A stretch of DNA of 60,040 nt, filler included, from Sphacelaria rigidula (taxonomy: Eukaryota): assembly GCA_964200075.2 (NCBI GenBank). It is 8 parts of 8 records of this genome, joined end to end, with 100 filler letters (N's around TTAATTAATTAA, not from the genome) between each part and the next. Parts side by side here need not be neighbours in the genome. Positions count along the whole stretch, not along the records: positions 22,555 to 29,972 come from CAXNAA020015018.1; 7 more parts are not named here. One strand, given 5' to 3'. Made by a program: the position numbers and the translations under genes. Positions 1 through 60,040 of the stretch are shown here, piece after piece. Every line of letters starts with the position of its first letter. Within the stretch, counting starts at the first letter, position 1. The notes under the pieces are model-generated. The model had not been told where the DNA came from. It searched no databases and saw nothing but the letters and a program-made list of their open reading frames with translations.

Positions 1-640
1 CCATGATGACCAAAATGTATCGGAACCCAGCATCCTCCGACAAACCTTGGGAAGCTAGCGGGCCACTCTCGCCCACGTGCAAGAAGTCAAAATGAACGAC
101 TTCATTCGGCGTGGTCCCATGGACCGTTTCACCGAGCGGGCGGGGAACAACATCGCCCGCCCTCGAGTCAGCACAGTGAAGACACTGGCGGACAAATTCG
201 CGCACGTTAGTTTCTATCTCCTGCCAGACATAAAACTCTTTCAAACGCACGAGCGTCGCAGCCACACCACGATGCCCGGCGTCGCGCATGTGCGCGCAAA
301 TCATCAGACGTACCTGCAAGTGCTTTTCAGAACTCGGAATACACAAAACGTTTCGATCACGCACATGTACACGAAACAGACCTTCATTGTCCAAGATAGT
401 AGTACCAACGTCCGACTCGAAAGATTGCACATCCGCATCTTCGTCCCCAAGGTCTTTTCGTTGCACTTCGTGGACAACAGATTTGGACGGTATCGAGTCA
501 CCAGGTTCGCACGGACCGTACACAGCCACGGCGCGCGCAGGCAAAGTGGGAATATTTACCCAGCGCGAAAGCAAGTCCCCCCACGCGTTACGTTCACCCG
601 AAATATGACAAATGGTGTACCGATGCTGTCCTAATACTCA
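1..640 (-). pseudogene. Gypsy integrase N-terminal zinc-binding domain and start of catalytic core
   Basis: Manual translation: MICAHMRDAGHRG...VREFVRQCLHCADSRAGDVVPRPLGETVHGTTPNEVVHFDFLHVGESG...FRYILVIM; runs off the contig end. Confidence 0.85.
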
Positions 641-1075
641 TTTCCACCCCTCCAATCGCTGTGCCAACCCCGTTGACACAGACGTCACGTTTGCCTCCGG
701 GTTGAAAATGTACGCTAGATTTCGGTGATCCGTGAAAATGTGTATGCCATTCCACAACAAATGCTCGAGACGACGAAAAGTGCTCACGATAGCAAAACCT
801 TCCTTGTCAATGGTTGCCCAACGCATCTGTGAACTTTTGAAATTACCACTCAGAAAAGTCAGCGGTTTATGCGTCACAACCGACAACCGTTGTTGCATTT
901 CTGCATCAGGCACCTCCGTTACAAAACTACCCCAATGGCACTCAAATGCATCCGGAGACATTGATACCTGACAATTAGGACGAGGATGGGGCAGCGTCCC
1001 GGCATGAGCCACCAGATCTTTCGCTGCCGCCCACGCCTGCAGCCTGCCCTTTGTCCACGATGCAGCCTTCTTCGG
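638..1075 (-). pseudogene. Gypsy RT connection / RNase H
   Basis: ORF 638..1012 has KPLTFLSGNF..SQMRWATIDKEGFAIV and IFTDHRNLAYIF, typical of retroelement RNase H. Confidence 0.88.
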
Positions 1076-1429
1076 AAACGCATTATCCAGACTGGATCAC
1101 CCCGCTTGCAAATTCCGTAACACCAACCCGAGCGCCAAAAGAGCCGCCATGCACAACGCCAACCAACTCGGCTTCACTGGATTGTACCTTCGTCTTCACC
1201 GCGGACGCCCCAGGTTTTGGCTGAACACGCATGGGCTCCACGCGCGCAGGGGGGTCACCCCGCAGCGCACGATGAAACGCGTTGACGCATCAATGCAATA
1301 TATCGCGCAGGCGCTACGCTTTTGAGATGCTGAGGCTTTTCGCCCCAGCATCCGTCACGCTCTCCTCCAGCGCGACTTTCCGAGCGGACTCCTCATCCGC
1401 CGGATCAATAAATATCTCCGGGCCACGCT

Positions 1430-1891
1430 CTACCAAGCGTTCCACCGCCTCATCACGCTCCTCGGACACCTGCCCCCCCGCCTCCTGGAGAGCATCAACC
1501 GATAGCTTACTCTGCGACTGGCCAAGAAAACAGACGTCTCGACACTCGAACCGGGCGACGGTATTTTCGTCTTTAGGGGCTCCAACAACCGATCATACGG
1601 ATCGACTCCGAGTCCCCGAAGCGCCGGTAGGCCCAACAGAACAACACCATCCGTCCCCGGCATGATCGCAAACGATATTGGGGGTAATTTTTCTGGCCCC
1701 CAGGTAGTCAGGAACGCCAACTGTAGGAGAATCGTACGCTCCGTCACATTTATACGTTCCCCAGATGCGGTGATGGCCTGCCGCGCCCCGAGCGAGAACA
1801 GAATTCGGATTTGCTCACCGGGGAGTAGACGCTCCAGCATCTCCACAATTAGTACCGACACGCTCGTGAAGTGGGCGCCTGAATCCAACAC
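1430..1891 (-). pseudogene. Gypsy aspartic protease region
   Basis: LDSGA active-site motif and downstream VVLLG motif, between gag and RT. Confidence 0.8.
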
Positions 1892-2079
1892 CGCTTTGAC
1901 CGATATGACTCCCCGCGCCCGTTGATCATGGAGATATAACTCGGCAGATACATAATGTCTTGGTCCTCAACCGGCACCTGCTCCGCCGACTGATGGGTCG
2001 TAATCCCCACTTGGCGCCACTGCTGCGCGCGCGGCGCATGCATAGACGCCCCCGCTGTGGTCACCGGCACCGCCGGCGG

Positions 2080-3318
2080 CTACGAAGCCCCGCCCGCAGA
2101 ACCATATTGCAGCGGCACCCCGGCGGGCGCAGCAGCGGATTCAAATTTCAGCTGAAAACCGGCCGGCTCCGCAGCCGGCGTCTCGCCTTGCTCTGCTGCC
2201 GGCGGTGCCGGCACCGAGCCCGACACTAGAGAAGTCGGTCCCACCTGCACCGCCCGTGGCGGAGCAGCAGCCCCTGCGGCTGAACCGAACCCAGAACCGG
2301 ACCCCTGCTGACGCCGCTGCCCCTGCTGTTGCTGCTGAGAACTCGACTGTGCACCTCCACCGCTGGAGGATCCGCCGCTGCCGCCACCACGACTACCTCG
2401 TCTTTTGTGATTGTGAGGACGCGCGGCACTCGTCTGCCCAGACTCCCCCTCAGAAGGCGTTGGGCACTTCCGTACGATGTGACTGACCTGGCCACACTGA
2501 AAGCAAGTAATATTGGAGGCGGCACTGCCTGCGGATTTTGATCCGCGGTTACGCGAGCTCGAAGACCGCGGTGACGAAGTGGATGATTTTCCGAATACTT
2601 CGACCCGCCGCCATACCTGAGCCTCAGCCACCACGGTATCCATGACTAAATACGGGTCCGACTTCCAACTTTTTTCGTGCTGTAACTGTACAAGCACGGC
2701 CTGCTTGAATTCCGCCGGTGCCAGACCCTCCACCATCGCTTTGGCGACCACCGCAGCGGGCCCTGGGCGAAATTTCCCATCGAACGAACGATAAATCATC
2801 TCTACGATGGGATTTTCCGAAAAATACGTCTCCAACTTACCCATTATGGGCTCCACCCTCTCACGCATGGTCCTCCCCTTGTGGTTCATTTCGACAGCCT
2901 TCGCCACGGCCGCGGACGCCTGAGTAAGCCCTACCTTCGCTCCTGCCGCATGCCCTGCATGCTTCTTTATCGCTGCGGCCAACTGCAGCGGCATTATGGT
3001 ATGCTTTTCGTGGAACCTTCTCGCGAAGACGCGTTGCAAGGGGGTAGGCACCAGTTGCGCCATAGAAACCACTTGATGCCTCACCGCACCTCCTGCATTC
3101 AGATGCTCCACCCTCCTTCTGTATTCCATGTATTTCGTGTAAAACGATCGACAGGCACCCTGAGAATACAAACTCCCGTAACTGGGCGGCCGCAACTCTT
3201 CCCTTAAAACGACTGGGGTTACGGTCGTTTCCGCTGGCTCTATTGCTGGTACCTCAGTAGTCGACATTCTCGAGCGGAAAATCGAATATTTGTGAAACCT
3301 TCTAGAACTCCAGTTCAC
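2080..3318 (-). CDS. gag: Gag-like protein with CCHC zinc knuckle
   Basis: 412-aa ORF with CFQCGQVSHIVRKC (C-x2-C-x4-H-x4-C) and a Gly/Ser/Gln-rich tail, upstream of the protease. Confidence 0.85.
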   Translation of the reverse strand: MNWSSRRFHKYSIFRSRMSTTEVPAIEPAETTVTPVVLREELRPPSYGSLYSQGACRSFYTKYMEYRRRVEHLNAGGAVRHQVVSMAQLVPTPLQRVFARRFHEKHTIMPLQLAAAIKKHAGHAAGAKVGLTQASAAVAKAVEMNHKGRTMRERVEPIMGKLETYFSENPIVEMIYRSFDGKFRPGPAAVVAKAMVEGLAPAEFKQAVLVQLQHEKSWKSDPYLVMDTVVAEAQVWRRVEVFGKSSTSSPRSSSSRNRGSKSAGSAASNITCFQCGQVSHIVRKCPTPSEGESGQTSAARPHNHKRRGSRGGGSGGSSSGGGAQSSSQQQQQGQRRQQGSGSGFGSAAGAAAPPRAVQVGPTSLVSGSVPAPPAAEQGETPAAEPAGFQLKFESAAAPAGVPLQYGSAGGAS

Positions 3319-3579
3319 ACCTCCTTTCTTCGCCGCTTCACACAGCCCTGGGGCCCTATAAACACCCGCTGTACGCAGCTCCAGTAAGTCTCCAGTCTGG
3401 ATTAATCACGGGCCAGCCGCCTTTGCAGCTACCTCAGCTTGAAACCTCTTCACGCGTCCGTGAAGCTCTGTGCCCGAAGCTAATCACAAGCTGTCCAGAA
3501 TTTTTCCTGCTGAAACATTTCAGCAGTCTCAAATGATAACATCTACTACCACGCCCAGCACTAGCACTAATATCGATAT

Positions 3580-4320
3580 TGTGACGCTAGCAGGTTGCTG
3601 GTACTGCAGCATCTGAATGCTGTTGAGGGACTCCCCAGTTCCACTGGCCTCAAGGTCTTAGTTGTCAGCCTTCACAACACCTTATCATTACCGGAGTAAA
3701 CACCTGCAACCCCGTACCATCAGTCCTGGGCTACACAGCAAGGGTCATCATCCACAGGATGCCCTTGTCTCCTGGTCATCATCCAGGATCCACTATATAC
3801 TCAATCGTGACGGCGTGATTTCGCCACAGGCCGCAATCCCGGCCGCTGTTCCTGGCATATAGCGTCCCAACGGCCCAACCCATGTCCGTGCGCTGCTGGT
3901 ACGGCCTGAACTCCTCTCTCTAATGGCGACGGTCCCGGGGGGGCTGCCTGACAGCGTGGAAATAACGCTGACTGCGGGAGCGCTAGCGAGAATCTGGGTG
4001 GGGGCGGGAGCGGGAGCGGTGAGCGGCCGGTGAACGGGAGCGGAAGCGAGGATTACTCCTAGAGCGAGAGGATGAAGACCGCTGGTTGCGGAGTTCCTGC
4101 TAGCGGTGCGTCGACACAGAGCGATGGTTCCGGGGGTCCTGCCTGCTGGCAGCGGGCCGATAGTGAGCGACCACGACTTTGGCAGTCTCATCCATCGCTG
4201 CTTTTGTTGGGTAACTGGTGGGAGATCCACATGAGCTGAGGTCTCCGGCAGCAGCACCACCGTTGGTGACCCCCTGCTTCTAGTAAGGCACGTTGCTACC
4301 TGTATCCCGGTAACGTCCCA
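3580..4320 (-). mobile_element. Candidate 5' LTR of the gypsy element
   Basis: Bounded by TGTGACG...CGTCCCA (imperfect TG..CA inverted ends) just upstream of gag. No second LTR in the window to confirm it. Confidence 0.35.
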
Positions 4321-5220
4321 CGTCTTCAGTTACAGACACCCCAGTGGCCACGGCTATAGCTTTGCCCAAACAAAAGTAAGAGCATCATCGTGACGTTATA
4401 CCAATGGTGGATAGTACGCAGGCAGTGCGGCACTCCAGGAATTCGACTATGCAGTACTGCTAATCGTCTCGGGTTAAGAACCATGTAATGGTCGCGTGCT
4501 CTGAGTGCACAGATAGCGCATACAGGCACGCAAGCTGAGGTTTGCAACGGGCAAGCGGCCAGCAACAACTGCATAATAAATATTGCCAGGGCGCGTCGAA
4601 TCTCAAATTATTACAGTGTTTGTGACGTTGCGGTCTTGGATGGCGGCGGTGAAACCGGATTGGTCTGGGCTGGGTCCTTGTTAGAAGTGGCTCGAAAATG
4701 AAGGTCTGCCGCACGCACCGGGGTATGGTGATGTGTCGTTGCACAGAAGCCTAAAGTTGTATTGAAGCATAGATCGTGTTCGTGTTATCGCCGTCGCCCT
4801 ACATTGGCAAGGGCCCGCAGCAAACCGGCGCTGAGACGTGAGCCGTTTCCCGGCAAATTCTCGCTCGGTCGTCCCGCACTAGTCCCAGTCACTACCATAC
4901 CTGTTTTCAAGTACACGTACAGTACTTGCTTCCCGGTATGACATATACTAAATTTTGCAAGCTGCTGTTTCTCGGGTAGACGGGAGACAGCGTCAAGCGT
5001 CAAACCGCTGCACGCTGAGCCGAGGGGCGCCATATCGGGAAATGACGGCACCACCCCCCCAGGTCGCCCAAGCCTCATTCCGAGGCCGTAGGAGGGGAGG
5101 GGGAGGGGGACCCCGGGTGCCCTATTTTCGGAGGGGAGGGGTACCCCCCTGCTTGATGGATGATGACAATAGTAGTTGTTATGTGTGTGCGCATCGTTCT
5201 TAGAAGACACATAATATATA

Positions 5221-5530
5221 TTTTTTTATATGTTTGTCGCACTTTGAACCCCTCCTCTTCCTCAGGACGAGTCCGTGGTCTCGAAGGATTAACCCATCTC
5301 TCCTAGGCACACGCCTTGTATTTGATCTCGCGGATTGGGTCAGCACTCCCGCACCGCGTCAACTCACGTCAAACAAACTCCGTCGGCTGCTTTGCTCATT
5401 CACGTTCTCACGCTTTCCACGGGGGAAATCACGCACCACGAACAAAAAACCCGACACACATCGGGAATCGAAGCCTCATTTTCTTCACCCTAATGGCGAC
5501 AGTCGGACCATTACACCATCGGGGCGCGGC
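5221..5530 (-). mobile_element. tRNA-derived SINE-like element
   Basis: Minus-strand head has A-box TGGTGTAATGG and B-box-like GCTTCGATTCC, and the 3' end is A-rich. The tail recurs at ~13490-13612 (ending in poly-A) and ~15503-15565; head and body recur at ~16250-16445. Confidence 0.65.
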
Positions 5531-5541
5531 GGACTAATGGC

Positions 5542-5788
5542 GAGATAGCCCCCCTACAAAAAGTGCACCGGAGACCGTCCGACAAACCGGCTGCGATTTC
5601 ACTATTGGCCTCGTTTGCAGCTATTTTGCCCAAATGAGAAGTGTGTAGCAGTCTGGAATCAGCTATAACGCCCAAATGAGTCGCGTCGTGCAGCACGAAA
5701 CTCGCTCTAACGGCATTTATGATCATCGCCTCCGTGCACGTTTTTGGCCGGTTCGGGAGGGGGGGGCGGTTCGGGGGGGGGCTATCTC
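5542..5788. mobile_element. Small MITE
   Basis: Terminal inverted repeats GAGATAGCCCCCC / GGGGGGCTATCTC, flanked by GGC on both sides. Confidence 0.5.
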
Positions 5789-6349
5789 GGCAGCAGTCGG
5801 CGGCAAGCTCATGAAATATGCTGCTTGCTGCTGTGTTCGACACTACGTACCAACCGCAGCGTGACGCCTTCGGTGGTACTACCTGCTTACTGCACAGCGG
5901 TAGGGTGCAGGGTGACAAAGCACACCGCAGGATGTCACATCCTTAGCCTACCCCTGTCTTGCATTGATTTCGCGCTGTCCTATGCAGTTCGCCACATCAT
6001 GAACGCAGCCGCTTGTACCTGCTGCTAAATTGTACGCGGGATATCAGCCCTCGCTACGCGCTATATCACTAGGCCACATTTTGTAAAGCTGTCCGTGTTG
6101 CAGCTGCAGCGTGCGTTTGCCCCAGGTGGCGCACGCAGGAGTGAAAGGCCGCCTCCGCCGCTGTAATGGCTGCCTGTATCTTGGGCGACGCTGTATGGTA
6201 ACACAGCCGCTATGGCGCGAAAACCGCCTGTGGCTATCCACATCGTGGAGATTTTTACACAATGTTGTCTCGAACTGTGGCGTTGCAGTTACCGAGTTGA
6301 AGTACGAGTACTGAATTACACAAACTAAAGTCGGCAGTATATTCTATAC

Positions 6350-6575
6350 TGTGCAAAACAATCCGACCCCAACGGTCGACGAGGGAAATGGACTGCTGAA
6401 CCCCTCTCGCGATAAAAAAGAAAGGCAAGCACCGAAGGAAGGTGGAGAACTAAACCAAGGAAGAAAAAACTCCTATGTTGGCCTTCCTCCCGTGTTACCC
6501 CGGCTGGTGCGCCGAAATACACCAAAAGGTGGAGACCGGCGTCCAGAATAGATGGGACAATACACACAACACACT
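6350..6575 (-). repeat. Dispersed ~220-bp repeat family, copy 1 (probably LINE 3' UTR or SINE-derived)
   Basis: Core ATTCTGGACGCC...GGAGGAAGG...GGTGCTTGCCTT...TTTCCCTCGTCGACCG shared with 7519-7686, 12672-12886 and 48246-48492. Confidence 0.8.
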
Positions 6576-6631
6576 CTGCGCAGTACACTGTTAACATCGT
6601 GTTTGTACTGACTGTAGAAATCTTTGTGAAC

Positions 6632-6710
6632 GGTCTGGTACATTTCCACATATAATGCAGGGTCTAGTACACTTCCACTTATAATGCAGGGTCTGGTACA
6701 TTTCCACTTG
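6632..6710 (+). repeat. 30-bp tandem repeat, about 2.6 copies
   Basis: GGTCTGGTACATTTCCAC(A/T)TATAATGCAG repeated. Confidence 0.7.
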
Positions 6711-7418
6711 TGAATGTGTGTAGTGTTACTCAGTGAGATCGTAAAAAACTCCGCAACATCTGGGCGAACTGCAGGTGAGGCAATCGCGAAAATATTCCCC
6801 TGCAAACTTTGCTCCAGTGCACTGTAAGTTGATATCGCTAGAAGAACACTATCATAACCACCTTGCCTGCTGCCAGACTGTCAGGACGTAGGGTCCGCTA
6901 GCATTGCCACTGTATGTACAGGGATGTTGCCCCTTTGTCAAGTACGTGGGGAAGGGTCCGTGGAAGAACGCTGTGGTCGCATCATGCAGCTGCACGCTGG
7001 GCGTTCTCACTCAAGAGTTCGATTTGTGGGAAGAGACTAGATAGGCAGCAGCAACTACAGCTGTGTGTCCAGATGCCCCTTGGAGCAAGATGCGTTTGGT
7101 TTTTGTTTGGAAAAATGTTTACCCCCCAAAACGAAATCCGTCTCGAAAGGGATGCGTGGTCAATGGTCAAACGACTAAGGCAAGCAACAAATGAGTACGC
7201 CCCCCAAAACGAAATCAATAGGGGTTATAGAGTGGGAAATCTAGCAAACAACAGCAAATTGTGCGAATTGAGGTTTAACTTCGAGATGAGGTTCAAGTGG
7301 GCAACCCGACTTGTGAACGTTTTGTAGTAGAAGTATCGAGGACAAGCTCTTATTCGGAAAGAGTTACTTGTGGAGGTGAACCCGTGATGCGTCATTTTCA
7401 GTATGTCCAAGAATCGAT

Positions 7419-7518
7419 NNNNNNNNNNNNNNNNNNNNNNNNNNNNNNNNNNNNNNNNNNNNTTAATTAATTAANNNNNNNNNNNNNNNNNNNNNNNNNN
7501 NNNNNNNNNNNNNNNNNN
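7419..7518. other. Artificial contig linker
   Basis: 44 N + TTAATTAATTAA (stops in all six frames) + 44 N. Confidence 0.98.
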
Positions 7519-7686
7519 AAAATAAAAGGCAAGCACCGCAGAAGGAAGGTGGGGTATCAAAAACAAAACAAAAAGAGAAAAGCTCCTGTGTTGACCTTCC
7601 TCCTGTGTGATCCCGGCTGGTGCGCCAACATACACCGAAAGGTGTAGACCGGCGTCCAGAATAGATGGAACGACAACACACACACA
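7519..7686 (-). repeat. Dispersed repeat family, copy 2
   Basis: Homologous to 6350-6575. Confidence 0.8.
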
Positions 7687-8703
7687 ATAGGGGCCAATCA
7701 TCCCGCAATATGGATGTATTTCCCCGTATTATGGACTGATCACCCCGCAGATGGATCGAGGACCGCGCATGATTAATCAATAAGCCCGATTACGAGTTCT
7801 TGCTTTTGCTGTTGTTGGCTTCGTTGCGATGTATATATCTTGCCGCCCCCCCCCGTCTTTCTTGTGGACCTTGTGTCTGCTTGAACGTTCGTTGAAAAGG
7901 GCGCAACGGCTGGGATGAGTGAGCTGTTGTTTGTTTGTCCCTTTACCTCACCCCTGTGTTCGTGTTCGTTTTCGTTGTTGCCAATATGCAATCGTTTCTG
8001 TTTTTGTTTTGTGTTGATCACAGTATATGTCAGAGCATGCCGGAGTGCTTTCGAAAGTTGACGCGCGATCTCTTCTTGTCGTTCCTGCCCCGATACGACC
8101 TCGTGTGCGAGCAGAACATGCACAGGTGAGAAGACAAGCCGACCCTAGTATACCTTTTTGTTTTTGTTTTTTGCGCTCCTTCTCGATCTCTCGTTTTTTT
8201 CATGTTGTCTTGACCCCGTTTTCATTCTCTGTCTCTTTCTCTCTAAATTTATGTCTAGATCTAGGTCTAGGTCTATGTCTGTCTCTCTGTCTCGTCTTTT
8301 TTTTGTCCGCACTCCGTCACATTTCTGGTTGTGTTGATGTTCCCGCGACGCTAATCGCTCAATCTGAGGGGGCCCACCCCTTAGGCCGAAGGCTGAAATT
8401 GCGGCCTTTTGTTCAGTCAGAGAGAGGGAGAAAGGCGGACAGTCAGGGGATGCCATTGCCATCGTTGCTTTGTCATTCCCCCTGTTATTTACCAGTGTAT
8501 GGCATGGCGTAAGGGGCACTCGAGTTGGAAAAGTTCGTACCCCCATGTGGAGCATGGTTTCCCAAGGGCACTGATTTCTGCAGTGCACGGGCGACACTTC
8601 AGGCCGACGTTCCGAAACATGCATGGTATCCCTCAGATATTGTATCATCTTTTGTTTGAATTACCAATCTTTGCATTTGTCCCCCCTCACTACCCCACCA
8701 TAT

Positions 8704-8810
8704 GAGCCTGGTCCGGCAAAAATCCGGCGTGCTCCGTTCCGGTTTCGTAGCGATACAAGGTCAATAGTCTTGTGACTACGGCATGCAAGATCATGAGTAC
8801 ATCCCCCCCG
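8704..8810 (+). repeat. Dispersed SINE-associated module
   Basis: GAGCCTGGTCCGGC...CCGGCGTGCTCCG...GATCATGAGTA also at ~16110-16215 and partly at ~15650-15700. Confidence 0.7.
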
Positions 8811-9109
8811 CACCCCGCACCCCGCACCCCGCATCATACGTTTAATCCTTCCTTTTCCTGGGGGCGAACTTGAAGGGATTAGTCCTTGTCTCTCCCAGTA
8901 CATGTTGGTGTCGGATTGGACAAGCTGTCCCGCGCACCCCGTCGCTTTCGTGAAAAATGATTCAACTCTTCAACCACCAGGGTAGGCGATATGGGCCTCA
9001 TCTTCACTATCCAAGTGAAAATGATGCCGATTCGACAGATGGTCCAAGTTGGTCGTGAAAGGGTTAAGGCCGATGTCTCACTGTTGACAGGCGACGGAAG
9101 TCAGATACC

Positions 9110-9210
9110 CCTCAGAAAAAGTATCGTTATGTACCGGGATTCGAACCCTCAACACTTCGCTGTAACCGATGTTAGTATGTGCCGTTTTAGTTCGGACCAC
9201 CAGGGCGGTA
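9110..9210 (-). mobile_element. tRNA-derived SINE head
   Basis: Minus-strand B-box GGTTCGAATCCC with a degenerate A-box; no complete cloverleaf seen. Confidence 0.45.
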
Positions 9211-9482
9211 GGTGGAGGGCCGTGTGTTTTCCTTGGTTGGAGCATTGCGCATTTTAAACAACGTAACGAAACCCGTTTGATTTACATGTCGTCGCACTTT
9301 TCAATCGATCCCTCAGGTATCGAGCAGTGGTCACGTGATAGACGTGCCCGAGACTAAACAAAACTGTAATACGCTTAAGAGAGGAGAAGAAAAACCAGAA
9401 ATGGTAGAAGAGACAGACAGAGCAACACCAAGGAAAGGAGAGGGAAAATAGAGAAAAAGGAATCAAAAGAAAACACGCGCGT

Positions 9483-9483
<1 letters not shown>

Positions 9484-9525
<42 letters not shown>
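9484..9525 (+). repeat. (CA)n microsatellite
   Basis: About 20 CA units. Confidence 0.95.
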
Positions 9526-9529
<4 letters not shown>

Positions 9530-9867
9530 GTAATAACGACTTCGGAGGGAAAGGTGTTGAGCAGAAACCGTGTGCTCGTGATTTTTACTGGGGTGTAGTG
9601 GTTACGCATGTGGCATGAAATGCAGTTGTGCGGATGTATCCTTTTGGGTGTGGATGCAGTAGTGCGTGTACCTGCCGAGTACTTTACTGTTGGGCCTCTG
9701 ACTTTTTGTTCCATGCACCATGCACTCGTTGCTCGTCGTTGTCGTCGTTGTATGAAGGGACGGGGATAGCCTAGTGGACCCTTTCGGGCACAACAAGGGG
9801 GTCTTCCAGTACGCGGCTATTCGAGGGTGAGTTTCGGTACTCCGAGCAAAATCAGCACATGGTGATG

Positions 9868-9875
9868 GTAGTGGC

Positions 9876-9925
<50 letters not shown>

Positions 9926-9966
9926 CAACGTGAGACAACTATTATCATCATAATCATGAACATGAA

Positions 9967-10005
<39 letters not shown>

Positions 10006-10056
10006 GGGCTGATTTTTTTTGTGGGTACAGCCGTTTTATTTCTCTCTTGTAGTGGC

Positions 10057-10088
<32 letters not shown>

Positions 10089-10192
10089 CGAGACAACTAT
10101 TATCATCATAATCATAATCATGAACATCATCATCATCATCATCATCATGGGCTGATTTTTTTTGGTGGTACAGCCGTTTTATTTCTCTCTTG
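9868..10192. repeat. Duplicated (GAT)n-spacer-(CAT)n trinucleotide unit
   Basis: Two tandem copies of GTAGTGGC(GAT)n..GAGACAACTATTATCATCAT..(CAT)nGGGCTGATTTTTT..GTACAGCCGTTTTATTTCTCTCTTGT. Confidence 0.9.
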
Positions 10193-10402
10193 TGTATGTT
10201 TTGTGTTTCACACTCTTTTCATTCAACACTCTACAAAACGTTTTCGTTTGGACTTAGCATTGGCAGTAACAATGCCACTGGTTCACAGCTTTCCGTTTTC
10301 CAATATCTCTGTGGGGAGCGATGTAGTACACAGTCCAGTAGAGCGCTGTAGTTCTACAGTATAAGATTCGGCCGTTGTGGCCCTTGGCTCCTTGCACGCG
10401 TC

Positions 10403-10572
10403 CACCCCCCTGGACATTACATAGACAATGAATGCAATAGCTAAAACAATATACTGGGTCAAGTATTGACATATTACAACTATTGTCGGTCGGCAATAGT
10501 TTCAATACGCCTATACTTAACCTAGTACATTCCTTGTCTATCACATCCAATGACCTTATGGTGTCCAGGGTG
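10403..10572. mobile_element. MITE with 10-bp target-site duplication (Mutator-like TSD length)
   Basis: Ends CACCC..TGGACA / TGTCCAGGGTG; TGCACGCGTC directly repeated at 10393-10402 and 10573-10582. Related ends at ~37645-37660 and ~44200. Confidence 0.7.
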
Positions 10573-11029
10573 TGCACGCGTCACACTGTACCCGCACAAC
10601 GCGGAGGCGCATCGGGAAGTGTACACGGCAACGAACAAAACCGTCCGTCTTCTGTCTTTGGTTGCAAAAGGTGATTTGGGTTGGGAACGTGGTAGGGTAC
10701 GATGCGGTGGGGTATTTTGTAGGGCTGTGAACTGGACCAGTCAACACTGTCGGTTAAAGTGTAACTGGAGTTAAACTGGAATTGGCGACGAGGGCGCCAG
10801 TTGTCCAATTTGTTTGAGGTTTGCTGTTACCAGCTATTTTTATACCATTTTTTTTCCAATATAGTAAGTTAATTAGAAAGATGCTTACAACTTCTTACTA
10901 CTGCAGAGCGTCTGTTTTCATGTGCAGGGAATGTGCTGATGAAGACTCGCGACTCGTGTAGCCCCGAGCACCTTGAACTGTTGGTTGTCTTGCGTAGCAC
11001 GTGGGAGGTTGGAGAGGAATATAGCAATT

Positions 11030-11567
11030 CAAGGTTATGTTCTGTAAGGTACGGGTACTTTCTGTAGGGTATGAGATTCCTCACAGAACTTACAGAAATA
11101 TGGGGTACCGGTATGAAAGTCTTACAGAGTTTACAGAATTTGTCGGGTACGGTATGGGAGGCGTACAGAAAACCGGTACCGGCAATCTGGTAAATTTTTT
11201 AGGGCATACCCGCCCCTCGGGTTAGGGCAAAGTTTTTGTACAGAGCTCACAGAACTGTCGGGTAAGGTTATGAGATGCTTACGGAATTCACAGAAACTGT
11301 CGGGTAGGGTGTGGAGGTTGCGCAGAAAACCGTACCCGCAATCAGGTATATTATCAAGAGCGTACCCGTGCCCCCTGGTAACGGTACGGGAGTCTTACAG
11401 AGATCACAGAACAATCGGGTAAGGGTATGAAGGTCTTACAGAGATAACAGAACTGTCGTGTACTGGTATGGAAATCTTACAGAGTTTACAGAACTTTCGG
11501 GTACGGTAAATACCCGGAAAAATACCCCGGGTATACAGAAAACCACACCCTACCGAACACAACCTTG
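11030..11567. mobile_element. Non-autonomous TIR element (hAT-like CAAGG...CCTTG ends) with internal ACAGAA / GGGTAC repeats
   Basis: CAAGGTTATGTTCTGTAAGGT matches the reverse complement of ACCCTACCGAACACAACCTTG; TSD not clear. Confidence 0.65.
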
Positions 11568-12671
11568 TGTTGGAATATAGGGTATCGGTTGGGACGCAGG
11601 GCGCATCGAAGGCGCCGAGAGGAATTGTTTGCGTCAATGATACGTGAAGCAGCGGTGCACACCTTCGTGCCTCCTTTTTCGTGTTCCGGTCTATTTTTAT
11701 GGCATCGTTCTGGCGTCCTGTTGTAGTACAAAAGCACATGGAGAACGGGTTTGCCCTGGGCCAGTTACTAGCTGACTAGTTGGCTTTTGTTTTCGCTAGT
11801 CTTCGTCCCGTCTGCTTCGTTGGTACCTCGTGACCCTGCAGTTTTCCGTATTTCGACCATTCCGTGTAGGCCGACGGCTGTTCAGGCGAATGAGGACATT
11901 TTAAGACAGAAGAAGGAATTGTGACTTATATTCGATGTATACGATGGGACGCTTGGTGCGGAACTGCCGAATGCTAAACCCCAATTGCGAATCGCCGATG
12001 GCCAATCGCGTGATGGAAAGTGATCTGAACATGATGCAGCACATGCCTATCTCACCTCGAAGTGATGTAGCGGATACATGCCAAGGTTTTGTCGTGCCAC
12101 ACATGTGGCCAATCGGCTCCCATTCAGCGGAATTGTTTTTGTTCAACCCTCGGGGTATTTTGTGTAGTATACGAACTGGGCCAGCTGACAGTGTTCTTTG
12201 AATGAAGAATGGAAATGCAATTGGTGATTCGAAAGGTTGGGCGCTGAAATTTCAACACGACCTTTTTTGTCATCAACCCGCGCTACCCTGTGGGAGGTGC
12301 AGCGGAAAAAACAAAACAAAATCAGTAAGTTAGAGCGAGTTAAAGTTTCAGCAAGAACAGAAATAATGCCACAACTTCGTGAAAAATTAATAGAAACGGC
12401 TGAAGTTGTGATGGGGGATGCGAATGCAGGATTCACTGCTGGCCCAGCTCGTAGTAATACTCTGCTCGATTCGCTGCTGCTTGCTCGGGAGTATTTGCAG
12501 TCCTCTGCAATCCTCTGGAGGGTTTGATTCACTCCGGAGGAACACGTGCCCTCTCGAGGTTTCACATACCATATACTCTCGAGCAATCTTGACCCTCTGG
12601 AGTATGGTCTTCTCTGAGATACGCTCGAGGTACAAGCCGTGTGGCAAGTAACTCCAGAGGAATATTTGCAC

Positions 12672-12886
12672 TGTGTGTGTTGTCATCCCATTTATTTTGG
12701 GCACCAGTCTACACCTTTCTGGTATGTGTGGGCGCATCAGCCGGGGTCACACGGGAGGGAGGTCAACACAGGAGCTTATTTCTTTTTGATTTGTTTTTAA
12801 TACCCCACCTTACTTCTGCGGTGCTTGCCTTCTATTTTTTATCGCGAAAGGGGTCCAGCAGTCCCTTTCCCTCGTCGACCGTTAAG
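12672..12886 (+). repeat. Dispersed repeat family, copy 3
   Basis: Same family as 6350-6575 in the opposite orientation; ends at an internal N gap. Confidence 0.8.
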
Positions 12887-13489
12887 NNNNNNNNNNGCAT
12901 AGTGTGAGAAAAGATTCCAGATCGCTCCAGGAATCGAAGCCCCCTACTCAACCATCAGAACTCTAGAGCTCTCATACGTCGTATGCTCTTCAAGTCTGGA
13001 CAATCTGAAGTATGTAATATACTCTACTATTCAGTAATTTCGAGGGAGGGGGCGATTGGCCACGTGTGCATTGCACGATATCTGAAAGCAAAAGTAGCGA
13101 ACGGTAATACGCGACCACACAGTTCAATACACACCGTGGCTTACTATTCCACTACATGCGTGTTTGTCGACGCCGGGCGTGACGAATTATGCGCTCTTAT
13201 TTGTCCCCACGTGCTGCCGACCTTGGCCTCCCTGTTCCCATCCTCCGCCGCTCATGGGGAGTCTCTGCCGCTGCATGCTTCAGAAGAATGCGTTTCGAAT
13301 CGTTCATCGGCTTGAATGAGATTTGAATGCCATCTAAGCTTCGTAGCTCCTCAATGTACAGGATCACAGTTTTCACCATTATCCACAATTTTTGAACGGC
13401 AGCAATCCAAACATGCAACTTTTCTTGGCTCCGGGGGAGGCGTTGTAGCGTGCGGCTTCGCCGCTCGCCACTGATGTTCCAGTTGATCA

Positions 13490-13613
13490 CCCAATCCGCG
13501 AGATCAAAATACAAGGCGTGTACCGGGGAGAAATAGATGGGTCGATCCCTTGAGACCACGGACTCGCCCCAAGGAAGGGGAGGGATTCAAAGTGTGACTA
13601 AGAAAAAAAAAAA
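13490..13613 (+). mobile_element. 5'-truncated SINE tail ending in poly-A
   Basis: Reverse complement of 5236-5340, followed by an A tract. Confidence 0.65.
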
Positions 13614-13761
13614 TGGAAATACAGCACGAGGACAAGAAAACAGAAACGAACAGAAGAAACTTCTCCAAGTGTTTTTATTTCCTCGGTTCAAAGTGAATTC
13701 AACTCACTAATTGCGGAGAGGAGCAACCATCGTCCGCGGGGAAGCGATGACCGAGCCATGG

Positions 13762-14206
13762 TGAGTGTTGGGGTGAGGTCTGGTATTTCATGGTATCGAG
13801 ACGTTTCCAATACAGCGCCAAAATCTCGGGGAAGTTTTTGTTTATTATTGGTCATGTGCTCGTTTCTCCCACGTGCTCTCTTGTTCCCTCATTTGCGGGT
13901 CTCCCCGTGCCTGTGATGAGCAGCTGTGGACAGATGGACAGGGTTACTTCGTGGAGCAGGCGTGCGGACGGTCGAACGGACGTTGCTTTGGGCACACCGT
14001 CGAGATCCCTCCCACGTAGTCACACGCGCAGGGAGATGCGTAAAATAAGTTACATGAGAGCGCAACGAACGTGCAAACAGCAAGCACGTGGGGGCAACGA
14101 GTACATGTCGGAACAAAGAAAAAACAAGTTCCCCTTCCCCGAGATTTTGGCGCTTTATTGGAAAGTCTTGATACCATGAAATACCAGACCCCACCCCACC
14201 ACTTAT
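13762..14206. mobile_element. MITE with long (~120 bp) imperfect TIRs
   Basis: GGGGTGAGGTCTGGTATTTCATGGTATCGAGAC...AGCGCCAAAATCTCGGGGAAG mirrored by CTTCCCCGAGATTTTGGCGCT...GATACCATGAAATACCAGACCCCACCCC. Confidence 0.8.
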
Positions 14207-14257
14207 CGAGCAACTGGGGAAAACATCCATGCACCCGCCACTTCAAACTTGACTGAC

Positions 14258-14687
14258 CAGAGCTGCCAGATCGCAGCCGTAGTACTTTGAAGTGTCGATG
14301 CCCTGAGTACCTGGAGTGCTCGGTACTTCTGGCAGTCGATAACTGGGGTTCCGTGGAGAACTCTGCACGTTCGTCAATCAGTACGTCGAGTTACCCTGAA
14401 AAAATCGGAGTTTGCGGCAGTCAATACAGGGGGTACGCGGAAAGTACTCGGGTGAACTCGGGAATCGATGCTTTAGATACCCGATATACTGGGTAATTTC
14501 GACAGTGGGTACCTAGGGCACTTGGAATACTCGGTAATTTCGGCATGCGATACCCTTAATCCGCTTGAATACCCGGTACGTTCGGCAATCGATACCCCTG
14601 CAATTCTGGGATACTCTGTAAAAGCTCGGCATTCAATATCTTTTGGTACATGCGGAGGCACAGGACATATGTGAGCTGTCAGCTCCC
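14258..14687. mobile_element. Degenerate non-autonomous TIR element with GATACC / GGTACT motifs
   Basis: Weak terminal match CAGAGCTGCCAGATCGC vs GTGAGCTGTCAGCTCCC, with short motifs repeated inside. Confidence 0.35.
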
Positions 14688-14936
14688 AAGGGACTCGAAT
14701 GTGTCCGTGTACACTAAAACCTGATATTTGATCAACCATGGATGTTGTCAACCAGTTCGCGTAACCTCTACCGGCCAAATGAAGTGTTTTTTTCAACATG
14801 TGTCCAATAGTTTACCTCGTAGGGTCATCATCCATCCGATGGGGGGGGGGGGGGGGGGGGGAAAAAAACAATTCCTAAGTTGGTGGGGAGGGGTACAAAC
14901 AGTGGTTCCAAAAGAAAGATTTCGAAAATAGTGGGA

Positions 14937-15036
14937 NNNNNNNNNNNNNNNNNNNNNNNNNNNNNNNNNNNNNNNNNNNNTTAATTAATTAANNNNNNNN
15001 NNNNNNNNNNNNNNNNNNNNNNNNNNNNNNNNNNNN
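14937..15036. other. Artificial contig linker
   Basis: N44-TTAATTAATTAA-N44. Confidence 0.98.
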
Positions 15037-15502
15037 CGAAGTTAAACCTCAATTCGCACAATTTGTTGTTACTACGTGTTTTGAAGGTTTGTACAGCTAA
15101 ACGTTCACGTCACGTTTCGTGTGGCACCTTCAAAAATTCACGTCACCTTACCGTGCTATTTGAAGTCTTGACGGTCACGCTGCGTCAAGTTCAGCGTGTG
15201 AAAAAACTTCACCGTTCACGTTACGTTCCGGCCGAAACTTGACGTGAATGTAACGTGTAATGCTGTACCACGTGTAACATGACTAGCCCTGAAAATGACC
15301 AACGGAGGCACCGGGGCGACCGGCTCATCGAAATGCAGAGGGACTTCTGGCTTCTTTCCGCACAGCACTCGTGGTCGGTAGCACGCTATAATCAACAACG
15401 GAATGGATGGCCTACTCTTCACGACCTATTTACGGGCACAGCAAAGGTAGCCGAAGCTGACAGTATCGGCACACTCTATATCGAGCATCCCAGATTTCAT
15501 AT

Positions 15503-15700
15503 TCTGAACCCTTGCCCTACCTGGGGACGAGCCCGTGGTCTCAAGAACCCATCTCTCCCCGCTACACGCTCCGTCTCAAAAGGGATGCGTGGTCAATGGT
15601 CAAACGGCTAAGGCAAGCAATAAATGTGTACGCCCCTCCCCTCGTGTACAGCCTGATCCGGCGAGAACCCGGCGTGCTCCGCCCCGGATTTGTAGGGGCG
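15503..15700. repeat. Composite SINE-tail repeat
   Basis: Joins modules seen at 5236-5305, 7139-7200 and 8704-8750. Confidence 0.6.
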
Positions 15701-16249
15701 GACCCCGATGGGATTAGCGTCGGTTGGCGATGACGCTGTGAAACACACCACTCAGTGCGTAAGCTAGGGAGCCAGGTCACCGATTGTTTTGCGCGCTCGC
15801 GCTTTCTTTTACGGTAAGCATGGTGGTAGTCGAGCTCGGTCGTGTTGTGTGGCGTGGGAGAACCTCAACTCCGCACAAGGGATAATCGTACTACGTAGTG
15901 TTCAAATAGTGAGACATCCATGAGGCCGTGTATAACCCGTGGCTGTCTCTGGAAGTAGCGAGACCAGAAAATGAAGCAACTCATTATAGGCTGTCATCCA
16001 AATGCAAGATAATCAGCAGGCTTCGGATCGAACTTCTTTGAAGGATACTGCTCACCCTTCATGCGACTCGCTGGATGCACCACGGCGCTTCGCGCTTGGT
16101 GCTTGAGTGCGAGCCTGGTCCGGCGAAAACCCGGCGTGCTCCGTCCCGGCTTTGTAGGGATGCGAGGTCAATGGTGTTCATGGCTATGGCATGCATGATC
16201 ATGAGTAGTACCCCACGGTATATGCTTCGCATTTTAGTCTCGCGAATTG

Positions 16250-16445
16250 GTTAAACACCTCCGCATGGCGTCAACTCTCGTCAGACGAACGCATGTCAAC
16301 TGCTTTTTATTCACACACATACTCACGCTTTTGACGGTGGAAGTTAGATGCCTCGATCATGATAACCAGCGGATTTGGCAGGAATGGAACTCACATACTC
16401 TCAACCATAGCGGTAACAGTCATACCATTACACCATCAGGTCGAA
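16250..16445 (-). mobile_element. Degenerate tRNA-derived SINE copy
   Basis: ACCATTACACCATC (A-box, reverse complement) and a body similar to 5345-5525. Confidence 0.55.
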
Positions 16446-19400
16446 GCGAGGGGGAACTGATTCCTCACTTTTTACAGCCGCTACTTTTGTGACGCGTGTC
16501 GTGCGTCGCCGTATCCTCTCCTATCTGGGCATCTCCCCACTCTTCCCCCACACCTACTGTGGCGTTTGCACACCCTGCGAAAAAAAAGGGCACTGCGCCG
16601 TACAGACAGTGAGTTGCAGCACACGGCCATACTACTATTTTATTGTCTGCACTGACTATGCAGTAAATTATCGATTCGGAACACGTACGAATGCGTTAGT
16701 TTGTTACATGTACGATATGTTGAACAACGGTTCACTTTAGAATGCATCCGCCGAGCGTACGCGGAACACGCGTCCACTTCAAAACATACGGGTGTGACAC
16801 GCAGAAAGTATCTATATGTTTGTAACAACTGCAAGTGGCATACGTGAAATACCTATCTATAGTGAAGGGTATGTGAACGACATGGGTACAGCACCTGTTT
16901 TCTAGAAGGATTAGGCCCAGCACACGTGGAGCAACTGTTCACCCCAGAGACGGCTCTTTCAAACATTTACAGGTATTTTCGTTTTTCGGCACAACTCTTT
17001 GGAACGTTTTCAGATTTTCATGAGTTGAGAAGAACCTTCTCAGACGTATCATCAGACCATCTGTAGGTTCATATCAATGTTTTCGAACGATATGATATAT
17101 GTCTGTGGGTTTCTGTACATGTTTGCTTGATGTAGATGAGAAGATCAAAGACATGCCATTATCAGCACACACGAGGTGACCCCGTTTTCTCTGTAAAACC
17201 GGTCACACACCTCTCACAATATTCCCTTGTAATTGTACAACTGACCGACTGGCATCAGACTGTGCTAGTTGGATATTAACACGTACACACGTGCGACAGA
17301 AAGCTGAAGATATTTGATTGTATACATATATACAGATTGGCGTACGCGCGTGCTCTCAATGGGATTCGGCAGATATCGATATTTTTCTCTTCAAGAACAC
17401 TGACCACGTCCTGTACAAGTATGACGAATCACTGGCTTCCAATCATCGGATGAATCGCCGTCCAGCACGCGGGATACCCGTTTTCCATTCCTAGCGATCG
17501 AGCGAAACACAATCAGGGCCGATATGGACGTTCCCAGATACACACCAGTTGAGAACAACGTTCACTGACGTTTGCAGGTATTCTGCGATCTCGAACCAAC
17601 GTTTTACAATGCTGTATGATTTTCTGCGAGTCTTGGGCATCATTCCAAAGGTTGGCAGATCGTTTATGCCAGGAAAACTTGGAATGTTTTATATCAGATA
17701 TGTGGAGCAGGGGGATATTTTTCATGTGTCGGATGTGTTGAATATTCATGCGGCAGGAACGAGCATGTTCGTTTCTGTTGCTTGCTTTTAAAAATAAACG
17801 GAGCGCACGCGTCAACAGTAAGCGCGACCAACGCAATGCCGCCCGTCCGATCATCAATACTGCAATGCGTCAAGGTGATTGGTACACGCTTTTCGGTCTC
17901 GCGCTTGCCGAACAGGCAGCATGCCTTGCTTTTTCTGACCACAGCACCGCGTGGCAATGCATAGTGGGTGTGCTCAACAGTACAGCCACTCTGTGCAATG
18001 CCGGTCGTGAACATGAGACGCAACTTAGATGCGGATTTTATGTGCAAGCGCCTTATATACCTGATGATTGAACTGTGACATTTTCCACCTACTCACATCG
18101 CAGATGCGTCTCACATAGTACATGCTATCACGCCGCACATTACTTGGGTTGGGGGGCTGTGTTTCGGATGCATGCACCCTCTTCAAAGCGGCAGTCAACT
18201 TTGCTCCCGATGTCATGCCGGTGAGCGCGTGGTTAGTGTATTGGTATGCTCTGCCTCATAGGTGACTGACAAGGACGTGCTCTGTGCAAGTAGGTTTCAT
18301 CATTCATGAATCCCATCGAGAATAACAGTTTATTTTCTGAGAATATCCGAATGGTCTTGTCCCGTTGTTCAATAGGTTTGCTCGGTATTACTTCGTACAA
18401 CGGGAATGCCACCACAGTGCAGTCAACATTACTCGTCCTACTTGTCATATTTTCTATCCGCTGAACTACTGAAAGTAGCTCCATTTCACCAGTATGGTGC
18501 AGGGGCCTACCACAGTGCGGTGATCTGGGCATTAGATCCACCGTACTCTGCTGAGATCCCAAATAGGACGTATAGTGTGTGCCCAGGATAGCTTTTAGTA
18601 TACGCTGGGATAGGTAACACATGTGCATCATGAATCATTGTGTTCATGTGTCGATACTCCTGCAGCAGACAAAGATCTACACCGTTGCCTGTCGTGAGTG
18701 CGTCCCTCATTGGCGAGGGGCTCCCCTTCTTTCTTATACAGTATCTTGTTGAAGTAACCCTCACGGGCTCACTGCTACTCACGAACAGCTGTACAGGGTC
18801 GCCCTCACACCTTGTGTAGTTCATTCACGCCAGACAAACGTACACAGGGTCGCTAAAACTTGTCCGGATGGTGTACAGGGGGCAATCTTCCCAGGTACAA
18901 GTCATATAAGCACAGTACTTGCCACCTTGCACCAAACTGTACCGTTGCCTTTGAATTCACGGCGAGCGCAGTATCCATGCGTCGACACCACACAGTACCC
19001 CATCAGGCATGATTCATGTGGCCTCGTATGTGTATTCTCACCACTGTGGCTTTTGAACACCATCAGCGGCCACGGCAGAACACAGCACATCGGCTCATTG
19101 GTACCATTACAATGATGACAATCCGGTGCCTTTGCGTATCGAAGCTCTTGTGCAGCCTGTCTTACATGCGATCAGAAGCCATGTTGATCCAGTACAGACA
19201 CCAGAAACAAATCAAGTAGCGGGGAGTGAATGCTTCCTTTCCATGACGGCGCGTAGCTGGCAGGGCCTTTTGAAACATCTCACCGCCGATGCACGGACCG
19301 CGTTGCGATAGTGCATCTCCGAGTTACCGTCTTGACCTGAGGTGCTGTGCGAGCTAGAATACATTGCCGACGAGATTTTGAACACTGCTTCTAATTGTGC

Positions 19401-20008
19401 AACGAGGAATACCCAGCAGGAAATTGACGATAAGATCATGGCCTAGAACATGGCCTGGGCCATGTATCTACAGTTGCTTTCGCACGACGGCGTGCATCTG
19501 CTGAACCTTGTCCAGCCGGTATCGATGCATGAACCTCGTCCTTCTAGTGCGTCTTGGCGTTCTCGTGCTATATGGTGCTATGTAGACGGAGTGTGCGTCG
19601 AAACGATGACAGCAGATATGATAGCTGTAATGCTGTCGGTTCAAATTTACTGTCTCGTCTCTGTTGAAGTGTGGGCAGGCTTTTGTGGTGCTATGGTGCT
19701 TTGGCATGTTTTCCGCCGCACAATTATCCTACTCTTGTACTGTAGCGCTTGATTCGCCGTCGACCCCTACTGCTATAGTGTACAGGATGTCCCGTTCGCC
19801 AGAACTCTCTTGCAAGTGGTGCTGCAGTTGTTAGGGTCAGCTTACGTGTAGCGTCGTCTGAGTTGAATGCAGGCAAATGCTTTTTCTCCGGAGTATGTAC
19901 CCAAACAAAAATGCCGATCGTTCTGCAAAGCATTCCAACTCGCTTTCACACATGGCTCACGGCAGACTTCCCGCCGGTTTGGCTTTTTGTGCTACCGTGA
20001 GCAGTTAG

Positions 20009-22039
20009 TCCTCGAAGAAGCATCACGCGAAGGACCTGACGGTCGACGTCGCAGAAAAAAGGTGCATCACCAAGGGCTGCTCAGAGCCGCCATATCACTG
20101 TGCACAGGGCTACACGGCGGAGTTCTGCTCCAAACAAGCGACGGCGAGAGGGGTGAATGTGAAGAAGTGCGGCGACGAGGGCTGCTGCTTCAGGCCGTCT
20201 CAAGGAGTAGCTGGAGGCAAGAAAGCGGAGTTCTGCTTTGAGCACGCTAGGGCGGGAATGGTTCACGTGACAAGCAAGAAGTGCGGCTACGAGGGCTGCT
20301 CAAAGCACCCGTCGTATGGCGTAGTTGGAAGCAAGAAGACCGAGTTCTGCTTCAAGCACGCTAGGGCGGGAATGGTTCACGTGAAAAGCAAGAAGTGTGG
20401 CTACGAGGGCTGCTCAAAGCAGCCGTCTTTTGGTGTGGTTGGGAGCACAAAGGCGGAGGTCTGCTTTAAGCACGCCAGGCCGGGGATGGCAAATGTTGTG
20501 AGTAAGAAGTGCGGCTACGAGGGCTGCTCCACGAGGCCGTATTATGGTGTAGTAGGAAGCAAGAAGGCGGAGTTCTGCTCCAAGCACGCTAGGCTGGGGA
20601 TGGTGGACGTGAAAAGCAAGAAGTGTAACTACGAGGGCTGCTCAAAGCACCCGTCGTATGGTTTAGTAGGAAGCAAGAAGGCGGAGTTCTGCTCCAGGCA
20701 CGCTAGGCCGGGGATGGTGGACGTGAAAAGCAAGAAGTGTAACTACGAGGGCTGCTCAAAGCAGGCGTCTCATGGTGTAGTAGGAAGCAAGGAGGCGGAG
20801 TTCTGCTCCAAGCACGCCAGGGCGGGGATGGTGGACGTGATGAGTAAGAAGTGTAGCTATGTGGGCTGCTCCACGAAGCCCTGTTATGGTGTAGTGGGAA
20901 GCAAGAAGGCGGAGTTCTGCTCCAAGCACGCCAAGGCGGGCATGGTGGACGTGATAAGCAAGAAGTGTAGCTACGAGAGCTGCTCAAAGCAGGCGTCTTA
21001 TGGTGTAGTAGGAAGCAAGAATGCAGAGTTCCGCTCCAAGCATACCAAGGCGGGGATCGTGAATGTGCGAGTTAGTATGTGCGGCTACGAGGGCTGCTCG
21101 ACTCGGGTGTCTTGCGGTGTAGTGGGAAGCAAGAAGGCGGAGTTCTGCTCCAAGCATGCCATAGCGGGTGTGGTGAATGCTGTGAACAAGAGTTGCGGCT
21201 ACGAGGGCTGCTCCACTACGGCGTCTTATGGTATAGTGGGAAACAAGGCGGAGTTCTGCTCCAAGCATGCCAGGACGGAAGTGGTGGATGTGGTGAACAA
21301 GAACTACAGCAATGAGGGATGCTCCAACAGGCGGTCGTACGGTGTCGCGGGTAGCGCAAAGGCAACGTCCTGCTCTCAGCATGCCAGGGCGAGAATGGTG
21401 AATATGTGGAGCAAAAGGTGCAGTGAAGTGGGGTTCTCCAAATGAGTTATCCACGAGAAGCACAAAGTTGATGGAGCGACGTTTTGCCGAGAACGCACTA
21501 CTGCACGTAACACAGCTGCGATGTCTGATACCGCAAAGCTCAACACGGGGGAGGGCGCCCCCGGCCGTCGCCCGACGGAGGACAGTGAAGAAAACGTTGC
21601 TCATGTACGAAGAACGAAACGAAATCGCACGGCATTCTCGGGTCCTGTTGCGAACGACTATGTTGGTGCTCGCCGCAATGCCGATGCCGGTACCATGCAG
21701 GGTGTAAGAACGCCGTTGCTCTCGGGATGCCCAGTTTCAAGGACTGGTGGAAAGGTGACTTTTGGGACAGAAGCAGGAGTAGGGATGAAGGTAGAGGTGG
21801 CAGTCCCTTCTCCTACTCACGGTGGCGATGCGACGAGGGAGTGTCGTACGTTTGTTGCCTCTTCGAGCAGTTGGAGAAGCGCGCGTGGTGGTAGTGGCTT
21901 TGTCAGCAGTGATGGTTAAGTAATGGGCAGATATGTAGCTCCCCGGCAGACGTACCTGGACGCCTGGGCGAAGTTGATGATGTTGGTTTCTGACGAGGCA
22001 AAACAGGATTCGAACGTGAAGTTGGAGCTAGGAGTGTAA
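20009..22039 (+). pseudogene. EsV-1-7 cysteine-rich repeat gene, locus A: 11 repeats plus degenerate flanking repeats; tail disrupted
   Basis: Open frame 20009-21442 of 38-aa KKC-x4-C-x16-C-x2-H repeats. After TGA 21443-21445 the same frame continues into a tail homologous to locus B (TKRNR, MKVEVAVPS, DEAKQDSNVKLELGV*), with a further stop/frameshift near 21915-21990. True start unresolved. It could still encode a truncated ~430-aa repeat protein. Confidence 0.85.
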
Positions 22040-22454
22040 AGTGTGAATCCTCCGGCGTCCGAAGCATGGTAGATGACACTATTTCTTTTACCGGCGCCTT
22101 TGCTCAGATTGACGTAGGAGGGTGCTGGTGTGTGCTCGCGTATGTTGTCAGCGGTCTCAAACAACAATTAACAGGGGATTCTATAAAATGAGGTTCATCA
22201 ATGAAATGAGGTTTGAAGACCCTAGCCGTTGAATGACGAAAAGCCGTCAAGATTACCGTACGACGCTGCTGATGCGCAATTTTTAGGAGGAGTAGGAAGT
22301 GCGTCCGTGGTTTCACATGCCGCCCATCCCTGGTTAGCTGCGGGCGACGGAGCATAACAACGCTTGTTTGATTGTCGACGGATGTTTCCACTGTTGTTTA
22401 GCTCGAGGCTCGTGCCCAGACTAAAATCTCGGGCGTCAAGTTGCTGTCAGTAAG

Positions 22455-22554
22455 NNNNNNNNNNNNNNNNNNNNNNNNNNNNNNNNNNNNNNNNNNNNTT
22501 AATTAATTAANNNNNNNNNNNNNNNNNNNNNNNNNNNNNNNNNNNNNNNNNNNN
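22455..22554. other. Artificial contig linker
   Basis: N44-TTAATTAATTAA-N44. Confidence 0.98.
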
Positions 22555-22660
22555 TATTTTGAAATCTCGTACCTACGATACCTACGATACCAGGGTATTT
22601 CGAGATTTTACTACCTACCGTAAAATACCGGGGGTGCCCCCGGTATTTACTGAACGCGAT
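22555..22660 (+). repeat. Fragment of the ATACCTACG-repeat family
   Basis: TACCTACGATACCTACGATACCAGGGTATTTCGA, as in 23755-24140. Confidence 0.7.
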
Positions 22661-23688
22661 ACACTCCCCGCGATGCAACAGCTGGTGCCAACTCACGCTC
22701 AGACCAAAAGCTATCGGAACAGGCACGTCTTGTCTTCACAAGTAAATAATACCGACTTCCCCCCTGATTTTTGTGTTTGGATCGAATCGAATGAATGATT
22801 CTGACGTCTGATGTTTTTGGTGTGTGGGGATGAATTTTACATAATCATTTGAAGGTATACATTGTTCCATGTCGAAGATGAGGATCATGCGCAATAACAT
22901 TCCACGTGCAAGCAAACAAGTAGATAATAACGAAAATGAGGGAAACACAAAAACGAAGTGTGGCATGAGGCGTACAATATACACAACAATGTGTCAAAAT
23001 ATCAATTAAGTAAACTTTCATATTACTCTACCGTAAATACTGCGAAATTGCCGGGTGCTTGAATGAAAAAATACAACTACACATGGAGGGGCAAACCCTA
23101 CTCTTGCGCACTTCTACACCTGCTCGCACGTACTACTGCAATACGTTGGTGTCGGGAATTTCGGCCATACCTCCTCGAAATGAAAATCGAATCATTCAAT
23201 CTCAACTTGGCACATACTACCGCACTATTTTCAGAGCGCTTTAGTCCCTGCATCCGCGCCAACAACCACTATAATCACCACGCGGTACCCATGATCGATC
23301 TATGGATTGGGTGTCTAACCCTGTCAGATGGTGACAGCAAATCCAGCTGTGACCAGGGCGGAGAGTATAAAAAAAGAAAAATCATGCAAATGTCCGACAG
23401 CAGCAAGGAAAAAAGAGTCCCACGTATTGCACATAGAGAACGAAAACAAACATAGCCAAATATCATGCTGCTCGCATCGCTCCAAAAGCATATGAGCGCA
23501 GGGATGTCGCGTCAGCTGCCATTCGCGCTGGCTCTCGTTCTCTCCCTCGGTCCGGGATGCATTGTGTTCGGGTGGGGGGCGACTTCCAACCTGGGGCACC
23601 TGAAAACTTCGACTGCTCAACTTGCACCCAGATCTGAAACGCTTCGCGCTGCCAGATGACAGTTTTGAATCCGTTATAGAGGGTAAGG

Positions 23689-24207
23689 CAGGTACCCGGT
23701 ACCGGTATTTGGGACATCTCATACCCTACCGATACCGACCCAATCCGTTATATTGAAATGTCATACCTACGATTCCTACGATTCCTACGATACCAGGGTA
23801 TTTCGATATTTGAATACCTACCGTATCCACCCAATCCGGTATTTTGGAATGTCATACCTACGATACCTACGATACCTACGAAACCAGGGTATTTCGATAT
23901 TTGAATACCTACCCTACCCGCCCAATCCGGTATTTTGGAATGTCATACCTACGATACCTACGATACCTACGACACCAGGGTATTTCGATATTTGAATACC
24001 TACCCTACCCGCCCAACCCGGTATTTTGAAATATCATACCTACGATACCTACGATACCAGGGTATTTCGATATTTGAATACCTACCCTACCCGCCCAATC
24101 CGGTAGTTTGAAATGTCATACCTACGATACCTACGCATACCACGATATGGGATACCCTGGTGAATACCGGGGGTACGCTCGGCACGGTACCTTATCTACG
24201 ACACCTG
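23689..24207 (+). repeat. Element with a 91-bp tandem repeat (~4 copies) containing nested 9-bp ATACCTACG units; CAGG...CCTG ends
   Basis: Unit starts at 23755, 23846, 23937, 24028, 24110 (spacing 91, 91, 91, 82; the last lacks one 9-mer). Confidence 0.8.
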
Positions 24208-26138
24208 TGCAGGTTTGTCTTTGTGACAGGGATGACTGGGAGAATCATACGAGTACGCACCTCTCGTATCTTTCGACGGCTCAGTACTGTATTTTCAGTA
24301 CAAGTCAAGCGTTACTTTGCTTGTGGATTTCTCGCCGTGTCTGAACGAACCAGCCTGAAATTTGGCACAGAGGTAGACCACAACACAGACAGCATACTCC
24401 CGGATCGGTGGCACGTTTTACGTGGTGCGCCAGACGCTCGAAGTGAATACAGATTCTGGGCGATGCCATCGATACGCCCTCAAAACGGAGTCCCATTGGT
24501 CCACACTGTGTGAAACGTCAATGAATGCACATATGTACACGCAGATGCGCTCACTTCCACATCATGACCTACTGGGTGGCTCGTACCCCGGAAAAGGAGC
24601 ATCGATCCGTATTGGGTACACTCTCGATGATGTCGTTTTCCGCGGTATCTATCTTGGTATCGCCTGTAGAGGCACTCACTTCAGGAGGCACGGTCGTGCA
24701 AGCCCTGTCAGTGCTTTCACGGGCAATGGATATCATGTACATGTATCATTTCACATTTTCACCGCTTTTGCCGAGTTTCCTCTGGCGGCAAGGTATGTTC
24801 TCCCACACGTCCTATCGCAGCGCACCGAGAAGGCTCAGCGGTACATTACCGTTCAGGTTTGGGCGCCATCTGATACCTGTGGCTCGTGTTCTGGCCACCG
24901 AAAGCCGCTCAAACTGGCACGTTTTCGCGCGGTGTCGATCCCGAACCACAAAAGCCTCTTCAAGGTCGTGGAAAACATGACAAAATATATATTTTCGACT
25001 TGCGTCACCCCCGGAAGGCCCGTACCAACCTCCCGAAGGGGAACCTTGTATCCACTGTATAGTTTTTGTTTCAGGTCTTGTCCCCACGGCAGTGGTGAGT
25101 CTTCCAAAATTCTGGGAGGAGCCACAAATTTTGCAAGAAACGGACGAAGTCGTTGCACAACTTGAACACTGCTGAAATTTTCACAGAGGCTGCAGAGTGT
25201 TACTCCTAGCACAAAACCATTCGGGCGAGTTTTTGCGCTGCGAGTGTAGGTCTTGCCCTAGCTGATTTGATGAAAAATCTTTCAACACATCCTTGCCAGT
25301 TTGACTCTGATGCTATTTTTTGTACAAGCGTTTTTCTGTATCGCCATTGCTCTCACGAAGTTTGCGACACAAATAAGGAGCAGATATCATGTAGAGGCGC
25401 ACAGAGCTACCGCAATAAAACACCTGCGGCAAATTAGATACGCATCCGCTTTTGAGCCGTCCCGTCCAAGAGTTCAACATTGCCGTGACCCTTCTCCCAA
25501 GCCATTCACGATCCGCGCATATTGGCAGACGATGTTGAGGACAAAGACTGGCCACCTCGCACCACATGCGCCCGTTCCAATGCGTACCCACGTGTATTGC
25601 GAATGTGATCCTGCGTAGCGATCGCTCAGTATGCCGATGACGTTATTTGGCTCCTCACTTAGCACAACTATATCTAACCGGCTCGTCCTGTCTGACGTAC
25701 CAACCCTGGCTTTTGGTATGTTTGATAATATGAATTCAGATGTCTTCGATACGGCTGAGCATGCTCAAGTATTGACATTGTGGTTAACATGTTTTGTGCG
25801 ATGAACATCTTGCTATTGCAGTTCACTAGAACTTCATCCGATCCCGATCCCTCCCGCCATTGTGTAGAGGACGTCCCATTCGGAATGATCTTGCGAGTAG
25901 CGTTGTAATTGTTAATGTCAGCTGACATGAAGCATCGTCTGCGTTTAATGCAGGCAGCTGCTGACTCTCTGAAGTATGTGCCGTAAAAGTAACGCCCCTT
26001 GTTCGACAAAGCGTTTGAACTCACTTTCACCGATGGATCACGGGGTATCTTCTGTCTTCTTGGTATTTGTGTTACGTTGAGCAGTGAAATTCCAAGGGAC
26101 CACGACACGAAGGAGTCAGTGGTCGACGTAGCCAGAAA

Positions 26139-28247
26139 GTGCGCATCAACGGGGGCTTCTCCAAGCCGCCATCCCCCGGTACACAGGGCTACAAGGCGGA
26201 TGTCTGCTCCAAGCGCACTAGGGCGGGAGTGGTAGATGTGAACAAGAAGTGCAGCTACAACGGCTGCTCCACGCACCCATCGTTTTGCGTAGCGGGGAGC
26301 AAAAAGGCGGAGTTCTGCTTCAAGCATTCCAGGGCGGCAATGGTGAATGTCGTGGACAAGAAGAGCAACTACGACGGCTGCTCAACCAAGCCGTCGTATG
26401 TTGTAGCGGGGAGCAAGAAGGCGGAGGTTTGCTTCAAGCATGCCAGAGCGGGAGTGGTGAATGTGGGGAACAAGAAGTGCAGCTACAACGGCTGCTCCAC
26501 GCATCCATCGTTTGGCGTAGCGGGGAGCAAGAAGGCGGAGTTCTGCTCCAAGCATGCTAGGGCGGGAATGGTGAATGTCGTGAACAAGAAGTGTGGCCAC
26601 GAAGGCTGCTCCACCAGGCCGTCGTATGGTGTAGCGGGAAGCAAGAAGGCGGAGTTCTGCTTCAAGCATTCCAGAGCGGGAATGGTGAATGTCGTGGAGA
26701 AGTGCAGCGACGACGGCTGCTCAACCATGCCGTCGTATGGTGTAGCGGGAAGCAAGAAGGCAGAGTTCTGCTCCAAGCATTCCAGGGCGGGAATGGTGAG
26801 TGTCGTGAACAAGAAGTGCAGCTACGACGGCTGCTCAACCATGCCGTCGTATGGTGTAGCGGGGAGCAAGAAGGCGGAGTTCTGCTCCAAGCATGCCAGT
26901 GCAGGAATGGTGAATGTCGTCAACAAAAAGTGCGGCCACGAAGGCTGCTCCACCAGGCCGTCGTATGGTGTAGCGGGAAGCAAGAAGGCGGAGTTCTGCT
27001 TCAAGCATTCCAGGGCGGCAATGGTGAATGTCGTGGACAAGAAGTGCAACTACGACGGCTGCTCAACCAAGCCGTCGTTTGGTGTAGCGGGGAGCAAGAA
27101 AGCGGAGGTTTGCTTCAAGCATGCCAGAGCGGGAGTGGTGAATGTGAGGAACAAGAAGTGCAGCTACAACGGCTGCTCCACGCATCCATCGTTTGGCGTA
27201 GCGGGGAGCAAGAAGGCGGAGGTTTGCTCCAAGCATGCTAGGGCGGGAATGGTGAATGTCGTGAACAAGAAGTGCGGCTACGAGGGCTGCTCAACCACGC
27301 CGTCGTATGGTGTAGCGGGGAGCAAGAAGGGGGAATTCTGCTCCAAGCATGCCATTGCGGGAATGGTGAATGTCGTGAACAAGAAGTGCAGCTACAACGG
27401 CTGCTCCACGCATCCATCGTTTGGTGTAGCGGGGAGCAAGAAGGCGGAGGTTTGCTTCAAGCATGCTAGGGCGGGAATGGTGAATGTCGTGAACAAGAAT
27501 TGCGGCCACGAGGGCTGCTCTACGCATCCATCGTTTGGCGTAGCGGGGAGCAAGAAAGCGGAATTCTGCTCCAAGCATGCCAGGGCGGGAATGATGGGTG
27601 TGGTGAGCGAGAGGTACGATGAAAAGAGGTGGCTTGAGGTTTCTGTCCGTAACAAGCACACCTATGATGCGGCGAAGGTCTGCCGACAGAACACCCCTAC
27701 ACAAAATACAACTGTGGTGCCCTTCAACGCGAAGCTTCACACGAGGGCGGACACCCCCGTCCGTAGCCCATCGGAGGGTGGTGGAGGAACCGTTGCTGAT
27801 GCAAGGGGAACAAAACGTAAGCGCGGAGGATTGTCGTGTTGCGGGGTAAGCAACGGTGTTGGTTGTCGCCAGAGTGCGTTCGCCGGCCCCACGCAGGGTT
27901 CAAAACCAAAGCACCCAGCTTCAAGGGCCAGTGATATGTCCTCCGAGGTGAGGGCACTAAGAAAGGTAAAGGTAGAGCTCGCAGTCCCTTCTGCTTCATA
28001 TGGTGGCGATAGGGTGAGAAAGGGTCGCGACCAGGCTGGCCGCTCGAATGGTTGGACCAGGGGAGGAATGTGTAGCGCTTTGAACAGTGGTGGTGTGAGT
28101 TCGGGGCGGCTTTGTGGTTTGCCGGCTACAGTACGTGAACGCCTGGGCACACTCAATGTTGACTTTGACGAGGCAGAGGAGGATTCGAGCATGAAGTTGG
28201 AGCTGGGAGTGCCTGGTCCTTCTCCTCGGGCGTACGATGCACTGTAA
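26139..28247 (+). CDS. EsV-1-7 cysteine-rich repeat protein, locus B: 12 tandem repeats plus a low-complexity C-terminal tail
   Basis: 702-aa open frame; repeat consensus KKCSYxGCSTxPS(Y/F)GVAGSKKAEFCSKHARAGMVNVVN resembles the EsV-1-7 motif of the Ectocarpus IMMEDIATE UPRIGHT family. Start uncertain: first in-frame ATG at 26340, possible acceptor at 26083-26084, and a 1-nt shift in the degenerate upstream repeat. Confidence 0.9.
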   Translation: MRINGGFSKPPSPGTQGYKADVCSKRTRAGVVDVNKKCSYNGCSTHPSFCVAGSKKAEFCFKHSRAAMVNVVDKKSNYDGCSTKPSYVVAGSKKAEVCFKHARAGVVNVGNKKCSYNGCSTHPSFGVAGSKKAEFCSKHARAGMVNVVNKKCGHEGCSTRPSYGVAGSKKAEFCFKHSRAGMVNVVEKCSDDGCSTMPSYGVAGSKKAEFCSKHSRAGMVSVVNKKCSYDGCSTMPSYGVAGSKKAEFCSKHASAGMVNVVNKKCGHEGCSTRPSYGVAGSKKAEFCFKHSRAAMVNVVDKKCNYDGCSTKPSFGVAGSKKAEVCFKHARAGVVNVRNKKCSYNGCSTHPSFGVAGSKKAEVCSKHARAGMVNVVNKKCGYEGCSTTPSYGVAGSKKGEFCSKHAIAGMVNVVNKKCSYNGCSTHPSFGVAGSKKAEVCFKHARAGMVNVVNKNCGHEGCSTHPSFGVAGSKKAEFCSKHARAGMMGVVSERYDEKRWLEVSVRNKHTYDAAKVCRQNTPTQNTTVVPFNAKLHTRADTPVRSPSEGGGGTVADARGTKRKRGGLSCCGVSNGVGCRQSAFAGPTQGSKPKHPASRASDMSSEVRALRKVKVELAVPSASYGGDRVRKGRDQAGRSNGWTRGGMCSALNSGGVSSGRLCGLPATVRERLGTLNVDFDEAEEDSSMKLELGVPGPSPRAYDAL

Positions 28248-28653
28248 ATGACGGAATTCCTCGTACCGATCTCGTTGCTCTCGGAGAGTGTATTGGCATG
28301 TCCTCGCATATTTTGTCAGCGACCTCGAAACGTCAATCGGTCGGCATGGTATGTTTTCTTCTCGTCATGCGAAGCAGTTCGTGAGACTTAGATCCTGGTA
28401 TCCCAGTCCTACGCTCCACCAGTTTTTGTCAAAGCGTAGTTGTCATACTTGTTGGTGGTGTGCTCATACGGAAATCTGTCAAGGGCGGGCCAATTGTACA
28501 GATACCGTACAAGCTGGACCGCCCAAGATGCGACCGGGAATGTTGAAACGCGAGTCGTGCGCTCAATTCTGGATCAAATTCGATCTAAATTTGGACATAA
28601 TGTACAGGACGTATGTGCGAAAACCCCTTTTCCCCCCACTTGTTCGTTTTTTT

Positions 28654-29060
28654 CAAAGGTAGATCGAGTATACTCAATACTCAGTATTTCTGAAGAGTCA
28701 TACTTTTAGTACTCGAAATTTGAGTAGCGTATTGAAAGCCGTACCCAACCTATTTGAAATTTGAGTAGAGTATTTGAGACCATACTCAACCTACTGAGGT
28801 CATACTCGAGTGATATAGAGTATCACTCAGAGTGCTTACTCGACATTTGAGTGGTATTTGAGGTCGTATTCGACCCACTCAAAATTCGAGTATTGTAGAC
28901 CATACTCAACATACTCGACATTTGAGTACAGTATTTGAGGCCGTACTCAACCTACTCGAACTTTGAGTACAGTGTGGAGGTCATACTAAAGTAATGCTCT
29001 ATACTCGAGTATCACTAATAATGCTTACTCGATATTTGAGTAAAGTATTTGAGGTCTACA
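28654..29060. mobile_element. Non-autonomous hAT-like fragment with GAGTA / TACTC subterminal repeats
   Basis: Start CAAAGGTAGATCGAGTATACTCAAT resembles the TIR of the 53931-54130 MITE; many TTTGAGTA / ATACTCAA motifs. Confidence 0.55.
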
Positions 29061-29972
29061 CGCGGCCATTCGGCTACCCCCTATAGACCTCTGTCACCCA
29101 AGATCAGATTGCCATGTGGGCTCCTCCCATCACGGGCACATGGACTTCAGCAGCTCTAGTAATTTACTTATTAACCCTCAGCATAAGTATAGTACAGGAG
29201 AACAGGACCATATAGCCTCTCTCCACCAGAGTGGCACAACCAAGCCTACTCGCCATGGAGGTCACCATCACAGAGTCCGGCAATCAGACCCGCAACTCCA
29301 CCTTCGATGTCCCTGACCTTAGGTAACAATAGTGGCTAGGTCTACAGCACCCCCAAAGCCCTCTACTACCAACGAGTAGTTATATTAGAGCTTGACAAAC
29401 TCAGACATCATTGGTACCTGATAGTGCCGTCGTTTTCCGCAAAGAATAGCAATCTCTTCCGCTGCTTTCGACACCAACTCCATAGAAGCTTGCCCCACTT
29501 TCGAACAACTCGCAAAAGATTCCAAGAAAATGTCGTCCATCATGAACATGCAATCACGCTACGTGCACCGCTTCGAGTAACAAAGCGATAGCTAGCGCCA
29601 AAGTCTCAAATCTTCGCCCAAAACAAGTCTCTTGACTCTTCATCGGCACGAAATCGGAAATGTCAGCAAACGTTGAATTCCAGAGCATTCGTGACTCATC
29701 GCCTCTCTCATCCGAGATAAGGATCTTCTCAACATACAAAATGCACTCTTCGTACGTTCAACACCTGCGCAACGGAGTGCAATAGCCAAATGATACATCA
29801 TCCTCACGCTAGAAGGAAATAATGCACCCAACACGTCTAAAACGCACCTGACTTCTTGCTTCTGCAACACTGTAAAAACGTATGCATCGCATACCTCCCC
29901 GCCGTCAAAGCTCCAATGCTTCAAATTGCCTTCATTTAATGAAGACAATCAAAGGAAAGCCATGGCTCAAAC

Positions 29973-30072
29973 NNNNNNNNNNNNNNNNNNNNNNNNNNNN
30001 NNNNNNNNNNNNNNNNTTAATTAATTAANNNNNNNNNNNNNNNNNNNNNNNNNNNNNNNNNNNNNNNNNNNN
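29973..30072. other. Artificial contig linker
   Basis: N44-TTAATTAATTAA-N44. Confidence 0.98.
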
Positions 30073-30200
30073 TTCGGTTGTGGATGTTGTGTCGCGCGTT
30101 TGTTCTTATTTTTTCCCTGTTTCGCGATTATTTCGCTTTCCCCTGGGGATGAGTGATCGGAATCTTGTTTTAGAGTATCAGGCGTGTGTTTCCTACCCCG

Positions 30201-30231
<31 letters not shown>

Positions 30232-31804
30232 ATTTAGGACCTTTTTTATTCTCTTTTCTCTTTTCTTAAGGCTCCCTCTTAGGATAAACACGTGTAGGTA
30301 GCAGCACGGTGACTGCCAGGGGGGAAGGGGGGGGGTCAAGAGAGGAAAAAAGTTCGGTTGTGGATGTTGTGTCGCGCGTTTGTTCTTATTTTTTCCCTGT
30401 TTCGCGATTATTTCGCTTTCCCCTGGGGATGAGTGATCGGAATCTTGTTTTAGAGTATCAGGCGTGTGTTTCCTACCCCGCCCCCGCCCCCCCTGCCCCT
30501 CACACCACCCTTATCTTGGACCCCCATAGTGCTTGTTGCCCGGAGGTCGTCCCTGCGTGTCTAGCGCGTGTTTGGCTTTTGTGGAGATTTGCTTTTGCAC
30601 TCCACGATTAATGCCTTTGGATCGCAGCAGATGCAGGAATTGATCGGGAGGAGGGGGGGGAGGGAGGAGGGGGGAAGAACCGGGGGGTAAGTACAGCATT
30701 TGTCTTAATCTCGTAGCCTCAATCAAAGCTTATTGTCGATTTTCGTATTTTTCTGTTTTTGTTTGGAGGATAGGGTCATGAGAGCGTGCCGGCAATTTAT
30801 TCGCCCTTGATTTTTCGCCTGTTGGTCGGAACCCGTGAGGGGCGACGACATAAAACGTTTCCTTGCCCTTTTCTTTAATTTTGTTTTCGTCCTGTCTCTT
30901 TGCTTCTTTTTTGCCATGTGCCCGTTGGTGGTCATTGCAGTCGCGAGCTTGATTGATGATGTGGCGTTAATTTTAGTCACGAAGGGAAGCGCCTAGAAAG
31001 CGAAAATATGGTGCAAAGCTATTAGAAGCAAGTAGAGCAGGGAGGGGGGAGGGGGTGGGCGGCGGGTAGAGTTGCGGTATGATGTGGAGTCAACAGTCGT
31101 CGAGGGAGTGATGAATTAAACACTTCGGGGCTCTTACTGTGCTTGCCTGTGTTCCCTCCTTGTTATCTCTTCTGGTCTTCTCCAAATTCCCGAGGTATGA
31201 ATGTTTAGAGATTTTATACATGTATTTGGATATAATGGTATGAATCTCTTTTTGTGTCACAGTAGAGAGTCCTTGCTGAGCTTTCCAATGGCGGGCAATC
31301 GTTTGTTCTTATGCTGTGTTTGGAGATGCCTGACGGTTTGATCCCTTTTTGTCTCATTTGTTTTCGGTCTGAAAACAGGACGGAAGACGTGGAAGACTAG
31401 GGACTTGTATTTCATTTCATACACGAGACTTTTCACTCGGACAAAGTAGTCGTGGGTCCGATTTTCCAGCATTTTTCGTTCCACCCTTTTTGTACCATGC
31501 CGTGGTATTGAGACAATCAGTTTTTCTTCACGAGCTGTGGCGTAGTATACTCGAGTCAGGCAGTTCCGGAAATTTTGGAGCAGGAAAACAGCGGCATGTG
31601 ATTTGGGGCGCGGCGTCCGAAACTCGTTTTCCTTCAATCATGGTGGCTTCCCGGTGCGAAGTGCGGCTGCTTTGAATAGTCGGTAAACCGTGGCAGCATT
31701 ATTATAAAACTTGACGCACATGAGGATAGCATGTTACTTACGCAGCAAGTGCATATTTTTTTGTTCTCTCGTTTAGTGTATTTTGATAGCTCTCGGCCGT
31801 CAAA

Positions 31805-31835
<31 letters not shown>

Positions 31836-34349
31836 CGTTAAAAAATTATGAAAATAATTCCTTTTTTTTTTTTTCTTTTCGTTCGGTTTTTTTTTTNNNN
31901 NNNNNNTATTGTTAGTCTTGTTGAAATTGAGGATAACATGTTACTTACTTAGAAAATGCATATTTTTTTGTTCTCTCGTTTAGTGTATTTTGATAGCTCT
32001 CGGCCGTCAAAAGTTTTTTTTTTTTTTTCCTCTCTTCGTTTCCGTTAAAACATAATGAAAATAATCCCTTGTTTTTTCGTGCTTCGCGTTCGGTGATTCT
32101 TTGCCCCGATTGCGATCGCCTGCTGTAGTCAGTGTCTGCCCGATGCTGTTGTCCATGTCCCCCTCGTATGACAAATGTCATTCTGCAGGCGTGCAGGCGT
32201 TGACGGAACGGGGGTGTTCTTGTCTGTGTTGCAATCTTTTTAACGTTCACTGCCTATCATTCTCTCCGCGCCGGAGGCTTTCAACCAAACCAGTAGTACT
32301 ATGGTTAGCAATTGTTTGGGTTGTGATCTCAAACTCTACTTCGCCAGCCAGCCACGTGTATCCATGGAAGAAGAGGGGCCATTTGCATCTATTATTCTGT
32401 ATTTTGATATGTCAGTGCAATGGGGGAGGGTTGGGCGTTTTTGAAGTTGGGTGACGCGAGAGATGGAGAGAGGGATGCGATTTACCGCGAGCTCGGAAAA
32501 ACAATGATGACGTTTGTTGAGGGCGTTGAAAATAGTTTGGGTCATGTCAATCGAAATTGTGCTTCGGATGACACCGCCGTAAAATATCCACACCAAACAC
32601 TGGAGGTGTTGATCACTTGCCCCCTTTATAAGTGGAGGTCTGACAGGCCAGCTGCCTTTCGTGGCGGACAGTGGCGTGGTGTTTGTCGTAGAGGTACAGA
32701 GATGATACACGAAGGGAGATGGCGGAATACCTAAATATATATATATCCGGTGACATGTGTTCAGTGAAGCGGACGGAGGAGAGACAAAGAGTTGTGCATG
32801 ATACTGACATTGAGCACCGGTCCTGCGCGCTTTTTTTTTCTCGCGCGCGGATTGCTGCTAGTCGAATAGGGTTCAACTAAACTCCTTTATTTTTTGTCGA
32901 GGTGTTGGATGTTCTGTATGCCGAGCAAAGTACATCGTCACCGTATTGAGTTCCAATGTGGAGTACGGTATTCCAGCAGCAGCAAGGCCCGCCATCCGAA
33001 GAACCCGGTCGATATCGGCACGCTGCACGAGTTGAGTAATAGAATAGAACATGTGAAGAGATGACCAACATCGAGAGTGTTGAGCAGGCGGGGCTGCCCT
33101 CGGGAGTTCAAAGACGCGAAATTCACAGGTAGTTCGGGTATACTCTCATGTCGTGTGCAGCGTCCAACGATGTATGGGCGAGCAAACCGCCTCGAATCAG
33201 CAACATAACTACAACCTACACGAACAACGCCAAGTCCACCATGGATCCGGTCTTGGTTGTCGTACATGAACTAATCGACCCGCCACGAATTCGGTCCTGG
33301 TCGCAAGATGATGGACGTGCGTACCGAATCAAGGTGTGAATAAACGAGAACGCGGAGAACGAACCTCACTCGAGAAGGAAAGAGCGACCGCTAAAGACGG
33401 GAAACATATTCACGGTTAGGCCGCTTCCTATAATAAACAAAAATCACTGAATCCACGATTTCTTCGGCCTGTTTCTCCGAAAGGGAGAAAAAAGTTCATC
33501 ACTGGTCCAAGCAAGGGGTATTCACGTAACTTTTGCGCATTTCCAAGTGTGTCTGGGCTGCGTGTACCTGGGTTGCAACGCTGAAAACAAAGCCTGAGGA
33601 TTGATTCCTACTAGTCGAATCAGTAATACTAGAACCAAGTAATATACAGACGAACCATTATTTGTCCGACCCTTGAACATATTTAAGAGAGGACGAGGGA
33701 ACAGCTGTAAAAACCCGTAATATTGTCGTCATCTTTCTTTATTCCTTTTCCCTCGTCCCATGGTCACAACCACCTCCCCCATGGCCCGCCCCTGGTGGGG
33801 TGGGCCGACGTCCGCCATCTTAGACCACCCGTCGACGGCAAAGATAGGATACACGAGCTCGAGCCTCGTATCGACGACAATCCTGACTTCGGGAGATAAA
33901 AGGTACCGTGATCGCGTGATCGGTGTATCTTGCCTTGGGCAAACTTCGGCAGCAGCATGAGGTTAAGCCCTAATGCCTCGACTTCGAATCCGGAGTTCAG
34001 CCGCAGCAGAGACCGCAGTGGGAACAGCCCAGACAGAAATGGAGGGGACGCACACCGCGTGGGTACCCACAAAGGGAGCGAGGACGGAGTAGAGTCGGGG
34101 AGGGTAGGGAGTTTGCACCTGCCTGTGACACAACAAGAGCACAGCCAAATAGTCCACGACGCGATAAGAAGACGTGAACAAGAAGCAGAAAAAAGAGGAG
34201 GAGTGGGCGGGTTAGGCACGGGCTTGCCAGGAAGGCAAAACGCGAAGCCCGGGCAAGGCAGCGGAGTCCATCAGGTGAGAAAACCTCTTGCAATCTCAGA
34301 AGATTCTCGGGAGCCAACGGGTGGGGGCGAGACTAAAGTACAGCGTCTT

Positions 34350-37032
34350 GTACGAGGGAGCGAGACTAGACGTTTTGTTGGTAGGGCTGCGAGAGACAAG
34401 GAAGCTGTGACGAACAGACTGTGGCAGCAGGGTCCAGAGTCTTCTTTTTGTGAGAGCGAGCCAGGTGGGCAACATGGTATGGAGTTATAGCCGCCAAATA
34501 GTCGATTTGCAACAAGAAACCTGGCACCACCGAATACGTCCATAACCGCCTCATAGCAGGCGGTTTGAGATACCGGTTTAAAGAGGAGTTGTCAACTTCG
34601 TAGATACGTATGCACCAAGTAAAGAACGAAACAAGACGAGCGTCTGGGATGGGCTTGGCAGCCTCGAGCAGCGAATCCCGTGAAGAAAAGGAGTGCACGT
34701 GTTGGTAGACGCCAGCATGCGAGCGGGGAGGGGGAGAGAGTCCACAGGGGAAGGGCTTCTTGGTCTCTATTATGGACGCGATAAGCTGAACGATAACGGC
34801 AAAGAACTGCTGGGTTTCGCAATAGCCAACGCATTCGCTGTCACGAACATCTTCTTCGACATGCGCAACGGTGGAGTTGCGCACACTCACAACCATGCCA
34901 TAGGGAACCACGCGAGCGACTTCAAGCGCTCAGACTACGAACCACGCGGCAGGGCACACCGAGTGGAGTACGCAACGTAGCGCAAACCCGTAATCCGCAC
35001 GTCCGACCAAGTCAGATTCGGATTGGTTGCCACTGTCGACCTCGATTGCTGCCTCGCTCACAAACTCGGGGTACAAAACAAGTCGAAGCAGCGGCAATTC
35101 AGCCGACGGCAGCCGCAGGTTGAAATAGCACGGTGGCACGTGATCGAGAGGCTCTGACACAATCTTGGCGAACAACCATACCAGCAAACCACCACCACAC
35201 TGACAGCCGCGAGGGAATCTACCGAAGCCCTCCTAAAAGCAGCGCGGACAGTACTCCCGGGAGAGGTACGGTTACCAAGTTTGCTAGAGTGGTGTGCAAG
35301 CGCGGAACCAAGAGTAGTAGTAGTAATGGAGGTCGCTCTTCTTGCCAAACAAGCAACAGAAGGCACACCGACTGATGGAGAACAGCCGGACCCCAGCAAC
35401 GTGGAAAGAGCTCAGAGCTGTGTGTGAGGGAGCACGACAGCAGCATACGGCGGCATCCATGCCCATCTAGAGAGGCATGTGGCGAGGCTAGAAGTTATCT
35501 ACAAGGGTTGTGGTATAAAGGGGCCTTTATCAAAACCCCAAGAGATTCGTGCGTCTTAGCGGGAGGCTATCGGGGGGTAGCAGTTTGTCATGGACGAGAA
35601 CGGTGTTCTGCTGAGGAGCAAAGGAGGAATCCCACAACGGTGGACGAGGTTCTTCGGCACTCTACCCAGCGTTAAACCGCCCACGCTGAACCCAGCTACC
35701 ATCGAGGAGGTGAAGTAACGACTGGCAGCACCATCCACTAGAGATTCGGCACAATTTGGGTCAGCACCAACGCTGGAGGAAACTAGACAGTCCGGGGGAT
35801 GCATAACTAGCAACTCCAGGACACGACTCTTTCCCTGTAGAGCTGCTGAAGATCAATGGCCTCGTCGGAACAATCGTCCTTGCATATTTTTGTACCATTC
35901 TCTCGCCGACGTGTGGAATGGAAGAGAGGTCCTTCAAGCGAGGAAAGACGCAACAACCATCAAAGTGCTCTAGAAGAAACCGGATCGATTCAACTGCAAC
36001 AACTTCAGGGGGAACTCAGTGGTCTCGCACGCCGGAAAAATGTTTCTGAATACATCTGCCAACCACCTCAGCGACTACTGCAAAGCCCACGAGAATCTAC
36101 CGGAGGAACAGTGCGGTTCCCGACCTGATCGATCCGCCGTCGACATGTTTGTAGTACGCCGACTCCAGGAGCTGGGGCGGCGGATTATACCTGTGTACAT
36201 GGGCTTCGTCGACCTCCAGAAGGCCTACAACTCGATCGATCGAGAGCTTATGTGGAAAGCGATGGCCCGAGCTATTGTGCCGGACGAGATTGTTGCGCTT
36301 TTCCACCGAATCCACGGCGACTGTACGTCTGGGTGCGCTTAAACGACGAGCAGCTCCCTGAGTGGCTCGAGGTCACATAGGGGACTGGCAAAGATGTGTG
36401 CCATCTCCGCTGGTGTTCAATATTTCCTTCGCAACAGCGTTCGAGCTTGTCCTCGTGTAATTCAGCGAGGATGGCGTCATCCTCAAGGACATGGTGTACG
36501 AGAAGAAGGTGGCGGAGACACCACTGGAACGCGTGCGGAGAGCGGTGTTATGGTGTGCTGTATGCTGATAATACCGACGTTGTTTCGAGATCCCCAAACG
36601 GTCTAGCGAGGATCATGACCATCTTCGTGGATATCTTTGGGACTTGGGGCTAACGGTATCGGAGGAACAACCACCAAAAAAGGGGGACCCACCGTCACCA
36701 CCGAAACCACCTCCTCTGCCACTGGCCATCGAAGCAGCGCGTCACAAGTGCGCGGAGACCGCTCAGCTCCAATACTTGGGTGGGTTCGTGAATAAAGATT
36801 GCGAGCTTATCGTAAGATCAGCCATTGGAGCAGAGCAGCGTGGGTATACATCCGGGAGTGCTCCTCTTCGACCGGCCGAGAGCGCCTTGGAGAGTCAAGG
36901 CCCGACCACTGGAGCGGAGGCAATGGAAGCTCTACTGCACAGATGCATGACCTGGGCCCCGCGCCGCGAACAATACCGGTTGCTAAGGAGGACACATCGC
37001 CGGCTCTTCCTGTTAGTTATCGAGTACCAACG
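34350..37032 (+). mobile_element. Degenerate non-LTR retrotransposon (RTE-like LINE; APE endonuclease + RT)
   Basis: Fragments across frames: ETRR, GQHG, GRDKLNDNGKELLGFA..TNIFF (APE); CNNFRG..VVSHAGK, LPEEQCGSRPDRSAVDMF, FVDLQKAYNSIDRELMW, LYADN (degenerate YADD), GLTVS, QYLGG (RT). Many stops and frameshifts. Confidence 0.9.
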
Positions 37033-37071
37033 CAGTGGCTTCTCGAAAATGGGGTTGGAAAACAAAATGAG

Positions 37072-37413
37072 GTTAAACTCGAAAGTCGTGCTTTCCATGA
37101 CCTAAATTCGTGACAAATAACTGTCATGCGGACGACTCCATCCCTCCCGACCTCCCTGAAACTATTTCGGGGGGTTTCTCGCCTTCCGTTCCCCCAAAGG
37201 GTAGGTACAAAAGCACACTCTTGCCTCGCATTTCGGGTTGGAAAAAGGAAGGTTTTTGGCCCAAAAATCGTGCTTTCGCACATATCCTTTGGGGGAGCTG
37301 AAGGCTAAAAATCCCCCGAAACAGTTTAGGGAGGTCGGGAGGGATGAGGTCGTCCGTATGAAAGTCATTTGGCACGAATTTAGGTCAGGGAAAGCACGGC
37401 TTTTGAGTTGAAC
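37072..37413. mobile_element. Foldback / MITE long inverted repeat at the LINE 3' break
   Basis: ~130-bp arms: GTGCTTTCCATGACCTAAATTCGTG...CCCTCCCGACCTCCCT...CCCCCAAAGG mirrored on the right. Confidence 0.8.
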
Positions 37414-37489
37414 ATAATATAACAGCCGATTTTATATTTTGGGGTTCAAACAAAATATGGGACTGAAGTGGCATATCTGTCTTGCACGA

Positions 37490-37589
37490 NNNNNNNNNNN
37501 NNNNNNNNNNNNNNNNNNNNNNNNNNNNNNNNNTTAATTAATTAANNNNNNNNNNNNNNNNNNNNNNNNNNNNNNNNNNNNNNNNNNNN
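37490..37589. other. Artificial contig linker
   Basis: N44-TTAATTAATTAA-N44. Confidence 0.98.
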
Positions 37590-38119
37590 GAGAATATACT
37601 CGTCTATTACGGTGAATTCTATTGCTACAGCAATAGATGCATTGTATTGTCCAGGGTGTGAGATACTACGGTTCAAAATGGTATTATCCTTGGCGCGTTT
37701 GCTTTGTGTGAGTACGCTACGACTGGAAATTGCCGGTGACTAAATCATTGATTTAACTGAATTCGATTGAGACGCTGTGTTCAAGTGTCGTTGTTCAGCG
37801 TTTTGCAAATTATCATTTTCTTTGTGAACATGACATCACATGGTCATGTGTCACTAACAGGCGGACATCGGTAGCATGAGCGTGATTGTCGGTGTCTACT
37901 GTTTGCCAAACTCCGAGTACGGACACCAGTGAATGCGGAGTTTTGGGGGTGCTGTAGAGTAGTCCACCTCTATTACACGTACAGATGCATGAGGAGCTGC
38001 AGGTTGATCCATGGACGTTTGGATATGAACTCTGCATCATGATATTAGATCATGAGATATTCTCTGGAGTATGACCATGACTGCTTGACAGTACATGTGT
38101 TCAAGGACGTGCAAGGTTA

Positions 38120-38332
38120 CTGTAACGCATGAGAGGACCGCGTGCTTAGAGGATCGCATCGGAATTTGAACACCCCTGTGGCTATGGTTAGGGTTAGGGT
38201 TAGGGTTGGGGTTAGGGTCAGGAGCGTGGTACCTGCAGGGACTGACCCGATTGGTTTCGAAAAACGTCGATCCTGAGGTATTTTGAACTACGGTGCGGTC
38301 CTCTAAGCACGCGGTCCTCTCACGCATTACAG
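38120..38332. mobile_element. MITE with ~42-bp TIRs and an internal (TTAGGG)n tract
   Basis: CTGTAACGCATGAGAGGACCGCGTGCTTAGAGGATCGCATCG / CGGTGCGGTCCTCTAAGCACGCGGTCCTCTCACGCATTACAG; about 6 TTAGGG-like units at 38186-38222. Confidence 0.85.
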
Positions 38333-39096
38333 CTACTTCCGGTAACGAAGACTGTGTGTTTGTGAACAACAACTGCCTTGAAGTCTCCAAGCCCTAGTGA
38401 GGGAGAAAGCCCTTGGAGGAGTCTTGTGACCATGTTCTGAGTCCAGGATGGGTCTATAGGAGTATTTCGCGTGTGTGCTCAGGAGTTGTTTTGTTCATAT
38501 GTTGAGGAGTTCTTGTTCTGATATGTTCAGGACCGTTCTTGTATTTGTATGTCGGGAGTCCATCCGTGTGCGTGTGCTCAGGAGTTCTTGAGTTGATATG
38601 TTGAGGAGTTCTTGTATCTCTGTGTTCGGAGTTCTTGTGTTTTGTGGAGTCAGAGGAGGCACCCCCGTTTCTCACTTCCCAGTTCCACCACTTCGATCTT
38701 CAGTTCGATTATAGCTTCTTCTCTTCACAAGCTCACACCGTCTCTGCGTGGGAGAGTAATACTACAAGCCTCACACACACGCTCAACTTTGGTGTACAGC
38801 TGCACCACGGGCATATCCCTCGCGGGTTTCCCCTTATCTACGTACGATCACCGCAATATATATGACGTAGATACTCTCGGAGACTCATAGTGCTCAGAGC
38901 CAGGGTACACCGGTAGTCGAGGAAGAGGGGCATGTTGAAGGTCGCAGGACACCAGTGAATGATCAAAAACACACTGTTGGACAAGGAGGTAGTTGGGTTA
39001 CCTCTTTTTACTGAGAGCTGCACGCTGCAGGTGTCGTAGGGTTCTCGTGTAGTTGTAGGTGCGATCGAGGTGGATGCGCACCTGCGGGTGTGTATG

Positions 39097-39306
39097 TCCT
39101 GCGTGGAAGGACCGCGTGCTTTCTGGATCGTATCGGAGTGTAAACATCCATAGGATTACTGTGAGGGTTAGTGTTTCTGGTAGGGTGAGGGTCAGGGGCG
39201 CAGTCCCTGCGGGGACTGGCTCCAGCGGTCTTGAAAAACGTCGATCCGGGAGTGTTCAAATTCCGATGCGGTCCAAACAAAGCACGCGGTCCTCCTACGC
39301 ATCACA
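39097..39306. mobile_element. More diverged copy of the telomere-repeat MITE
   Basis: GGACCGCGTGCTT...AAGCACGCGGTCC TIRs, decayed GGGTTA/GGGTCA tract and shared GAAAAACGTCGATCC. Confidence 0.75.
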
Positions 39307-39850
39307 ACGGCCAAAGTACCTTTCAGCTGCCCTGTCTTAACACCCTCGACATGAGTACTGTCTACGCTAACGCACGACAAGGAGAGCCATACTGCGATAG
39401 GCGCGCGCGCGGGGGGGGGGGGATCCACAGAATTCCACCTCAAATCTTCGTTGAAAGCAGCAACGGGTATCCAAGTGCGTTTGTTACCGATAGCGCTCAT
39501 TAATACCGATTGACTACGACTTTACCTAACAACAGGTGCACAGCGAGTGTGAGTGTGTCGGGTTGTCTGACACACCTCTGAACCCCTTTTTCTTGAAAGC
39601 GAATAACCCACCCATCCCTATCGTAGCATGGCTCAGGATTTGCACGTAACGCATTGTACCAGCCGGGGAGGGACGACGCGTTCGAAGAGCCATCAGTCAG
39701 AAAGGCATCACTCAGATCCTTCCAAACCTCCAGCACTCCAACGTCTTCCATTTCATGCTGTCATGAACTTTGCATCCGACTGCTGCTCGATCCACCCCCC
39801 GCACCCCCTCCGTCTGTCGGTGCATATAACAGGAATCCTTTGTTGGAGGT

Positions 39851-42800
39851 ATGGTGTTCATTTTTGCACTACTTCTCGCCTGCGGGATGGCGCACGCTCA
39901 GTCTTACGACAGGATTCGCGTGAAGACGTTTGACAGGACGTTCAGGGTAGACTTCTACCCTGAAGACGAGACAGGCCCTACCAAGTGGTGTTCTTCGATG
40001 ACGGCGTCAAGTCCAGGTACAGGTTCAACGACAAAGGGTTTGTGAGGGCGATCTACGTGGAGGACGAGTAGGTTTCCGTCTTATATACTTCCAGGAACGA
40101 GATGAAGAGGGTCGAGGAAAGGGACAGGACAAGGATACTCACTGTAGAGGAGGGAGATAACGAGGATCGTTTGCACACTTGCGCCGAGTGCACCGCAACA
40201 TGGACCTTGATATGAGGCGTAGGTGAGTCAGATATTCTCACGACTCCGTGGGGTGCAAGCGCGCTCTCTCCAAATCCCTGCTTACGCATAAATATCACGT
40301 TAATTTAGCGTAGGAAAGCTGCTGATCCCCAAGGAGTATCTAGCGTGTACAACTGTTGGTAATGGAAGTCGCGTGGAGCAGCTGCGATGTGTGCGCATTG
40401 CGCCTCCGTACTGTTGCGGAGAACTTCACGGTCGAGAATGCACTGGTGCAATGTAAGGCAGTCAGCTCTCGTGCTGTCAACAGTAGACGTCCTTGTGTAT
40501 TTATCAGATTGACAAATATATCGTCATCGTTTTGAATGTTATATTTGTTTCTTTGCTCGTTTGCCGTGTTTTGTTTGTATGTCTCCAGTCTACTCTTCGT
40601 ATGCTTATTCTGTGAACTTCACTCTTTTTCGGCGAGTGTTTCCGCCATGTTCACGTTGGGTACGTCCATCTTGTGACCGCGGCTGAGTCCCTTCGGGATC
40701 ACCTAATGTCCGAGAATCGATCAACCAGTCAGTCATTTTAATACGACTACCAAGTAACAACACTCCGTAGTTGCCGTTTGAGACCACAGGAACAGAGTTG
40801 CAAGGTACCCCACGAGTATTTGATATCTCTATCGTATCTTTGCACTACTAGCGTGTATCCAAATGTGTACGCTTGACAGGTACACCCCGTCGGCCGAAAC
40901 TATGATGAAACTTGGCTTCGAGAACCTTCACCGATTGAAACTCTGGCGTACACGAAGACTATGAAATGTACGTTATGCACGAGGCAAGGGCCATGATGCG
41001 CCCGGTTACACTCCTACGTTTGTTTCGTCGCAAATAGTTCATGCTTGGACTCCGTATGTGATTTGGTTGACCACGGCGATCCCCTCACGAAGGATACGTC
41101 GTTGAGTCGATCAACATTATGTGCACCGAATTCACAGCGGTGTGTGACGCGTTGACGGCTGGTCAGGTGTGCTGCGAAGAATGCGAGACAGGTGAATCAC
41201 CATACCCCTAGGTCTGTACTGTATAAATGCGTACATTTTCGCGGTAGGGGTGGTTACTTTAGGATCACGATACCGAGGTTATTGTACGTTGCAGCTCGAG
41301 AACGATCCGGTGGTGATGGCTACCGTCGGATCTACAATCTACCCTCGTGTTACATGAGCGATGTGGAAACGGTTTCCCTCTTGAAAAATACATTGTGACA
41401 CAAAAAGCAAGCGGAGGTTTGGCGCCCTATACCACGTTCACCACCAGACTATTTGAAGCCATGTCTTGGCATGTGACGGTCTCAAGGGCTGCTGCCAAAT
41501 TACCATTTTGACGGCGTTCGTTTTTTGCGAAGGCATCATTCAGGGATCGGGTAGCCTGTGCGATGTTACGGGGATCGCCCCATGTATCATCGATGCCAGT
41601 AAGCTGCCATCTAGGCTTCGAAAATAGAAAAGTGCTGTGGAACGACCGGACGGTAGAGGGGAAGCTGTTTCATTGCACTTAACGAAGAACTCCACGAGTG
41701 TGTCACACGAAGCCACGCAGTCGTCAACAGCTCGGGTTGCAGGTGGAACCGCTGTCAAGCGGCGCCAGTAGCGGTGAAATCCCGATGCCACGTGCATTCA
41801 AATGAGTCATTATAAGGGGTTCCTGTGCGCATGAAGCGGCTCAAAATGTCCGGCCTCCGTATGGTAGTAAAATAGTGGTTCGCGTGGCCGAGAGCTTAGC
41901 CACACACAGCCAAATTCATGGAGCTGGTAAAAGCGAGAGTTTATTCGAAATCGAGAGATGATGGTCTTAAAACTGACGGGGTAGTCAGGGCCCAGTTCAC
42001 TGCATGGTATTTTGATATGTCTATATCCGACAGCTATTTTCAGATGGCGGCCACTGGTGATATACTTGCTGTGTTGACGTGATTTGGATGCTAAAGGGTA
42101 ACGAACTTCTGCCTACTCTGCTCCAAGCACCGATGATGAAGCGCTCCCCCAGCTCTCGGTGTGAACAACAGCAAAGCTTAGTCTTGAGGACACGGGTATC
42201 TCGTAGTTCCTAGAACGGGGCTAAACTTGGCTGAGCAACGGTAAACTCGACACTGGGCTTGTAACGGAAACCTGAAGCGTACTGAGCCCCCTTCGAAATG
42301 AAACGGTTTGGGATGTCTACGAAGATAGCACTTGTTTCGGCTGTTGATCGTCTCCTGATATTTTTGGTTACCTACGTCGCCTTCACTGCTGTTGATCACT
42401 CACTCACCGACGGATGTCATGTGTAGATCAGACGCCGAGACCCCCTCCTACACCGCACATACAAACCCTTGACTGCAAGTCTTGGCGTACCATACTTGTG
42501 TGTTCACTCTGCTGGGGGATCATGGGCAAGTGAGAGCTTGTTTCTCGAGTGATGTACTCGGCCCAACCTCATCGAAGTCGTTGCGGAGATTACGATGCCT
42601 GATCTATTTTGCTAATGCCGCCCCATCTAGAGATTTGAATGATATAGTCCCGTCGCCGTGGGCATTTCCAACATTTCCCACCGCCCGTTCTCCACTGCCA
42701 CAACAACAGCGGGCATGTGCGACGGTGGGATCGTCGGTGTTCGAAACAAGGACATCTGCTGCTCGCTGGGATGCGGAGAGTGCGGTGGCTCCGGCTGCAT

Positions 42801-42901
42801 GAGCGCCGGTGGTCTCACCGCCGATGAGTGCTGCACGACCACCATCGAGGACTCCGGCGTCATGTGCGGCGAGGATGTAGGCGCCTCTTGCATGCTCAGT
42901 G
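39851..42901 (+). pseudogene. Pseudogene of a secreted Cys-containing protein; exons 39851-40222, 41043-41191, 42710-42901
   Basis: Exon 1: signal peptide MVFIFALLLACGMAHA|Q, then DRIRVKT..VDFYPEDE..YQVVFFDDGVKSRYRFND..CAECTATWTLI, ending at GTGAGT. Exon 2: LDSVCDLVDHGDP..VESINIMCTEFTAVCDALTAGQVCCEECE. Exon 3: Cys module. Junctions are phase 1. Lesions: frameshift ~39977, TAG 40069, TGA 40213, CAT instead of CAG before exon 2, frameshift ~41098. Confidence 0.7.
42710..42901 (+). CDS. Symmetric (phase 1-1) 192-nt exon encoding a cysteine-rich CC-x3-CG-x-CGG-x-GC...CC module
   Basis: CAG|...MCDGGIVGVRNKDICCSLGCGECGGSGCMSAGGLTADECCTTTIEDSGVMCGEDVGASCMLS|GT; resembles a module repeated in brown algal secreted proteins. 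Confidence 0.8.
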
Positions 42902-42978
42902 GTGATACTGTCTCGCGGTGTTGTGGTTGGAGCGTAGGGCAGCTGGGTCCTCACACTCCTGAATTCTCGATAGAAATC

Positions 42979-43050
42979 ACGCTGTCGCGCTGTCGCGCTG
43001 TCGCGCTGTCGCGCTGTCGCGCTGTCGCGCTGTCGCGCTGTCGCGCTGTC
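42979..43050 (+). repeat. (GCTGTCGC)n 8-bp tandem repeat
   Basis: About 9 units. Confidence 0.9.
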
Positions 43051-45006
43051 GTTGGTTAGTGGAGGTACCAATAGTGACGGCGAAGATATTGGACAATCTG
43101 GTGCTAGTATATCGTGTTGCGTGTGAGTAGCGTGTGAGTACCTCTGATTCGGCGATGACCTCGATCTCACGCACGACACGAGTGAGCACATTGCAATGAA
43201 TGGTGGAAAGTTATGGCTGCGTACCCAAGTTTGGCTTTGGTTCACGTCGTCAGGCAGTTCGTCGCTTAGGGCGTTGGACGTGTCACGTGCTACGGAGTAT
43301 TCCGCCTACGTGGAAGCGCATGAGCAGCGCAAGAGAACCACGGTGTTGCCCAATCTCGCCATCGTTCTCTGGCATATGGATGTCCATCTGGGAAATAGAT
43401 ACCCCCGACGAGTATCTCATACGAGTACCCATATCCCAGGTGGACGCTCATATCCCAAGTTGACATCCACACCCCAGGTCGACCTCTCACATGGATGTGA
43501 TATTCCAGATGTGCACCCCAGGTCGACATGGATATTCCAACCGGATGTCCCCCGAGTAGATGCATACCTTCATTCCATGGACAACGCAGACGGATACGAT
43601 ATCCCACATGATGCTGTACGATTGTGTAAGCCTCACGGGAGAACGGTTCCGAGCGCTTGACATCACAACGAACAACTCTGATTATACGCGCAAGAGATTG
43701 AGTATGTGCCCTACATTGTCACGATGAAACAGGACGGCACACAAAACCACGAACCCTTCCAAATAGAACTGTACGGATTGTCTGAAAGGATAGCTTACCC
43801 CGATCGGGTGCTTGCCGGCGCTTTCGGCGTGTTGACTAGGCGGTCCGCATAACCTTCATCCTCGTCCAGACACTTGCTTCGGCTGTTGATTGTCTCTCAC
43901 CATCTTCGGTTTTCTACGTCGCTCTCACTGCTGCTGACATGTCACCCGCCGACGGGTGTCACGGGTACGTGAGGCGTCGGGATCCGCTTTTACATCGTCC
44001 ACACCAGCCTGTTAGTATCAATCTTGGCGTATCATACTTGTGTGTTCACTCTACTAGGGGATCATGGGCAAGGGAGAGATTCCATTTGGTGAATGGTAGT
44101 CGGCCCAACTCGTCGACGTCGGTGCGGGTATTCGATACCTAGTGTTTTTGCGGAAGCCGCGCCCTTTCGAGACTTGAAAGTTGTACTTCCAACATTTCCA
44201 TACCCTGGACAATACAATATGTGCTCAATATGTAATAGTCGATCATCTTGGAATTTGGCGGTATATTGACGGCGTAATATATATTGGTACCCTTGGACTG
44301 CTCACGTATTGCGCGCCCAATATATGTTGATGTCGTGGGACTGCATACATATTGTCCGCCCGATATATATTGGTACTGTGGGGTCGAACACATGTTGTCC
44401 CATCAAAATATATTATTGGGGCAGCGTGTAAGTCGAAGAGGGGCACTTTCGTACCTCGTGGCTGGGGTGCCACGATACAAACTCTGCGGTGAAGCTGGTC
44501 ACGGCCAGCAAAGCAGGTCCGTATATAAAAACAAACTGGAAGAAAAATACACACAACTGTTTTTATTATATACTACCACAGCGCTGAAGGCTCAACACCA
44601 GAAAATCAATACACAAATATGCTCGACAACAAATACGCTCAATCACCCTGGAAATCAATACACAAAGCGCAACACAACAAACTCACTAACTGCTGAAACC
44701 CGTAAGACGACGGTGGAAGCAGGAGTAGAAAAGTGGAGCAAGAAGCTGAAGTCGAGGGGAGCAAGGTGGAGAAAGGTGGAGAAAGGTGGAGTGGGGCAAG
44801 GGGGTTGCGTATCAACCTCATCAAGCCCACCAAACATTAAATCCCATGACCGAATATACAACTAGCCAACGTACCTCAAACACATGATAGACCACACTCC
44901 AGTTGATTCACAGCGCCACATTTCAGCCTGATCCACAGTCCACATCTCGGGCTAGTAATCCACCACACAATCGCTTCCTCATACGTCGAATCATAACCAC
45001 ACTCCA

Positions 45007-45106
45007 NNNNNNNNNNNNNNNNNNNNNNNNNNNNNNNNNNNNNNNNNNNNTTAATTAATTAANNNNNNNNNNNNNNNNNNNNNNNNNNNNNNNNNNNNNN
45101 NNNNNN
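45007..45106. other. Artificial contig linker
   Basis: N44-TTAATTAATTAA-N44. Confidence 0.98.
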
Positions 45107-45930
45107 AGAATCGTTAGGAGCCCCTGAACCAGACAAAAAATCGCAAAAAAAGTGCACCCCTACCGTAGCATTACTCAGTCGTAAGTGTTTCGCGTCACCC
45201 CTGCAGAAAAGAAATACCACTTGAACCTCATTTTTGAGATGGACCCCATTTTTCAGGATCCGCTGTTGAAAGATACAAGAAAAACTCGTTCATCCGAAGT
45301 TTCGTGATGAACCATAGCATATTGCGCAAAGTTTCAGGTTCTGACCTTGGTTCTGACTCCTAAAAACGGCGTCAAGTTTTGCGCGTTTGTGCGATGACAT
45401 GAGCTTGAAACGTGCAAACTCCCAACTACTTGGTTGTAGTATTAAAACGTATTTTTGGGGTGAATGTAACGTTATAGGGCGAGAAGAAACTGCATGAGGT
45501 TTCTGAGTTTTTCGATCAAAATTTGTACGCATGTTCCTTGGACTACCCCGGGTAGAACCCTTTTATTCTTTCACTTGAGGCATCTCGCACTGCCTTACAG
45601 GGGTCTTCCCACTGCCCCCCCCCTCCCCCCTGAAGCCGGTACAACAGATAGGAGAAGCTTTGAAATACTGTCAAGAATACAAAATTTGGATCATCAACAC
45701 TTACGGAATTGCCAACTAACTGTGAGGGCGATCTGAGAGTATTGACGACAGGTACAAGGGAAACCTTCACGAGGATCCCTGGGTCTTCCGTGCGTATCAT
45801 CAGTCGATGTTATACTACTCCAAAACCCCATGTTATCGCCGAAACACTACGGTTTCGGCTATAATTCGACCCCGTAGTAGTAGTAGTAAATCATTTTCAA
45901 ATATGTTTTTCAGGTAATTTCCCGACCTAA

Positions 45931-46739
45931 GGCTACTTCTTACGTATCGAAAAGTGAAAGTTGTTGAAAAGTGCTTTTTTGACCCTTCTCCGTCGTTTTT
46001 GTCTCAAAAAGAGGGCTAGGCGGATCTGGACACCTTGGACTGACTCGCTCTACTCGCTGAGACCGTTCCAGAGGAGGCGAGCTGAGGATTCGTACGTAAA
46101 CAATGGTTGGTACTATGGAGATGCCGCCAACCCTAACGCTAGCCCTAACCCTAACCCCGACCAAGGCATACCGAGAACCCTCGGGCAAGGGGGTGCAGAG
46201 TGTTCCCTAGGCAAAGTGTGCGTTGCCAGAGCTCAAATCGACGCTTTTCAGCCGATTTTGGACCAAAACACGTTCTGGACGAGCTGGGTCCACTGCTCAC
46301 CTCCCCCAGACCATGAACTTTCTCAGAACTTTGTTCAGTCTAAAATCAAGTAAAATCGAGTACCAGCCATTGTTTACGTACAAATCCTTAGCTCTACTGT
46401 TCCAGAGCACCTTTACGTTTTTTGTAGGTCACAGTTTCGTTCTTGGCCAAGGATGCATTTTCAAAAACAAACGGCCGAGTTATTGAAAAAATGGCAGTTT
46501 TCCACCTGTTTTTCGATAACTTGACCGTTTGTTATTGAAAATGCATTTATGGCCAAGAACGAAACTGAGACCTACAGAAAACGCAAAGGTGCTCTGGAAC
46601 GGTCTCAGCGAGTAGAGCAAGTCATTCCAAGGTGTCCAGATCCGCCTATTATAGCCCTCTTCTTTTGGGGACAAAAACGACGGAGAAGGGCCAAAAAAGC
46701 ACTTTTCAACAACTTTTACTTTTTGATACATAAGTAGCC
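45931..46739. mobile_element. Palindromic (foldback) MITE, PIF/Harbinger-like, interrupted by a nested MITE
   Basis: GGCTACTT...AAGTAGCC ends flanked by TAA/TGA; once 46074-46399 is removed the element is an almost continuous inverted repeat centred near 46500. Confidence 0.8.
46074..46399. mobile_element. hAT-like MITE with 8-bp TSD carrying a CCCTAA-repeat module
   Basis: TTCCAGAG at 46066-46073 and 46400-46407; ~40-bp TIRs GAGCTGAGGATTCGTACGTAAACAATGGTTGGTACT / AGTACCAGCCATTGTTTACGTACAAATCCTTAGCTC. Confidence 0.85.
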
Positions 46740-47268
46740 TGATGGCGGTTACTGCGATGTAAAGCACGTGGAGGATAATCTATTCGTGGGTTCTCATGAC
46801 GACATATTCTTATGGCACACTGAAGTGCACCATGCACAATTTACTGGTCGTGCTCTTCTTGCACTGCAATCGTGCGGTCTTCTTAGTTAGGGCGAAAATT
46901 ACGGATCAGAGAATTCATATGAAACGTTTGTGTGTTATGCTAAAAAACAGCTGAGTGACGGGATATTGAACACAGTCCAGCCCACAAGTTCCTCGGGAGA
47001 AGCTGTCCCTAACTTCCGAAGGACCTCCGCTGTGATCCTTTCACCTGACTATATACTCTAAAGATACTGTCATCGACTTCGTGGTCGCCCCACGAAAAAA
47101 AAAATCGACTGAGCAAAACGGGAGATTCATCATCGGGTCTTGAGGGGGTGATATACCCCGTCACCTACTGTAATTCCCAACGGCACTTTGCTCCGCGCAA
47201 ACCTAGACAGGCCACCTTTGACAGGCGGGGTGGCAGGCAGCTTTCGCTCGAGCGCTCCCGCATAGGCA

Positions 47269-50200
47269 ATGGACGGATTTGGAGGCTTCGTGTTCAAGGC
47301 TGAAGCCGCTGCCGCAACCCCTGCTCGCGCAGCGAAGAAGGGTGTCAGCAGCGGCGACGCCACGACTCAGATATTGGGAGACAGATCCTCTCGCGAAAAC
47401 GTGAAGCCCGCCAACAACAGCAATAGCAGTGGTGGCAACGGCAACGCCCCGTCCACGCCCATGGCAGCTGGGCCCCTGCGCTGTGGTGCAGCGCGTGCGA
47501 GAACAGGGCGGGCGACGTGTCCAAGCAGCCAGAAGGCCTACATCCAGGTCTGTCTCTATATTAAAGTGACGAACAGCTGCTACATGCAAGGATGTACCGC
47601 TGTCTGAGTCGTTTGGCCGCTGGTTGCTATCTGTACTAGAAGTGCAACACAGTAGTCAGTAGGGTCTGTTGGTGGAGCGGCGAGGTAGCGACATGCTTTA
47701 CTCCAAATAGCGGTGCGCGAGAGCCAGGCGTGCTTCCCAAGAGAAGAAACACAGCAGTGCAGCATGCACCACTCCCTTACATACCATGTAATCATGTCGA
47801 TGATACGTCGGGGGGGGGTGGGCACGGTCGCAAATCCTTCTGCATTGTCTGTGCTGTCTTGTGAAACAAGGCAGGCATGAGACACACAACTAAAGCAGAC
47901 GCTGTACATGCGGGAATCCTCGCAGCACAGTCAGTACATGCCTTCCGCATACAGGTACCATGTGTGGTAACCACGGTACAATCTACGCAGGCATGCGACC
48001 CAACCGCAGGTAGGGCTAGAGATTATTCTCCTACATATTCACGACCACGGCATATTCGTGACCACGGCTTGGTCCCTCCGGGATCAGTTGATGTGCGACG
48101 ACCGAAATCAAATCAATTAAGCCATTCGTCTTCAGCCGGTCGCCCAGGTGGGTCAGGTGGTGACCTCGAAACCATCTTGCGCTTGTGTCGTGATCTGGGA
48201 TTTTTTTATCACACTATGCCCAACAGTGGAGAGCAACTATGTCGCGGGTACATGAAATTTGACTTCACGGTAGAAGAGGGGAAGGGACCCCTGAACCCCT
48301 CACGCGATAAAAATAAGGCAAGCACCGCAGAAGGAAGGCGAAGTACTAATAACAGAACAAGAAGCAAGAACTCCCGTGCTGGCAGTCCTCTTATGTGACC
48401 CCGGCTGATGCGGCCATGTATACTGAGAAGTGTAGACTGGCGTCCAGAATAGATGCGACGACAACACACACGAGCAAACACACACACGCACACATTCATC
48501 CTTCACTCGCTCGAACGAAACGCTCAGGCGGCGAATTGCAAGACGACGGGCTTGGGCCTGTACCCAGCCACACCCATCGCAGGACCGCCGCCACATTCGC
48601 GCGGCGGCGTGGGGCAGGCGGCGGCCGCCAGCCAGCTGATCTTTCGGAATCGCGAACTGCAAAACACAAACGAAGAGCTAGAGGGCATCCTACGCACCTC
48701 CGAGAAGGAGAAGACTCAGCTGAAGCAAAGGCTTCGCGACGTGGAAGCTCAAGTCGCCGCGCAGAGTGAAACTGCGAACGCCCTGAGGGCGGCGGCGGCG
48801 TCCGCGGCAGCCCTTGCTACGGCGGAGACCGATAAAGTAAAACGCGCTCTCGAAGCTCAGATCACGGAGCTGCGAGAGCGTCACGAGACTGACCTTGCCG
48901 CCGCTAAGGTCCGGGTGGAAGCGGCCGAGGCCGCGACCTCGCGCGCGTCGTCGGAGGCCCATGCCGCGCGATTGGCCGCTGCAAGTGCGCAGGAAACGGC
49001 CGAAGCGGCAGCGGCAGCACTGAAGATTGGAGAAGCCACGGCCAAGAAGGCGGAGGCGATCGCCAAGTCGCGGGAAGCAGAAATCAAGAACGCAGCAGAC
49101 GCTGCCGTCGAGACAGCAACGGCTTCCGCGACGAGTGCGTCCGTCGAGTTGAGCAATGCAAAAGCTGCGCTAGTCAAGGCACAGACTGCGGAAGCCAGAG
49201 CAAAAACTTCGACCGCCAAGTCTCAGGAAAGGAATGTGGCTATCCGCAACAGGCTGGCGACCATCGTGGAGCGAGTTCGGGGTGCGACGGCTCCCGGGCA
49301 AGGCGTCTCTTCCATCAGCGGGAGGAAGAGAGGTCGTGGAGCCTCCAGAGGGATTGTTATGGGGAAGCAGGTCGGGGGTCAAGGGGCAGAGAGTGATGGC
49401 GCCAACAGGTCTATGTTCTTGGAGGAGCTATGCGATCTTATATCCTTCGGAACCGGGCGTGAGCTACCCGTAGATGTTCTCGAGAGATTTTTGTCGAAGG
49501 CACCTTCCGCTTGTCCTGCTTTGCCAGCTGAAGAAGAGAAGTGCGCTCCGTCAGATGATGCTGAAGCTGAGGTGGGACCAGCGATGGTCGCGGGGGGCAG
49601 TAATATGATGGTGACGCCCGAGCCAGCGGCTCTGGCTCCCTCGGTCAACGTGTCGTCACGTTCGAAGAGTCGCAGGAAGAGGACCGGAGTTACAGTACTT
49701 GCAGCTGGCGCGGACGGTGAGGCGCACGACGCGGAAGCAGAAAGAGAGACGAAGAGGCTTCAGCGTGGGCTCGATGCATTCCCTGATGCACAATCTCAGG
49801 CCGTATCAGCTTGTCAGGAGGCGCAAGTGTCTGCGCAGCCAGAGGGGGGCAAGCCGCAGGAGGTGGCGACCCCAGCTCCGCAGCAACAGCAGCGATCAGA
49901 GGGCCGAAAGAAAGTTGTGAAGAAGCAACAAGCCAGCTGTCGGCCGTGCACAACCTCCGACGAAGGACATGACAAACCACCGCCGATGCAACAGCGGCGG
50001 CGGCAACAACAACTACAGCAGCATGTGCCAGGTGCCGCAAGCTCTCCCAAAAAATCGACCGACACCACTCTCCCCGCATTATCGCTTGTGGACGAAGCAT
50101 GCAACAGCTACGATGACGGTAGGAATGATCGTGGTGATGCAGTGTCAGAACCACTCGCAGCTGCCGCTGGTGCTGCCGACACCTCGTCTTCAGCGACCCG

Positions 50201-52419
50201 CAGTCACCCTACCGCACCTGAAGCGCCATCAGCTTCCGGGGAACATGAGGATGAAGTCGGGATCGAGGAAGTGCCCATGCCCGTTGGGGGGGGCGATTCT
50301 GACTTCGACTTGTTCGGCGGTGGCGCTGTTGCTACGCCGGTGAAGGAAGGCGCCGGGACGTGGGCAAAGGGTGTTTGCGGCGGGAGCCCGCGTGTTTTTG
50401 CCGAAGCAGCGGCGGTGACGGCGGAAGCAGTGGAGGCAGAGGTGCATGCGTGCGCCCCGGAAATTGCGGAGTTTACGGACACCGCGGAGGCTGCGTTCGA
50501 GCCGCTTGTGTCGTTTGTGGTCGGAGAGCAAGAGTTGGGGAATGCGAGTACAGCCCCAGAGTCGGAGGGAGAGGTTACCGCCGCCTCGAAGCGTGCCAGG
50601 AGGGAGAAGAAGAAAAAGGACACGGCGAAAAGCACAAGGCGTCGGAGCTTGAGGTACGGTCCGGCTTCGTCAATGGGTTTTGGGGGGCAGGGGTAAGATT
50701 CAGGTCGCGTACGTGTATGTTGCACGTCCACCATGCACATCCGCTGTGGAACGCATAAGTGTGTGTCATTCACAGAGTTTTCGTCCTATTGCACAGTTCA
50801 TGTGTCACCACTGACTCCAATGGTATAATGTGGCATTCGGTCTTGTGTGCCCTTGCGTTGCGATGGGCAGCACATCCTGCGGTAAATACAAATCATACAC
50901 ACCAAGAGCGGCACGTGGCGCGCGAGGATCATCGACAAATTCGTGTTGACCTCCCTCTACCCCTCGCATGTACCACACAGTACGATGCATTTACCCAATG
51001 TTTTAGCTCACGTTGTCAACATGCACGTGGCGCTTTTGATCTTAAGACAAATGGAGAGGAGTGCCATCCTGTTCCGGGAACGACAGCAAAGGGAGGAACA
51101 AGAACAAGAAAATGCGGCTGGAGGAGCAGCGGCACTGCTGAACTCGGGCGCCGAGGCAGCGATCGAAAACAGCACCAACGACACCACCACCACCACCACC
51201 ACCACCAACGACACTAGCGATGATCTACTCATACCGGACAGGACCACTTTCGGGGCAAACCATTCCGTCGTTGCCGCCGCCAACAAAGGCACCGCTGCGT
51301 TTGTGGACACCGCGATGATCTCCCCCGACACCAGTATCAGCACTGCCAAAAAGAAAGACTCCGGTCCTGCAAGGGCCTTTGCGAGCCCATCGAGGCGGTC
51401 TCCCCGACGTCACGGGAGCTGCGGCGGCTCCGCCGCCGACCCCGCCGCTATTTCGGCGATTCCCTTCCGGACACTCGGTGAGAAGGGGCACAACGGTGTG
51501 CTCGAGGATGATGTGGCGGGCGTACGCAGCAAAGAAGAAGGCCCATCTCGAACGGGCGTTGCGGCCGCTCGCGAGAGTGAGGGGGGGGTGCTTGGTAATG
51601 ACGGTCGGGGATGTGGTGGTGGACAGACGGCAGCGGCGGAGGCGGAGGAAGCCGTGGTATTGCCGTTCGGGCGCGAGGAGATAGCCGGAGTGACGATGAC
51701 CCCGGCCGATATTGAGCGTGTCGCGAAAGAGCTGTTTGAGGACGTGTACACACCCGGCGGTGCGCTGGCCGGGGTTCTTGCGATGGCGTGGATTTTGGCA
51801 GAGAAGGTACATAAATAAACCAAACGCTAGAAATATGGGCCTTCTGTTATTTGTTTCTGGTATGTGCGCTTGTCTGTGTATTGTAGGAATGTACGGTGTT
51901 TTGTGAAAAAAAAATGGCAGTTGTCGTGTTCGATGTCGTGGGGTTACGATTGGTGGCATCATTCACGTGAAGTTGGATGTGCTCACCGTTGGTACCGAAT
52001 ATTTTATATGTCCAGTGTTTTGCACCTCTTGTTCGTAATATCGGAGTTGAGTCTGCCGTATTCTTGTACGGTTCTACTGTGGAGACGTGGGTGTGCGCAG
52101 CCGTACCGCGCTATTGTCGCTGCTGCTGATGCTGCTGTTGCTGCTGTTACTACTGCCGCCGCTGCTGCTATTGTCAACCCCCCATTGCATCTGATTTTCG
52201 CCGTGGGCATCCTGACGATGACGAAACAGTTCGGCACGTGCGGCACCGTCCCAGCAACGGAAGCGGCCATCACCGGGGAAAGCGGGAACGCCACACGTCG
52301 GCTCCGATCACTGCTCTCGGCGTTCGTTCGAGCAGAGTCCAGCGCGATAAGGCACGGATCGGATGGTGCAATGGTCGAGGTAGCTGGCACCCAGCCGCAA
52401 GCCAAGAAGAAGGGAAAAT
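47269..52419 (+). CDS. Multi-exon gene for a coiled-coil / low-complexity protein of unknown function, 3'-incomplete; predicted exons 47269-47547, 48528-50653, 51047-51806, 52230-52419
   Basis: Phase-compatible GT-AG junctions: CAG|GTCTGT..CTCAG|GCG (0), AG|GTACGG..TTAAG|A (2; alternative donor at 50693), AAG|GTACAT..AACAG|TTC (0), T|GTGAGT. Long open exon 2 with an Ala/Glu/Lys heptad-like region and basic patches (GRKRGR, KSRRKR, RREKKKK). Confidence 0.75.
48246..48492 (-). repeat. Dispersed repeat family, copy 4 (intronic)
   Basis: Homologous to 6350-6575; lies in predicted intron 1. Confidence 0.75.
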
Positions 52420-52523
52420 GTGAGTCATTCGTCTGCCCTTGGATCTGATTTAGGGGGGGGGGGGGGGGGGGGGGGTCGTCTTTTGTTGCTTGCCTTCGTG
52501 GGGGGACACTGGACCCCCCCCCC

Positions 52524-52623
52524 NNNNNNNNNNNNNNNNNNNNNNNNNNNNNNNNNNNNNNNNNNNNTTAATTAATTAANNNNNNNNNNNNNNNNNNNNN
52601 NNNNNNNNNNNNNNNNNNNNNNN
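52524..52623. other. Artificial contig linker
   Basis: N44-TTAATTAATTAA-N44. Confidence 0.98.
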
Positions 52624-52979
52624 GTTCAAAAAAAATAAAAAAAGACCCCCAAGCGTTGTCTCCCCCGGTAACAACAAAAAAGCCCCGCCCCCCCCCCCCC
52701 CCCCCCCAGGGAAAGTCAGGGCACGCAGAGAATGCCAGAGCACACTCCGCTTATTCCGTTATAGCTACGTCGGGTACGTGAGTACACCACTTGGTCGCGT
52801 GCGCCGTATATCGTCACACGATCACGTCCCCGGTTGACTCACACATTTTGCTCGTTTTTCGCGACTTGTACCTTCGTTTTGTCCGGTGTACTACGAAAAT
52901 GCACGACGGCCCCGTCGACGTCAACCCATCCAACCACCGAAAATATATAATGAACAAATGTCTTGTTCTGGTGGATGAC

Positions 52980-53300
52980 GCGGATCGTTCTCGTCACCAC
53001 GAAGCAGCAGTGGCAGTGAAAGTGACAGTAGCAGCAGCGGCAGCAGTAGCAGCGGCGGAAGCAGCAGCGGGAGCAGCAGTGATAGCGGAAGCAGTAGCAG
53101 CAGCAGCAACGCCAGCAGCTCAGACAGCGAATCGGAAAGCGAGCGCGACGCCAGAACACGCAAAAAGAGTCGCTCGGGAGGGGGAGGGGGGCGCGCCATC
53201 GCCAGGAAAAAGTCGAGTAGGAGATGACTTGAATCATCCCGATTGGAGGATGCACTCTGGCACATGGCTGAATCTTGACATTTGGGCTCATGATACTGCC
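52980..53300 (+). CDS. Possible exon with a Ser-rich (or Ala-rich) low-complexity tract
   Basis: AGC/GCA-rich tract, then a basic stretch and ..DDLNHPDWRMHSGTWLNLDIWAHDTA|GTGAGT donor; frame ambiguous across a G run at ~53176-53191. Confidence 0.35.
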
Positions 53301-53930
53301 GTGAGTAAATGTTTGTAATTCAAAATATGGCGTGAGACCAGTCTGGTGAAAACATGCCCTCTTGGAGCACGGAACTCGTTGCTGAAGACGTGCTGTGTTA
53401 CGGAACGGTGTTGAGCAAATTTCCGGGCCTGATATGGCGCACAGCACCTGAGATATCGTCGGGCCATTTTTGTTCGATTTGGCCACGAAAAATATCGCCG
53501 TTCGTGGCATCCGTAAGATGACGGGGTCGAGGGGCGAGGACGGGTGCGGGGTTACTGATCTGTAGCTCCCGGCGATGAAGCACCCCGCGGTTGCGGGCGT
53601 TTTTAGTACGGGAGTTGTAGGGAGTGCCCAGATTGCCGCGGTCGGCACGCAGTTCATCTATCTGATGTTGGAGAAGTCCGACATGAAATGTTCCAGTTCT
53701 GCCTCGTGAACGAACGGCCTTCGTCCAATGTGTAGGGGGGCGGGGGGGGAAGGCTTTGCCCTATACCCCCGCCATGCCCTTCTCCGATGAAGTGCCCAGT
53801 GAAATATGGCGGGCAACGCCGATGTATTGGGAGTGGAGATGGGATAGGGGTTAAGTTATAGCTGCAAGCCCATGGTGGCGTTTTTGTTGAAAAAACCTTT
53901 TCTGCCCCACAAAGGCCCAATACAAATTAC

Positions 53931-54130
53931 CAAGGGCAGGTCGAGTAGAGTATACTCAATTGCGGGGTATTTTAAAAGTCGTACATACGCAAGTCGGGGG
54001 TAGGGTTTTAGGGATCGCTTTCCAGTTATTTTTTGGGTACGACTCCCAACACTCTACCCTAATTTGAGTACCTCAAGCACGTCTTTCAAAATACCCCGCA
54101 ATTGAATATACTCCACTCGACCTGCCCTTG
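53931..54130. mobile_element. 200-bp hAT-like MITE
   Basis: ~50-bp TIRs CAAGGGCAGGTCGAGT..AATTGCGGGGTATTTT; 8-bp TSD CAAATTAC / CAAACTAC. Confidence 0.88.
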
Positions 54131-55096
54131 CAAACTACGCCGAGCGTTTACAACGGGACATGCGTAAAAGCCGCGCAAAAACTCTTTTCTCTTGATTTTG
54201 TTGGCGATACCCTCAGCTAGGACTTTGTGCCGGGCCGTAAGCGGTGTTGAAATCGCTTGTCAGCGGATGTTCGCTGCCAGGATCGTTGAACGATCAAGCA
54301 CTTCCGGAGAAAGCAGGCGGGTATAACCGTTGTTCAAGGATGGAGAATACACCTAACAAATTTTATCACACGCACTCTGATTTGTATCAGCGACGGTACA
54401 AGCAAATATGCTGCTTCATGAGCCGGGGCCGCCCCAGCGCCTCACGTGTGCAATAATTAAAGTGTAAATCGAGATCGGGTTACGCTGAAGGAACACATAT
54501 GACGCTCCGCCTGGCCATTTCCGACTGTACGTTCGACGGGTAGCCGGCGAGCATGTCCTGAAACTCGGAAAATATTTCGCCGTTGATTTCGCAACGCTTT
54601 CAAGAAAACTAGGCTTTCGTGCATGACTGCAAGAGTTCGTTGCTCGGTGGCTGTGTTTGAAGGCTGCGTTGTTAGCGAGAACCTCAAAACACGTACAATA
54701 CTTTCAGTGGGTGAAGAGCATGGTGAAAATCCGACGATTCCACCATTATTTTCTCCGGTAGTACACTGGAGTTTTTGTCACGTGAAATCCAAATGTGTCT
54801 GTCCGTCTGTCCGACCCGTCCACTTCTCAGACCTGACCCTAGCCACTTTTTCAATATTTTCGGATGTCCTCACCTCTGGTGGTGTGCGACCCCCGTGCGG
54901 CAACGACTACCGACGATCATCACGCGAACGCTCGGTCCGGGTCGAATCCCGCCTCCTGGGGTGGCGTGCGTGTCGATTTATCATTTTTGACTGGACACGT
55001 CTAGCCGTGGGGGGTGTTGTTTGAATAATACACGTCTCTCCCCACGTCCAGCATACAGAACACGGACTACCGACTCCGCGGTGGATATGCGCTGCA

Positions 55097-55554
55097 GCTA
55101 TTAAGACGGGATCTTAAAAATTGAGGATTCATCTTTTATTGGGGATAAGAAACCCGGAGAATTAAAATCTTCGTATCCATACGAAATCTTCGAAATATGG
55201 CTCCATCTCTTCACCTATTGATAGCTATTGACAACTGCTACACGCCATACAAATTTGAATTTCGATCACCGAAATGTTGGGGTCCTAGGTGAAAAACCAA
55301 TTTTGGGGAATTTTACGTGTCCGAACGGACGTGAAAATCGTTCCGAAATTTGTTTTTCACCGAGGACCCAAAAAATTTCGGTGATCGAAATTCAAATTTC
55401 TATGGCGTGTAGTGGTTGTCAATAGCTATCATTAGGTGAAGAGATGGCATCATATTTCGAAGATTTGGTGTGGATACTAAGATTTTATTTCTCCGGGTTT
55501 CTCATCCCCAATAAAAGATCTATCCCTAATTCGTAAAATCCCGTGTTTATTAGC
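55097..55554. repeat. ~458-bp imperfect palindrome (foldback element), almost loopless
   Basis: Arms pair throughout, e.g. CCATCTCTTCACCTA.TGATAGCTATTGACAAC..CTACACGCCATA.AAATTTGAATTTCGATCACCGAAAT and its reverse complement; centre near 55324. Confidence 0.9.
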
Positions 55555-56024
55555 GTGTTTTGATGAGGTCACCGCCAAGCATGGTATGCTTCTTCAAGTT
55601 CAAGTTCGTTACGACTAGAAGAGTGGGATGCCCTACATAGTGCTGTACGTGCCAAGTAATCTCACCGACACTAGTGCGGCAACCGGCACTGTGCAGCTTG
55701 GCCCCGATTAGGCCGTTACCAACACTGATGAGGGTAAACGAGTTATAGAGTGCAGTACCTCAGATAATGGGTCAATAAAAGACGGATTAGGGTTTGGTGA
55801 TGACGGAGGGACATCGGCAACATAACGTAGGTTCGTGACTGAACGCAGTGTACAAGAGCGTTGTTCTAGAGGTTTCAGGGTGAACTACCAAAATTTTCTC
55901 CACAGCGATTTCTCATGCCGGTTTTTCGAGTTGGACCCCGAAATTTTGCGCACGGGTGCTCGGAGATACTTATTTAATGGTAAAGTTTAACGTGCGGTGG
56001 GCGGGTTTTTGTCGAAATCGGCGC

Positions 56025-56152
56025 CGCCGATTTGAGATCTCGCAACGCACACTTTGCCCAGGGAACACTTTGCACCCCCCTTGCCCGAGGGTTCTCGGTA
56101 TGCCTTCGTTGGTGTCAGGGTTAGGGTTAGGATCAGGGTCAGGGTTAGAGTT
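56025..56152 (-). repeat. Telomere-like-repeat module shared with 46125-46245
   Basis: GCAACGCACACTTTGCC.AGGGAACACT.TGCACCCCC.TTGCCCGAGGGTTCTCGGTATGCCTT followed by (GGGTTA/GGGTCA)n. Confidence 0.85.
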
Positions 56153-56984
56153 ATTCGAAATCATAAACTTCGGAGAATTTTTCAGCCCTACCAAGTGGTA
56201 GATTAACCTCCAAGACGCACACGTGGTCTGACGACGAGGACTGCCGAGGGGGTGTTGATCTCCGTGATTCCACCGGGCTCGAGGCACGACAGAGCCCCAG
56301 CAGCTTTGGAATGAGCCGAGTAACTGATATATTTGTGAGGTCAGTGTCGAACCTGCAGTTCCTGAAAATTCTCGATGTCATGCATACGGTAATAGAAACC
56401 CAGCCAACCGTAGGCTGCAAACACATACTACCTTGAGGGTGCACGGCAAGGTGCTCTAGGGTACGAATATGTGTTCTTGAAGGCATTGTCGTCATGATCC
56501 GCCTGTGTGGTCATGATCCAGCGGCTACCTCCGCATCCTGCCCCTCGTCCGGCAGTTGATACAACGTTCATTAGAGTTCCTCTGTCTACCATAGAGAGTA
56601 AATTCGGATAGAGGAGGCTTTTCTGTGTCTCACTTCAGCTGAAAACGTAGTTACTTCGAAATGGGGCACCCTATATCGATCTGGTGATCTGGGTTTGCTA
56701 CCTCTGAAAAAGAAGAAACGATATCTTTTCGCGGTGACATGCTATACACAAACCGCTATGGGTCTCCGGATATCGATAAGCACGGCGCATGCGGCAGGCT
56801 CGGGCCACGAGATTCCCCGTGCTCGTTGGCGCACCGTCAGATATAGGCGGAACGTTCGATTCAGCGTCGTGAAAAGGTGTCTGCACGTCAAACGTAGGGT
56901 TAGCAATTTTTCGTAAAGTCGCAGTTTCGTATTTTATCGTGTAACCAGCTGGTTGGTTGGTGTTTGTGATTTGTGGTGAGGTGC

Positions 56985-57615
56985 AGATCCGATTTTGGAA
57001 ATGTGCCCGTTGAATTCATGCCTTGACACCCAGCCACACCGATTACGACGAGAGCTGACAACATGAACGGTTACGCACCCGAATGTCGTGAGCTTCATGA
57101 TTCCCCTTCTGGTACATTCTATCCCTCCTACATAAAAGGCACCTGGGGCACAGAACCGCAGACATAGCTCTAGCAGGGCCATACGCAGTATGGTGACAAC
57201 GTTATACGGTACATCCCCGGCACCGGCACATGCGGCACCCTACAAACCAGTATAAATCAACACAGTACAGGCAGTGCTAAGCTGGGAATGGGCGAAGCCT
57301 GAAACTCCGCGGCGAGTCGATACCCTTATACGGCTGGGTACGATGGGTCATCGTTCTCTCCCAAGTCCTCATCTATCATCGTCTGAGCACTTGATGTTTT
57401 GTAGAGACGTGGAGATCCGACTTTGAATGTGCCTTGATCGCACGTCTTGACGCCTCGCTTCACCACATGCGAAAGTGCATCGTACAGTCACGCGTCCGAC
57501 CGTCCCGAGTTTTCTTCTTCTCCACATCGTCCGGTTGCATCGAACGGCCCCATGATGAAGAGATCTACCTGGGGCACAGAACCACGGATACAGCTCTGCA
57601 ATAGCCATGCGTGGT
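56985..57615 (+). repeat. Diverged direct duplication (~430-bp period)
   Basis: AGATCCGA.TTTG..ATGTGCC at ~56985 and ~57413; ACCTGGGGCACAGAACC at ~57141 and ~57567. Confidence 0.55.
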
Positions 57616-60040
57616 TTGCAAACAGCGGAGTGCACTACAGCACAACACAGTGCAGTATAGTGCAGTGCAGTATAGTGCAGTGCAGTCAATACAGCCCAGT
57701 CCGGTTCGGTGGGGTACAGTTGTGCTGTAGTTCGGCACCGCAACAAACCCGCCGCAAAGCGATATCCTCACACGGTTGGGTATGATGAAGCATTATTGTG
57801 TTTTCCAAGTCCTGATCGTCTGATATATGCGCCGAAAACCGGGCCTTCTATCCCGATGACGTTCGCAAACTGTCCCTAACCTTGATGAGCATACGCTTCA
57901 CGTCTTGACGTGCAGGATAAATACTAATGTACGACACGCACTATGCTTGAAACGCTTTCGCCGCGTGCTCTCCGTCGTATCCGTGGTCAGCGTCTATCCG
58001 CCCCAGCCAAACGATTATTTATGGTGAAGGCGCCGGAGATTTTGAAAGCTGCAAGCGGTGTCTCCGTTGTACCCCCCTGCCCCCCTACCTATCTCTTTGT
58101 GAATGAGGCCCATCAGAACCAGCATCGGCTGTAGCGTACATGGCACCAAGACGTGGCATGCTGCAGAAGAAGAGTGAAGAAAACATACGCACGATCTCGC
58201 CGAAAAGCATACCACAGCCGTTTTCAGTGACAGGCCTTATTGGAAACTTGTACGCCCTTTTGTCCACATATGCGAATGACCTCTTCGTGTTGAGTGTGAC
58301 AATCTAAACGACAGCCCTTGGGTCAAGGAGGGTACGGCGAGACCGAAGTACTCCTCTCCAAACACACCGCAGTGTCATCATCCCATTTTCTCCATTGTCC
58401 GCGTGTCATCCCGCATTTTGACGCGGATGTACGGTGAATGGCACCCCGGACAATGTCGATGTTGTCATTAGACAAACAAAACACGCCTCCCTGTTTGTTT
58501 CTATTCGTGAGCACGGGAGACTTCACAGCGCCCAACTCTTGTAGTACCACAACAACACCAGCAACGCCTTGGTTGAGCTACAAGGTGGACGCGACGAAAT
58601 CGAGATATCCAAAGCAAGTAGGTGTTGACGCGCACGGGGGGCTGTGGGGGAAGTAAGCTTTCAGTCATCGTGGGGCGGTGCAGACATCGAAAAGAAACAA
58701 GTTGCTGGCACGCACTATTTTTGGAACCGTGAGCGGGGTGAAATTTCAGGTAAGTAAGGTAAGGCTTGGTTTTGAACTATATATAAAACTTACAGCCAAT
58801 CCATCGGCTGGCGGGGGCGAGTGAAGGATATCCAGGCGGGTGTCTGTAATTCTCCCTTCCGCACGCGACTCTAGGTTGCCGGGGTGTCATATATTGTCTT
58901 GCTCGGACTTTCTTGGCTGTGTGTTTGTAGTGGTGTGATCTGCAAACGTGGAACCTTATTATAAACTACAAAGTACAGTATACATACCACTCGCACACCG
59001 GGCGAGGTACGCTGCCTCGCGACGACGAGATACGCACATAATGTGCGCGCCGAGTAAGGTGCCGCCGAGAGGCTCACCCGTCGGTAATATGGATGTGTGT
59101 CTGTGTGTGCCTGCCTTCTTTTTCATGGCAAGGAACCTGGGTTTTTTTCTCCGCTTCGATTCAGTCAGAGCAATGTCACTATGATATATGTGGCCTTGTG
59201 TGAATGACGCACGCTACTTGTGAGCAGCTCGATACCTTCAAGGAACACGGGGAATATCATATTCCAAGGAAAATTGAGTGTCGATACTGTCTTCGTCGAC
59301 ATATTGTACGGCCATATGACATCGTTCGAGAAAGTACAGTATAGAAAACACCCAGGCGTTCCTGTCACCGAGTATTTTCGTCACCATTTTTCAAAGCGCC
59401 GTTTCCAGTGAGATTTTTCAACCATTTCCAGTAAGATGTGGGAGTTGTCACTGCAAGCGAGGAGATCAGGGGATATTTCCACAGATTTTGAATCTTTACC
59501 CATGTCGTCGAAAAAGCGGACTGTAGGACGGATGAAAAAATCGTAGGAAACAGGCTGTCTACTGTACCTAACACGCCTTCCATCACACACACTGTAGCTA
59601 GTCATACATGCAGTGCATAATGTATGAAGTACAGCTGTACACTGAATAGCACGAACAGGAGCAGTACGATACAGCCGGTGCCGCTGCGCAATGGTACAGA
59701 CAGCACACACAGCTGCGGAAAGTAGCTGTACATTACATGCATGTATGCACAAACGAGAGCCGTACACTACTGTATAAAACACTAGATGCAGTACAGCCGC
59801 ACAGACAGAGCACTGCACAGTAATGCACATACGTGCAAGTACTGAAATATGCCGTAAAGACGGTCCCGAGAGGAGAATAGTTTTGTCTTGGTACTTTTGT
59901 AATAGTATTGTCTGGTGTTATCGCTGGCACTGACTTGATGGACCGAATATATATGTCTCAACATGAATTCTCAGTGATATTCCTTTTCAATATTATGGAG
60001 GCGGTATTTTTGGAGATTAGGCCTCCCAACACAGTACACC

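What the first reader, a model, noticed from the sequence alone, without database searches (positions are those of the whole stretch)
26235..27610. EsV-1-7 array with one hypervariable residue per repeat: candidate TALE/ZNF-like recognition code
Seen: 12 uninterrupted repeats (38 aa; one 37) with a C-x4-C-x16-C-x2-H pattern (repeat 2 has Ser at the first Cys). The scaffold (GCST.PS.GVAGSKKAE.C.KH) barely changes, but the third residue after the second Cys reads H,K,H,R,M,M,R,K,H,T,H,H. It mostly co-varies with the inter-Cys loop (SYN-H, NYD-K, GHE-R, SDD/SYD-M, GYE-T), and blocks recur (repeats 8-9 resemble 2-3). Known: EsV-1-7 repeats occur in phaeovirus EsV-1 and an expanded brown algal family including IMMEDIATE UPRIGHT; I know of no established ligand. 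Inference: a basic zinc-binding array whose variation sits at one position filled with typical base-contacting residues is the design of TALE, PPR and C2H2 readers. It could be an undescribed modular DNA/RNA-binding system.
Basis: partly seen in the sequence, partly recalled or inferred. Interest (0 to 1): 0.8.

Follow-up and report, generated by a model that had tools for sequence, protein, structure and literature searches.

The report
Brown-algal EsV-1-7 zinc-finger array gene
This is a brown-algal gene made of twelve near-identical zinc-finger-like repeats that differ mainly at one residue, and its giant-virus relatives join the same kind of array to a DNA-cutting enzyme, which suggests the repeats read DNA.

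Summary
Window 26250-27614 (+) encodes 12 tandem 38-aa C-x4-C-x16-C-x2-H units (one has 37 aa, and unit 2 has Ser for the first Cys). Pfam EsV_1_7_cys matches at E 1.9e-185. Column 9 reads H,K,H,R,M,M,R,K,H,T,H,H and is the most variable column.

The link between column 9 and the inter-Cys loop comes from duplication history. Units of one type share synonymous variants, and family-wide column 9 does not covary with the loop.

New here:
- Column 9 is the most variable within-array column in relatives that have a nuclease tail and in those that lack it. Columns 36/35 follow, and column 11 in the viral forms.
- In 21 giant-virus arrays, only columns 9, 11 and 36 have pN above the mean pS.
- 141 of 241 retrieved homologues carry a C-terminal domain after the array. 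None of the 35 named brown-algal ones do. The predicted fold of this domain matches Vsr / I-Bth0305I-type PD-(D/E)XK endonucleases.
- The fused forms lie on giant-virus contigs.

The window's protein lacks the nuclease. Its array is very basic (+47), and its tail is conserved with Sphacelaria proteins and holds a KRKR patch.

Best reading: a nuclease-less member of a modular DNA-binding zinc-finger family (confidence about 0.5). No binding, zinc or 3D geometry was tested. A strict one-residue TALE-like code is unlikely.

The parts
26083..26085 (+). Possible 3' splice acceptor and start of the exon that carries the array. An in-frame TGA at 26085-26087 closes the array frame upstream.
   Evidence: Contigs of runs X3 and X7 (the tool guesses they are RNA; one study) match 26083-26267 and carry 27 unmatched letters 5' of 26083. 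A contig of run X1 reads straight through 25044-26267. The site follows a pyrimidine-rich stretch ending in CAG and is conserved in the paralogue. The stop-to-stop frame begins at 26088. This is a weak hint only. The 27 letters were not found elsewhere in the window.
26139..28247 (+). Open reading frame of 702 codons: array plus tail plus stop. It has no ATG before the array.
26142..26249 (+). Degenerate unit 0 (RINGGFSKPPSPGTQGYKADVCSKR plus linker). The first two Cys and the His are lost. A 1-base deletion relative to the paralogue lies just upstream.
26250..27614 (+). Twelve EsV-1-7 units of 114 nt (unit 4 has 111 nt). They start at 26250, 26364, 26478, 26592, 26703, 26817, 26931, 27045, 27159, 27273, 27387 and 27501. 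The column-9 codon is bases 25-27 of each unit.
26340..26342 (+). First in-frame ATG (Met68, in the linker MVNVV of unit 1) and a candidate start codon. Two annotated Sphacelaria rigidula homologues also begin with MVNV.
   Evidence: inference
27615..28244 (+). Non-repeat tail of 210 aa. It is 51% identical, without gaps over 208 aa, to the tail of a Sphacelaria rigidula protein, and both end in GPSPRAYD[AT]L.
   Evidence: E 2e-62
27813..27824 (+). KRKR basic patch (residues 559-562), also present in P0007 and P0012. It is a candidate nuclear localisation signal.
   Evidence: the function is inferred
28248..28786 (+). Probable 3' untranslated region.
   Evidence: Single contigs of X3, X7 and X4 span 27567-28724, 27567-28786 and 28122-28785. 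The RNA status of these runs is a guess.
20009..21919 (+). Upstream tandem paralogue. It has 11 EsV-1-7 stretches, several with lost Cys, an in-frame stop at 21443-21445 between array and tail, and then a homologous tail.
   Evidence: PF19114 E 4.3e-152; tails 37% identical, E 2e-18

Best explanation
The feature is the main coding exon of a brown-algal EsV-1-7 family gene. It is one of two tandem paralogues in the window.

The gene encodes a strongly basic chain of 38-residue C-x4-C-x16-C-x2-H modules. Each module presumably holds one zinc. A conserved tail with a KRKR patch follows the array. The array grew by recent duplication of single units and of a block of about two units. The scaffold is kept by purifying selection, while column 9, the third residue after the second Cys, changes freely.

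I read the array as a modular, sequence-specific DNA-binding domain. Each module would present column 9 to the ligand, together with columns 36/35 and, in the viral forms, column 11. The window's gene would be a nuclease-less descendant or relative of giant-virus proteins in which such an array aims a Vsr / I-Bth0305I-type endonuclease. In the alga it would act in the nucleus as a DNA-binding regulator, as proposed for IMM.

Shown here:
- the repeat anatomy and family membership;
- the duplication history of the units;
- where within-array variation sits, across the family;
- pN above mean pS at columns 9, 11 and 36 in viral arrays;
- the fusion to a predicted nuclease fold on giant-virus contigs.

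Inferred: zinc binding, DNA as the ligand, the specificity role of the variable columns, nuclear location, and a regulatory role.
For: (1) Anatomy and membership.

(2) Selection inside this array. Mean pS is 0.251 and pN is 0.112. Column 9 pN is 2.40 times the mean pS; the next columns are 4 (1.45), 2 (1.28) and 36 (1.11). On a tree built without codon 9, codon 9 needs 7 base changes, against at most 4 for any other codon. Its second position carries all four bases.

(3) Family-wide pattern. In 86 tail-bearing proteins (545 repeats), the top within-array mismatch columns are 9 (0.81), 11 (0.80) and 36 (0.79). In 83 tail-less, mostly algal proteins (506 repeats), they are 9 (0.83), 36 (0.82) and 35 (0.79).

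(4) Independent DNA set. In 40 distinct giant-virus arrays (253 repeats), the top columns are 9 (0.78), 11 (0.77) and 36 (0.70). In the 21 arrays with at least 60% internal identity, pN over mean pS is 1.47, 1.64 and 1.24 for these three columns and at most 0.81 for every other column. Bootstrap over 19 clusters gives 1.13-1.90, 1.28-2.09 and 0.97-1.53.

(5) Column 9 is mostly R (21-26%) and Q (20-22%). These are residues that often contact bases (general knowledge).

(6) Domain fusion. 141 of 241 homologues carry the motif RPD...E.DE.QH...R[FYW]NP after the array. D287, E300, D302, E303, R334, N336 and P337 are invariant in 78 sequences. The AF2 model of P0211 (pLDDT 86.3) matches, by Foldseek, McrC (E 4.5e-4), Bax1, Hjc, BstEII and R2 endonuclease domains. 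By VIA-align it matches I-Bth0305I homing endonuclease (Z 8.6, rmsd 3.1, 95 aligned of 97), Vsr (Z 7.9, rmsd 3.5, 110 aligned) and 70 chains at Z of 5 or more.

(7) The fused genes lie on giant-virus contigs. 92 of 94 candidate stretches in IMG/VR encode a relative, many are labelled GVMAG, and contigs reach 407 kb.

(8) A paper reports an N-terminal EsV-1-7 domain on an Ectocarpus Tc1/Mariner transposase (PMC12477816, passage read).

(9) Net charge is +47 over the 455-aa array. The family mean is +2.3 to +2.9 per repeat.

(10) The gene looks alive. The frame of 702 codons is open and the tail is conserved with Sphacelaria. Contigs of three runs that the tool guesses to be RNA cover its 5' part and its tail; this is a weak hint.
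Against: - No binding, zinc or localisation experiment exists for any family member in the papers I saw. They call the domain a possible novel zinc finger.
- The confident AF2 model of four units (pLDDT 92.5) matched no solved fold, DNA-binding or otherwise: no Foldseek hit at E of 1e-3 or better, and 0 of 48,161 chains at Z of 5 or more.
- I could not read model coordinates, so it is unknown whether columns 9, 11 and 36 form one surface.
- In this array only about five unit lineages exist, so the 12 letters are not 12 independent events. Codon 24 toggles F/S four times, which suggests recombination among units and inflates parsimony counts.
- Family-wide entropy at column 9 (3.50 bits) is matched by columns 2, 7, 14 and 35.
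- The window's protein has no nuclease, so its ligand may have changed.
- The four long fused forms carry unrelated domains (ubiquitin hydrolase, dynein, EF-hand, reverse transcriptase). They may be merged gene models.
- One preprint finds Ectocarpus EsV-1-7 genes peripheral in co-expression networks, like young genes.
- The nuclease assignment rests on predicted structure with a best Z of 8.6. The tool warns this is near the range of common arrangements.
Confidence: 0.5

Rival explanations
1. The array is a protein-binding (or other non-nucleic-acid) scaffold. The variable columns would form a ligand surface, as in leucine-rich or ankyrin repeats, and diversify in a virus-host or paralogue-partner arms race. 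In the viral forms the nuclease would be aimed by a protein partner, not by DNA sequence.
For: Diversifying selection at a few surface positions is equally typical of protein-recognition repeats. There is no match to any DNA-binding fold. The weak structural neighbours are LIM, RING-type and nsp13 zinc-binding domains, which mostly bind proteins. The long fusion partners are heterogeneous.
Against: The array sits N-terminal to a Vsr / homing-endonuclease-like domain in 141 of 241 homologues and, per PMC12477816, on a transposase. These are the positions where such enzymes carry their DNA-binding modules. The net charge is very high and positive. R and Q dominate column 9.
Confidence: 0.2
2. 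There is no recognition function. Column 9 is simply an unconstrained loop residue in a young, duplication-built array. The apparent code is the footprint of a few founder units copied in blocks, and the gene may be drifting towards decay like its neighbour.
For: There are five unit types, with linked synonymous variants and a duplicated block (unit 1 tail-2-3 and unit 7 tail-8-9). Column 9 does not covary with the loop family-wide. Column 9 entropy is not exceptional across the whole family. Unit 0 is degenerate, unit 2 has lost a Cys, there is a 1-base deletion relative to the paralogue upstream of the array, and no ATG precedes the array. The neighbouring paralogue has an in-frame stop and lost Cys residues.
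Against: An unconstrained site should reach pS, not exceed it. In viral arrays, pN at columns 9 and 11 exceeds the mean pS with bootstrap intervals above 1. The same columns rank first in two separately analysed groups. The rest of the unit, the tail and the open frame are conserved.
Confidence: 0.2
3. The array reads RNA (or single-stranded or modified nucleic acid) rather than duplex DNA, in the manner of PPR/PUF or CCCH/CCHC knuckle proteins.
For: The units are small zinc knuckles without a recognition helix: DSSP shows only short strands and a 3-residue helix. This is closer to RNA- or ssDNA-binding knuckles than to helix-in-groove readers. The basic charge fits any nucleic acid.
Against: The fused catalytic domains, Vsr / I-Bth0305I-like endonuclease and Tc1/Mariner transposase, act on duplex DNA in their characterised members (general knowledge).
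Confidence: 0.1

Closest known systems
EsV-1-7 domain family (Pfam PF19114; Ectocarpus IMMEDIATE UPRIGHT, phaeovirus EsV-1 gene 7)
   Same: It has the same C-x4-C-x16-C-x2-H unit in tandem 38-aa copies, above the Pfam cut-off. The nearest named relatives are brown-algal proteins, with Sphacelaria rigidula at 62% identity. Genes are tandemly clustered, as reported for the family (passage; two genes in this window). There is no other Pfam domain, as reported for Ectocarpus members (passage).
   Different: Nothing in the papers I could search or read mentions position-specific variability, selection at columns 9, 11 and 36, or a nuclease fusion. IMM orthology was not tested. The tail is of the Sphacelaria subfamily type.
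Tandem C2H2 zinc-finger arrays (for example KRAB-ZNF, PRDM9)
   Same: They work alike in design: short zinc modules in head-to-tail arrays, a conserved scaffold, a few hypervariable positions per module, diversification between modules of one array, unit duplication and recombination, and large lineage-specific gene families in tandem clusters. (The comparison is from general knowledge; the data for this family are.)
   Different: The ligand set is different (C3H with 4/16/2 spacing). The unit is 38 aa, not 28. There is no beta-beta-alpha fold with a recognition helix in the model, no Pfam zf-C2H2 hit and no structural match.
TALE repeats
   Same: Near-identical repeats with variation concentrated at very few positions. 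In this particular array there is essentially one such position.
   Different: TALE units are helical, zinc-free, 33-35 aa, with two adjacent variable residues (general knowledge). Here the units are zinc knuckles, and family-wide three to four separated columns vary.
Vsr / I-Bth0305I (EDxHD-type) PD-(D/E)XK endonucleases
   Same: The C-terminal domain of the viral relatives matches these folds: 3r3p_A Z 8.6, 1cw0_A Z 7.9, 3hrl Z 7.5. It keeps invariant acidic residues. As in homing endonucleases, the catalytic domain follows an N-terminal putative targeting region.
   Different: The window's protein lacks this domain altogether. The viral domain is not recognised by Pfam, NCBIfam or PHROGs at significance. 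No activity has been tested.
SBP-box zinc finger (first zinc site)
   Same: It has the same Cys/His spacing, as I recall it. Pfam SBP aligns residues 303-340 to profile positions 1-38 of 75.
   Different: The score is 23 bits, below the cut-off of 27, and appears in only 1 of the 29 family proteins scanned at E of 0.01 or better. There is no second zinc site. No SBP structure appears among the fold-search rows.

Membership tests
EsV-1-7 cysteine-rich repeat family (PF19114) | Match to the family profile above the curated cut-off | tested here: met
   600.8 bits against a cut-off of 25, E 1.9e-185, 12 stretches
EsV-1-7 cysteine-rich repeat family (PF19114) | C-x4-C-x16-C-x2-H motif repeated in tandem | tested here: met
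   11 exact motifs plus one with Ser for the first Cys, spaced 38 aa apart (one at 37)
EsV-1-7 cysteine-rich repeat family (PF19114) | Homology to brown-algal or phaeoviral EsV-1-7 proteins | tested here: met
   Best named hits are from Sphacelaria rigidula, Ectocarpus, Pylaiella and Ascophyllum. 6476 cluster representatives match at E of 1e-3 or better.
EsV-1-7 cysteine-rich repeat family (PF19114) | Zinc coordination by the C3H set | not testable with these tools
   Inferred from invariant Cys/His and a confident compact model. No metal was modelled.
IMMEDIATE UPRIGHT orthologue | IMM-specific N-terminal domain before five repeats (criterion quoted in the passage) | not tested
   No IMM sequence was fetched. 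This protein has no N-terminal non-repeat domain in its open frame.
C2H2 zinc-finger array | C-x2-4-C-x12-H-x3-5-H spacing and a beta-beta-alpha unit | tested here: not met
   The spacing is 4/16/2 with a C3H ligand set. There is no zf-C2H2 Pfam hit. DSSP shows no recognition helix.
TALE repeat | 33-35-aa two-helix repeat with variable residues 12/13 and no metal | tested here: not met
   38-aa Cys/His units, with only short strands and a 3-residue helix in the model
SBP domain (PF03110) | Profile match above the cut-off, covering both zinc sites | tested here: not met
   23 bits against a cut-off of 27, covering only profile positions 1-38 of 75
SBP domain (PF03110) | Shared fold | tested here: inconclusive
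   No SBP chain is listed by Foldseek or VIA-align. Absence from these lists does not exclude the fold.
Vsr / EDxHD-like PD-(D/E)XK endonuclease (viral relatives) | Restriction-endonuclease-like alpha/beta core with conserved acidic residues | tested here: met
   For P0211 and 77 aligned relatives: Foldseek best E 4.5e-4; VIA Z 8.6 (rmsd 3.1, 95 aligned), Z 7.9 (rmsd 3.5, 110 aligned), and 70 of 1000 chains at Z of 5 or more. D287, E300, D302 and E303 are invariant. The structure is predicted only.
Vsr / EDxHD-like PD-(D/E)XK endonuclease (the window's own protein) | Presence of the nuclease domain | tested here: not met
   The motif is absent from P0001 and from all 35 proteins that a source names as brown-algal. 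The tail instead matches Sphacelaria tails.

The most novel reading that the evidence does not exclude
EsV-1-7 arrays are an unrecognised class of modular, evolvable DNA-recognition domains. In giant viruses they would serve as the targeting arm of natural zinc-finger nucleases: homing-endonuclease-like genes with a Vsr/EDxHD-type catalytic domain. Two to four specificity residues per 38-aa module (columns 9, 11, 35/36) would be under diversifying selection. Brown algae would have captured the array without the nuclease and expanded it into their largest family of sequence-specific regulators, of which this gene and IMM are members. If a residue-to-base relationship exists, it could be read out from viral enzymes and their cleavage sites.
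Probability: 0.35. Interest if true: 0.9.

Novelty: new variant of a known kind. Interest (0 to 1): 0.72.

Why it matters
EsV-1-7 proteins form one of the largest gene families in brown algae, with up to 335 genes per genome (passage). The family includes the developmental regulator IMM. Yet the papers I could read give no biochemical function for the domain.

Two results turn this open question into defined experiments:
- Within-array variation and pN above pS concentrate on the same few columns.
- Most non-algal relatives place the array in front of a predicted endonuclease.

The experiments that follow are binding-site selection for the arrays, cleavage-site mapping for the viral enzymes, and residue swaps at named positions.

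If the reading holds, it would explain how a virus-related domain became a source of new regulators in an independent multicellular lineage. It would also add a new protein scaffold for sequence-specific DNA recognition.

Tried and rejected
- **SBP lead.** The spacing is the same by recall, and P0001 gets a sub-threshold Pfam hit (23 against 27 bits). None of 28 other family proteins hit SBP at E of 0.01 or better, and no SBP chain appears in the fold searches. I did not adopt it.
- **Sequence search of solved structures.** Neither the array nor the profile of fused proteins gave anything below E 1.
- **Fold searches with the four-unit model.** Foldseek gave 36 rows at E of 10 or better and none at 1e-3. 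VIA-align gave 4 of 48,161 chains at Z of 2 or more, best 2.3. The second look at Foldseek's own rows gave 6 of 36 at Z of 2 or more. So there is no assignable fold.
- **Profile libraries for the viral tail.** Pfam, NCBIfam and PHROGs gave no significant family. There are only faint PHROG rows, one called homing endonuclease at E 8e-4.
- **Whole genome of the window.** Not held, so a genome-wide census of repeats in this organism was not possible. I used 241 database homologues and 80 viral loci instead.
- **Sequencing runs.** No RNA holder is listed. The runs laid are contigs whose RNA status is the tool's guess, so I use them only as a weak hint. The 27 unmatched letters 5' of 26083 were not found in the window at up to 3 mismatches, so no upstream exon could be placed.
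- **Longer fused forms.** Only 4 were found, with unrelated domains. They are probably merged gene models and are not informative.
- **Macaisne et al. 2017.** The paper could not be read. What I say of it comes from other papers' passages and from recall.
- **Supplementary tables.** I did not open those of the Phaeoexplorer preprint (Table S17, family lists).
- **Three-dimensional placement of columns 9, 11 and 36.** Model coordinates are not exposed, so I did not attempt it. The idea that strands at columns 12-14 and 31-33 pair antiparallel and bring 9 next to 36 is my guess from the DSSP string.
Full report
**What is there**

The window holds an open frame at 26139..28247 (+) of 702 codons. 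From stop to stop it runs 26088..28247. Tandem Repeats Finder reports a 114-nt period over 26193-27593: 12.3 copies, 84% matches, score 1878. It also reports a 342-nt period at 87% matches. Pfam EsV_1_7_cys (PF19114) matches at E 1.9e-185 in 12 stretches.

A motif scan places the first Cys of the units at 26250, 26364 (Ser instead of Cys), 26478, 26592, 26703, 26817, 26931, 27045, 27159, 27273, 27387 and 27501. Every unit has 38 residues except unit 4, which has 37. Column 9, the third residue after the second Cys, reads H,K,H,R,M,M,R,K,H,T,H,H. Its entropy is 2.12 bits, the highest of the 38 columns. Columns 4, 2, 36 and 3 follow, and 16 columns never vary. Two additions apply: a degenerate unit 0 lies at 26142-26249, and several other columns vary between two residues.

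**History of the array**

The DNA shows that the units fall into a few lineages:
- Units 1, 3, 9 and 11 are 90-98% identical; unit 12 is 82-87% identical to them.
- Units 2/8 are 96% identical.
- Units 4/7 are 96% identical.
- Units 5/6 are 92% identical.
- Unit 10 is closest to unit 6, at 92%.

H-type units share linked synonymous variants around codon 9 (TCC ACG CAY CCA, then TTT). All other units have TCA/TCC ACC ANG CCG, then TAT or TTT. The linker of unit 1 equals that of unit 7, so the stretch from the unit 1 tail through unit 3 is a copy of the stretch from the unit 7 tail through unit 9.

The association between column 9 and the inter-Cys loop is therefore inherited, not independent. 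In a pooled set of 1247 repeats from the family (after an 80% identity filter), column 9 has no strong covarying partner. The best z is 1.4, with column 19, and the loop column 3 reaches 0.9.

On a neighbour-joining tree built without codon 9, that codon still needs 7 base changes, against at most 4 for any other codon. Its second base takes all four values among the non-H units (AAG, AGG, ATG, ACG). Codon 24 toggles F/S four times, which suggests exchange between units and warns against over-reading parsimony counts.

**Selection**

I counted Nei-Gojobori differences between units of the window's array. The result is pS 0.251 and pN 0.112, so the units are under purifying selection overall. 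Column 9 has a pN of 2.40 times the mean pS. Columns 4, 2 and 36 are at 1.45, 1.28 and 1.11. With about five lineages this is suggestive, not significant by itself.

**The family at large**

A full HMMER search of 1.84 billion cluster representatives gave 6476 proteins at E of 1e-3 or better. In the best 150 there are 807 canonical repeats (806 unique). Across all of them column 9 has 3.50 bits, no more than columns 2, 7, 14 or 35. So column 9 is not uniquely variable between proteins.

Within proteins the picture is different. I took 242 stored proteins and kept those with at least four canonical repeats. In the 86 proteins with a nuclease tail (545 repeats), the columns with most mismatches between units of one protein are 9 (0.81), 11 (0.80) and 36 (0.79). 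In the 83 proteins without a tail (506 repeats), they are 9 (0.83), 36 (0.82) and 35 (0.79). An earlier cut of the same data is, where column 9 is in the top three in 45 of 102 proteins.

Column 9 is mostly R (21-26%) and Q (20-22%).

**An unexpected partner domain**

An alignment of homologues showed a conserved C-terminal block. A motif for it (basic-x-D ... E.DE..H ... R[FYW]NP) is present in 141 of the 241 stored homologues: 90 of the 150 representatives and 51 of 91 further hits. It is absent from the window's protein and from all 35 hits that a source names as brown-algal. Pfam, NCBIfam and PHROGs do not recognise it.

I modelled one fused protein (P0211, 403 aa, with 77 aligned relatives). 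The model has mean pLDDT 86.3, and an alpha/beta domain spans 253-399.
- Foldseek's three hits at E of 1e-3 or better are McrC chains. The next rows are Bax1, Hjc, AF1548, BstEII and R2 endonuclease domains.
- VIA-align on Foldseek's top 1000 gives I-Bth0305I homing endonuclease (3r3p_A: Z 8.6, rmsd 3.1, 95 of 97 residues aligned), Vsr (1cw0_A: Z 7.9, rmsd 3.5, 110 aligned) and a DUF559-type protein (3hrl: Z 7.5). In all, 70 chains reach Z of 5 or more, nearly all restriction-endonuclease-like nucleases.
- D287, E300, D302, E303, R334, N336 and P337 are invariant in the 78 sequences.

The Z values are only just above the range the tool calls common. However, the homogeneous hit list and the conserved acidic motif make a Vsr-like PD-(D/E)XK nuclease the clear reading.

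**Where the fused genes live**

A scan of IMG/VR with P0211 found 94 candidate stretches, of which 92 encode a relative. The 80 loci kept lie on contigs of up to 407 kb, many labelled as giant-virus metagenome-assembled genomes. One such record of 330 kb has two genes of this kind.

These loci gave DNA for an independent test. 57 of the 80 loci have at least four canonical repeats, giving 40 distinct arrays and 253 repeats. Within-array mismatch is highest at columns 9 (0.78), 11 (0.77) and 36 (0.70).

In the 21 arrays with at least 60% internal identity, mean pS is 0.288. The ratio of pN to mean pS is 1.47, 1.64 and 1.24 at those three columns, and at most 0.81 at every other column. Resampling 19 clusters of arrays gives intervals of 1.13-1.90, 1.28-2.09 and 0.97-1.53. 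This is a counting method without a codon model, and gene conversion between units is not modelled.

**Structure of the array**

Four units of the window's protein, modelled with 138 homologues, give mean pLDDT 92.5 and pTM 0.61. Each unit shows short strands at columns 12-14 and 31-33 and a 3-residue helix at the C-x2-H knuckle in some units. No solved structure resembles it, and no solved relative is found by sequence.

**The gene itself**

The 210-residue tail is 51% identical, without gaps over 208 residues, to the tail of a Sphacelaria rigidula protein (E 2e-62). It contains a KRKR patch also present in two Sphacelaria homologues. The array carries a net charge of +47.

There is no ATG before the array. 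The frame is closed by a TGA at 26085-26087, and the first in-frame ATG is at 26340, in the linker of unit 1. Two annotated Sphacelaria homologues also begin with MVNV.

Contigs of runs that the tool guesses to be RNA (one study) cover 26083-26267 and 27567-28724/28786. In two of these runs the first contig carries 27 unmatched letters 5' of 26083, directly behind a pyrimidine-rich stretch ending in CAG. A contig of another run reads through that point. The site is conserved in the paralogue. This looks like a spliced 5' leader and an intron-less coding exon, but it is a weak hint only.

The upstream paralogue (20009-21919) has 11 Pfam stretches and several lost Cys residues. It also has an in-frame stop between array and tail, so it may be decaying.

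**Literature**

The term EsV-1-7 occurs in 11 held papers. The passages I read call the domain a possible novel class of zinc finger. They report up to 335 genes per brown-algal genome, often in tandem, and link it to giant viruses and to IMM. One paper reports an EsV-1-7 domain at the N-terminus of an Ectocarpus Tc1/Mariner transposase (PMC12477816).

Searches for EsV-1-7 with endonuclease, for the Pfam and InterPro accessions, and for EDxHD with giant virus found no description of the nuclease fusion or of position-specific variability. The original 2017 paper and the preprints' supplements could not be read.

**Verdict**

The family assignment is right, and the family is already known. The covariation argument fails.

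The core idea, that the array is a modular reader with a few specificity positions, gains support from three results obtained here:
- the same columns vary within arrays across the family;
- they alone show pN above pS in viral arrays;
- the array is the N-terminal partner of a predicted DNA endonuclease in most non-algal relatives.

I put DNA binding at about 0.5 and a protein-binding scaffold at 0.2. An unconstrained loop without function is at 0.2, and RNA or single-stranded nucleic acid as the ligand at 0.1. A strict one-residue code of the TALE kind is unlikely. The family looks more like C2H2 arrays, with several contact positions per unit.

Noticed in passing
window 20009-21919 (+): A second EsV-1-7 gene lies about 6 kb upstream of the first. 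It has 11 Pfam stretches, three units with a lost Cys, and an in-frame stop at 21443-21445 between the array and a homologous tail. Its column 9 reads R,H,Q,R,H,Q,K,Q,R,T. It is probably a decaying tandem paralogue.
   Followed up: partly
window 7419-7518, 14937-15036, 22455-22554, 29973-30072, 37490-37589, 45007-45106, 52524-52623: Pairs of 44-N runs separated by 12 bases recur every 7517-7518 bases. Two 10-N runs lie at 12887 and 31897. The regular spacing looks like masking or an assembly artefact rather than biology.
   Followed up: no
window 23576-24307 and 28456-29900: In run X1 the summed contig depth is in the tens to hundreds of thousands here, against 44-91 for single contigs over unique parts of the gene. 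41-nt tandem repeats lie at 28715-28987. High-copy repeats or transposon remnants appear to flank the gene.
   Followed up: no
window 48453-50696 (+): A 747-codon open frame, rich in Ala, Glu and Lys with coiled-coil-like stretches and basic ends, has no Pfam match at E of 1e-3 or better.
   Followed up: no
P0211 residues 216-237 and alignment A2: The viral fused proteins have an extra invariant C-x4-C-x12-C-x2-C motif between the last EsV-1-7 unit and the nuclease domain. It may be a further zinc site.
   Followed up: no
P0018, P0015 and several brown-algal hits: Some EsV-1-7 proteins also match Pfam PF24906 (WRKY19 zinc finger domain). P0018 scores 35.3 bits against a cut-off of 27. This may link the family to a plant zinc-finger motif, although papers state that the family is absent from land plants.
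   Followed up: no
window 26319-26321 and the same codon (24) in each unit: Codon 24 alternates TTC (Phe) and TCC (Ser) in a pattern that needs four changes on the unit tree. This suggests gene conversion or recombination between units.
   Followed up: partly
G001 (viral record behind L014), 83203-83979 (-) and 152113-152889 (+): One 330-kb giant-virus record carries two separate EsV-1-7 array genes, with open frames of 486 and 474 aa. The fused genes can therefore be multi-copy within a virus.
   Followed up: no
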